From contig NC_086108.1 of the NCBI RefSeq assembly GCF_963921235.1, positions 14,384,001-14,448,000 on the forward strand: a stretch of 64,000 bases of DNA, in the 5' to 3' direction. The notes beneath the pieces are model-generated. The model worked only from the letters and a program-made list of their open reading frames with translations, searched no databases and was not told where the DNA came from. Position 1 is the first letter of the stretch. Every line of letters starts with the position of its first letter. This document shows positions 1 to 64,000 of the stretch, in pieces. The stretch is from Mobula hypostoma. Taxonomy: Eukaryota. The position numbers were made by a program, and so were the translations under genes.

Positions 1-1690
1 GCACAGGTGCACCACAAGGCTCTGTGCTTAGCCCCCTGCTCTACTTGCTTTGTACTTATGACAATGAGGCTAAGTACACTTCTACGCCATATTTAAGTTT
101 GCTGATGACACCAGTGTTGCTGGCCAAGTGAAAGGAAGGTGGTGACGAATCAGCGTATAGGAGGAAGATTGAAAATCTGGCTGAGTGGTGCCACAACAGG
201 ATCTCACTCAACATCAGTAAGACCATTTGACTTCAGGAGGAGAAAACCGAAGGTCCATGTTATCGTCCTCATCGGGGGATCAGAGGTGGAGAGGGTCAGC
301 AACTTTAAATTCCTCTGTGTTATCATTTCAGAGCATCTGTCCTGAGCCCATTACAAAGAAAGTATTGCAAAGATTCAACATGACTTTAAAACTTTGACAA
401 ACTTCTATAGATGCATGGTGGAGAATATATTGGTTGTATCATGGCCTTGTATGGAAATGCCAAAGCCCTTGAACTGAAAATCCTACAAAATGTAGTGGAT
501 ACAGCCTTCTCCATCATGGAGCACATCTATACAGTGTGCTATTTCAGGAAAGCATCATCCATCTTCAGGGACACCCACCACCCAGGCCAAGTTTGAGTTC
601 AAGTTCAGGTTTAATGCTCATTCAACCAGACATGAATACAGCCAAACAAAACAGTGTTACTCCAGGGCCAAGGTGCAAAACACAGTACTGATCATCACAT
701 ACAGCACAAGCTTCAGTAAAATACAATCACACAAAAAATACTGTATAGTCCATTACTGTATGGACCCTGTCCATGAATTTTGTAGAAATCTAGTCAATCA
801 GCTGAGCAAACATAGTGCGGGGGGGGGGGAGGGCGGGGTGCTGGGGCAGCACTGACTTCAGCTTAGACACAGCACCACACCGCCTCTGGTGGAGCGCACC
901 ATCTCCAACGCCTCTCTCCTGGGCAGCTGTAAATAGATGACACCACAGCTTGAGACCTAGTTGTCACTATGACCAAGGCCACGCAGCTCCCCTGGTGTCC
1001 ACCAATAAAACAGTGAATCAGACTTGCAGCATTCCACATTGACTATGTCCAACAGGGTCTTGCAATTACAAGGAAAGTGACTAAGACGATTACTCGCTGT
1101 TAGACTGCACACCGCCTTCGTGCAGTGACTCCAGTGGTGCCTCTCTGACGCAGACAGCAGCTCCTTTGCCATCGAACAACTCACTGATTTGCGGTACTTT
1201 AATATCTTAATCTCCAGCAGGGTGTTGTGATCGTGAGAAAGTACGTTTAAAAAGGACAGTATCACCTTTGATTGGCTCCATAGAAGCTGCTACCGTCAAA
1301 CACGGCACCATCTCTCTTCTTGCTGCTGCCATTAGGAAGGTGGTACAGGAGCCTCAGGACCCACACCACCAGGTTCAGAACAGTTACTACTCCCCAACCA
1401 TCAGGCCCTTGAACCACAGGGGATAACTTCACTTACCCCACCATTGAAATGTTCCCACACCCTTGGACTTACTTTCAAGGACTCTTCATCTCATGTTCTT
1501 GATTTTTAATGCTTATTTATGTATTTTATTTTGTATTTGCACAGATTGTTGTCCTTTGCATAGGGGTGGTTTGCCCATCCTGTTGCGTTCGATCTTTCAT
1601 TGATTCTACTGTTTTTCTTGGATTTAGCATGTACGTATGCCCACAAGAAAATAAATCATCTATGTACTTCGATAATAAGTTTACTTTGAA
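1..1690 (+). mobile_element. Degraded 3' part of a Rex1/Babar-like LINE, interrupted at ~590-1312 by another insertion
   Basis: RT remnants PQGSVLSPLLY, FKFADDTSV, GSEVERVSNFKFL; matches the better copy at 21296-23395; 3' end AATAAAG...tactttga near 1675-1690. Confidence 0.7.
590..1312 (-). mobile_element. Probable non-autonomous LINE-derived element
   Basis: Splits the host Rex1-like sequence at cccaggcca/ccatct. On the minus strand it starts AGATGGTGCCG (AAGATGGCG-like LINE 5' motif) and ends in a (TTGAAC)n-like tail at ~592-610. Confidence 0.45.
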
Positions 1691-2585
1691 ATTTGGTGTA
1701 GTGCAGGGAGTGGTGCTGGATTCCTAATGTTTATTGTATATTTTAACAATTTGAACGTGAATGCAAGTTGTTGGTGATGAATTCATGGGTTACAGGATGA
1801 TAATGACCTGCTGGTCAAACAGGCAGAGCAATGGACAGTGATATCTAACCCTGATAAGGTGGAAACAAAAGCACACAGGATACTTGCCTTCTTTAGCTGG
1901 GTCACCAAAGGATAAGAGCAGGGACATTTGGTTAGAACTGTATTAAATATTGGTTTGGCCACAGTAGGAAATACAGTTCTGTTTGCTAGAGTATAGATAA
2001 ATATGAAAATGTAACTACAGAGGGTGCTGAGAAGATTCACCAGGATGTTGCCTGGAATGGAGGGTACAGGGAGATGTGATAGACATGATACAAAATTATG
2101 GGGATGTTGAATGGAGGAAATCTTTCCCTGTAGCTGGTGTGTCTAAACAGGTGAATATAGTTCTATGGTAAGTACAGAGGTTCTGAGGAAGTACTTTTTC
2201 ACACAGATAATGGGATTTGGGAATACCCTGGCCTGAGAATGTGGTGGAGGCAGATGCTTCCTCAGGAGTTAAGAAAGATCTCAATGAACACTTGGGTCAC
2301 CAAGGCAAAGAAGGCTGCTAAATAGAAGTAGTCCTGATGGGTACTCAGAATCAACATGATGGGCAGCAAGACTTGACTCTTTATTCTATAGAAATATGAC
2401 AAAGGGAATATCTCTGATAGGGTTGGACCAACATTGACATGCTGATAAGCTGTTGATAGATAGTGGCAGTCAGAGAAGTCAGAAAAAGTTAGGAGCTGAT
2501 GTTCTTCCTGAGACCATGAGGGAGGACAACTGGGATCGGTAAGAGGCGCACATAATCTGACTTTCTTTGTTTTCCTTCTCTATAG

Positions 2586-2738
2586 GTTTGCAGATTGTGT
2601 TGAAGTCCATCATGAAAGCAATGGTCCCTCTGCTGCAGATTGGCCTGCTCCTCTTCTTTGCCATCCTCATGTTTGCCATCATTGGCCTGGAGTTCTACTA
2701 TGGTAAACTGCACCGTACCTGCTATACAGATGACGCCG
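2586..2738 (+). CDS. CACNA1E: Cav2-family calcium channel alpha-1 subunit, internal coding exon (IS4-S5 linker end, IS5, start of extracellular loop); equivalent to exon 5 of CACNA1E
   Basis: Pyrimidine tract and acceptor ttttccttctctatag|G at 2585/2586; donor GCCG|gtaagt at 2738/2739; 153 nt, phase 1-1. Encodes [54 protein letters not shown] and GKLHR match recalled Cav2.3; Cav2.1/2.2 have LQVV and GKFH. Confidence 0.93.
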
Positions 2739-5117
2739 GTAAGTGTCATTAGGAAATACCTTGGGCTGCATTAGTCTGGCAGATCCTTTGACCAGTCGGC
2801 ATTCAAGAGTGCTGTAGTCTGCTTCCATTATGAAGGAATGTTTGGCCAATCCCAATTCATGAGAGTCCAGGGCCAAACAGTGAAGGAGCATGTGGCCTAT
2901 CCTGTGGAATGGGTCTTCTTGCCAAATGTAGACTTAAAATACAGTTCATTTGGAAGGGTCCATGCTTACCCTGTGGCCAAATATACTAGGATTGGAACAA
3001 GGGATATACAGAGTGACCAAGCAGTCAAAATCTATCAGGCATGTGTAAGGCTGAAACGTTGACAACACTGAGCTCTACAGTATCTTCAGGAGAGGCTTTC
3101 TGATTTGCGGGATGGTACTTGATGAAGTAATGCTCTTGGACACGGTGATTGTCAGTGCTAATTCACATCTTGGTCAGAACCATTGCCAAAGGATACATTT
3201 TTATGCATTTCTGACAGATTTCCACTACTCAGACTTAGCTTGAGAAGAGCAGCAGGGTATTCTGCTTCACTTTGGGTTTCAACGTGGCACATGATTGACC
3301 CATTATTTTGCTACAATATTCTTTCCTTTTATTGAGGTGACATTTGTGAATGATTACCAACCTATGTATCAATCCTTCAGATTCAGATGGATTTGTTTAT
3401 TTTGTTTTATTTTCTCACTATTATGTTGTCTCTGTTTTCTCTCTCAAACCAGTATTCCTTTCTGTGGAGTCTGCCCTCCGGATCATTGGAAGTTTGGGGC
3501 ATGGGGGGGGGGTGGGAGTGGCCTGATAGAAGTTTATAAAACAATGAGAGGAATTGATAGACAGCTAGTATCTTTCTCCCAGGGTCAAAATGTCTCATAC
3601 TAGAGGGCATGCTTTTAAGTGGAAAGCGGGGATGTTCAAAGGAGATAGACGGCATTTTTTTTTTACCTGGAGAGGGTGAGTGCCTGGAACGTGCTGCCTG
3701 GATAGGTTGGTAGCAGATACGACAGAGATATTTAAGAGGCTTTAGATGGACACATGAATGTATGATATGGGACAGGCTAGCATTGATAGTCTTTCCCAAA
3801 TTGCTCTTATCTAACTTCTTGAACCACTACTGTTTGGGAAGTGTTGTTGGAGGAGCCTGGAGTAACTGCAGTGCTTTTAGGAGCTGGTACACACTGTAAA
3901 CCTCTACACTGGTGGTGGACCGAATGAATATGTTGGTGCCAGAAATGTAAGTCAAATAAGCTGCATGATCCTCACTCAAAGCTCCTTGAGTGTTTCTGCT
4001 TTTGCACTCCTGTAGATAACTGGACTGTATTCTATTGTACTCCTGACTCATGCCTCGTAGATTAAGTGAGGAGATGAGCCATTTCCTGATCATTGACTCC
4101 CTCACTCTCAGGTGCTGCTGCTGTGATGTCCTGGAGCTAGATTGTTGACCACCAACAACCAGAACTATCTTCCTTTGCATGAGTTATGACTTCAACTGTT
4201 AGAGAGTTTTCTCCTCAACACTCATTTACCAGGAGAGTTTTCTCCTCAACACTCATTGACTGCAGCTGCTGGAATTTGGAGCAGAAAACAAACTGCAGGA
4301 ACAGGTCAAGCAAAGTCTGGTAGACAGATAGTCAACCTTTCAGGTTAGACTGAAGGTGGCCTCCTTTACACTATCAGCTAGACCCTGAATTGTTGAACCG
4401 GTGACTTTTTTAATCTGTGACGTTCAATTCCCCACAAGGTTGAGCCTTGTCCAGTGAGTCAGGACAGAAGAAATATGGGAGTCACTAGTAAGACCTGATT
4501 TATTTCCATTCATAGTTGAAGGCAGTGGAAGTGAGCCATGCACTTGAACCACTGCCAATGATGCTATTAGCAAGGATGTTTCAGGATTTAGACCCAGTAG
4601 GGAAGGACCAGTGATGTTTCCAAGTCAGGATGGGTGTGGCTTGGATACAAACCTACTAGAGGTGGTGTTCTCCAATGCCTTTTGCCCTTGTGTTTCGTAG
4701 CAGCGGAGGTCTCAGATTTAGGAGTTGCTGTCAGAGTAGTGATGATGAAGCCCGCACAAATTGGCGATGTTGTGGACTGCATAGACTACTGAAGAATACA
4801 GTGGGATATAAATCATTTGTAGGTGTGGACAGGTGTGAGATGTTGCACTTTGGGAGATAAAACATGAAAGGGCAGTACACAGTTAATGGCAGGTAGACAT
4901 TTAATGGCATACCCTAACAGTGCTGATGAATAGAGGTATTGATAGGGTGGTAAAGCAGGCTTACGGCTCGTCTTCATTAATCTAGGCAATGGTTTCAAAA
5001 GCCAGGAAATCATGTCACAGCTTTATAAAACTGGATGGGCCACATTGCATTCAGTTCTAGTCACCACGTTAAAGGAGAGATGTGGAGGCTTTGGAGAGGA
5101 TGCAGAGTCACACCTTT

Positions 5118-5600
5118 GTTCACTAGGTTAATTCCTGGGATGTCCGGACTGTCTTACGCAGAGGTTAGAGAGACTGGGCTTGTACACGCTGGAATTAAGG
5201 AGATTGAGGGGGGATCTGATTGAGACATATAAGATTATTAAGGGATTGGACAAGATAGAGGCAGGAAATATGTTCCAGATGCTGGGAGAGTCCAGTACCA
5301 GAGGGCACGGTTTAAGAATAAGGGGTAGGTCATTTAGGACAGAGTTGAGGAGGAACTTCTTCTCCCAGAGAGTTGTGGAGGTGTGGAACGCGCTGCCTCA
5401 GAAGGCAGTGGAGGCCATTTCTCTGGCTGCTTTCAAGAAGGAGCTAGATAGGTATCTTATGGATAGGGGAATCAAGGGTTATGGGGACAAGGCAGGAACC
5501 GGGTATTGATAGTAGATGATCAACCATGATCTCAGAATGGCGGTGCAGGCTCGAAGGGCCGAATGGTCTACTTCTGCACCTATTGTCTGTTGCCTATTGT
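5118..5600 (+). mobile_element. CR1 LINE 3' fragment
   Basis: ORF 5180-5509 LELRRLRGDLIETYKIIKGLD...TRGHGLRIRGRSF...FFSQRVVEVWNALP is the CR1 ORF2 C-terminus, followed by a CR1 3' UTR. Confidence 0.85.
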
Positions 5601-6569
5601 CATTGGGTTTTGGTGGGGTCATGTGCCCTTATGAAAGTGGGGAATTTAAAAATCTTAAAGCAAGCCACAATAGCACATTCAGTGCAAAGGTGTTTATGGT
5701 ATGCCAGAGATGGAAAACTTTTAGAAAAAGTGCAGAAATATTTACAGTGCAAAAAAATAGCAAAAATGACAAAAGAGAAAATGCAGATTATATACCATCA
5801 GATCTTTATGACTGTAGTTCATTGAGGATATCAGTCCAAACCCACCCTTACACCAAAATGAGCCTTTAAATAAGGATCTCCTTGTTCCAGGAGAAGAGGG
5901 ATGGTCCATTCTTTGGAATGCGGGTGAGTGGTTATCCTAAGTATAAACAATTACGCAAATACCAAAACACAGGATTTCACATCCTTCTTCACAATCACAG
6001 ATGTCCACAAATGCATTCATCACGATAAGATCGCAATGACATTGCGCAACAAAACCAATCAATAACTAACCATTTTCCAGGAGTCGGCACTCTTTCACAT
6101 CCCCCAAAACGAACTCTTCCGCTGAGCATGTGGCACCCCCACCACAAACAGGCACCTCACCCATCAGTCAGGTCTCCTCTCCGAAACTGCAAGCAGCAAC
6201 AAACAGGATGTGTCAAAGAGTGTCACTGTCCTGGAGTGTGCAAATACAAACAAGAGTGTCTATGCTGCATATTCACCAGTGTGTGTACCTGATAAGTGCA
6301 ATGTCAGCACTACCAGACAGGGATAATGAGAATTACAGGGCGACTGGGGTGGAGGGAGGAAGACTGGCTCTTTTACTGTTCATGGACTGTTTCTCCCACT
6401 ACCTTCAGGAAGGAGGTTATGTAGCATCCACACCTGTCTCAAAAACAGTTCCTTCCTCCAATCAGTAAGGGTGATAACTCCTTTACCCAATAACCCACCC
6501 CTCCACCGTCCCCACCTTCACTACTAGATCACTTCCTGTCAGAGTCACTATATATGTGCAAGGAGTGGG

Positions 6570-9500
6570 TCGATGTGTGTGTAAGAGGGATTAAGGCTTG
6601 GTCAGTGCTGTACATTAAGTATTGATCAGACTGAGTTGGAGTATTGTGAGCAGTTTTGGCCCCTTATCTAAGCAAAGATGTGCTGGCATTGGAGAGGGTC
6701 AGAAGAAGCTTCTTGAAAATGATTCCGGGAATGAAAGTGTTAACACATGAAGAGCACTTGATGGCCCTGGGCCTGTACTCAATGGAGTTCAGAAGAATGA
6801 AGGGGGATCTCATTGAACCCTATTGAATATTGCAAATATTGAGATGTCTGGATGGAGTGGATTTAAGGAGGATGTTTCCTATGATGGGTGAGTCTAGGAC
6901 CTTGCGAGCACAGCCTCGGAATGCGTTGGCATCCATTTGGAAGGTTCGTTAGTGCTTAACGGGGGGAGGGGAGGTAAACTAGGTAAACTAGGGAATGGGA
7001 ACAGGTAGTGGGGAGATTGTGGAGACAGATGTTGGTAAGACCTCAGACAAAGTCAGGAATCAAAAGATTGAGCATGGTGCAACTAATGTTCTGAGCTGTG
7101 TATATTTCAATGCAAGTAGTATTGTAGGAAAGGCAGATGAGCTCGGGGCATGGATCAACACATGGAATTATGATATTGCAGCCATTAGTGAGACTTGGTT
7201 GCAGGAGGGGCAGGACTGGCAGCTCAATATTCCTGGATTCTGTTCTTTAGATGCAAGAGAGAAGGAGGGATTAAAAGGGGGAGAGCTGGCAGTACATAGT
7301 GAAAATGTCAGAGCAGTGCTCTGTCAGGACCGACTGGAGAACTTGTCTAGTGAGGCTTTATGGGTGGAACTGAGGAATAAGAAAGGTCAGACCACTTTAA
7401 TGAGGCTCGATATAGACCACCCAACAGTCCGTGGTATTTAGAGGAACAAATTTGTAGAGAGATCGCAGACTGATCCAAGAAACATAAGGTTGTTATAGTA
7501 GGTGATTTCAACTTTCCACATATTGACTGGGAATCCCATACTGTAAATGGACTAGATGGGATAGAGTTTGTCTAATGTGTTCAGGAAAGTTCCCTTAATC
7601 AGTACATAGAAGTCCCAATGAGAGAGCAATACTGGATCTGCAGTTAGAGAATAAGACAGGGCAGGTGACAGAAGTTTGTGTTGGGGAACACTTTGCATTG
7701 TTACGTACCCTGTAACTGGGTTGCCAAACCAGCAGAAATGGACCATGTGTTGGAGTCTGGTTTAACAGAAACTAATAAAGTTTTATTAAAGAAATAAGTA
7801 ACACAGTACTCTAATCGTAAGGATGTAAATGCAATAGGTTAGCAATGATAATACACACGTATACACAGAACTAGGGTAATAGGAATCAATCAAGCTCTAT
7901 CGCAGTCTAGGGGTAAAATGATCAGTCTCAAGTGATGCAGAGTTCAGTTCAGCTTAGTACAGTTCGCAGTAATCGCTGTTGTGCCATTGGAGAGAGAGAA
8001 AGAATGCAAATTTTGATTCAAACAGACCTTTGATGTTCTTCGCAGTTAGCTTTTGGGTGAACCCTTTTATGTCTTCTGTGGTCACCGACTGTGACCCCTC
8101 CGTTCCGGATACGACTGTTCTTCTGCGGTGAACCCAGCACCCAAGCAAGGGCGGACACACACAGCAGGTTCCTGTCGATCGTCCCTTTTCACCCTGTCAG
8201 TTTATGGTCAGTTCCCTCGAACCAGACCTCCAACTCCCACCAACTTGTGGGAGCACACCGCTCTTCCAGGGTCTCGTTAACTCGTGATCTCGTGGTGTGT
8301 GTCGTGCCTTAGCGAACCTGTTCTTTTTATCCCCCTGCTGGGGTATCGCCTGTCCATCAAACTTTAAACAGTTCAGGTTCAAAGCAACCGGTCTGTCAAT
8401 ATTCTGAAATGTGTTTCTTTCTCGTTAATCTCTCTCTTCTCTCTTATTAGCATTTTGAATGTTTCTCCATTGTCTCACTTATCTCTCTCTCATTAGCATC
8501 AATCTTCTGATAACTTGGTTTTTCGTCACAGCATGTAGTGATCATAATGCCATTAGCTTTGAAGTAAATATGCAAAAAGATAGGTCTGGTCCATGGGTTG
8601 AGATTCTAAATTGGAGGAAGTCCAATTTTGATGGTATCAGGAAGGATCTGACGAGTGTGGATTGGGATAGGCTGTTTTCTGGAGATGTACCTGGTAAGTG
8701 GGAGGCCTTCAAAAGTGAAATTTTGAGTATAAAGCTTTTATGTGTCTGTCAGAATAAAAGGTAAAGATATCAGGTTTAGGAAACCAGGGGCCGTTTTTAA
8801 ATTATTTTCATAATCTTTGACTTCTCGATAAAATACAAAAGTTGGTTAATAGCATACTTTATTATCTGATACGGTTTTTTTTCTTTTTTTCCCAAACAGC
8901 TTCGACTTTGGTAGTGGGTATAGATCTTTTTTTTAATAAAATTGTTTATATTCTAATATACAAATTAATCTAATTTATATGAATATAGAGTAAGGAGTTC
9001 GTTAATGTGATTCAGTATACTGTATCTGGTATTATTATATTTTTTCTTTTGTTTTATAATATGTATTCTCTTGGACTCTGTATTCTTCTATATAGAAATC
9101 AATAAAAATATTGAAAAAGGAAAGGAAAGGAGACTTTGGTTTTCAAGGGATATCGAAGCCCTGGTTAAGAGAAAAAAGGAGGTGCATAGCAGTTATAGGC
9201 AAGTAGGAACAAATGAGGTGCTTATGGAGCGTAAGAAATGCAAAAGAACACTTAAGAAAGAAATCAGGAGTGCTAAAAGAAAACATGAGGTTGCCCTAGC
9301 AGACAAAGTGAAGGGGAATCCTAAGGGATTCTACAGATATGTTAAGAGCAAAAGGATTACAAGGGACAAAATTGGTCCTCTGGAATATCATAATGGTCAT
9401 TATGCGTGGAGCCAAAAGAGATGGAGGAGATTTTAAATGATCTTTTGCATCTTTATTTACTTAGTAGATGAACACAAAGCCTATTGAAAGAGGCAGAGTA

Positions 9501-9705
9501 ATAGCGAGATCTTGGGCCCTATACAGATTACAGAGGAAAAGGCTTTTGCTGCTGAGGCAAATTAGGGTGGATAAATCCCCAGTGCCTGACAAGGTGTTCT
9601 CTTGACCCTATCGGAGGCAATTGCAGGGACTCTAGCAGAAAGATTTAAATCATCTTAGTGACTGGTGTGGTAGCGGAGGATTGAAGGATAGCTAATATTG
9701 TTCCA
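6570..9705 (+). mobile_element. Degraded CR1 LINE segments (RT 3' piece, APE endonuclease, linker), interrupted by a solo LTR and an AT-rich LINE tail
   Basis: APE motifs YFNASSIVGKADEL...ISETWL (ORF 6995-7441), GDFNFPHIDW and SDHN; NPKGFYRYVKSKR (ORF 9071-9436). Confidence 0.8.
7699..8530. mobile_element. Solo LTR (832 bp, probably Gypsy-type)
   Basis: Termini TGTTACG...CGTCACA with 4-bp TSD gcat (7695-7698, 8531-8534). Removing it restores the CR1 sequence GEHFA(C)SDHN. Confidence 0.85.
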
Positions 9706-9748
9706 TGGTGCCCTGTGTGCTTTGTAAATGGTGAAAGGGCATTACAAT

Positions 9749-10374
9749 TGTAGGGTTCTCAGTAATATTAACTGTAATGTTAACTGTTAAGGCTAACAAA
9801 ACGGCTTCTATGTAGTGTTTTAATGAAATAGCTTCTCTGTAATGTTAACTGATGAGGTAATGGTTCTCTGTAGTTGCAATGTTTGGGTTATAACTACAGA
9901 TAACGGGGGTTCTAACCAATGAAAGACCTGTGATGCTATCTTGTATGGTGGGAACCGGGGAGAGTTCGCGGTCTTTTTCGGTGAGGCGAGTGAAGAGGAA
10001 GGACGAGTGCGGGAGCGTTCGGCAGTCCCAGGACGGCGGATGCCAGAATTCGACGGTTCAGAGATTGTTGGAGGTTTGGAGGTCATTTATGGACAAACGA
10101 GGGAAGCGTGAGCTCCAACAAATTATTTTGTGCATAGAACTGATAAATTTTTTGGGTAGCGCCTTTTATTTTATTTGTTTCTACTAACCACATCACAAAA
10201 TAAGAGTTATGAAGTGTAATTATTTAATCGCATATTGTGTACTATCTGCTGTTTTACATTGTGGGTTTGTACTGAGGTGCATTACACAGCATCTACGCCA
10301 ACATGAGACACAGTTGGGCGGGCAGACGGCAGTTTCTGCTAGACGAACGTGGGTTGATAAGGTCGAGTGTTACA
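9749..10374. mobile_element. Solo LTR (626 bp)
   Basis: Termini TGTAG...GTTACA with 4-bp TSD caat (9745-9748, 10375-10378); internal repeats of tgtaatgttaactg; relatively CpG-rich. Confidence 0.7.
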
Positions 10375-11246
10375 CAATGTTAGGAAGTAAATTGGTTATG
10401 AAAGGACCTTTTCCTGTAGCCACAGGATTTGCATGGGTGCTCAAGTTCAGTGGTAATGCAATTGGATGTCAAGTTTGGTGTATGGTAAAAATCCTCATTG
10501 CTTTGCCCTTTTGTGGCTTCTTATTAGTCCACAGCTGAATATTGCCCAGGTCTTGCTTGCAAGAAGCCAAGGACTACATCACAGGCTGTGAAGTTACAAA
10601 TGGAATTATAGATCGTGCATACATTCACACTTGCAACTTTATGACGAAGCAGCTGAAGGTGATTGGGTCCAAGACACTGCTCTGAGGAACTCTGGAAGTG
10701 ATATCTCGGTGCTGGGGTGATTGACTTCCAATAACCACAACCTTTGTGTAAGGTTGTAATTGCATCAATATGTTAGACCCAGGATAGATCTTCAGAGATG
10801 TTGATGCACAGGAACTTGAAACTACTCACCCTGTCCGTTGACTTCCCCTTCCTGAAGTCCACAGTCAATTCCTTGGCGTTGAGTGCAAGGTTGTTTTTAT
10901 GACACTATTCAACCAGCTGATCTGGTTTACTCCTGTATGCTTCCTTGACACCATCTGATATCCTGCCAACAATAGTGTCACTGGCAAATTTATAGATGGC
11001 GTTTGAGCTGCGCCTAGCCACACAGTTGTGGGTTTAGGGAGAGTAGAGGAGTGGGTTAAGCATGCATCCTTAAGGTGTAGCAGTGTTGATTGTCAGCGAG
11101 GAGATCTGTGGTCTCCTGATGAGGAAGCCAATGATCTAGTTGAAGAGGGAGGTGCAAAAGCCCAGGTTTTGGAGCTCGTTGATTAGAACTGAGGATATGA
11201 TTTTGTTGAACGTTGAGCAGTAATCGATAAACAGGAGCATGTCATA

Positions 11247-11615
11247 CAATACTATGCAGAAGTCTTAGGCACCCTAGGTTTTTATGATTTCAGATGGTCT
11301 GGCTTCCACAGGGCTCTGATCTCATCATCATCGAGGCTGTCTGGAATTACTTGGAGAGACAAAAGAAAGCCAAAGTCTGCCGAAGAACTGTGGCAAGTTC
11401 CCCAAGATGCTTGGAACAACCTACCAGCCAATTTTCTTATAAAACTGCACAATATTGTAGTTTTAAAGGCAAAAGGTGGTCACATCAAATATTTTTTTTA
11501 CTGTATACTGTTCTTCATAGTAATTTCTTGATATTTAGAAACTTCATTATTTTTGAAAGCAACTTTGCTTTAAAGTTTTTTGTTTACATGTGCCTTTGAC
11601 TTTTGCACAGTACTG
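11247..11615 (+). mobile_element. Internally deleted Tc1-family DNA transposon
   Basis: TA flanks (11245-46, 11616-17); imperfect TIRs caatactatgcagaagtcttaggcac / gtgcctttgacttttgcacagtactg; remnant WLPQGSDLIIIEAVWNYL of the Tc1 WPPQSPDLNPIE motif. Confidence 0.8.
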
Positions 11616-11689
11616 TAGTTATTGCTGTTGTTCAGGTGATCCAAGACCAATCTGGAGCTAACTGATTCGAGTGAAATCCAGACTGGGCA

Positions 11690-14600
11690 GTGAGTAAGAG
11701 AGTAAATGCTACTTGATTCTTCAAATGGTATTTGCAGTTGCAGTTGCAGTCAAATCAGTGGAGGAGGCCTCACGCAGGTTGGTGAGAGAGAGAGATTTGA
11801 AAAAGGAGCTTTCAGCAGCACAGTTGCAATTCATTAGCAAGGGTAAATAAAAATAAGCCAGGGACAAGCAGAGTGGCCTTAGTTGGAGTGGACCAGTGTT
11901 AACGTGAGGAGGCTTTGGCTGATTAGGCTTCAGCATGAACAGGCTTGGTCAAGTTATGTGGTTGGTTGGTTTCTTTCTCTTCTCTCTTCATTCTTCATCT
12001 GTTAATGCAAGTTAGAGCAGTGGAGATAGCTCCCAGGGCTGTGTTGTGTTCTTTGTGTGAGATGTGGGAATTCCGGGAGACCTCCAGCCTCCCGGAGAAG
12101 CACATCTGCACCAGGTGCACCAAGTTGCAGTTCCTTAGTGAACATATTAAGGAACTGGAGTTGCACTTAATAACCTTTGGTTCATACAGAAACTGGGGAG
12201 ATGATAGATAGGAGCTACGGGGAGGTAGTCACCCCCAAGTTGAAGGAGGCAGGTAAGTAGCTGACTGTCAGGAGAAGGAAAGGAAATGGGCAGTCAGTAC
12301 AGGGTACCCCTTTGGCCGTTCCCGTCAATAATAAGTATACAATTTTGGAGGTTGTTGACGGGGGGTTCGACCTATTGGGGAACCCGTAGTGACTGGGTCT
12401 CTGGCACTGAGTCTCACGGTAGGACTCAGAAGGGAAGGAGCTGAGAAGAGGACTGTAGTAGTGATAGAGGTTCCATTGTTAGAGGAGCAGACACGAGATT
12501 CTGTGGGCACCACAGAGAGACCCGTATGGTATGTTGCCTCCCAGGTGCCAGGGTCGTGGACATCTTGGATCAGGTCCACAACATTCTAAAGGGGGAGGGT
12601 GAGCAGCCAGGAGTCCTGGTTCATACTGGCACTAGTGGCGTAGGTAGGAAGAGTGAGGAGGTCCTGAAGAGAGAATTTAGGGTGACAAGTACAAAGCTGA
12701 AAAGCAGGACATCTCTGGATTGCTGCCTGTACCTCACGCCAGTGGGGATAAGAACAGGAGCACTTGGCAGACGAATGTATGGCTGAGAAACACGGCTGAG
12801 ATGATTGTGGTGCATGGGGCAGGGTTTCAGATTTCTGGATCATTGGGATCTCTTCTGGTGAAGCTATGACCTGTACATAAGGAATGGTTACACCTAAATG
12901 TAGGAGGACCAATATCCTTGTGGGCAGGTTTGCTAAAGCTGATTGGGTGAATTTAAACTAATTTGGCAGGGGATGGGAACCAGAGTGTTTACAAGCAGAG
13001 GCAATGTGAAGTGAGTCTGTCATTAAGAACAAGCAGATGATAGGGTAAAATTGCAGTCATTGGGATGATTTGCAGTGTAAAAGGGGGACAAAATCGAAAA
13101 GAGTGATGAAATTCAGGACTGATTGTGTTGTATTTTAATGCCCACAGTATATGGAAGAAGGTAGTTGAACTTGTAGCACAGTTAGAGATAGCCAGGTATG
13201 ACATTGTGACTGAGAGAAGATTATATCTGGGAGATTAACAACCAAGGATACACATTGTATTAAAAGGACAGGCAGGTGGGCAGAGGGGGTGGGATGGCTC
13301 TGTTTAAAAATTGAAATCATATTCTTAGAAAAACATGACATAGGTGTTGAATTGTTGTGGGTAGAGCAAAGAAACTGCAAGAGCATGAAGACCCTGATGG
13401 GAGTTATAAACAGGTCTCTGAACAGTAGCCAGGACATGGGTTACAAATTAAGAATACAGAAAATGTATGTTGAATGGGCAATATTATGATAATCATGGGG
13501 TTTTCAATGTGCAGGTAGATTGGGAAAGTCAGGTTGGTGCTGGATCCCAAGAGAGAAGATTTATAGAATGCCTACAAATTTTAGAGCAGCTTGTGGTTGA
13601 GCCCACTAGGGGATCAGCTATTCTGGATTGGGTGTTGTGTAATGAACCGGAATTGATTAAGGAGCTTAAGGAAAGGGAACCTTTTGGAGGCAGTGTTCAT
13701 ACTATGATAGAATGAACCCCGCAATTTGAGAAGTAGAAGCTAAAATCAGATGTGTCAAGTGGAGTAAAAGAAACTGCAGAGGCATGTGAGGGCAACTGGG
13801 CAAAGTTGATTGGAAGGGGTTACCTGAGTTTTTGGGAGCAATTTGGAAGATGTAGGATAGATATACCCCAAACATGAAGTATTCTAAATACAGGATGATG
13901 CAACCATGACTGACAAGTGAAGTCAAAGGCAAAATAAAGAAAGAGAGGGCATATATTAGAGCAAATATTAGTGGGAAGTTAGAGGATTGGAAACTATAAG
14001 TTTTTTCAAATATATGAAGAGTAAAAGAGAAGCGAGAGTAGATATTGAACTGCTGGACAATGACCCTGGAGAGGTAGTAATTGGAGCAAGAAAATGGCAG
14101 ATGAACTGATTAAATATTTTGCATCGTTGTGGAAGACAGTATACTGGAACTTTGGAAGTATCAGCGGGCCGAAGTGAGTGCTATTGTTACTACAGAGAAG
14201 GTCCTTGAGAGATTGACATGTTTGAAGATACACAAATCACCTAGACCAAATGGACTACAAACCAGGGTTCTGAAGGAGTTAGCTAAAGAGATTGTGGAGG
14301 CATTAGTAATGATCTTTCAAGAATCAACAGATTCTGGCGTGGTTCCAGAGAACTGGAAAATAGTAAATGTCACTCCACTCGTAAAGCAAGGAGGGAAGCA
14401 AAATAAAGGAAATTCACTGACCTCAGTGGCTGGGAAGATGTTGGAATCAATTGTTAAGGATGTTGTTTCGGAATACTTAGAGGCACATGACAAAATAGGA
14501 CAAAGTCAGCATGGTTTCGTTAAGGGAAGATCTTGCTTGACAAATTTGTTGGAATTCTTTGAGGAAATAACAAGGATAGGCAAAGGAGAATTGGTGGATA

Positions 14601-15860
14601 TTGTGTACTTGGATTTTCAGAAGGGCTTTGACAAGGTGCCGCACATTAGGCTGCTAAGCAAGCCATGAGCCCATGGTATTACAGGAAAGATGGTGTTCCA
14701 CAGGGGTCTGTGTTAGGACTGCTTTTTCCATTGTACGTCAATGATTTGATGATAGAATTAATGGCTTTGTTGCTAAGTTTGCAGACGATACGAAAATAGA
14801 TGGAAAATCTATTGGCAAAGAAGTGGCAGATGAAATACAGTGTCAAGTATATAGTCATGCACTTTGGTAGAAGGAATAAAAGCATAGTCTAGTTTCTAAA
14901 TGGGGAGAAAATACAAAAATCTGCGGTGCAAACGGACTTGGGAATCCTCATGCAGGATTTCCTAAAGGTTAATTTGTAGGTTGAGTTGGTGGTGAGGAAG
15001 GCAGATGCAATGTTAGCATTCATTTTGAGAGGACTAGAATATAAAACCAAGAATATAATGCTGAGGCTTTACTTGAAGTATTTGGAACAGTTTTGGGCTC
15101 CTTATTTAAGAAAGAATATGCCGACTTTGGAGAGAGTTCAGAAGAGGATCATGAAAGCAATTCTGGAAATGAAGGTGTTACCGTATGAGGAGCAATTGAT
15201 GGCTCTGGACCTGTACATAGAACATAGAACATAGAAATCCACAGCCCTTTGGCCCACAATGTTGTGCTGACCATGTAACCTACTCTAGAAGCTGACTAGA
15301 ATTCCCCTAGTGCATAGCCCTCTATTTTTCTAAGCTCCATGTACCTATCTGAGAATTTCTTAAAGGACCCTATTGTATCCGCCTCCACCACTGTCGCCGG
15401 CAGTACATTCCACACACCCACCACTCTCCATGTGAAAAACTTATCCCTGATATCCCCTCTGTACCTGCTTCCAAGCACCTTAAAACTAGCTGGAATTTAG
15501 AAGAATGAGGGTGATCTCATTGAAACCTATTGAATGTTCAAAGGCCTAGATAGAGTAGATGTGGAGAGAATGTTTTCTAGAGTGGGGAGTCTTGGACCAG
15601 AGGGCACAGCCTCAGTATAGAGGGACATCTATTTAGCCAGAGGGTGCTGAATCTGTTCAATTCATTGGCACTGGTGGCTGTGGAGGCCAGGTCATTGTGT
15701 GTATTTAATGCATAGGTTCTGGATTAATCAGGGCATGAAAGGTTACGGACAGAAGGCAGGAGAATGGGTTTTTTTGAGGGAAGTAGATCAGCTGTGATGG
15801 AGTGGTGAAGCAGGCATGATGGATCAAATTCTGCTCCTATGTCTTATGGTCTTATAGCAT
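11690..15860 (+). mobile_element. Near full-length degraded CR1 LINE (ORF1 zinc finger and SGNH esterase-like domain; ORF2 APE-RT); inverted CR1 3' insertion at ~15215-15485
   Basis: ORF1 remnants VLCSLCEMWE...HICTRC and VCCLPGARVVDI...VHTGT; RT remnants QHGFVKGRSCLTNLLEFFEE, VYLDFQKGFDKVPH (ORF 14129-14668). Confidence 0.85.
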
Positions 15861-16110
15861 TGACTATTTCTGCATGTGTATCTTTTATTGTTCTGTGTAT
15901 AACACTGTTCTGCATTGCACACCATGTCCAATGGATTGGCACTCTTTTCTGAGTTCAAGTCCTGGAGTCAGGGCCTTGTGGCACAGCACTGTTGGTGAAA
16001 AGCTATGGCGTTATCAAGACAATACTGAGGGAATGTGCCCCAGAGGCACCATTGTTCAGAGGAATTGTTACCTTACTCTTAAATGGAAATAAACAACAAA
16101 TCCATGCTAG

Positions 16111-16141
16111 AAGATGAAGAAGAAGAAGAAGAAGAGGAAGG
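16111..16141. repeat. Imperfect (GAA)n microsatellite
   Basis: aagatgaagaagaagaagaagaagaggaag read directly. Confidence 0.85.
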
Positions 16142-17454
16142 ATTTAATAGAATGTCTTTGCTGCATGAGAGATTTCAGCTGTAAACCCGATCTGGTAGAC
16201 CTCTATACAACATAAATCAAGGGGACAATTTGATAGAAGTGTGGAAGTGGAAGATCATTGCAGGTGGAGAAAGGGCAAGTAGGTGGGAGCTGTTCCCATT
16301 AGCAGATGTTTCAGGGTCTAGGGGCCATGATGAGTGGCAGAATGTGGGGTAGGGGAGGGTGAAACTTGGCATTCACTGATGGCTGACTGTGGAAGTATTT
16401 ATTGCTTTATTATTATCTTATTGACCAATGTATAGTGAAACACTTTGGTTTGCTTGCCATCCATACAGATTGTTTCATAACATCTGTATGTTGAGATGGT
16501 ACAAGGGAAAAGTAATAACAAAATCCAGAGTAAAGTGTTGCAGTTATAGAGAAGGTACAGTGCAAGGCAGTCAATAAGGTACAATGTCATAGCAAAGAAG
16601 GTTCTGAGGTCAAGAGTCCATCTTATCATACAAGGGGACATTTCAGTAGTTATATAACAATGGGATAAAAGCTGTTCTTGAGCTTGATAGTACATGGTGT
16701 AAGGCTTTTGTGTCTTCTGCTCAATGAGAGGGAAGAGAAGAGAGAATGACCTGTGTGGAAGGGTTCCTTTATTATATTGGCTTCTTTACCGAGTCAGTGA
16801 GTAGTGTAGATAGAATCTATGGAAAGGAGACTGCCTTCTGTAATGTGCTGAGCTGTGACCACAACTCTCTGCAGTTATTTGCAGTCTTGGGAACAGCAGT
16901 TGCCACACAAAACTGTGATGCGTCGAGATAGGATGCTCTTTATGATGCATCTATAAAAGCTGGTGAGGGTCGATGGGCACATGCTGAATTTCCTTAGGCT
17001 TCTGAGGAAGTAGAGGTGCTCATGTGCCTTTTTAGCCATAGTGTGGAGCTAATTAGATCAGGACAAGCTTTCGGTGATGATTGCACCTAGGGACGTAAAG
17101 CTCACAGATATCTGCTTCTCAGTGCTATTGATACAAACAGGGGTGTGTGTTTTGTGATGCTTTCTGAAGTTAATGACCAGCTCTTTAGTTTTCCTGACTT
17201 TGAGGGAACAGTTGTTGTCATGACATCATTACTTGGGGCTTTCACCGGGGAATTGGGTGGTCACTTGTCAAAGAGTGATTTCTTGAGCTGTAAGGAAAGA
17301 GTTCGGGAAGAGGACCAGCGGGGATGGAAGATAAGAAGTTGGTACAATGTGATGCACTGAATAGACTCTTGTATCATCACAACTATGATTCTGAGTGGGG
17401 TGATTATCTTGTGTCTGGGGTATCCCTCAATGAGCATCACCAAAGCAGATTGGA

Positions 17455-17720
17455 AACATGAGAGACCACAAACAAACAAATTGCTGGAGGAATTCAGAGG
17501 GTCAAACAGCATCTATGGGGTCAAAGGAATTATAAACGTTTCGGATTGAAACTCAGCATCAGGAACGAGAGTGAGAGGGAGAAGGCTGGTATGAAGAGGA
17601 GAGGGGTGTGGTCAGGCAGGAGTCTGAGGTATTGGGTGGACTGAGGAGGTATGTAAGATGACAGGTAATGTTCGGTAGGGTGGAGTTGGGAGAAGGTGGC
17701 AGGTGAATGATACACGGAGG
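17455..17720 (-). mobile_element. Old Penelope-like 3'-end fragment with a degenerate hammerhead
   Basis: Shares tgctggaggaattcag...cagcatctatgg with the other Penelope ends; minus strand reads CTGATGctgagtttcaatccGAAACGT. Confidence 0.55.
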
Positions 17721-17924
17721 CAGACAAAGCAAAGGCATAAAAACACGACAGCACGGTTGTTACTTCATTTTTGCTTGTGTAAAACGCCTGTCATATTATC
17801 CACTATACTGTTATGACCACCTGTGTAATGGTACAGTACTACTTCTGTTAGTGTTTCATGATGTGTTATCGTGGAAAGTTTATTTCAGTCCTGTTTAATG
17901 TGTTTTTCTGATTAACGTTTACAG

Positions 17925-18115
17925 CAGCGGAAGAACTGGACTTTCAATTTCCTTGTGGCACTCAGGAGCCAGCCCGTCTCTGCCCAAATGGCACTTTGTG
18001 TTCATACTGGATCGGACCCAATGATGGCATCACTCAGTTCGATAACATCCTGTTTGCACTACTGACTGTCTTCCAGTGCATTACCATGGAGGGATGGACC
18101 ACCATCCTCTACAAT
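17925..18115 (+). CDS. CACNA1E: Cav2-family alpha-1 subunit, next coding exon (domain I extracellular loop and pore loop with the first Glu of the EEEE filter); equivalent to exon 6
   Basis: Acceptor ...ctgattaacgtttacag|CAG; donor AAT|gtaagt at 18115/18116; 191 nt, phase 1-0, in frame with the upstream exon. Encodes (A)[63 protein letters not shown]. Filter Glu codon GAG at 18089-18091. [11 protein letters not shown] and EGWTT are Cav2.3-type. Not in the ORF track. Confidence 0.93.
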
Positions 18116-18201
18116 GTAAGTGGGATAAAGTGGAAGTGTTTTGTTGGATAAGGGTAATTGGCCGAGCAGGCCCACGTCTGAGCAATGTCAGAAGTTGTTA
18201 T

Positions 18202-18445
18202 CAAACCACAAACAAGAGAAAATCTGCTGATGCTGGAAATCCGATCAACACACACAAAATGCTGGAGGAATTCAGCAGGCCAGGCAGCATCTATGGGGGA
18301 GAAAAAGTACAGTTGATGTTTCAGGCTGAAACCCTTTGGCAGGATTGAAGGGTTGCCAGAGGGTTTCGGCCTGAAACGTCAACTGTACTTTTTTCCATAG
18401 ATGCTGCCTGGCTTGCTGAGTTCCTCCAGCATTTTGTTTGTGTTG
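18202..18445. mobile_element. Penelope-derived fold-back insertion with degenerate hammerhead cores
   Basis: 15-bp TSD gtcagaagttgttat (18187-18201, 18446-18460); arms ~18246-18341 and ~18354-18445 are imperfect reverse complements; contains cggcctGAAACGTCaac. Confidence 0.85.
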
Positions 18446-18679
18446 GTCAGAAGTTGTTATGTTGTTCCATTGTCATCAATCCATTCTCTTTATCTCTGTA
18501 TATTCCTACACTTTACTCTTATTCATCTGCCTCATAACTTCCTTTTGCCACTTGCTTATATCATGTGGTAATTTAGGCCAGTCACATATCCTGATGATGT
18601 CAGAGGAGATGGACCATCTGTGAGAAACCCACATTTTCAGGCATAATGTGTGGTGTTTTTTCAGATGGTCCATTGAGTG

Positions 18680-19820
18680 GACTGGCTTCGGCTCAACAGG
18701 CCTAGAAAAGCACAGGTGGAGGTTCTAAGTAAGTTTCTAGTAAGTTTTTTTTTTCTCTTTCTTTGTTTGTTAGTCTATGGGTAGTGCACCAAGAATGAGT
18801 CCAGAGTTATCCTTTGAGTGAGATGTAGGAACTCTGAAAGACTTCCAGTCTCCCTGGTAACTGTGAATATCTGCGTGAAGTGCATTGGACTGCAGCTACT
18901 TAAAGACAATGTTAAGGAACTGGAGCTGCAACTCGATGACCCTTGGGTAATACAGGAGAATGAGGAGGTGAGACTTAGAAGCTATAGCGAAGTCGTTGTC
19001 AGGAGAGGGAAAGGGCAACCATATTGGTACCACGACTTAAGTGGAAAAGGGAGGCGGTCCAGAAGAGAGAAAAAAGGGAGTTAGTTATAAAGCTGAAAAG
19101 CTTGACCTCCAGGATAGTAATCTCCATATTGCTGCCTGTACCACGCACCAGCTGGGGAGGCAGAATAGGATGATTTGGCAGATGAATGTGTGGCAGAGTA
19201 ATTGGTGCAGGGGGCAGAGTTTCAAATTTCTGGATCATTGAGATTTCTTCTGGGGAAAGTATGACCTGTACAAAAAGGACAGGTTACATCTGAACCCGAG
19301 AGGTACCTATATCCTTGCAAGCAGGTTTTGTAGAGCTGTTGTGGAGGGGAATAGGAACCGGAAGTAATAGAGCTGTTGGATGGGGCAGGTGGTATACAAG
19401 TAGATGATGTGTGCTGTGAGACTGTGAGGAAGGACAGGCAGATAACAGGGCAAAATTGCAATCAGTGGGATGAGCTGAAGTGTAACTTGGAGGCAAAATT
19501 GAAAGGGATGATAAATGCAGGACTGGGGCTGTTATGTTTGAATGCCCGCAGTGTACAGAATAGGGTAGGTGATCTTATAGTGCGATAAGACATCGGAAGG
19601 TATGATGTTGTGGGCATCACTGAGTTATGGCTGAACAGAGATAATTCTAGGGAGCTTAACATCCAAAGGATATTGTATCAAAAGGACAGGCAAGGAGGCA
19701 GAATGGATGGGAAGGCTCTGTTGGTTAAAAATGAAATCAAATCCTTATGAAGAGATGACATTTGATCGGAGGATGTAGAAACCTTATAGGTAGAGTTAAG
19801 ATACTCCAAGGGTAAAATAA
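18680..19820 (+). mobile_element. Degraded CR1 5' part (ORF1 remnant and APE start)
   Basis: ICVKCIGLQLLKDNVKELELQLDD (ORF1), FKFLDH, LCLNARSVQNRV (APE). Confidence 0.7.
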
Positions 19821-21295
19821 TTTGGTTAGATTCATGGGTGGGAGGGGTATGAAGGGCTATGGCTGGGGGCTAGTCAATGGAACTAGACATGTTAATGGTT
19901 TGACATTGACTAGATGGGCCGAAGGGCCTGCATCTGTTCTGTAGTGTTCTATGGCTGACTCTTCGAGGCTAGTTCTTTAATACGGGGAATGTTGGACGAT
20001 GAAGGATGACCTTATGGAAATATATGAAGTTATGAAAGACAGAAATAAGGTGGATGGTGACATTCTTTTCCCAGGATAAGGTAGACCAAAGTTAAAGGTA
20101 TAGGTTTAGACTGAGAGGGAAAGGTTTAAGAGGGACCCAAGAGGTAGTTTTTCATGCAGAGTCTGGAGAGCATATGGAATAGGCTGCCAGGAGAAGTGTT
20201 TGGGGCAGGTAAAATAATAGCGTTTAAGGAGCACTAGGACGGATACATGAAGGGATGAGCTTAGAGGGGAATGGCCCAAATGTAGGACACTGGGACTTGC
20301 TAGGCAGAGATTCTGATTGCGTGGTTTTTCTGAAGGATCTGTTTTGGTGCTATTTTGTTGTATGGCTCTATGACTGAAGGGGGTTAAAATGGGAAATAGA
20401 GGTTAATGGCAAGGGAAACAAGAATGAGATCGGGGAGTGGTGAAGGTCAAGATATAGGAGCAGAATTAGGCCATTCAGCCCATTGAGTCTGCTCCACTAT
20501 TCTATCACTCCTGATTTATTATCCTTTTTAACCCCTTTCTCCTGTCTTCCATGTAATCTTTGATGCCCTGGCTAACCAAGAACCTATCAAACTCTGCTTG
20601 GTTTGGCCTCCACAGCCAGCTCTGGCAATTAGTTCCACAGATTCTCTACCCTCTGACTAAAGAAATTCCTTCTGACCTCTGTTTCAGATGTTCTCTATTC
20701 TGAGGCTGTGTCCTCTGTTCCTAGGCTTGCCCACTATAGGAAACATCCTCTCCACATCCACTCTGTCTAGGCCTTTCACCATTTTATAGGTTTCAATCAG
20801 ATGCTCCCTCATTCTTCTCAACTCTAGCAAGTTCATGCCCAGAACCATCAAATGTTCCCCAGAATCATACTCATGAACATCCTCTGGACCCTCCCCAATG
20901 CCAACTCGTTCTTTCTTAGATAAAGAAATGTACAGCCTTCTTAAGTGGGAGGGTGATCAGCCAGAGGTTGCTGTCCATGTCGGTACCAATGACATGGGTA
21001 GGATGGGTGATGAGGTCCTGCAAAGTGAGTTCAGAGAGTTAGGTGCCAAGTTGAAGGACAAGACCTCCAGGGTGCTAATCTCAGGATTGCTACCCATGCC
21101 ACAAATGGGAAGATCATACAGTTTAACTTGTGGCTAAGCAGATAATGTAGGAGGGTGGGCTTTGGAGTTTTGGATCATTGGGCTCTGTTCCAGGGAAGGT
21201 GGGACTTGTATTGATAGGACAGTGGGGAGGTTTTTGAGTGCTGCGGGGGTGGGGGGGGGAGGAGAGTCGTTTCAAATAGAGTTGCAAAGGCGATG

Positions 21296-23395
21296 AGTAT
21301 AGGCAGAGACTGAAGACTGCACCACCAGAGGTGAGGACCAAGAAGGTATGGACAAGAGAAGCACAGGAGTGCTTACAGGACTGCTTTGAGTTAGGGGTCT
21401 GAAGCGTATTCAGAGATCCATCTTTGAATCTAGATGAGTATGCTGCAGTTGTTACCGACTTCATTAAAACCTCTGTGGATGAGTGTGTGCTGTCAAAGCT
21501 TTGCTGTACATTCCAAAACCAAAAGCCATGCTTGAACCATTGTCTGCTGAAGGCTAGATCTGTGGCATTCAAGGCTGGAGACTCAGGTCTGTTCTAGGAA
21601 AACAGGTATGATTTGTAAAGGACTTTTTTAAGGGCGAAGAGACAATTTCGAATGAGGTTGGAGGCAACATCGGATGTACAACAACTCTGGCAGGGTTTGC
21701 AAGACATTACTTTCTACAAAGCGAAACCCAATAGCGATGCTTCACTACCAGATGAACTCAATGCCTTCTATGCCCACTTTGAAAGGGAGAATATAACTAC
21801 AGCTGTGAAGATCCTTGCTGCACCCAGTGATCCTATGATCTTTGTCTCAGAGACTGATGTTAAGCTGTCTTTAAAGAAGGTGAACCCTTGCAAGGCGGAA
21901 GGCCATGGCGAAGTACCTGGTAAGGCTCTGAAAACTTGTGCCAACCAATCAGCGAGAGTATTCAAGGACATTTTCAACCTCTCACTGCTGTGGGTGGAAG
22001 TTCCCTCTTTCTTCAAAAAGGCAACAATTATACCAGTGCCTAAGAAGAATAATGTGAGCTGCCTTAATGACTATCGCCCAGTAGCACTCACATCGACAGT
22101 GATGGAATGCTTTGAGAGGTTGGTCATGACTAGACTGAACTCCTGCCTCAGCAAGGACCTGGACCCACTGCAGTTAGCCTATCGCCACAATAGGTCAATG
22201 GCAGATGCAATCTCAATGGCTGTTCACAGGGCCTTAGACCACCTGGACAATGCAAACACCTATGTCAGAATGCTGTTTGTTGACTATAGCTCAGCATTTA
22301 ACACCATCATTCCCACAATCCTGATTGAGAAGTTACAGAATCAGGTTATCGGTACCTCCCTCTGCAATTGGATCCTCTACTTCCTAACCAAAAGACCACA
22401 ATCTGTGAGGATTGGAGATAATATCTCCTCCTCGCTGACAATCAACACTGGTGCATCTCAGGGGTATGTGCTTAGCCCACTGCTCTAATCTGTGTATACA
22501 CATGACTGTGTGGCTAGAGATAGCTCAAATACCATCTATAAATTTGCTGATACAACCGTTGTTGGTAGAAACTCAGGTGGTGACAAGAACGCGTACAGGA
22601 GTGAGATATGCCAACTAGTGGAGTGGGATTGCAGCAACAAGCTGGCATTCAATGTCAATAAGACGAAAGAGCTGATTGTGGACTTCAGGAAGGGTAAGAT
22701 GAAGGAACACATACCAATCGTCATAGAGGGATCAGAAGTGGAGAGAGTGAGCAGTTTCAAGTTCCTGAGGACCTAACCTGGTTCCAACATATCAATGCAG
22801 TTATAAAGAAGGCAAGACAGTGACTATACTTCATTAGGAGTTTGAAGAGATTTGGTATGTCAACAAAAACATTCAAAAACTTCTATAGATGTACCATGGA
22901 GAGCATTCTGACAGGCTGCATCACTGTCTGGTATGGAGGGGCTACTGCACAGGACCGAAAGAAGCTGCAGAGGGTGGTAAATTTAGTTGGCTCCATCTTG
23001 GGTACTAGCCTACAAAGTACCCAGGACATCTTCAAGGAGTGGTGTCTCAGAAAGGCAACATCCATTATTAAGGACCTCTAACACCCAGGGCATGCCCTTT
23101 TCTCACTGTTACCGTCAGGTAGGAGGTACAGAAGCCTGAAGGCATACATTCAGTGATTCAGGAACAGCTTCTTCCCCTTTGCCATCTGATTCCTAAATGT
23201 ACATTGAATCCGTGAACACCAGCTCACTTTATAAATATTTACTATTTCTGTTTTTGCACAATTTTTAATCTATTCAATGTACATATATGGTAATTGATTT
23301 CATTATTGTTTTCTTCTATATGTATTGCAGTGAACTACTGCTGCTAAGTTAACAAATTTCATGACACATGCCAGTGATAATAAACCTGATTCTGA
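21296..23395 (+). mobile_element. Rex1/Babar-like non-LTR retrotransposon, 5'-truncated, degraded RT
   Basis: ORF 21652-22488 [20 protein letters not shown]...LFVDYSSAFNTI...GASQGYVLSPLL; YKFADTTVVG; 3' end aataaacctgattctga; inserted into a CR1. Confidence 0.85.
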
Positions 23396-25026
23396 ACTAG
23401 AGTGCAAAGACAGATAGCAGAGCAATTCTGGAGAAAAATGTTGTTAAGCCTATATACAAGGTCAGGAATTAAAAGACTGAACATGTGGGATGAATGTTCT
23501 GAGCTGTGTACATTTGACAGGACTTTAAAAGTGAAAATTTGAGAATTCTGTGTTTGTATGTTTCTGTCAGAATAAAAGGGAGCCTTGGTATTTGAAAGAT
23601 ATTGAGGCCTTGGTTAAGAAAAATGAGGTGCAAAAGCAGGAAAATTGTTTTTCTTCAGGAGTATAAGAAATACAAGAGAGGACTTAAGGAAATCAAGAGG
23701 GCTGAAGGAAGGCATGAGGTTGCTCTAGCAGATAAGCTGAAGGAAATTCTGAGGACTACTACAAATATATTAAGAGCAAAAGGACAGCAAGGGACAAAAT
23801 AGGACATAGAGTCATGGAGTACAGCACACAGACAGGCTCTTCAGTCCATCTCGTCCATGCCAAAACCATTTAATATGCCTACTCCCATAAACCTGCATTG
23901 GGACCTTAGCCCTCCACATCCCTGCCATCCTTGTACCTATCCAAACTTCTCTTAAACATTGAAATCAAGCTCAAATGCACCCCTTGTACTGGCAGCTCAT
24001 TCCACGCTCTCATGACCCTCTGAATGACGAAGTTTCCTCTCATGTTCCCCTTAAACTTCTCATCCAACCTCAGTGGAAAAAAAGCCTGCTTACATTTAGC
24101 CAAAATATACCCCTCATAATTTTACATAGCTCTTTCAAATTTCCTTTTAATCCTCTACATTCTAAGGAAACAGTCCTAACCTATTCAATCTTTCCTTACA
24201 ACTCAGGCCCTCCAGACTCGGCAACATCCTTGTAAATTTTCTCTGCACTCTTTTCAACCTTGTTTGCATCTTTCTTGTAGGTAGGTTACCAAAACTGTAC
24301 ACAATACTCCAAATTAGGCCTCACCAACATCTTATACGATTTCAACATAAGATCCCATCTCCTGTACTCAGTACTTTGACTTACGAAGGCCAATTTGCCA
24401 AAAGCTTTCTATATAACGAAATTTACCTGCGACACCACTTTCGATGAATTATGTACCTGTATTTCCAGGTCCCTTTGTTCTACCAAACTCTTCAGTGCCC
24501 TACTGTTCACAGTGTAAGACCTACCCTGGTTGGTCCCACCAAAGTGCAAAACCTCACACTTGTCTGCATCAAATTCCATTTGCCTCTTTTTTTGCCCAGT
24601 TTCCAGCTGATGCAGATTCCACTGCAAACCATGATAGCCTTCCTCACTGTCCACTACACTGCCAATCTTGGTATATCAGCAAACTTGCTGATCCAGTTGA
24701 CCAGATTATCATCCAGATCAAGAATTATATAGATGACAAACAACAAAGGACCCAGCACTGATCGCTGCGGTACACCACTAGTCACAAGCCTCCAGTTGGA
24801 GAGGCAACTATCTACTACTACTATCTCTGGTTTCTCCCAGAAAACCATTGACTAATACAATTTACTACCTCATTTTGAATGCTGAGTGACTGAACCTTTT
24901 TTACCAATGTCTCACACAGGACTTTGTCAATGCCTCACTAAAATCCACATAGACAATATCCAGTGCCTTGCCTTTAAAGTTGCTGGTGAACGCAGCAGGC
25001 CAAGCAGCATCTCTAGGAAGAGGTGC

Positions 25027-25062
25027 AGTCGACGTTTCAGGTCGAGACCCTTCGTCAGGACT
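25027..25062 (-). ncRNA. Minimal type I hammerhead ribozyme motif (antisense copy)
   Basis: Minus strand: agtc-CTGACGA-agggtctcgacct-GAAA-C-GTC-gact; all core nucleotides present. Confidence 0.8.
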
Positions 25063-25077
25063 AACGAAGTTAACGTT

Positions 25078-25113
25078 AGTCCTGACGAAGGGTCTCGGCC
25101 TGAAACGTCGACT
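25078..25113 (+). ncRNA. Minimal type I hammerhead ribozyme motif
   Basis: agtc (stem I) CTGACGA (25082-25088) agggtctcggcct (stem II) GAAA (25102-25105) C GTC (cleavage triplet 25107-25109) gact (stem I'). Stem III is only the palindrome ACGT. Confidence 0.85.
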
Positions 25114-27926
25114 GCACCTCTTCCTAGAGATGCTGCCTGGCCTGCTGCGTTCATCAGCAACTTTGATGTGTGTTGCTTGAATTTCCAGCATCTGCAGAAT
25201 TCCTGTTGCCTTGCCTTTATCTAGTTTCCTGGTAACTTGCTCGAAAAGCTCTATAAGATTGGTTATACATGACTTAACACTCACAAAGCCATGCCACCTA
25301 TCCTTAATCAGTCCATGTCTATCCAAATACTTGTATATCCTCTTAGAATACCTTCCAATAACTTTCCCACAGCTGCTGTCAGACTCACCACCTAAAATTT
25401 ACTGGTTTCTGTTTAAGCCTTTTTTAAACATCAGAACAACATTGCCAATCCTGCAATCCTCTGGTTCCTCTGTTGTTGCTAAGGATGTTTTAAATGTCTC
25501 TGCTAGGGCCCCTACACTTATCCCATACGGTTCGAGGGAACACCTTGTCAGGCCCTGGGGATTTATCCACCCCAATTTGCCTCATGGGAGCAAACTTCTC
25601 TTCCTCTGCAATCTGTACAGGATCCATGAACTTAATACCACTTTGCCTCACTTCTGCAGACTCTGTCCATCGACTGAGTAAATACAGATGCAAACAATGT
25701 ATTTAAGACCTCTCTCATCTGGTTTGACTCCACACATGGATTACCATTCTGATCTTCCAGAAGACCAGATTTTGTCCCTTGCAATCCTTTTGCTCTTAAC
25801 ATATCTGTAGAATCTCTTAGGATTCACCTTAACCTTGTTTGCTTGAGCAACTTCATGCCGTCTTTTAGCCTTCCTGATTTCTTTCTCAAGTGTTCTTTTG
25901 TATTCCTTGTACTCTATAAACAGCTCAGTTGTTCCTACTTGCCTTTACCTGCTATGCACCTCCTTCTTTTCTCTTAACCAAGGCCTCAATATCTCTAGAA
26001 AACCAAGGTTCCCCATACTTGTTATCTTTACCTTTTATTCTGACAGGCACATTCAAGCTTTTAACTCTCAAAATTTCATTTTTGAAGGCCTCCCACTTTC
26101 TAAGCTCACCTTTGCCAGAAGGCAACCTGTCCCAATCGACAGTTCCCAGATCATTTCTGATACCATCAAAATTGGCCTTTCTCCAACTTAGAATCTCAAA
26201 ATGCAGACCAGACTTACCTTTTTGTATATTTACTTTGAAACTAGTGGCATTGAGGTCACTGGATGCAAAGTGTTGCCCTACACAAATTTCTATCACTTGC
26301 CTTGTCTTATTCCCTAGTAGCAGATCCAGCTTCATATGCTCTGTCATTGGGACTTCTACGTACTGATGGCGGAAACTTTCCTGAACACATTTGTCAAACT
26401 TTATCCAATGTAGTCATTTTACATAATGGGATTCCCAGTGAATATGTGGAAAGTTAAAATCACCTCTTATAACAATCGTATGTTTCTTGCGACAGTCTGC
26501 GATCTCTTTTCAAATTTGTTCTTCTAAATCCCTAGGACTGTTGGGTGGTCTGTAATATAGCACCATTAACGTGGTCATACCTTTCTTATTTCTCAGTTCT
26601 CCCATAATGTCTTATTAGTCAAGTTCTCCAGTTTGTCCTGACTGAGCACTGCCGTGACATTTTCCCTGACTAGTAACGCCACCCCTCCTCCTTTAATCCC
26701 TCCACACTATCACATCTAAATCAACGGAACCCTGGAATATTGAGCTGCCAGTCCTGCCCCCCACCCCCAGCAACCAAGTCTCACTAATGACTACATTATA
26801 ATTCCAGGTGTTGATCCATGCCCTGAGTTCATCTGCCTTTCCTACGAAAAATACACAGCTCAACCTTTTGATTCCTGACATTGTCTGAGATCTTACCAAC
26901 ATCGCCCTCCACAATGTCTCCATGAACTGTTCTGGCATTCTGGTTCCCATCTCCCTGCAACTCTTATTTTAAAATCTACTGTGTAACATTAACAGCCATT
27001 CCCACTAATATCCTCCAGTTCAGGTGCAAACCATCTGTCTGTACGGGTCCCACCTTCCCTGGCAGAGAGCCCAATGATTCAAAAATCTTTTGCCCTCCCT
27101 TGTACACCAACTCCTTAGCCACTTTTTAAACTGTATAATGTACCTCGTTCTGTTATCGTTAGCACATGGCACAGGTGGCAATCTTGAGATGACAACCCTG
27201 GTGGTCCTGCCCTTTAACTTAGCACCTAACTCCCTGATCTCCCTATGCAGAACCTTGTCACTATCACGCCCACGTTATTGGTACCACATGGACCACGTGG
27301 TACCTCTTCTGTCACTAAGAATGATTTAAATATCTCTGCTTGTACCCCGACAATTTCTGCGCTTGCCTCCCACAAGGTCCAAGGGAACAGCTTGTCAAGT
27401 CCTAGGGATTTATCCACCCTGATTTGCCTCAGGAGAGCAAACACCTCCTCCTCTGTTATCTGTACAGGGTCCATGAAATTGATGCCGCTTTGCCTCACTT
27501 CTATAGACTCTGTGTTCGTCTCCTGAGTAAATACAGATGCAAAAAAATTATTGAAGATCTCCCCCTCTGTTTTGGCTTCACACATGAATTACCATCCTGG
27601 TCTTCCAGAGGACCAATTTTGTTCCTTGCAATCCTTTTGGTCTTAACATAAAGGAAGCTTTTCTTTGTAAAGAATGCATTTGGTACATTGGCCTTCATGA
27701 ATCAAAGGATTGAGTACAAGAGTTTGGATGTTATATTGAAATTGGAAAAGATGTTAGTGAAGCCTAATTGTGTCCAGTTTAGATTACCTACATACATGAA
27801 AGATGTAAATGAGATTGAAAGAGTGCAGATAAAAATTACAATGATATTGCTGGGACTTGGGAACCTGATTTGTCAGGACAGTTTGAATAGATTAGGACTT
27901 TATTCCCTAGAATGTAGAAGACTGAG

Positions 27927-29834
27927 TCAAGTCAAGTTGTCACTTTTTATTTTCATTTCGACCATAACTGCTGGTACAGTACACAGTAAAAATGGGGCAA
28001 TGTTTTTCAGGACAATGGTGCTACATGAAACAATACAAACACTACACTGAACTACGTAAAACAACACAAAAACTACACTAGACTACAGACTTACCCAAGA
28101 CTGTATAAAGTGCACAAAACAGTGCAGGCATTACAATAAATAATAAACAAGACAATAGGCACAGTAGAGGGCAGTAGGTTGGTGTCAGTCCAGGCTCTGG
28201 GTATTGAGGAGTCTGATGGCTTAGGGGAAGAAACTGTTACATAGTCTGGTAGTGAGAGCCCGAATGCTTAGGTACCTTTTTCCAGATGGCAGGAGGGAGA
28301 AGAGTTTATATGAGGGGTGCGTGGGGTCCTTCATAATGCTGTTTGCTTTGCGGATGCAGCGTGTGGTGTAAATGTTTGTAATGGCGGGAAGAGAGACCCC
28401 AATTATCTTCTCAGCTGACCTCACTATCCGCTGCAGGGTCTTGCGATCCGAAATGGTGCAATTTCCGAACCAGGCAGTGATGCAGCTGCTCAGGATGCTC
28501 CCAATACAATCTCTGTAGAATGTGGTGAGGATGGGTGGGTGGGAGATGGACTTTTCTCAGCCTTCGCAGAAAGTAGAGACGCTGCTGGGCTTTCTTTGCT
28601 ATGGAGCTGGTGTTGAGGGACCAGGTGAGATTCTCCGCCAGGTGAACACCAAGAAATTCGGTGCTCTTGGAGTCGTCGATGTTCAGCGGAGAGTGGTCGC
28701 TCCATGTCCTCCTGAAGTCAACAACAATCTCTTTTGATTTGTACATTCAGAGATAGGTTGTTGGCTGTGCACCAGTCCGTTAGCCACTGCAGCTCCTCTC
28801 TGTATGCTGACTCATCGTTCTTGCTGATGGGATCCACCATGGTCGTGTCAAACTTGATGATGTGGTTCGAGCTGTGTGATGCAGCACGGTCATGGGTCAG
28901 CAGAGTGAACAGCAGTGGACTGAGCACACAGCCCTGGGGGGCCCCCATACTCACTGTGATGGTGTTGGAGATGCTGCTTCCGATCCAGACTAACTGGGGT
29001 CTCCCAGTCAGGAAGTCTAGGATCCAGTTGCAGAGGGAGGTGTTCAGGCTCAGTAGGCTCAGCAAGTCTATGAACAGCATTCGTACGTATGTATCTTTTT
29101 TGTCCAGGTGGGTTAGGGCCAGGTGGAGGGTGATGGCAATGGCATTGTCTGTTGAACAGTTGGGACAGTATGCGAACTGCAGGGTGTCCAGTGAGGGGGG
29201 CAGCAGGGTCTTGATGTGCCTCATGGCGAGCCTCTCGAAACACTTCATGATGTTGGATATGAGTGCAACGGGACGATAGTCGTTGAGGCAGGACACTGAA
29301 GACTTCTTTGGCACAGGGACGATGAAGCACGCAGGAACGACGGCGCTGCTCAGGGAGATGTTAAAGATGTCAGTGAGAATATCTGCTAGCTGGTCTGCAC
29401 ATCCTCTAAGCACTCTGCCAGGAATATTGTCTGGTCCAGCAGCCTTCTGCGGGTTGACCCTGCACAAGGTTCTCCTCATCAGCCACGGTAAGACACAGCA
29501 CCTGGTCATTTGGAGGAGGGGTGGTCTTCCTCGCCGCCACATCATTTTCCGCCTCACAACGAGCATCTGGGAGGGAGGCATCACCCGCACAGTCAGGTGA
29601 TGATGTCCTGCAGTTGGTTATGTCCTGAATGCCCTTCCACATGCGCCGCGTGTCGCCACTGTCCTGGAAGTGGCTGTGGGTTCGCTGGGCATGTGCACGC
29701 TTTGCCTCTCTGATGGCCCGGGACAGTTTGGCCCTCACTGTTGTTAGGGCTGCCTTGTCACCTGCTCTGAAGGCGGAGTCATGGGTCCTCATCAGCGCAC
29801 GCACCTCCGCGGTCATCAATGGCTTCCGGTTATC
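27927..29834 (-). mobile_element. Rex1/Babar-like LINE, 5'-truncated, inserted in a CR1 3' end
   Basis: TSD actgag (27921-27926, 29835-29840); ORF 28718-29590 [13 protein letters not shown]...NDYRPVAL...[14 protein letters not shown]; (CTTGA)n tail. Confidence 0.88.
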
Positions 29835-30137
29835 ACTGAGAGGAGATTTGATAGAGGTGTACAAAATTTTGAGGGGTATGGATAGGTTAAATGCCAGCAG
29901 GCTTTTTAACACTGAAGTTGTGTGAGACTACGGTTAGAGGTCATGGGTTAAAGATGAATGGTGAGATGTTTAAGGGGAGCATGAGGGGGTGCTTCTTCAC
30001 TCAGAGGATGGTGGGAGTATGGAACATGATCCTATGTTTTATGGTCTATGTGTAAACCCCACGGAGTGGTACGCAAGCACAGGATTGAACCCAGGTCCCT
30101 GTCAGGCAAAGCGGATATGGAACCAGATAACTGCAAC

Positions 30138-30345
30138 TCATAGTCATAGTTATAGTCATACTTTATTAATCCCGGGGGAAATTGGTTTTCATTACAGTTG
30201 CTCCATAAATGATACATAGTAATAGAACCATAAATAGTTAAATAGTAATATGTAAATTATGCCAGTAAATTATGAAATAAATCAGGACCAGCCTATTGGC
30301 TCAGGATGTCTGACCCTCCAAGGGAGGAGTTGAGCAAGTCTTACA
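30138..30345 (-). mobile_element. LINE 3'-end fragment with (TATGAC)n tail
   Basis: Reverse complement of the element at 43403-43745 (cctgagccaataggctggtcctg; aaccaatttcccccggga). Confidence 0.7.
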
Positions 30346-31664
30346 TCAGTGGTGCTGAAGTTATTCGAAACTATTCCAGGGACAGAAACTATCCACACTT
30401 CAAAAGACGGGACTGTGTTGATATGAAATCCTGTCTCACTAATTTGACTGAATTTTTGAAAATGTAACAAAAATATATTGATATGGGCACTGTCTTGATG
30501 TTGTCTATATGGACTTTTGCAAGGCATTTGACAAATTCTCTCCTGGTAGGCTGATCCAAAAGGCTAGATCTAGGGCGGTCTTTCAAATTTGATCAAAACC
30601 AATTTGGTGATAGGAGAGAGAGTGTGATATTGAAGTGTTGTTTTTGTGAAGGTCTATGATCAGTGTTTGGTGATGGATGTACAATGTTTGCAAAACAAAT
30701 TAATGAGCTGGGTGGGTCTACAATATTCATGTCCAAGATCATAGATGACACAAAAACTTGTGGTATTGTAGACAGTGAAGAGGTATTTTATCTTAGGGAA
30801 CAATAATGATTAGCTAGAGAGTTCGGTGGAACAGTGGCAGATGGAATTTAATCTTGACAAGTACAAACTGTTGCATTGTCACAGATTAAATAGGTTACGA
30901 TATATGCAGCATGTGTTCAAGCCCAAGGGAAAGTTGATGCATCAAAGGATCGTAGGGTAGTTTTTAGAGCTTGTTTCCCTTCTCACTTTAACCTATGTCT
31001 TCTCGTTCTTGATTCCTCAATCCTGGGAAAAAGATTGTGTATTCACCCTATCTATGCCCATCAGTCCCATTTCTCCTACCATCACACCTTCCCATTTCCT
31101 TTGTACATTGCAACTTACACTTCCTCACTTGTGCATAACAACCTACCCCCGATGCTTTCTTGCCATTGCACTACAATAGGGTCCACTGCTTTCTGCAGGA
31201 ATGAAACAAGCTGCAGAGAGTAGTGGTGTCAGCCAGCGCATCATAGCCACATCCCTCCTCACCATCCCTGAATATGTACGTGAGGTGCTGCTTTAAGAAG
31301 ACGACAAAATCGATCATCAGAGATCCCCACCATTCAGGACATGCCATGTTCTCTCAGCAACCACTGGGCAGGAGGTACAGAATCCTGAGGTGTCACACCA
31401 CCGGGTTCAAGAAAAGCTGCGTTCCTTCAACCATTCCTTTGTTAACTAACCTGCACAACACACTTTATATTGTAAGGTATTTTGTTTTATTTCTTCCTAA
31501 TTATGTTATTTCTCATATAGTTCATGTTCAATTTGTGTTATTGTATTAACATTGTGACTCTGATGCTCTGCGGCTGTGATGTTGCTGCAGGTAAGTTTTT
31601 CATTACATCTGTGCATGATGTACTTGTGCCTATGACAATGAGCTTGACTTTGAATGAGGGGTTA

Positions 31665-31830
31665 TTCACAAAGGCCAATTAACCTACTGAGATGTGTTAG
31701 GGAAGCTGGTGTTCCCAGAGAAAACCCGGGTGGAGGGAACATGTGAACTTTATACGGACAGTCCCAGAGGTCAGGATGGAATGTGAGCTGCAGGACCTGT
31801 CAGGAGCCTCAGGTGCTGCACAGCCAGCCT
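31665..31830 (-). mobile_element. Degraded SINE, V-SINE-like; a second remnant at ~33200-33380
   Basis: ggccaattaacctac...gggaagctggtgttcccagagaaaaccc...gaacatgtgaact resembles the recalled V-domain. Confidence 0.45.
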
Positions 31831-32139
31831 ATCTGCAATTCTCAGATTACCTGTGGTCGCAGTCCAATGCCAGAAACACAATGTAAGGTCCTGTCATTTG
31901 AATTAAGCATTATACTAAGGCCCTGTCTGCTCTCTTTGGTGGACATTAGATCCCATCACATTACTTCATAGGACAGCCAAGAACTTTTCCCGAGCCATTT
32001 GGGTCAATATTTATTCATTAACCGACATCATTGGAACATGTTACCTTGCATTTATTTTGTATATATTTTTGGACATCTTGCTGTTCTCTAATTTGTTCAC
32101 ACCTTTCCTACATTACAAGTTTGACAGTTTAACTTTGTT

Positions 32140-32530
32140 AACACAAGAAATTCTGCAGATGCTAGCAATCCAAATTAACACGCACAAAATGCTGGAGGAA
32201 CTCAGCAGGTCAGGCAGCATCTATGGAAATGAATAAACAGTTGACACTTCAGGCCGAGAACATTCCTCTAAAAAGGAAGGGGGAAGATGCCAGAATAAAA
32301 AGATGGGGGGAGAGGAAGGAGGATAGCCAAAGCCAGGTGGTAAAGGGGTGGAAAGGAAGGAATCTTGTAGGAGAGGAGAGTGGACCACAAGAGAACGGGA
32401 AGGAGGAAGGAACCCACGGGAAGTGGTAAGCAAGTGAGAAGAGATGAGAGGCCAGAGTGGGGAATAGAAGAAGAGGGGAGGGAAGGAATATTTTTTTAAA
32501 CTGGAAGAAGAAATCAATCTTCATGCTTCA
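32140..32530 (-). mobile_element. Penelope-like 3'-end fragment; a weaker remnant at ~34225-34560
   Basis: ttctgcagatgct...acaaaatgctggaggaactcagcaggtcaggcagcatctatgg followed by a purine-rich tract; antisense counterpart of the 41400-41790 3' UTR. Confidence 0.7.
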
Positions 32531-34667
32531 TTATTTGCGATGCCTGAGTTTGACAAAGGGGCAATACTCCTTTCTGTTTGCCAATGTGAATTTGGAAATG
32601 AGTTGTAGATAAGTAATAAAGTAAATTGTATTGGAAGTTTTCTGTTGACAAGGTTGGTGTCAAGGTACAGAACATTGAAATTGAGGCCAATGTATGGCTT
32701 TTAGAATTTCTTTGCATTCTGTATGTGAAATGATGAACCGTGACTCTGTTGGTTCTTAGTCAAAGAAATGTAAGCACAAAAATCATGAGCATGCTGCGGA
32801 ATAGTACTCTTTTTGGAATTGCCTGATGGGTAGAACTGGGTCTTGGGTTCTTCCAACAATGCGACCTTGCATGAGAAGGCATCCCAAAGAAGAGCAGTGG
32901 AGTTCTCCCTGGCATTGTACGTACAATTACCCCTCAATCAACAGCACTAAAATAGATTGCTGCCTGTGTAAATTTGTCACAAGTCAACCCTCATGATTTG
33001 TACGCTATCCGTGATCACAGCACAAACTCATTTTCTGACAGGAAATGGCGGTTGTGACAGGTATAGATGTAAAATTTTGTTTCCAAAGGTACAATGGAGC
33101 AACGTTATAGAATAATATCACACAGCAGTGGACTCTGGTGCAGACCATCTGTTTGCCCTAATTACATTTTATTTTCCCCACATTTCAATCAACTCCCCCA
33201 GATTCTAACTCTCACCCACACTCTATAGGGAACTTAGTGATCAAATAACTTATCAGTGTGCACATCACTAAGATGTGGGAGGAAACTATGTAGTCACAGA
33301 GAGAATACACAGCATGAGAGGTCAAGATAGATTCCAGATTGCTGGAGCCGTGAAGCGTGGCTTAATTAATTGTGCCACAATTCCAACCTGAGATGATATA
33401 TGTCATGATAGAAGTGTTCAAAATCATTCAGGGTATGATTAAAGTAGATGCCATCTGCTATTTCAAAATTAATCATCATCAAGGACAGGGGGCCATAAGT
33501 GGGGGCTGGTTAAAATGAGATTTCAGACTACTATCAGGAAGCATTTCTTTACACAGTGAGTTGTGGACACATGGAACAAACTACCCAGTTCTGTAGTTGA
33601 GAGTAGTACCTTGGAGACATTCAAATCTAAACTCGATAGTTATTTCAACACCCTATGTGAGTAGGAATTTGGCAAGCTTTATTGGGTCGAATGGCCTATT
33701 CTCGTCAAAAACTTACTTATGTTCTAATTTGTGCTCTTGTATATTTTTACAAAGTGGATCCAGATAATGGGGCAGTTGTTCAGTGGAATGGATTATGAGT
33801 TAATGTTTGTCAATTTTAAACTAGCTGCAAAATCATTAACAAAAGATCAATAGAACAGAGCTCCAGTAACACACAAAAGGTTTGACAAGCTGAGTTACTG
33901 CAGATACAAAGGATTGGCTGCAACCTTAGTTATTCCAATGTAAGAAGAGCTCAGTAATCACACTCATTGCTCACTCAAGTTCAGTGAAAACACCAGCCTC
34001 CTCACATGCAGTGGCCTGTCAGACACCATATGTTGCCCTGAAACACTGAAAGTACTGATACCACTCGCTGCCCTTATTCACAATGTAATTGAGTAAAATT
34101 AATCCAATTACTGTCCCACAAACATTGTTGTTCAAGGATTCCATATTGGAAGAGAAAACAATCAAACAAATTTAGCTCGCTAGAAACAGGGTTAATTATA
34201 ATGTGGACAATGAAATGAAGACCAGAACACAGGATGTGCTGGAAGAAATCAGCGAGGCAGGCAACATCAATGCAATGGTTGAAGCCCTTCAGCTGGATTG
34301 ACAGATAGTATGGAGATAGCCAGTACGAGTGATGAGGGGATAGGGAAAAAACAAGAGCTGTCATGGACGCAAGTGAGGGGGAAGGTGATAGCAGATGGAT
34401 GAGAGGAGAATGGGAATAGTGACAGAATCTAGGGCATGATAGGTGGAGGTGACTAAAGAACAGAAGATAATGGAATCGGCTAGGAGAGGACAGTGATTGA
34501 TGGGCAAGTGGAGAAGGAGAAAGAGGGGATGGGGGAGCTTACAAAACAAAGAAAAAAATGAGGGAAATTAATGGAATTGAATCCACAGCATAGAATACAC
34601 AAGGATGTGGCCTTAGAAATAATAGATACCCTCCTGAACAGTCCCAGTGACATGGAGATTGTTAATA

Positions 34668-34950
34668 TACATTTCATGGCCACTTTATTAGGTACCGATC
34701 ACTGAGTGTAGTTTGTGGTCTGCTGCTGCTGTAGCCCATCCACTTCAAGGTTTGACATGTTGTGCGTTCAGAAATGCTCTTTTGTCCACCACTGTTGTAA
34801 CATATGGTTAATTGAGTTATTGTCAACTTGGACCCATCTGACCATTCTTCTTTCACCTTTCTCATTAGCAAGGTGTTTTTTTTTGCCTACAGAACTCCCG
34901 CTCACTGGATTTTTTTTTGTCTTTCACACCATTCTCTGTAATGTCTAGAA
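34668..34950. mobile_element. Tc1/mariner-like non-autonomous fragment; related copy at ~46126-46665
   Basis: TIR-like tggccactttattaggtac; internal ctgctgctgtagcccatc(c/t)(a/g)cttcaaggtttgacatgttgtg is shared with 46170-46210. Confidence 0.6.
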
Positions 34951-37900
34951 AAAAGAAAAAAAAATTAACAATAGGCCAGTGAACTGAACACTGGGAAGAT
35001 CAGGAGTCTATTATGAAAGGTATAATAATAGACAGGATTGCAGGGAAAGACTGTCTGTCGTGTGGGAGGCCTTTAAAGGTGTAATATCAAGAGTTGCGGG
35101 CCTGCATGTTCCTGCTAGGCTGAAGGGTAAATTAGTTGGCCCAAAAAAAATATTGAGCACCTGGTTAAGTAAAAGAGAAAGGCATACACTGAATAAGCAA
35201 TTGGGGAACCAATAAATCTTTTGATGACTGCAAGTGTAGGAGAGCACTTAAGAGAGAAGTTAGGAGAGGAAAAGCAGGATATCAGAAGGATCTGGCAGGC
35301 ATGGAAAAGCGAAGTCCTAAGAGGTTTTTTGGGTATATTAAGATTAAAAAAGTAGCAAGGGAGAGAATATGAACATCTATATGGAACCAAAGGAAATAGA
35401 TAAGATTTTTAATGAATATTTCACTTCAGTTTTTACTGTGGAGAAAACAGATGGAATTTAATGCAGACAAGTGTGAGGTGGTGTACTTTGGGAGGACAAT
35501 CCAGGGTAGGTCTTACACAGTGAATGTTAGAGTACTGAGGAATGTGGTAGAACAAAAGGATCTGGGAATACAGGCCCATAGTTCCTTGAAAGTGGCGTCA
35601 TAGGTAGATAGGGTCGCAAAAAGTACTTTTGGCATATTGGCCTTCATAAATCAAAGTATTTAGTACAGGAGTTGGGACGTTATGTTGAAACTGGACAAGA
35701 CAGTGATGAGGCCAAATCTGGAGTAATGTGTGAGTTATGGTGACACAGGGGAAGTATCAATAAGACTGAAAGACTGCAGAGAAAGTTTACAAGGATGTTG
35801 CTAGTTACAGAGAAAGATTGAATAGGTTAGGACTTTTTTTCCCCAGACCATAGGAGAATGAAGGGATAGGCGTATACAAAGTTATGATGGGTGTAGATAA
35901 GGGTTAATACAAGCAGACCCTTTCCACTGAGCTTGGGTGAGACTCAAACTAGTGGTCATAGTTTATGGGTAAAAGGTGAAATATTTAAAGGGAACGTCAC
36001 AGGGAGCCTCTTCACTCAAAGGGTGGTACAAGTGTGGAGTGAGCTGCCAGCGGAAGTGATGGCTGTGGGCTTGATTGTAATATTTTAGAGAGGTTTGGCT
36101 AAGTATATGGACGGGAGAGGAATGAATGTCTGTGGTTCAGGTGGAGGTGGATGGGACAGTAGAATAACAGCTTGGCATGGTCTAAATTGGCTGAAGGGCC
36201 TGTTCTTGGGCTGTCATGCTCTGTGACTTGAGAATCTAAATTGAAGGAAGTTAAGGAAATGGGGAAATTGGAGTATCGTATTCAATTCCGGTTGTCTCAG
36301 TATCGGAAGCATTACAGAGGATGCAGATATTTACCAGGATGCTGCCTGGATTAAAGAGCACGTCTTAAGAGGTTGAGTGAACTAGAGCTTTTCTCTCTGG
36401 AGCGAAGGATGATGAGAGGTAGCTTGACAGAGTTTTACAAGATGATAAGGGGTATAGATAAAGTGGACAGCCAAAGACAGTTTTCCAGGGGTGAAAATGG
36501 CTAATATGAAGTGACCTAATTTTAAGGTAAGTATAGAATGGATGTCAGAGGTAAGTTTTTTAAATAGAGAGTGGTAGGTGCAATGAATATGGTGCCAAGG
36601 GTGGTAGTGGAGGCAGATACATTAGCAACATTTAAGAGACTCTTAGATAGGAACATGGATGAAAGAGAAAATAGAGGGCTGTGTGAGAGGGAAGTGTAAG
36701 ATTTATTTTAGAGTTGGTTAAAAGGTCAGCATAACATCATGGGCTAAAGAGCCTGTACTGTGCTGTACTGATCTGTGTTCTATATTCTATGAGCACTGGT
36801 AGCGCCAGAGATTTTTTTCTTGCTGGTGCTACAGTGGGGCTGAATTATTCAGTGATGGTGCTGAGGGATGTACTGTATGGTAATATGTATTCGCAAGGCT
36901 AGACGCGTGGCATTCAAAAGTCAGTTTCAAGCATTATGTGCCTACTATAAATGCCTCTGTTTATTCACAAGCAACAGCAATTGATAGATCTAATATAGAA
37001 GTGAACTGTGACAGTGTCAACAGCATCGGAGACAACCCGGGCTACACAGAGCATAAACAAACAAACCAACAGAGCATCCGACCCACAGCGCACAACATGA
37101 ATCACACACCAACCCCGCAATCGGCGTCAAATGTGTGCTTTTCAACTGAAAAACACAACACTAATCCAAAATGTCCACTGCTATTCACATTACATAGACA
37201 GACAATGCCAAAAGACACACCATTATTAAAGTCAAATAAGGCAAACAACAGATGCAAGGCTTTACCAGGAGTTGGACAAACCATACTCTGACCATGCAAT
37301 ACCTCATTTTTTTCGGTTACTGAATTTAAAACAAAAATCAACAGAATCGCCGCTTGGAAGTCTAAGCAAAACCAGTAGGCTTAATAGCAGTAAATGTAAT
37401 ATTTTAGGATTTGCAGGAAACATAAGAACTGTGGGGTATCCACCACAAGATAATATTTATAATCAGCATTAGTCTAGGCCCAAATTTTTAAAAAATCGAC
37501 TGCATTCACCATTGATGTTTTCAGAGAAGCACAATCTGTCTGTTGTTGTGATTGGTGGCGAAAGCATCAATGATTTTCTGGATGTCAAGTGCCTTGGTCC
37601 TCTGGCTGTTTATGACCAACAGGGCCAAGTTGCTGTTCCGAGCATCGCCGCTGTTATTCCTTAGGTAGTTTTTGAGGCGTCTGAGGCAAGAGAAACTCCG
37701 TTTGCATGAGGCAGATGTCACAAGCAGAGTCAGTGATATGCAGATTAGTTTTTATAAATCTATAAATGCATCACAGTAGGGTCTCATTACAGCTAGAAAT
37801 TCCACTGTGTCATTCACTGTCTGTCCTTGCTTTTGTTTTGTTTCCAGCAGACGCTGAACCTGATGTAGCTCTGCAGTCAGGTTCACTTCAGTCACTCCAT

Positions 37901-38995
37901 AGTATTGGGCCATTGGCCAAAGACAATTCTTGTCTAGGAAGAACTTGTGTTTGGGACTCAATGCTGAGACTCCAGTCAGAACACCCCCAGTCTCAACTGA
38001 GAACCGTCTTTTCATTTCAGTCAGAAGTCTGTCTATAACCGGATAGAAACAGTGCTTGCGAAGGTCATCAGAGGATGTGACAGGTGTGCGTTCAGTTTGG
38101 GCCTCAACAACAAAATCATTTAGGCGGCGGGGTGGCTGGGCCTGTCTCCTTTCATGTGGTCTGCTCTGTATACCGGCCTTGACGCACAGGTCCCAAGCTC
38201 TTGCCTGAATTTCACTCCATGATTCCTCTCCCCGTTTTGCTGAGAGTGCATCAATAACAGACTGAGCCAAGTCCACAGCGGATGAAAGCTCCAAACTGGG
38301 AGATCGTAGCTGGGCTGACATGAACTTGGTGACTCAGAATAAATCCTCAAACAGAGTGAGAAGTAAAGCAAACTGCTCGTCAATCAGTCCATTTACAGCT
38401 CTGGCCTCCGTTTTCCTCCGTGCATTTGGTTGTCACATAATATCCTGTAGTGTAGCTAGAATGGCAGGGAGTGATTTCCTTATAGCTCACAAAGCTGTAT
38501 ACTGCCATGCCCAGCATGTATCTGACAATTTCTTCAACTCTGCGGGCTGTGCAGTTGATTCCAGTTCTCTCTGTTTCTTCATGACAAGATCATGGGCAAC
38601 AGAGTTTGAAAAGAAGTTGTAAAACAGCTATAAGTGTCCCTATCCCAGACCCTTCCACACCTTCGGGACACTTTCTTCGCCGTCTGTAATGGTCCTACCC
38701 GTTATTTCATCCTCCGTCGGATTCACGCCTGCAATCGCCGTTTTTTTGACTTTGTCATGTTAGGCAAAGATCGCAAGATCCTACATCTCCGGATCCAGAG
38801 CCTGCCGGCCCCGACGTTAGCAGGCATGAACTTCAGATTGCGGCCTCTGCCATTGATCTCGGCGGCTCCAACACCTCAGGGCATATTCAAAACCCGGACT
38901 CCAGCAACGACCACGGACACCTTCACAGCGATCGCGCAATCACCAACTGCGACTCCAGCCTTGAACTCCAGGCCGGGTCTTTATGTGCTGCTGTT

Positions 38996-41363
38996 GTGAC
39001 TCCCGTCTCCCCTTCCCCCACCACCACTCCGCAGCCCCGTCTTCCTCAGATCCCACCATCAACTCCTGGGCCCTCAGAAGCTCCACCTTCCTCTCACCCC
39101 AACCCTCCCCTCTCCATTGACACCCCCAGCCTCCCCCCTCCCCCGTCTGATCCCAGCTCTCATCCGTGCCGGGTCTTTACCATCCCCTCCGACCTTCAAC
39201 TGTCGGAGGCAGAACGCTCTGTTCTCAGTAAGGGCCTCACCTTTGTCCCCCTTCGCCCACACCTCAGCGAGTTCCGTGTTCGCCATGATGCGGAACTTTT
39301 CTTCCGCCGTCTCCGTCTCTGAGCTTACTTCTTCGGCAAGGACTCTTCCACCCCCACTGATGACCCCTTCTCCCGTCTTCAACCCTCCTCTTCTTCATGG
39401 ACACCCCGCTCTGGACTTCTGCCTGCTCTGGATCTCTTTATCGCTAACTGCCGACGGGACATCAACCGTCTCGACTTCACCGCACCTTGTCCCCATTCCA
39501 ACCTCACTCCTTCGGAACGCTCTGCACTCCACTCCCTCCGCACTAATCCTAACCTTATTATTAAACCCGCCGATAAGGGGGGGTGCTGTTGTAGTCTGGC
39601 GTACTGACCTCTACTTTGCCGAGGCACAGCGACAACTCGCGGATACCTCCTCTTATTTACCACTCGATCGTGACCCCACTAAGGAGCACCAGGCCATGGT
39701 CTCCCACATCATCACCGACTTTATCCGCTCAGGGGATCTCCCATCCACTGCTACCAACCTTATAGTTCCCACACCTCGCACTTCCCGTTTCTACCTCCTA
39801 CCCAAGATCCACAAACCTGCCTGTCCTGGCAGACCTATTGTCTCAGCTTGCTCCTGCCCCACCGAACTCATTTCTGCATACCTCGACACTGTTTTATCAC
39901 CCCTTGTTCAATCCCTTCCGACCTATGTTCGTGACACTTCTCACACTCTTAAACTTTTCAATGCTTTTAAGTTCCCTGGCCCCCACCGCTTTATTTTCAC
40001 CGTGGATGTCCAGTCCTTATATACTTCCATCCCCCATCAGGAAGGTCTCAAAGCTCTCCGCTTCTTTTTGGATTCCAGACCTAATCAGTTCCCCTCTACC
40101 ACCACTCTGCTCCGTCTAGCGGAATTAGTCCTTACTCTTAATAATTTCTCCTTTGGCTCCTCTCACTTCCTCCAAACTAAAGGTGTAGCTATGGGCACCC
40201 GTATGGGTCCTAGCTATGCCTGCCTTCTTGTTGGGTTTGTGGAACAGTCTATGTTCCGTGCCTATTCTGGTATCTGTCCCCAACTTTTCCTTCACTACAT
40301 CGACGACTGCATTGGCGCTGCTTCCTGCACGCATGCAGAACTCGTTGACTTTATTAACTTTGCCTCCAACTTTCACCCTGCCCTCAAGTTTACCTGGTCC
40401 ATTTCCGACACCTCCCTCCCCTTTCTAGATCTTTCTGTCTCTGTCTCTGGAGACAGCTTATCCACTGATGTCTACTATAAACCTACTGACTCTCACAGCT
40501 ATCTGGACTATTCCTCTTCTCACTCTGTCTCTTGCAAAAACGCCATCCCCTTCTCGCAATTCCTCCGTCTCCACCGCATCTGCTCTCAGGATGAGGCTTT
40601 TCATTCTAGGACGAGGGAGATGTCTTCCTTTTTTAAAGAAAGGGGCTTCCCTTCCTCCACTATCAACTCCACTCTTAAACGCATCTCCCCCATTTCACGT
40701 ACATCTGCTCTCACTCCATCCTCCCGCCACCCCACTAGGAATAAGGTTCCCCTGGTCCTCACCTACCACCCCACAAGCCTCCGGGTCCAACATATTATTC
40801 TCCGTAACTTCCGCCACCTCCAACGGGATCCCACCACTAAGCACATCTTTCCCTCCCCCCCTCTCTCTGCATTCCGCAGGGATCGCTCCCTACGCGACTC
40901 CCTTGTCCATTCGTCCCCCCCATCCCTCCCCACTGATCTCCCTCCTGGCACTTATCCGTGTAAGCGGAACAAGTGCTACACATGCCCTTACACTTCCTCC
41001 CTTACCACCATTCAGGGTCCAAAACAGTCCTTCCAGGTGAGGCATCACTTCACCTGTGAGTCGACTGGGGTGATATACTGCGTCCGGTGCTCCCGATGTG
41101 GCCTTTTATATATTGGCGAGACCCGACGCAGACTGGGAGACCGCTTTGCTGGACATCTACGCTCTGTCCGCCAGAGAAAGCAGGATTTCCCAGTGGCCAC
41201 ACATTTTAATTTCACATCCCATTCCCATTCTGACATGTCTATCCACGGCCTCCTCTACTGTAAAGATGAAGCCACACTCAGGTTGGAGGAACAACACCTT
41301 ATATTCCGTCTGGGTAGCCTCCAACCTGATGGCATGAACATTGACTTCTCTAACTTCCGCTAA
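38996..41363 (+). pseudogene. Penelope RT-GIY-YIG polyprotein, lightly disrupted
   Basis: LSKGLTFVP, KPADKG(G)AVVV, FYLLPKIHK..PGRPIVS, DVQSLYTSIPH, QTKGVAMGTRMGPSYA, YIDD, LPFLDL, VIYCVRCSRCGLLYIGET, EQHLI...GMN. In-frame TGA at 39320-39322 (likely CGA>TGA); extra G in a G7 run at 39577-39583; open from there to the stop at 41363. Confidence 0.92.
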
Positions 41364-41658
41364 GGCCCCACCTCCCCCTCGTACCCCATCTGTTACTCAT
41401 TTTTATGCACACATTCTTTCTCTCACTCTCCTTTTTCTCCCTCTGTCCCTCTGAATATACCTCTTGCCCATCCTCTGGGTCACCCCCCCCCTTGTCTTTC
41501 TTCCCGGACCTCCTGTCCCATGATCCTCTCGTATCCCCTTTTGCCAATCACCTGTCCAGCTCTCGGCTCTATCCCTCCCCCTCCTGTCTTCTCCTATCAT
41601 TTTGCATCTCCCCCTCCCCCTCCAGCTTTCAAATCCCTTATTCACTCTTCCTTCAGTT

Positions 41659-41694
41659 AGTCCTGACGAAGGGTCTCGGCCTGAAACGTCGACT
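41659..41694 (+). ncRNA. Minimal type I hammerhead ribozyme motif in the Penelope 3' UTR/pLTR
   Basis: agtc CTGACGA (41663-41669) agggtctcggcct GAAA (41683-41686) C GTC (41688-41690) gact; identical to 25078-25113. Confidence 0.88.
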
Positions 41695-43402
41695 GCGCCT
41701 CTTCCTATAGATGCTGCTTGGCCTGCTGCGTTCACCAGCAACTTTGATGTGTGTTGCTTGAATTTCCAGCATCTGCAGAATTCCTGTTGTTCTTGTAAAG
41801 CAGCTGCACAGTTTCAAAAAACTCACCTGCTTGCTGTACATTGCTCACAACATCCACTAAAACAAGATTAAGTCTGTGAGAATGGCAGTGTATATATAAT
41901 GCCTGTGGGACCTCTTTCCTAAACCTCTCTTGTACCCCGTCATTGTACCCGGACATCACTGCCACCCCATCATAACACTGACCTATACACGTGTACTTAT
42001 CAATAATACACTGGGCGAGTGTTTGTTCAATGCTTTTATAAAGCGACTCTGCGTCCAACCCTTCTGCTGGAGTGAAGTGCAAGAATTCTTCAAGCACTGT
42101 TTCATTATTCAAGTACCGCACCACCACTGATATTTGTTCCTTTTTACTCAAGTCTTTACTTTCATCCACCATGATGACAAAATGTCCAGCTTCCTTGATT
42201 TCTGCACTTATTTGACCATATCTGCCATATTACCCATAATTTCATTCTGGATATCATGATGGGTATTTTTTGCATTTCCAGGATTGTCCTCTATTTTTTT
42301 TAGCTACAGTCTTATCAAACTGCCCAATTACACTGAGCAACTCAACAAAGTTTCCCCTGTTGACAGATCCATCATCCTCCCGGTGTCCTCGCTGGGCAAT
42401 GCCTTGGCACGCAGTATAGCGTAGAGACACAACCACTGCTCTCATATACTCACTTTTTTCTTGGACAGTCCTTGCATGTCCTTTATCAAGCAATCTTGAA
42501 CCATCTTGTTTTCTCAGTCTGAGTTCAGCCCATGCCTCCATAGCAAACTTATAAGCTGCACTTACATGGTGGGTTTTGAAAGCTGTTGTAGCTTTCCACC
42601 AGTTGCGGTAACTGGTGACAGTGAAGGTAGACTCAGAATGGAACCCATGTCCTCCATAAAGGAAGTGCCTGCATGCGAAGCAGAACATAGTATCTTTCGT
42701 GATCGAATATTCCAGCCAGGAGTACAGGGCAAACGAGCCACGAATAAAACTCCTTTGCTGATTGCCAAACTGTTGCAGCAGCGAAGGGTACATTTTCAAT
42801 GCTGGCCGACGGGGTCCTTCCTCAGGCTGCTGGCTAACATCACTAACAGTATTCCCACTAGCACTATGAGCAGCTTCATTCACGTTCTCTTCTGAATCCT
42901 GCTCCATTTTTTGCTCCTCTACTTCGCCCTCACACTCCTTCGATGAACTGCTGTCGTCCCCACTTACTTCTTCCTGCATGTCACTTTCAATTAAGACAGG
43001 CTCAGGCACCACTGATTCCTCTGGGTGAAGTCGTTTTCTCACTAAAAATTGATCCATTTTTCACGCCAGCCAAAATAAAGCACGTGCCAGGCCCATGCTA
43101 GCTTGTAAAAGCACAATGCGTGTGTGGAACTGCGCCTGGATCCTGCACAATGTATGTATACAATCAATCTCTCGCGTGAGTGAGAGTGAGTGACATCACC
43201 ACCTTAAGTGATCTTAAATCAACTTAACTGATCTGAGTGAGGACAGCAACGGCAAGACATTGACAACGAACGAATAAGCGGAAGTGTAGAGTGGACCTGA
43301 CCTTAGACCAGCACAGAGCTTATAACTTTATTGCTGCGTGGGTGCTATGGTAATTGGGGGCAATGTTTCACTAGATCAACTGGAGAAACAAGCTGTATGT
43401 CT

Positions 43403-43745
43403 GAAAAGAGGATGTTGTCCAAGTTGTATGCCATCTTGGACAATGTCTCCCATCCACTACATAATGTACTGGTTGGGCACAAGAGTACATTCAGCCAGAG
43501 ACTCACTCCACCGAGATGCAACACAGAGCGTCATAGGAAGCATTCCTGCCTGTGGCCATCAAACTTTACAACTCCTCCCTTGGAGGGTCAGACACCCTGA
43601 GCCAATAGGCTGGTCCTGGACTTATTTCCTGGCATAGTTTACATATTACTATTTAACTATTTATGGTTTTATTACTATTTATTATTTATGGTGCAACTGT
43701 AACGGAAACCAATTTCCCCCGGGATCAATAAAGTATGACTATGAC
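43403..43745 (+). mobile_element. 5'-truncated LINE 3' end nested in the hAT element
   Basis: Probable TSD tatgtct (43396-43402, 43746-43752); remnant ILDNVSHPLH...PPRCNTERHRK; AATAAAG then (TATGAC)n tail. Confidence 0.75.
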
Positions 43746-44069
43746 TATGTCTATTCAAAACTACACAGGGAAAGCAGCTGCAATTTGTATGTCAAATTTC
43801 AGTTAATTTCTTGGTGGTGCTATTGTAATTTCTGCTGGTGCTATAGCACCAGCAAGCACCACCTCAGCACTGCCACTGTCTATGAGTGCTGTTGTCTTAG
43901 GCCACATATTAATGTCTACCAACATTTGTAGAGACTGGAACTGATTGGCCACAGTGTGCATGTCTTTGTGCCTGGGAAGTCCTGTCTGACAAATCTCTTG
44001 GAGTTGTCTGAACAGGTAACTCAGAGGGTGAATGTTGCCTGTATGGACTTGAGCAGGTCGTTTGACAAG

Positions 44070-44951
44070 CAGACATCCCACCTCTCCCTGGAGTTCCGGG
44101 AGTCTCCCGCATATTGATAGCGGCTCCCTGATGCCCGCAAATTACATATAATATCCCGGAAATCAATTTTTTAGGGAGGGAGAGGGAGAGGGAAAAGAAA
44201 GGAAGAAAATAAATGAATCCTGCTTGATCTCTCTTTGTGCTAAGTAGACCTATCAGTTTTCTCTGTGGGCGGGCTTTATAGTTGACCTCTCCCTCTCTCT
44301 TCCATATTCCATCAGTTCAGTTACTGCCGTCTGTAATGACGCTGAAATCATCCGGACAACTGTTGGTGATGAAGTACAAAAGCCTGGCGAAAAAATTCCC
44401 AAGGCTGGCGGTGACAACCTGACTATGCGAGGCTGTCCTGTACGGGCGGGGCGCATTGGCGTCTTAAAGAGGATTAGAGCGGTGTTTAAATTGGAGCGAA
44501 ATTCCAAAATCGTCCGCTAAGGCATCTTTAAAGATGCGCTCGCAGCAAGCAAATTCTTCGGGTTTTTTTTCCTGAAACACTTCCACTTACAGGCACATCA
44601 AAGCCCGCGATGGACTGGGTTTAAGCACAGCCGTTTTCAGAAGAAAAACCGATTTTAATAAATACCCGGTCCCCACTGATGTCTCATCATTAGGACAGCG
44701 AACTGTTTACCTGTGCTGCGCACTTCAGATGCATTTTGAATTACACTTTATTAAATAATATGGTAATATATTGTTTTACGTTGTGTGCATGATATATGTA
44801 TTGTGGCTACACCGTGGTCCAGACAGGTTCTTACGTTTGTGGACAATCAGCCAGATGACAATAAACTTGAAGATACAGAACTTCTAAATCACTCATTTAA
44901 AATCCCCCATTTCGATGTCAAAAAGTAAGTTATGATTCCGACTTTTGCAGG

Positions 44952-45003
<52 letters not shown>

Positions 45004-45506
45004 CTATGGACATATATGCGATCGGACATTAAGCGGCGCACACCTGTAATAAGGATACACCTTATGCTTTTATTTCTTTTAGGGACCACAACGTATTAGG
45101 GAGGCTCAGCGCAGGGAAGGCTACTCAAGTATTTCACAGTTCTTTTCAGCAGAAAACCAAAGTCTGACAGAGAAGGTCACTAGAGCTGAGGTGCACTTTA
45201 CATCTTTCATCGTTGAGCATAACCTGCCATTCCACACAGGCAAGCTATTCAGGAAAATGTTTCCTGATTCAGAAATAGCAAAAAACTATGCCTGCTCATG
45301 AACCAAGACAGCAGCTATTGTGAACATGGCACATTAAGACAGAATTCAGAAGTCAGCTGTCTCACAAAACACTGTGAATCTGATGTCTTGCAAAATTAAC
45401 AAATTCATTGACACAGACTGCTGTGAGGTTGAGACTTCTGGTTGAGACCTCCCTGAAATGAGGTAGAGACTTCCCTGACATGAGTTTTTGCAGGATGGGA
45501 TATCTG
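44070..45506 (+). mobile_element. Internally deleted hAT-like DNA transposon with a 6-bp TSD
   Basis: TIRs CAGACATCCCACC / CAGATATCCCATCC; TSD gacaag (44064-44069, 45507-45512) within a CR1 FDKV motif; remnant KVTRAEVHFTSFIVEHNLPF..KLFRKMFPDSEIAKNYACS*TK (45125-45325) fused to HIKTEFRSQLSHKTL. Confidence 0.8.
44956..45000. repeat. (GT)n microsatellite, ~22 units
   Basis: Read directly from the sequence. Confidence 0.95.
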
Positions 45507-46699
45507 GACAAGGTTCTTCATGGCAGGTGGGGTCTTATGGGATCCAGTAGGAGACGGCAGATTGGATTCATAACTGGCTCAGTAGTATAAAGTAGAAGGT
45601 GAGGGTCAAGGGTTGTTTCTCGGACTGGAGGCCTGTATCTAGTGGTGTGCCACGGGGGTTAGTGCTAGGAACTTTGTTGCTTGTAACTTATAGAAATAAT
45701 TTGGGTGTGAATGTACAAAGCATGGTTACTAAGTCTGCAGGATAGAACTATACTGATTTTGTAGATAATAAAATTAAAATTGGTAATTTTTTTCTTTGTC
45801 ATATGTGCTGAAATGCAGTGTAAAATGTGTTTTGCATCAGGTTTGTACAGATCATTTCATTACAACAGCTGATTGAGATAATACAATGTAAAACAAGGTA
45901 GAAGGTTATGAAAAGTTACAGGAAGATTCAAATCAGCTAGGTTTGTAGGCTTTCAATCCAGAAACCTGTGAGCTGTGACATTTTGACAGATCATATCGAG
46001 GTAGAATTTATGCAATGAATCATAGGTTCCTGGAGAGTGTGAGACCAGAGGGATCTGGGAGTGAAAGTGTGTAGTTTGCTGAAAGTTGTGTCACGGGTAG
46101 ATAAGGTGATGGAAAAAAAATCATTTGTACCTAATAAGGTGGCCATTGAGTGTATATTTATGATCTTCTGCTGCTGTAGCCCATCTGCTTCAAGGTTTGA
46201 CATGTTGTGCATTCACACACACTTCCACACACAACTAACATGTGGTTGTGAGTTACTGTCACCTTCCAGTCAGTTTGAACCAGGCTGCCCATTGGCTTTT
46301 GACCTATCTTATTAATAAGGATTATTTTTCCCACAGAGCTGCTGCTCGCTGGATGATTTTTTTTTTGTTTGTTTTTCACACCATTCTCTGTAAACTCTAG
46401 AGACTGGGGTACATGAAAATCCTGTATCAGCAATTTCTGAGATATGCAAATCACCTCATCTGGCAACAGCAATCATTCCGCTATCAAAATCACTTAGATT
46501 GCATTTCTTCCCCATTTTGAATTTTGGTCTGAACAACAACAACCTCTTGACCATGTCTACATGCTTTTATGGATTGAGTTGTTGCTACATGATTGGCTGA
46601 TTAAATATTTGCATTAATAAGCAGTTGAACAAATGTACATAATAAAGTGTTCAATGTGTGTGTATGTTATTAAAGAAATAAGAATACCGAGAGGAAATC

Positions 46700-47465
46700 A
46701 CCCTGACACACTGGTGTCAAGAAAACAACCTCTCCCTAAATGTCACAAAAACGAAGGAGCTGGTTGTGGACGACAGGAGGGATGGAGACAGGCTAACCCC
46801 ATTGACATCAGTGGATCTGGGGTTGAGAAGGTGAATAGCTTTAAGTTCCTTGGCATAAACATCACCGAGGATCTCACGTGGTCTGTACATACTGGCTGTG
46901 TGGTGAAAAAGGCACAACAGCACCTCTTTCACCTCAGATGGTTGAAGAAGTTTGGTATGATCCCCCCCCCCCCACCAATTCTAAGAATTTACTGCAGGGG
47001 CACGATTGAGAGCAAACTAACTGGCTGCATAGCTGCCTGATATGGGAACTGTACTTCCCTCAATCACAGGACTCTGCAGAGAGTGGTGCGGACAGCCCAG
47101 TGCATCTGTAGATGTGAACTTCCCACTATTCAGGACATTTACAAAGACAAGTGTGTAAGAAGGGCCTGAAGGATCATTGGAGACTGGAGCCACCTCAACC
47201 ACGAACGATTCCAGCTGCTACCATCTGGGAAACAGTACTGCAGCATAAAAGCCAGGACCAACAGGCTCCAGTATAGCTTCTTCCACTGGACCATCAGACT
47301 GCTTAATTCATGCTGACCCAACTGTATTTCTATTTTATATTGACTATCCTGTTGTACATAATATTTATGATAAATTGCTATAATTGCACATTTGAATGGA
47401 GACATAATGTAAAGATTTTTACTCCTCATGCATATGAAGGATGTAAATAATAAAGTCAATTCAAG
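46700..47465 (+). mobile_element. Rex1/Babar-like LINE 3' fragment; similar fragments at ~57240-57570 and ~58140-59010
   Basis: SGSGVEKVNSFKFLGINITEDLTWSVH..VVKKAQQHLFHLRWLKKFG; 3' aataaagtcaattcaa. Confidence 0.75.
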
Positions 47466-47469
47466 AAAA

Positions 47470-47735
47470 GATTTTCTTTTCCATAGATGCTGTCTTACCT
47501 TCTGAGTTCCTCCAATATTTCGTGTTTGTTGGAGAAAAGATTTACTAGGATGCTTTAAATACTGGAGATTCTGCAGATGCTGGGTACACCCACAAAATGC
47601 TGGAGGAGTTCAGTAGGTCGGGCAGCATCTACTCCTGATGTGTCCTGATGAAAGGTCTTGGTCTGAACCACTGGCTGTTTAGTTTCTTCCATAGATGATG
47701 CCTGACTGCGCTGAGTTCTTTAACAGGATTACCAG
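47470..47735. mobile_element. Older Penelope-derived inverted fragments with a degenerate hammerhead
   Basis: Antisense end (ttctgcagatgctgg...aaatgctggaggagttcag...gcagcatct) joined to sense CTGATGA (47645-47651) aaggtcttggtct GAAC...ccatagatg; imperfect flanking repeat gatttactaggatgct / gattaccaggatgct. Confidence 0.65.
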
Positions 47736-48483
47736 GATGCTGTGTGTGTTTGGGGGCCTAAGTTACAAGGAGAGATCATGTAAACTTTATTCCCTGGAAC
47801 ATAGAAGATTGAGACAGAGGAACATAAGATCATGACAGGCATAGATAGGGTGAAAGTATATAGATTCTACCTCTCTGCCCCCACCAGGGATGGGGTGCAA
47901 AAGACAAGTGGCCATAGGTTTGAGATAAAGGTGTGAAAGGGATATCAGGACAGGGTCTTCATGTAAAGGCAGATGCATATTTGAAATCAGCTGCCAGAAG
48001 TAGTGGTTGAGGCAGGCTCATTATCAACATTTAAAATCCGGCTAGATAGGTGCAGGCATAGGAGAGGTTTAGAGGGCTATGGGCCAAACGTGGGCAGATG
48101 GCAATAGCTCGCTGCGCAACACAGTTGGCTTGGACAAGTTCGGTCGAAGGACTCATTTCTACACTGTATGGCTTTGGATATAATAGCAGATTACTTGAAA
48201 AACAGTGACAACTGACAGAGTCGACATAACTTATAAGAAAAGAGGTCATGCTTGACAGATATTGAATACTTTGAGGATGTAATCTGCAGAATCGATGAGG
48301 GAGAACTAATGGATGTGATGTATAAAGATTATTATGCAAGGTAAAAGTACAGAGGATTGGGAGTGAGAAACTGACAGGAGTAGAGAGCAGGAAATGTAAT
48401 TGGAATTAGCATGTCTTTTTTCAAGTGACATGCAGTGACTGGTGAGACACCACAGAAGTCAGTTCCCAGGATCCCAACTATTC

Positions 48484-49626
48484 ATAGAAACATAGAAAAT
48501 AGGTGCAGGAGTAGGCCATTCGGCCCTTCAAGCCTGCACCGCCATTTATTATGATCATGGCTGATCATCCAACTCAGAACCCTGCCCCAGCCTTCCCTCC
48601 ATACCCCCTGATCCCCGTAGCCACAAGGGCCAAATCTAACTCCCTCTTAAATATAGCCAATGAACTGGCCTTAACTGTTTCCTGTGGCAGAGAATTCCAC
48701 AGATTCACCACTCTCTGTGTGAAGAAGTTTTTCCTAATCTCGGTCCTAAAAGGCTTCCCCTTTATCCTCAAACTGTGATCCCTCGTTCTGGACTTCCCCA
48801 ACGTCGGGAACAATCTTCCTGCATCTAGCCCGTCCAACCCCTTTAGGATTTTATACGTTTCAATCAGATCCCCCCTCAATCTTCTAAATTCCAATGAGTA
48901 CAAGCCCAGTTCATCCAGTCTTTCTTCATATGAAAGTCCTGCCATCCCAGGAATCAATCTGGTGAATCTTCTTTGTACTCCCTCTATGGCAAGGATGTCT
49001 TTCCTCAGATTAGGGGACCAAAACTGCGCACAATACTCCAGGTGTGGTCTCACCAAGGCCTTGTACAACTGCAGTAGTACCTCCCTGCTCCTGTACTCGA
49101 ATCCTCTGGCTATAAATGCCAGCATACCATTCGCCTTTTTCACCGCCTGCTGTACCTGCATGCCCACTTTCAATGACTGGTGTATAATGACACCCAGGTC
49201 TCGTTGCACCTCCCCTTTTCCTAATTGGCCACCATTCAGATAATAATCTGTTTTCCTATTTTTGCCACCAAAGTGGATAACTTCACATTTATCCACATTA
49301 AATTGCATCTGCCATGAATTTGCCCACTCACCCAACCTATCCAAGTCACTCTGTATCCTCTTAGCATCCTCCTCACAGCTAACACTGCCACCCAGCTTCG
49401 TGTCATCCGCAAACTTGGAGATGCTGCATTTAATTCCCTCATCCAAGTCATTAATATATATTGTAAACAACTGGGGCCCCAGCACTGAGCCTTGCGGTAC
49501 CCCACTAGTCACCGCCTGCCATTCTGAAAAGGTCCCGTTTATTCCCACTCTTTGCTTCCTGTCTGCTAACCAATTCTCTATCCACATCAATACCTTACCC
49601 CCAATACCGTGTGCTTTAAGTTTCAC
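48484..49626 (-). mobile_element. Young 5'-truncated CR1 LINE with an uninterrupted 350-codon RT C-terminus
   Basis: SGVPQGSVLGPQLFTIYINDL, ISKFADDTKL, LVRPHLEYC, RRLRGDLIE; 3' tail (TTCTATG-like) at 48484-48497. Confidence 0.93.
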
Positions 49627-49841
49627 TGTGTATTAAGATAAGGAAAATAAATAATATATTCAAATCTATAGACAGCACGAAGTTGGTATGAGCTAGTCCC
49701 ATGTGGCTGTTTTTGGCCAGTATTGTAAGCGTTGTACGTCCTTCTGCAGATTCCTCTGTAGATCGTTCCACGTATCCACCACACTGTGTGAAAACTTGCA
49801 TGGTGTTTCAAAGGTTTGAAGTAAATTTATTCTCAAAGTAC

Positions 49842-51012
49842 TTTAAAGAGTATTCACTCTCCCCCTCCCCCTCCCCCTCCCCCCAGAAGTTTTCATGTTT
49901 TATTGTTTTACAACTTTGAATCACAGTGGATTTAAATTGGCTTCTTTTTGACACTGATCAGCACAAAAAGATTCTTCTCTGTCAATGTGAAAATAGATCA
50001 CAACAAAGTGATCTTAAATCAATTACAAATATAAAACACAAAATAATTGATTGCTTAAGTATTCACCCCATTTAATGTGTCACACCAAATCATCACTGGT
50101 GCAGCAAATTGGTTTTAGAAGACACTTAATTAGTTAAATGGAGTCAAGGTGCTTAAATTGATTGTAGTAAAAATACACCTGTATCTGAAAGGTCCAACTG
50201 CTGGTGAGTCAGTATCCTGGCAAAAACTACCACGAAGACAAAAGAACACTCTAAGCAACTCCTCAAAGATTATGGAAAAGCACAAGTCAGGAGATGGATA
50301 CGAGAAAATTTCCTAGTCACTGAATATCCTTTGGAGTACAGTTAAGTCAATCATCTAGAAATGGAAAGATTATGGCACAGATGTAAATTTGCCTGGAACA
50401 GGCCATCCTCAAAAACTGAATGACTGTGCAAGAAAGGGACTAGTGAGGGAGGGCACCAAGAGACCTGTGACAACTCTGGAGGAGTTTCAAGCTTCAGTGG
50501 CTGAGATGGGAGACTCTCGTGCATACAACAAATGTTGCCTGGGTGCTTCACCAGTCACAGCTTTATGGGAGAGTGGCAAAGAGAAACCCACTGTTGAAAA
50601 AAAACTCACATGAAATCTCAGATAGTGTTTGCCAGAAGGCATATGGGAGACTCAGAAGTCATTTGGAAGAGGTTCTATGGTTTGAGGAAACTAAAATTAA
50701 GCCTTTTGGCCATCAGAGTAAATGCTATGTTTGGCGTAAGCCAAACACTGCACACCAAAAATACACCATTCCTACAGTGAAACATGGTGGTGGCTGCATC
50801 GTGCTGTGGGGATGCTTCATTGCAGCAGGCCCTGGAAGGCTTGTGAAGGTAGAGGACAAAATGAATGCGACAAAATACAGGGAAATCCTGGAGGAAAACC
50901 TAATGCAGTCTGCAAGAGAACTGTGACTTGGGGGATTCGTTTCCAGCAAGACAATGTCCCCAAGCACAAAACCAAAGTTACACAGGGATGGCTTAAAAAC
51001 AACAAAGTTAAT
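49842..51012 (+). mobile_element. Tc1 (Passport-like) transposon, 3'-truncated
   Basis: Left TIR matches 59942 onward; remnants KTKEHS, LYGRVAKRNPLLKK, VLWFEETK, PTVKHGGGCIVLWGCF, FQQDNVPKH. Confidence 0.88.
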
Positions 51013-51084
51013 TAAGAGAATGTTAATTAAGATTAAGAAAATGGGCAAAGAGGTGGCATTTGGGTTTGGGTATTTGATCCTCTA

Positions 51085-51268
51085 CAATATTCCGCGTGGG
51101 AATTTTAACTGGAGGTGGCAGTGTTTTTTTTTTACGAGGCCGAGTTGCGAGCTCAACATCAACCCGGCACGGATGGAGAGCACGCTCGGGGGTGGTCTGT
51201 CACTGGATCGAACTCGGGAACCTCCGTTCTTGGGCCTGGCGCTGATCTCACTGCACCACCAGCCGGCC
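51085..51268 (-). mobile_element. tRNA-derived SINE
   Basis: Minus strand GGCCGGCTGGTGGTGCAGTGAG (A box) ... GAGTTCGATCC (B box), then a non-tRNA body with an A-run; 3' boundary approximate. Confidence 0.7.
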
Positions 51269-51299
51269 ATATGGAATGCTGTTTATGGTTATGCACTTT

Positions 51300-54200
51300 G
51301 GTAGAAGGAACAAAAGTTTAGAATGTCTTCTAAATTGGCAGAAAATTCAACAAGCTGAGGTGCAAAGGAACTTGGGAGTTCTCATGCAGGAATCCCTAAA
51401 GGTCAACTTTCAGGTTGAGTTGGTGGTGAGGAAGGCAAATGCAATATGAGCATTAATTTTGATAGAACTAGATCATAAAAGCAAGAGTGTAATTCTGAGG
51501 TTTTATATGGCACTAGTGAGGCCTCTCGGAGTATTGTGGGCAGTTTTGGGCCCCTTATATATGAAAAGATATGCCAACATTTGGAGAAGGTTTAGGGGAG
51601 GTTCACAAGAATAATTCTGGAAATAAAAGGGTTATCATGAGTGTTTGGTGGCACTGGTCCTGTACTTGCTGGAATTTAGAAGAATGAGGGGGGGATCTCA
51701 TTGAAACTTTCCAAATTTTGAAAAGCATAGATAGAATGGATGTAGAGGGGATGTTTCCTATAGTGGCAGGAGTCTGGAACCAGAGAACACAGCCTCAAAA
51801 TAGAGGGAGTTCCATTTAGGACAGAGATGAGGAGGAATATCTTTAGCCAAAGGGTGAATCTGTGGAATTTGTTGCCACAGTTGGCTGTGGAGGCCAAGTC
51901 ACTGGTATTTAAGGTTCTTGATTAGTCAGGGCATGAAAGATGCCGCAGAGAATGGGGACGAGAGGGAAAATGGATCAGCCATGAGCAGGCAGGTTTGTTA
52001 GAGCTGTTGGGGAGGGTTTAAACTAATTTGGGTGGGGGTGGAAACCAGAGTGAAGGGACTCGGGTTAATAAATAAATAAATAAATCAAAGATGACGTGCA
52101 GTCAGATTTTCAGGAAAGGCAGGTAGATGATAGGACAAAATTGCAGCCAGACAGTGAGTATCAGTGCATTCGGAGTGCAGAATCAAAAAGTGTAGTAAAT
52201 ACAGTACTCAATGTTATATCTCAATGCACAGAGTATAAGAAATAAGGTGGATGATCTTATTGCATGATTACAGATTGTCAGGTATGATGTTGTGGCCGTC
52301 ACTGAATCATGGCTGAAATTTGTTGTAGTTGGGAGCTGAATGTTCAAGGTTACATGTTGCATTGGAGGGGTAGGAAGGTAGGCAGAGGGGGAGGCATGGC
52401 ACTGCTGGTAAAAAATGGCATCAAATCAGTAGAAAGACGTGACATAGGATCAGAAGATGTTGAATCCGTGTGGGTTGAGTTAAGAAACTGCAAGGGTTAA
52501 AAGATCCTGATGGCAGTTATATACAGTGGAGTAAAGGAAGTTACAGTGGTGTGAGGGAGGAGTTGGCCAAAGTAAATTGTAAGGAACTACAGGGAGGGAT
52601 GACAGTGGAGCAGCAATGGTGAGAGTTTCTGGGAAAAATGAGGAAGGTGCAGGATAGATGTATTCCGGAAACAAAGAAGTATTCAAATAGCAAAATAGTA
52701 CAACCGTGGCTGACAAGGGAAGTCAAAGCTATTGTAAAAGTAAAAGAGAGGAAATACAACAAAGCAAAAAATTGTGGGAAGACAGAGGATTGGGAAGCTT
52801 TTAAAACCCTACAGAGAGCAACAAAAAGAATCATTAGGGCGGAAAAAGATGAAATATGAAAGCAAGCTAGCAAACAATATCAAAGTGAATAGATAGTAAA
52901 AGCTTCTTCAAATATGTAAAAATAAATAAGTAAATAAATAAGAAGTGAGTAGATATAGGACCACTAGAAAATGAGGCAGGAGAAATAATAACGGGGGCCA
53001 AGGAGATGGCTGATGAAATGAGTATCTTCCATCAGTCTTCACTGTGGAAGACACTAGCAGTGTGCCAGATGTTGAAGAGTGGGAGGGAAGAGAAGTGAAT
53101 GCAGTTACTATTACAAGGGAGAAGGTGCTTAAAAAGCTGAGGCTATGTAAGTCACCCAGAACAGATGAACTGTACACCAAGTCTCTGAAGGAGGTAGCAG
53201 TAGAGATTGCGGAGGCATTAGTAATGATCTTTCAAAAATCATTGAATTCTGGCGTGGTGCCAGAGGACTGGAAAATTGCAAAAGAAAGGAGGAAGGCAGC
53301 AGAAAGGAAATTATAGACCGGTTAGCCTGACCTCAGTGGTTGAGAAATGTTGGAGTCAATTGTTAAGGATGAGGTTATGGAGTACTTGGTGACACAGGAC
53401 AAGATAGAACAAAGTCAGTGTGGTTTCCTTCAGGGAAAATCTTGCCTGGTAAACTTGTTGGAATTCTTTGAGGAGATTACAAGTAGGATAGATAAAAGGG
53501 ATGCAGTGGATGTTGTGTATATGGCCTTTGACAAGGTGCCTCACTTGAGGCTATTTACCAAGTTGAGATCCCAGGGTATTACAGGAAAGTGACTGCCAAG
53601 GTTAGAGCATTAGCTGATTAGTAAGGGGCAGCGAGTGGGAATAAAAGTATCTTTTTCTGTTTGGATGTCAGTGACTACTGGTGTTCTGCAGAGGTCTGTG
53701 TTGGGACTGATTCTTTTTATACAGTTTAGCAATGATGTAGATGATGGAATAGATGGCTTTGTTGCCAAGTTTGCAAATGATGTGAAGTGATTGGTGGAGC
53801 GGCAAGTAGTATTGAGGAAACAGATAGGCTGCAGAAGGACTTAGATCAGGAGAATGGGCACGAAAGTGACAGATGAAATACAATGTTGGAAAATACATGC
53901 TCATGCACTTCGGTAGAAGAAATAAATGTGCAGACTATTTTCTAAATGGGGAGAAAATCCAAAAATCCGAGCTGTAAAGGGACTTGGAAATCCTTGTGCA
54001 GAACTCCCTCGAGATTAACTTGCAGGTTAAGTCAGTAGTGAGGAAGGCAAATACAATGTTAGCATTCATTTCTAGAATACAAGAGTAGGGATGTGATGCT
54101 GAGGCTTCATAAGGCACTGGTGAGGCCTCATCCTGAGTATTGTGAACAGTTTTGGTCTCCTCATCTAAGAAAAGATGTGCTGGCATTGGAGAGGGTTCAG

Positions 54201-54625
54201 AAGAGGTTCACAAAGATGATTCTGGGATTGAAAGGGTTATCATACGACGAATGTTTGATGGCTCTGGGTCTGATGTTGGGGTGGTGGGGGAGGGGATCCA
54301 TCGAAACCTTTCAAATGCTGAAAGGCCTAGACAGGTAGAGGTGGAAAGGACGTTTCCCACGGTGTCTAGGACAAGAGGGCACAGCCTCAGGATGGAGGGG
54401 CATCTAAGAGGGTGGTGAATTTGTGGAATTTATTACCACAGGCAGCTGTGGAGGCCAGGTCATTAGGTGCTTTTAAGGCAGAGCTTGAGAGGTTCTTGAT
54501 TGGACATGGCATCCAAGGTTACACATGGAAGGCCAGAGAGTGGGGCTGAAGAGGGGGAAAAAGGATCAGCCATGATTGAGTGGCATAGCAGACTCCATGG
54601 ACCAGATGGTCCAATTCTTCTCCCA
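51300..54625 (+). mobile_element. Degraded CR1 LINE segments (3' piece, then APE-RT-3' UTR)
   Basis: VESVWVELRNCKG, QPWLTREVK, GFLQGKSCLVNLLEFFEEITS, LVRPHPEYCEQFWSPHLRKD. Confidence 0.85.
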
Positions 54626-55295
54626 CCCCTTGGGTTGATTAGCCTATATTCTATAGAATAAATATTCTCAATGGAGTGGAGTCCAGGACGATTGGTCCTA
54701 TTCTCAGTATATGGAATAACCCATGAAGGGTTGAGAGGAGGAGGAATTTCTTCATCCAGAAAGTAGTGAACATTTGGAATTCTCTACTGCAACATACAGT
54801 TGTTTGTTAAAGATATTCAAGTAATTAGATGTTGTTGATGGACCAGAGGAGAGAGGAACAGGAACTAAATCTTTTACCATCAGCTGCGAATGTATTGAAT
54901 GGAGCACTCAAGTGGCTAGATGGTCTTTTTCTGATCCCTTTTTCTAAATTGCTAAGTGAAAAAATAGGAGCAACATGTAGCTACCTGGCCCTTCGGTACC
55001 ATTCAATGTAATGCTTGACATTCTAACTTACTGCTATCACATTGACCATCAATTCCTGGATTGATGCCCAGAAAGCTATTGATCTGTTTGGACAGAACTC
55101 AAAGACAGTTATCGCAGCATCTAGGGTAGAGAATTCCCAAAGGATCACCATTCCCCAAGTAGGAAAGCTTTGTCTCATCTTTGTCCTCCATGCCTCCCCC
55201 TTATTCTCAACCTTTTCTAGGCTCTCCATCCACAGGAACCATCCTCCTTACATCTAGTCTTTTAGACCGTTCAGCGGTGTTGTAGATGTTGAGTA

Positions 55296-56644
55296 CACCC
55301 TATCCTCGTTATATGCGTCTTCAGACAATGCCGACTCACGGTTAGGTGAAGAACCTATTTCTACCAATGTCTCGTTATATGCGTCCAAAACTCACAGTTA
55401 TGCGAGGAGCACTGCTTTCCCACCAATACAAGTCACGTGCACACACCTCACAGTCTCGCTGTTGGGACGAGAAGCACCGCTTTCCCGCCATCTCAAGTAA
55501 GGTGCGCGCACCTCACAATCTCTCTCCCACCACTCTCGCATTGGTTTCGGCAAGGTGTGGATGCGCGACCTTAAACTTCTGTTGGTTTTACCTACGGTGC
55601 AGTGATTTTGCACTTGAAATATTTAACTATGCCTCCTAAGCATCCGATGCCATGTCCTGGCCATTAGCCGAGTGGCAGAGAACCGCTTTAACACTCGAAA
55701 AAAGGTAGGAAATTATAAACAGCACGGCATCAGCTGAAGGTAACATAGCTCTGGGACACTACTGCCAGGAACAGAATCTTGCCTTTAAAGTTCTTTTGGT
55801 GCTTGACAATACGCCAGCCCATCCTAAACATTTGGACAGCATTCATCCTAACATAACAGTGCGTTTCCTGCCGCTTAACACAACATCGCTGATTCAACCA
55901 CTCGACCAAGGTGTAAAATCCACATTCCAGGCGTATGTATTTTTTTTACCGCGAACTATCTCTCAGATGGTGCAAGCAACAGACGATTTTGAAAATCCCG
56001 GGAGTTTACCAACGGTGAGGGAATGGTGGAAGTCAGAACACTTGGCACAAATGGCGATGGACATGGACCCACGTTTAGAACGGAGTTAGCATTTCAGTCA
56101 TTCCCTGCCATCAACCCTTCTTCCCTACAAGCAAATTTAAAACAAAATGCTGCCAAGCAAACAATCCTCACCACTTTATTCAAATCGGTAACACCTTCTG
56201 CTGCTTGCAGTTCTAAGAGTTCTGTGAGTCTTCCTTCACCCCTTGCTGTGCTTGATATGATCCTGACGACCACAACCATCCACCTTATCTACAAACATTT
56301 GTATGTAAAGCTGCCTGACACCACAACAACCACTTATCTCCTGGAGTGAAGACACCTGCCATTGTTGGTGAGTACTGTACACCCGCGAATGTTAACTTTC
56401 TATGATTTATTACATTGAATATTACATTAAATTGATGAAATATAATACAAATGTTGTCTTGTGGTACTGCTTTTGTGTCGTATTGGTATGAAAATGTGAA
56501 TAAATTACAGATAAAACATATTTAGGAAGTCCTCTGGAACGCATCCCTATTTTCTCCATTTAAATAATTATTCACACTATGCGATTTCACATTATGCGTC
56601 AACTTTGAGGAACGCATCCCCCGCATATAACAAGGATAGGATGG
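55296..56644 (+). mobile_element. Tigger/pogo-family DNA transposon, internally deleted
   Basis: TA flanks (55294-95, 56645-46); TIRs caccctatcctcgttatatgcg / cgcatataacaaggataggatgg; DDE_1 motif VLDNTPAHP...FLPLNTTSLIQPLDQGV. Confidence 0.88.
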
Positions 56645-56894
56645 TATTTTCTTTAATATTCGAAACTCTCAAGACCATGGATGTAATCTGCATTTTTGAT
56701 ACTGTAAACGCACCTTTTATTGAACTCATCCAACTGATCTTCACTGTTCCTCCCTTTGTGAAAAATGTATCTTTGGGTAGGGAGATCAAAATTCTGCACA
56801 GTGTAGCAGGTTCAGTCAAACTAATGCTTCTCACAATTTCAGTGTGACTTCCTTTTTCTTGTAATTAAACCGCTCATATTATAGAGGCTAAATT

Positions 56895-57204
56895 TATATA
56901 GGCATCCATTAGTCTCCTGAGACCATGGATTTGCACCTTGGAAGGTTTCCAGGACACAGGCCTGGGCAAGGTTGTATGGAAGTTGCCGGTTGCCCATGCT
57001 GCAAGTCACCCCTCTCCACGCTACCGATGTTGTCCAAGGGAAGGGCACTAGGGCCGATACAGCTTGGCACCAGTGTCGTCGCAGAGTAATATGTGATTAA
57101 GTGCCTTGCTCAGGGACACAACACGCTACCTCAGCTGAGGCTTGAAATAGCGACCTTCAGATCACTAGACAAACGCCTTAACTACCTGGCCACGCGCCAA
57201 CAAC
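56895..57204 (-). mobile_element. tRNA-derived SINE with a CORE-like central box
   Basis: 14-bp TSD atagaggctaaatt (56881-56894, 57205-57218); minus-strand head GGCGCGTGGCCAGGTAGTTAAGGCG..., then GTGTCCCTGAGCAAGGCACTTAA. Confidence 0.82.
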
Positions 57205-59941
57205 ATAGAGGCTAAATTATTGGTAGTACATTAGTGTAGTGAGAAAAGCCAGCTCCATCATGGGCACTAGCCTCCCCACCATTAAGGACATCTTCAAAAG
57301 ATGATGCTTCAGAAGGTGGCATGCATCATTAAGAATCCCCATCACCCAGGACATGCCCTCTTCTCATTACTGCCATCAGAGATGAGGTACAGAAATCTTG
57401 AGAGAGATACCCAGTGTTTTAGGAGCATCTTGTTCCCTTCTAAATGGACAATGAACCCACAAACACTATCTCACTATTTTTACATGACTTATTTTTTATA
57501 TAGTTCTTATTATAAAATAAAGTGTATTTTATGTACTGCACTGTACTGCTGCCACAAAACAACAGATGATTCTGAGACCTTGTGCCTCACAGAGCCAGTA
57601 AGCTATGTTCATTTCTGACTATGTGGAATTTGTATGTTCTCCCTGTGACTCCTGTAAATTGCTCATATGTGAATGGTAGAATCTGGGGAAGTTTGTTATC
57701 AAGCTGTGCAGACCGGAAACAGACCCTCTGACAAAACTTGTTCATGTCCATCTCTACATATCCTATTTACCACATTATGTCCCTATTCTACTATATCTTG
57801 CCTATCTAAGCACCTCTTAAACCAGCTGTTCACTGCATATCAATGATTTGGATGAGGAGGTCACATGTAATATATCCAAACTTACTGATGTTTCAAAGCT
57901 GGATTGCTGTGTGGTGTTGGAGGAGGATGCATGTGCTTTAGAGGGATACTGACAAAGTAAGTGAACAGAAAAGCACCTGGTACATAGATCCTAGAGTCAT
58001 ACAGCACAGAAACAGGCCTGAGTGGTCAACACCAACCAAGACGCCCATCAGTTTGACCCATTTGCCCGTGTTTGGCTCATATCCTTCGAAACCTTTCCTG
58101 ACATACCCAAACACACACGACTGATGGCCAACAACCAAGTATTCACATTGTCAAGGTTGCTGATGGTATCGCCAATGATGAGACAGCCTATAGGGAGAAA
58201 CTGGAGGAGCCTGGGGCCTGGTGCCAGGCAAATGACCTCTTCCTCAATGTCAACAAGACGAAAGGAGCTGGTTATAGACCGGGAGAATTCGCACCACTCA
58301 CACCCTTCTGTACATCGGTAGTACAGCAATGAAAACTGTGAGCAGTTTCAAACTCTTGGGTCACAGAACACATCTTACGCAATCACGAAAGCTCACCAAT
58401 GCCTCAACTTTCTGAGGAGGCAGAAGGGGGTGTTATCTGCTCCCTAATACTCATAACCTGCACAGATATGCACCCTAACATGCTGCATCACTGCACGGTG
58501 TGGAAACTGCACTACAGCAGACAGGAAGGCTCTACAATGGGTAGTGAAAACTGCCTATGCATCGCGGGCAGCAGTCTAACTGGCATCAAGGGTATACACA
58601 CAGAAGGGTACCAGAAAAAGGCCAGCAATATCATGAAGGATCCCATCCCGCTGCACACGGACTGCTTGTCACACTCCCATCAGGGAGGAAGCTACATAGC
58701 ACCATGCCAGGACCACTGGACTCAAAAACAGTTACTTTCCCCAAGCAGTAAGGCTGATCAATACCTCTACCAACTAACACACCCCTCCAACCACCGCTCC
58801 TCTACAATTTCCTTTCAGAATCACAGGCACTCCTGTGCCTACTATCACTTTATGTACATATAATCAATGTACAAGCTTTCTTGTGTATTTATATTGATTG
58901 TATTTTTTGTCTTAATGGATATTGTTTTGTGCTGCTTTGGATCCAGAGTAACATTTATTTTGTTGTCCTTTACTCTGGTGCACTGGAAATGATATGAAAC
59001 AACCTTGAATACATGTAGCTGTCCAAGTAGATAATGTGCCTGTTTCAATGACTTCCTGTCATAGCTCATTCCATGTACTGACCAGTCTCTGGGTGACAAA
59101 GTTGCCTCTTCGGTTCTTATTGCTCTCGCTGAAACCTATCCCTTCTAGTTCCTTCTTCCTCAACCCTGGAAAAAAGATTGTGTACATACACTATACCTCA
59201 GCATTTCGAGAAGATCACCATCTTCTAAACTCCAGCAAAGAAAAACTCAGCTTGCTTAACCTGTCTCCCTCAAGTCCTAGCAACATCCTTGTAACTCTCC
59301 TCTTCAGCTTAATGATGCCTTTCCTATAGCAATGTGACTAAAACTGAACACAATATTCCAACTGCAGCCTCACCAACATCTTGTAGAACTGCAACATGTT
59401 CCGTTCCTTGCCCTGACCGACTGATGAAGGCAGCATGCCAAAAGCCTTTTGCACTACCCTTCTACCTGAGAAGTCCCTTTCAGAAAACCATGTACTTGTA
59501 CTTTTCAGTCTCTCTATTCTACAACACTCCCCAAGACCCCACTGGTCACTCTGATTGTCCCTTTGAGTTCCCTAAATGCAAGACCTTGCATTAATCCAAA
59601 TTAAACTATTTTCCATTTACCCAACTGATCAAGAACCCACTGTAAATCCTGGTAACAATTTTCACTGTCAACAACACCATCTGTTTTTGTATATTTTGCA
59701 AATGTATTAATCATGCCTGTACATTCTCATCCAAATCATAGCTGATAAGTAGATGTGGGCCCAGCACTGATCCTCAATTGTTGGACTCCGCTAATAGGAG
59801 CGACCTTCTGCGATCATTCTCTGCTTTCTACTGTCAAATGTATTTTGTATCCAGTCGCCTATCTCCCCCTGGATCCCATACGATCTAACTTTCCATAGCA
59901 GCTTACCATATGGACCCTAATCAAAGGCCTTACTGACCATA

Positions 59942-61555
59942 CAGTGCCTATAAAAAGTATTCACCCTCCCTCGGAAGTTTTCATGTTTTATTGTTTTACA
60001 ACATTAAATCACAATGGATTTAAGTTTGGCTTTTTTGACACTCATCAATAGAAAAGACTCCTTCATGTCAAAGTAAAAACAAATTTCTGAAAATTGGTCT
60101 AAATTTATTACAGTTTGCTAAACAGATAATTGCATAATTACACAACCCTTCAAGTCAGTACAGGTATTTAGTAGGTACAACTTTGGAAGTTATTACATCC
60201 TTGAGTCTGTGTGGATAGGTCTCTAGCAGCTTTGCATATCTGGACACTGTAATTTTTCCTCATTCTTCTTTACAAAATTGCTCAAGCTCTGTCAGATTGC
60301 ATGGGATTGAGAGTGAACAGCCCTTTTCAAGTCCAGTCACAAATTCTCAATTGGACTGTGGTTTGGACCTTGACTCAGCCACTCCAGGACATTAACTTTG
60401 TTGTTTTTAAGCCGCTCCTGTGTAGATTTGGCTTTATCCTTGGGGTTATTGTCTTGCTGGAAAACAAATCTTCTCCCAAGTTGCAGTTCTCTTGGATCAG
60501 GTTTTCCTCCAGGATTTCCCTGTATTTTGCTGCATTTATTTTACCCTCTACCTTCACAAGCCTTCCAGGGCCTGCTGCAGTGAAGCATCCCCACAGCATG
60601 ATGCAGCCACCACTATGCTTCACAACAGGGATGGTGTGTTTTTGATGGTGTGGTGTTTGGCGATAGCGTTTACTCTGATGGCCAAAAAGCTCAATTTTCA
60701 TTTCATCAGACTATAGAATCTTCTTCCTGCTGACTTCAGAGTCTTCCATATGCCATTTGGCAAACTCTAGCTGAGATCTCATGTGAGATTTTTTTTCCCA
60801 AAGTGGTTTTCTCTTTGCCCTTCTCTCATAAAGCTGCAACTATTGAAATACCTAGGCAACAGTTGTTCTATGCACCCTGTCTCCCACCTCAGCCACTGAA
60901 GGTTGTAACTTCACCAGAGCTGTCATAGGTCTTTTGGTGGTCTCTCTCAGTAGTCCCATTCTTGCATGGTGACTCAGTTTTTTAGGACGGCCTGTTCTAA
61001 GCAGATTTCCAACTGCCTCATATTCTTCCCATTTCTTGATAATCGACTTAACTCTACTCCAAGGGATATACAGTGACTTGGAAATTTTCTTGCTTCCCTC
61101 TCCTGATTTGTGCTTTTCAATAACCTTTCCACAGAGACGCTTGCAGTGTTCTTTTGTCTTCATGGTGTAGTTTTTACCAGGACACTGACTCACCAACAGT
61201 TGGACCTTTCAGCTATAGATGTATTTTTACTACAATCAATTGAAACCCCTTGATTCCACACAGGTGATCTCTATTTAACTAATTCTGTGACTTCTAAAAC
61301 CAATTGGTTGCACCAGTGATGATTTGGTGTGTCATATTAAAGGGGGTTGAATACTTATGCAATCATTATTTTGTGTTTTATATCTGTAATTAATTTAGAT
61401 CACTTGTAGAGATCTGTTTTTTCTTTGACATGAAAGAGGTTTTTTCTGTTGATCAGTGTCAAAAAATGCCAAATTTAAATCCACAGTGATTCAGTGTTAT
61501 AAAACAATAAAACATGAAAACTTCCAAGGTGAGTGAATACTATTTATAGACACTG
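59942..61555 (-). mobile_element. Full-length (1614 bp) Tc1 Passport-like transposon with long TIRs, inactivated
   Basis: TA TSD (59940-41, 61556-57); ends CAGTG...CACTG with roughly 150-200 bp TIRs; MKTKEH...KKISKSLYIPWSRVKSIIKKWEE...GRPKKL (paired-like DBD) and VKHSGGCIMLWGCF; frameshifts and stops. Confidence 0.92.
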
Positions 61556-62554
61556 TAGAGGCGATAACAATGAGAGCCATTTAATGATTCAACCCCTTCA
61601 GCCCACTGTGTTGGTAGGGTCAGTGTACATGAAGTCCACATCAAAAAAGTACAATTTCTTGGGATAAAGGGATGAATTGGGCCTTTGAACGTATGTCCAC
61701 ATTATCTTTAAAGGTAATGGATCAGGTGAAAAAAGTGGTCAAAAAGACATACAGAATACGTTCCATTTTAGCTGAAGCATAGATTCTGATCATCATGTTG
61801 CAGGGAGGGTGAGATTTCACTGGAAAGATAGAGAGGAGAATTATGAGATTGTAAGTTTGTGGAAGTTGAAAGATTGTTATTTTTAGAATGGAAGAGAATG
61901 AGGAAAGAGTTAGTTCAGGTGTATCAAATAATGGGAGGCATGGATTGTGTGAATAGGAAGGATCCGTTTCCACTTTGAAAGGGATCAGCAAGGATATAGA
62001 TTGAATGTGAAAAGTAGAAGGAGGAGAGGGAAGATGCACATCGAATACCATTTCTCACCCAGGAGATGTGTGGGGGTGAGGTCTGGAATTCACCTCCAAA
62101 GGGGTGTCGGGGCAGCAGCCATCATTATATTTAAACAGTTTTGTCGATGTACTTAATGAGCTGTTTTCTGTGGCATTACATATCCAGTGCTGAAAGGTGG
62201 GGATCTCTTTATCTGGGGATAGTATTGCCAAAGATAATAGTATAGTACAGGAGTAGGCCCTTGGCCCACAATGTGTTCAACTAATTAAGTTAATCCCTTC
62301 AGTCTGCACAAACTCTTTATCTCTGCATTATCTGCATATTCATCTTCCAATGGGAGAGCCTCTTCAACATTTTCATTGTCTCTGCCTCCATCTCCATCCC
62401 TGGCAGCACGTTTCAGGCATCCACCATTCTCTGTATAAAAAGTTACCTTTAAAGTTACCCCTTATCTCAAGTATTAGACATTTTGATGGGGAAAAAGATA
62501 CCAGCTGTCTATTCTACCTCTGCTGCTGAAGGTGCATCGAGTAAATACTGACTT

Positions 62555-62772
62555 GAAGGTGGTGAATACTTAGCAATCAATTATTTTTGTATTTTATATT
62601 TATAATTAATTTAGATCACTTTGTAGAGATTTGTTTTTCACTTTGACACAATAGAGTCTTTTTCTGTTGATCAGTGTCAAAAAAACCTAATTAAATCCAC
62701 TGTGATTCAATGTTGTAAAACAATAAAACATGAAAACTTCTAAGGGGAGTGGAATACTTTTTATAGGCGCTG
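62555..62772. mobile_element. Isolated TIR of the same Tc1 family
   Basis: Matches 61340-61555 and ends in ataggcgctg|ta. Confidence 0.8.
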
Positions 62773-63200
62773 TATCTATTGCCTTGCCCTCATGAGCTTT
62801 ATTGATCACTTCATTAAAGAACTTTATCAAATTCGTGAGACACAATCTATCATGCACAAAGCTATGCTGACTATCCTGAATCAACCTGTCTTTCCAACTG
62901 CTTGTCTATCTTTTCCCTCAGAATCCTCTCCAATAACTTACCTACCACAGATGTTAGGCCTACTGGTCTGAAGTTTCCAGGTTTTTCTTTGCATGAACTA
63001 TCTCAAACACCGAAGCCTTCAAGTTGTCTCTATAGTAAAAAAAATAAGAGCAAAATATTCATAAAGTGGATATTCATAATGTGACATAGTCTTAAGGTTT
63101 AGCAGAAAAGAAATTGAAAGGTGCAGTATTTTTAAATGCTGACATTTAATGGTGATTGGGGGAGGTCCTTCTACATGAAACACTGAAAGCTAAATGAGGC

Positions 63201-63236
63201 AGACCTGATGAAAGGTCCGGACCTGAAACATCGACT
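63201..63236 (+). ncRNA. Hammerhead motif at the start of a short Penelope 3'-end insertion (~63200-63335)
   Basis: agac CTGATGA (63205-63211) a-aggt-ccgg-acct (stem II) GAAA (63225-63228) C ATC gact; one stem I mismatch; ACGT palindrome changed to ACAT. Confidence 0.7.
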
Positions 63237-64000
63237 ATACGTTTTGCTCCATCGATGTTACCTGACCCACTGAATTTCTTCAGTGTGTTTGTGTGTTGCT
63301 CCAGTTTTCTAGCATCTGCAGTCTCTTGTGTTTCCTTGCAGGTTCAGTGAGCAGTTAGGAAGGCACACAATATAGTCATGTTCCAATTATATAGCGCCCT
63401 GGTGAGACTCCACCTGGAATATTATGTATGGGTCTGCAGTCCCTACACTTGGAATAGAAAGAGGTTCTTCATGGGAAGGTGTATGAGGAGACATTAAGCA
63501 GACTGGGTTTGGTCTTCAAGTTTTGACGAACAAAAAGAGATCTCATTGAAGCATACAAAATGCTCATCATGGGGCTTGCTTGATAAGATAGGTTGATATT
63601 TTCCATGGGAAAGGTGTCTGGATCCAAGGATCACATGCCTGACATGAGAAGAAACCAGAGGATTGTGAAGAGACTGAACATTTTGGGTTAGTTTCACACA
63701 ATGGTTAACGAAACTGTCTGCCATAATATGTACAGTATATTAGATTTGATTATGAGGACACGCAGTCCTCCTTTATTGTCATTTAGAAATGCATGCATTA
63801 AGAAATGATACAATGTTCCTCCAGAAAGATATTACAGAAATGCAAGACAAACCAAGACTGAAAAACTGACAAAAACCACATAATTATAACATATAGTTAC
63901 AACAGTGCAAAGCAATACCGTAATTTGATAAAGAGCAGACCATGGGCACGGTAAAAAAAAAGAGTCTCAAAGTCTCTCGAAAGTCCCATGTCTGATGGCA

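Follow-up and report, generated by a model that had tools for sequence, protein, structure and literature searches.

A short hammerhead-bearing hairpin in a Cav2-type calcium-channel gene, probably a head-to-head insertion of a Penelope-like element

A 230-bp hairpin with two opposed hammerhead ribozyme cores, lying within a calcium-channel gene, raises the question of how such a structure arose and whether it is a mobile unit of its own or a by-product of a known element. In the window (the whole 64-kb stretch of DNA analysed), the insert occupies positions 24977–25206 between two identical plus-strand copies (13/13 bp) of a 13-bp target site duplication (TSD), TGCCTTGCCTTTA, at 24964–24976 and 25207–25219, and this sequence has just these two occurrences in the whole 64-kb window. 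Two inverted arms of 91 nt each (24976–25066 and 25074–25164) enclose a 7-nt loop, AAGTTAA (25067–25073), and differ at three paired positions (24986/25154, 25003/25137, and 25042/25098); the last A of the left TSD copy doubles as the first pairing base of the left arm. The original prediction had described the perfect TSD, insert length, arms, and loop in the same terms, and all were recovered on re-measurement. The predicted fold of the hairpin has an energy of -199.9 kcal/mol (z -25.7). The insertion is hosted by a decayed LINE reverse-transcriptase (RT) remnant on the minus strand (approximately 24700–25500), whose frame reads ...QVTRKLD KGKA, then the insert, then KGKA LDIVYVDFSEAL... and is broken exactly at the TSD. 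We take the TSD to be real because the LINE RT codons are duplicated and the reading frame is interrupted exactly there.

The two arms are not equivalent. The right arm (25075–25164, plus strand) is a 5′-truncated pseudo-LTR (pLTR) copy that begins at the 5′ strand of hammerhead stem I, and the left arm (24976–25069, minus strand) is an inverted 5′-truncated pLTR copy without a tail. The head-to-head junction between them (25066–25074, unstranded) consists of a template-like GAAG and a TTAAC filler that repeats the arm end. The right arm continues into a one-sided tail typical of Penelope-like elements (PLEs; 25165–25206, plus strand) of 42 nt, or 44 nt counting a TG shared with the TSD (compare PMC8557442 and PMC11167929, each in part). 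This tail is a diagnostic feature that the original prediction had not singled out.

Both arms match a long copy of the parent family (38630–41792, plus strand), which encodes an RT, a CX4CxxC linker, and a GIY-YIG endonuclease, carries one 3′ pLTR with a hammerhead (41663–41690), and is flanked by a 13-bp TSD with 1 mismatch (38617–38629 and 41793–41805). The right arm plus tail agree with 41656–41789, 16.6 kb downstream, at 130 of 134 nt (97%), and the left arm corresponds to 41651–41745 minus one base at its own 5′ end (95.8% over 95 columns, with 3 substitutions). Two differences from the long copy are common to both arms. The near-identity to a downstream Penelope that had been claimed for the hairpin is thus borne out, although the long copy is itself 5′-cut and broken. 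Its GIY-YIG match scores 23.4 bits, over the 22.6 cut-off, with cysteines present between GIY and YIG (GVIYCVRCSRCGLLYIG), and its RVT_1 domain match (E 2e-5) is below cut-off. An RT followed by a C-terminal GIY-YIG of this kind marks the parent family as an EN+ PLE, and the linker CKRNKCYTC upstream of GIY-YIG conforms to the CX2-5CxxC pattern that defines Neptune/Nematis-type PLEs (PMC8557442, in part). As judged from sequence, with the type assigned by the linker, the hairpin arms are the 3′ pLTR end of a Neptune-type PLE, and this parent element is very abundant. This match of the arms to the pLTR end of the long copy agrees with the proposed origin of a protein-free insert from that element's machinery.

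The hammerhead core, CTGACGA...GAAACGTC, occurs once per arm, at 25082–25109 on the plus strand, where it is sense in the channel pre-mRNA, and at 25031–25058 on the minus strand. This pattern has three matches in the window, the third being in the 3′ pLTR of the long copy, and none in 100 shuffles; the expected arrangement of one core plus its antisense per strand and the derivation of the minimal hammerheads from the pLTR are both upheld. CUGANGA, GAAA, and NUH are present together with a stem I of 5 bp, including one G·U, and a stem II of 3–4 bp. In the right arm, stem I pairs 25077–25081 with 25110–25114, and the cut is predicted after 25109 (descriptor from PMC4209133). A palindromic 15.2–16.2 without loop III (GAAAC/GUC, with an ACGU palindrome) is of the dimer type, and the G10.1–C11.1 pair, usual but not obligatory in minimal hammerheads, is replaced by G·U or A-U. 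By these features the cores are classed as minimal type I hammerheads that lack stem III and are predicted to depend on dimers; they are the element's ordinary motifs and passengers in the insert. The cores had been called intact, which holds for their conserved letters but not for the stem III loop or the G10.1–C11.1 pair, both absent, and the proposed Rfam search returned no hammerhead family. Across the whole window there were 0 Rfam matches at the gathering threshold, and at E<=10 nothing came up beyond generic models of hairpin miRNAs and PrrB. These reflect the perfect stem or chance, and a miRNA reading of the hairpin was dropped. Dimeric PLE hammerheads were reportedly treated by Lunse et al. 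in 2017. A cDNA start at the ribozyme cut site is ruled out for this insert, the whole core being present in both arms.

The hairpin is predicted to lock both ribozymes inactive, as had been proposed. In computed folds the core is more than 99% paired in either transcript, and its bases are unpaired with a probability of at most 0.003 in the plus transcript. Whichever strand is transcribed, that of the channel pre-mRNA included, the antisense arm would precede the sense core, so that the core would be paired on emerging. The active dimer fold reaches -12.3 to -12.9 kcal/mol versus -32.9 and -34.1 for the best co-fold, nearest-neighbour energies that ignore tertiary contacts and protein help and are no proof that the parent's ribozyme is inactive.

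We put at roughly 85% the probability that one event inserted the 3′ end of a Neptune-type PLE here as a very short head-to-head pair, in which both cut target ends likely primed RT on element RNA that had not been cleaved and the resulting two short cDNAs became linked through their 3′ ends, with the hammerheads as passengers predicted to be inactive in the duplex. The 13-bp TSD shows that the target was cut in a staggered way. The bottom-strand end would then have been copied from the tail's far end and the top-strand end from a site 42–44 nt further in, and two priming sites so spaced would leave a tail on one side only. The anatomy is observed directly and the use of these sites at the insert is what we infer from it; two-site, two-strand priming has been shown in vitro for the anole Poseidon element (PMC11167929, in part). 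Both copies traverse the entire ribozyme and end at or just before stem I, and since they contain the whole ribozyme, the template had not self-cleaved. The stop before stem I may reflect the RNA 5′ end or a stall. A few filler bases repeating the arm end lie where the two ends meet, and these were probably sealed by an end-joining route.

A single cDNA might instead have used a short palindrome to fold over and prime its own copying, the three arm differences having come later. Self-priming has been proposed for head-to-head PLE junctions, and Arkhipova et al. so read junction palindromes (PMC3846280); the palindromic filler at the loop (TAAC GTTA, GTTAAC) and the occurrence of two differences from the long copy in both arms fit this account. 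We nevertheless regard it as doubtful, because the bottom-strand copy alone has the tail and the top-strand copy alone has the extra GAAG. A top-strand cDNA would lack the tail, a bottom-strand cDNA would lack GAAG, and neither would template the full insert without an extra step. Both target strands are, moreover, extended in vitro. Short-read assemblies are troubled by inverted PLE structures (PMC8557442, in part), but an assembly fold-back artefact is scarcely credible for a hairpin whose TSD sits in a broken LINE frame, whose arms differ at three positions, and whose tail is one-sided. The original prediction had also thought it unlikely, and the exact loop junction is present in read-derived contigs of public run X1, which may be the source sample, at depth 10.8, with zero-difference flank contigs at 11.2 and 12.4. 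The junction contig is 54 nt long (25045–25098) and reaches 22 and 25 letters past the loop on its two sides, short of the 31-letter bridging rule, so that it shows the junction and is not tied to the locus.

The hairpin had been suggested to be a compact element in its own right or a family that spreads, and this was not supported. Transcription and re-mobilisation of the whole 230-bp unit by the Penelope protein, as a non-autonomous retro-MITE or retrozyme-like family, could draw on the retained tail region that serves RT initiation and on the ability of cis-acting pLTRs alone to mobilise cargo (PMC3846280). A few other listed junction contigs also reach a depth of 47–66, three to five times single copy, and identical junctions can therefore recur. 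We consider this reading very improbable, as the hairpin's own junction is at about single-copy depth in X1, its motifs are inverted rather than tandem as in retrozymes, and all 17 other junctions listed differ from it. Among the joints listed, nine of ten are fold-backs, each with another second-arm start (25107–25179) and in one contig each. Both older fold-backs in the window also have other junctions: one of the same family group (18202–18445, unstranded), with a 15-bp TSD (18187–18201 and 18446–18460) and a one-sided tail, and a decayed one (47555–47728, unstranded), with a 13-bp TSD bearing 1 mismatch (47542–47554 and 47729–47741). The 64-kb window thus holds three TSD-flanked fold-backs with three distinct junctions. 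The proposed check for a shared loop junction therefore gave a heterogeneous result, and the same junction at many loci, as in a self-propagating family, was not seen in the public-run contigs and window fold-backs. Metagenome contigs scanned for the fold-back and for a single core gave 0 matches each, and four runs at 98% likeness had no cover beyond 25218. A search of runs listed no RNA run with the hairpin, and in run X15, presumed to be RNA, the family arms are present and the hairpin junction is not among the pieces listed; neither result bears on expression or editing. Loose ends of the family fall at 25173–25178 (short) and 25208 (long) among the pieces listed, giving a tail of about 30–35 nt, and the left arm stops about 10 nt before the usual short end. 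The insert is a known kind of by-product, likely with no spreading family of its own, and, without an ORF or the upstream part of the pLTR, likely a dead end.

Inverted 5′-truncated copies with a one-sided tail of 30–40 bp are described PLE anatomy (PMC8557442, in part), and the inverted-pLTR arrangement has already been published (PMC8557442, in part; PMC3846280; PMC4209133). With its head-to-head 5′-truncated pLTR copies, tail at one end, TSD, and short junction palindrome, the insert resembles EN+ PLE insertions in PMC8557442 (Fig. 2, in part), Adineta Pen2/Pen2a (PMC3846280), and D. virilis Penelope (PMC2377424). It differs in lacking any ORF, in its 230-bp length and nearly equal arms, in a tail of 42–44 nt versus the quoted 30–40, and in a TSD of 13 bp versus 8–10 bp in the rotifer examples; it is the published type at its shortest. 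Its cores, known from sequence alone, share with published minimal hammerheads the conserved core, short stem I, absence of a stem III loop, palindromic C15.2–G16.2, and occurrence mostly in truncated copies. The published opposite-strand dual motifs are 100–700 bp apart, whereas the cores here start 24 nt apart, and stem II, of 3–4 bp, is closed by G·U or A-U in place of the conserved G10.1–C11.1. The in vitro system of Anolis Poseidon PAc (Frangieh et al. 2024, PMC11167929, in part) is alike in the extension of both target strands, two RT start sites flanking the tail, and uncleaved RNA as the dominant template, but belongs to another clade than the parent with its Neptune/Nematis-type linker, and its account, in the part cited, describes neither inverted products nor where these stop at their 5′ ends. 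Non-LTR retrozymes (bioRxiv 10.64898/2026.07.22.740005) are likewise protein-free and pLTR-derived with type I hammerheads; they consist of direct tandem repeats with at least two same-strand ribozymes, in contrast to the one core plus antisense per strand found here. Our literature search found no report joining head-to-head Penelope with hammerhead or a Neptune PLE with shark, and Penelope twin priming returned unrelated matches only.

The insert bears on a question named in the literature, namely how PLEs form inverted structures and what role their hammerheads play. It shows that RT passed through the ribozyme from either side on uncut RNA, in line with in vitro work in which insertion did not require cleavage (PMC11167929, in part). 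A modest mechanistic lead is that the two cDNAs, one primed from each end of the target, apparently both terminate at the leading edge of the ribozyme. We tentatively suggest, at somewhat less than even odds, a two-ended mechanism undemonstrated so far for PLEs in genomes, in which each nicked strand primes at one of the two sites beside the tail on RNA that is still uncut, each cDNA extends until it runs off the RNA 5′ end, located just before the hammerhead at an initiator-like TCAGTT, and templated filler links the 3′ ends. In that case a short transcript driven by the pLTR would begin with the hammerhead, and its start could be mapped from catalogues of junctions in this genome, as might a second stop close to the cut site, with no need for RNA data. 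The left arm extends 4–5 nt past the initiator-like A, so transcription may not begin at one sharp point; the hexamer is a weak signal, with its consensus matching at 3 places in the 427-nt pLTR region versus 0.54 expected.

The nearest upstream exon found, part of the domain I pore loop of a Cav2-type calcium-channel alpha-1 gene (17960–18115, plus strand; best match Cav2.1, E 8e-29), is followed by a donor GT at 18116 and precedes the insert by about 6.85 kb, consistent with the predicted sense-strand location in a calcium-channel gene. The fold-back at 18202–18445 begins 87 nt behind this donor. A search of the window with short motifs found no next channel exon. The insert interrupts an old LINE within this gene, most likely in an intron. 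A 91-bp near-perfect duplex in sense pre-mRNA could serve the host as an editing substrate tuning splicing or as a small-RNA source against the element, and editing tracks dsRNA abundance across animals (PMC5625713, in part). Such a role is improbable for a young insert that lies that far from the nearest exon found and inside a decayed LINE, and that shares the stretch downstream of this exon with two similar fold-backs; editing alone would not show function. The insertion is likely neutral for the locus and, as a single intronic insertion of a published type, likely matters little. The hairpin is plausibly a substrate for ADAR or Dicer, as any long intronic duplex would be.

The sequence TGCCTTGCCTTTA stands at 24964–24976 and 25207–25219, its only two occurrences within the window, and encloses a 230-bp insert. 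We found two inverted arms of 91 nt each (24976–25066 and 25074–25164), with three mismatches between them and a 7-nt loop. On the minus strand, the insert splits the reading frame of an old LINE reverse transcriptase: ...QVTRKLD-KGKA stands on one side and KGKA-LDIVYVDFSEAL on the other. Because this frame carries KGKA duplicated on both sides, the repeat is a true target-site duplication (TSD). The TSD, arms, mismatches and loop of the original prediction are thus all seen in the sequence. Folding gives −199.9 kcal/mol for the plus strand (z −25.7), a value that none of 200 shuffles equalled, and −193.1 kcal/mol for the minus strand.

The pattern CTGANGA-N-GAAACGTC has three matches in the window and none in 100 shuffles: hammerhead cores at 25082–25109 (plus strand, right arm), at 25058–25031 (minus strand, left arm) and at 41663–41690 (plus strand), in a longer Penelope-like element (PLE) downstream. 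Each core comprises stem I UAGUC/GACUG, CUGACGA, a stem II of 3–4 bp, GAAA and C-G-U-C; loop III is absent. Judged by sequence, the insert cores are the minimal type I hammerhead described in the accessible text of PMC4209133. That motif works as a dimer via an ACGU palindrome, and in the tests reported there dimers cleaved little and the single motif not at all. G10.1–C11.1 is highly conserved in those hammerheads, whereas the insert has G·U or A-U at this position. None of the Rfam searches, run at several thresholds, listed a hammerhead family. Since the copies are joined head to head, transcription from either side reaches the antisense arm before the sense one, and the insert's two cores, being on opposite strands, are unable to dimerise with each other. 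In the predicted fold of an 856-nt transcript around the insert, all 28 core positions on the plus strand are unpaired with a probability of at most 0.003, and those on the minus strand of at most 0.004, except for one mismatched base. This computed pairing supports well the earlier proposal that the hairpin would lock its ribozymes off, and a locked state also follows from the geometry of any head-to-head insertion of this kind. A 91-bp duplex in an intron is a plausible ADAR substrate, and editing alone would not show function.

The original prediction also described near-identity to the 3′ end of a Penelope copy downstream, and the right arm with the next 44 bases indeed matches 41656–41789 at 130 of 134 positions. 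This stretch belongs to the 3′ pseudo-LTR (pLTR) of the long PLE copy (38630–41792, plus strand; own 13-bp duplication with one mismatch), and the left arm aligns to 41651–41745 of the same copy. Continuation into 25165–25206 is found only on the right arm and is the PLE tail. The long copy has a weak RVT_1 match and a GIY-YIG domain that scores above the Pfam cut-off and carries cysteines between its GIY and YIG motifs; a CX4CxxC linker is also present. Such a linker marks Neptune and Nematis and is absent from Penelope/Poseidon, according to the accessible part of PMC8557442; because the long copy has it, the parent family appears to be Neptune-type by motif. The long copy is 5′-cut, its first 700 bases are broken by stops and frame changes, and it differs at two positions from both insert arms alike, so it is a relative and not the direct source. 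It is hosted by a decayed minus-strand reading frame (37752–38629 and 41793–43060), which we take to resemble a hAT-type transposase.

The insert most likely arose from two cDNAs joined end to end, as we infer from its one junction. Each target end shares 1–2 bases with its own cDNA start site. Priming at the top target end would give a cDNA equal to the left arm's plus strand, and priming at the bottom end one equal to the minus strand of right arm and tail. In vitro, both target strands are cut and extended by the protein of an anole Poseidon element, which initiates at two tail-flanking sites and uses uncut RNA (available text of PMC11167929). At the junction the top copy extends four template-like bases past the bottom copy (GAAG, one base missing), and the arm end recurs in the filler TTAAC. 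Two joined cDNAs would account for both the tail and GAAG, whereas a single self-primed cDNA, the model outlined in the available portion of PMC3846280, needs an extra step to yield both.

Both arms reach a common stop point in stem I, the only reason that both cores are whole. One copy starts at 25075–25079, in the stem I 5′ strand, in seven of the eight joints (points where two arm pieces meet) whose ends were unconstrained by the query; the other nine were left out of this count because query design forced their ends near these positions. By eye, 6 of 11 aligned pLTR pieces in the window begin about −6 to +8 of this stop, two begin about 50 nt further in and three extend further upstream. 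The stop may mark an RNA 5′ end or a place where copying stalls, at stem I and the pyrimidine tract. TCAGTT at 41653–41658 resembles an initiator. Three initiator-like matches were seen against 0.54 expected, a weak signal. The D. virilis Penelope promoter and transcript start lie in the pLTR (PMC2377424, accessible text). Loose ends at 25173–25178 and 25208, about 30–35 nt apart, are the family's two 3′ ends, and the insert's left arm falls about 10 nt short of the usual short end. The second arm starts 4–8 nt behind the predicted cut (after 25109) in 5 of 17 listed junctions, and at most 3 nt before it in two; the joint 25114/25078, found in two organisms, falls on the stem I match AGTC/GACT. 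Starts near 25107–25118 could come from joining guided by the stem or be left over from cut RNA; for some of these joints the kind is not given.

We examined whether the hairpin propagates as a family in the window and in read-derived contigs of four public sequencing runs (X1, X6, X9 and X15). A 54-nt contig of X1, possibly the assembly's own source sample, equals 25045–25098 exactly and spans the loop at depth 10.8, with 22 and 25 letters flanking the loop, below the bridging rule. Zero-difference left-flank contigs in X1 have similar depths (11.2 and 12.4), so the insert's junction is present in reads at about single-copy level. X6, X9 and X15 do not show it among the eight pieces listed per run, in a contig listing that leaves out 22,016 pieces, and no contig in any of the four runs covers 25219–25260. 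Summed depth, which is not copy number, reaches millions over the arms versus hundreds just past the loop. Nine of the ten joints listed in one table run from antisense to sense arm (six in X1, three in X6; the tenth is an internal skip), each as one contig at depth 7–48, with nine different second-arm starts between 25107 and 25179. The 12 rows listed from each of two further tables, which hold 54 and 26 more, yield at least eight other distinct joints once LINE-flank rows, tail-end rows and one skip are set aside; these may be fold-backs or direct back-jumps. The original prediction had raised a propagating family and named heterogeneous junctions beforehand as evidence against one; none of the 17 other joints listed matches the insert's junction, which together with its near single-copy depth argues against a family. 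Some listed joints have depths of 47–66, which means that the same junction can occur more than once or undergo duplication, and this tempers confidence.

The insert is real, correctly described and ordinary, belonging to an already published type of PLE insertion. In the accessible parts of these sources, PLEs typically have an inverted 5′-truncated copy adjoining the pLTR and a 30–40-bp tail on one end (PMC8557442), inverted pLTRs with TSDs, tail and junction palindromes are shown (PMC3846280), and dual minimal hammerheads lie 100–700 bp apart on opposite strands (PMC4209133). We rejected a retrozyme identity, as the definition in the available text of bioRxiv 10.64898/2026.07.22.740005 requires same-strand tandem motifs. 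We found no publication on the parent family or on minimal two-core hairpins in cartilaginous fish, although subscription papers and supplements may hold examples.

Near 2564–2719 and 17960–18115, the plus strand carries two exons of a gene for the alpha-1 subunit of a voltage-gated calcium channel; the second best matches human Cav2.1, then Cav2.3 and Cav2.2, and is directly followed by a GT donor at 18116. Because this exon matches residues ~270–370 of channel proteins more than 2,300 long, the gene continues downstream, and the insert therefore lies within it, most likely in an intron, about 6.85 kb from the donor. A search with short motifs found no further channel exon in the window.

Two further fold-backs in the window come from older relatives; each carries the tail on one side only and has a junction of its own. 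The one at 18202–18445 has a perfect 15-bp TSD (18187–18460 with both TSD copies); it starts 87 nt behind the pore-loop exon donor at 18116, and its cores are decayed. If any hairpin here affects splicing or editing near an exon, this is the candidate. The other, at 47555–47728, has a 13-bp TSD with one mismatch and directly adjoins, tail-to-tail, a short pLTR piece (47476–47529), which suggests repeated insertion at one spot in a LINE end. The TSDs of the three fold-backs and the long copy measure 13–15 bp, compared with 8–10 bp in rotifer examples.
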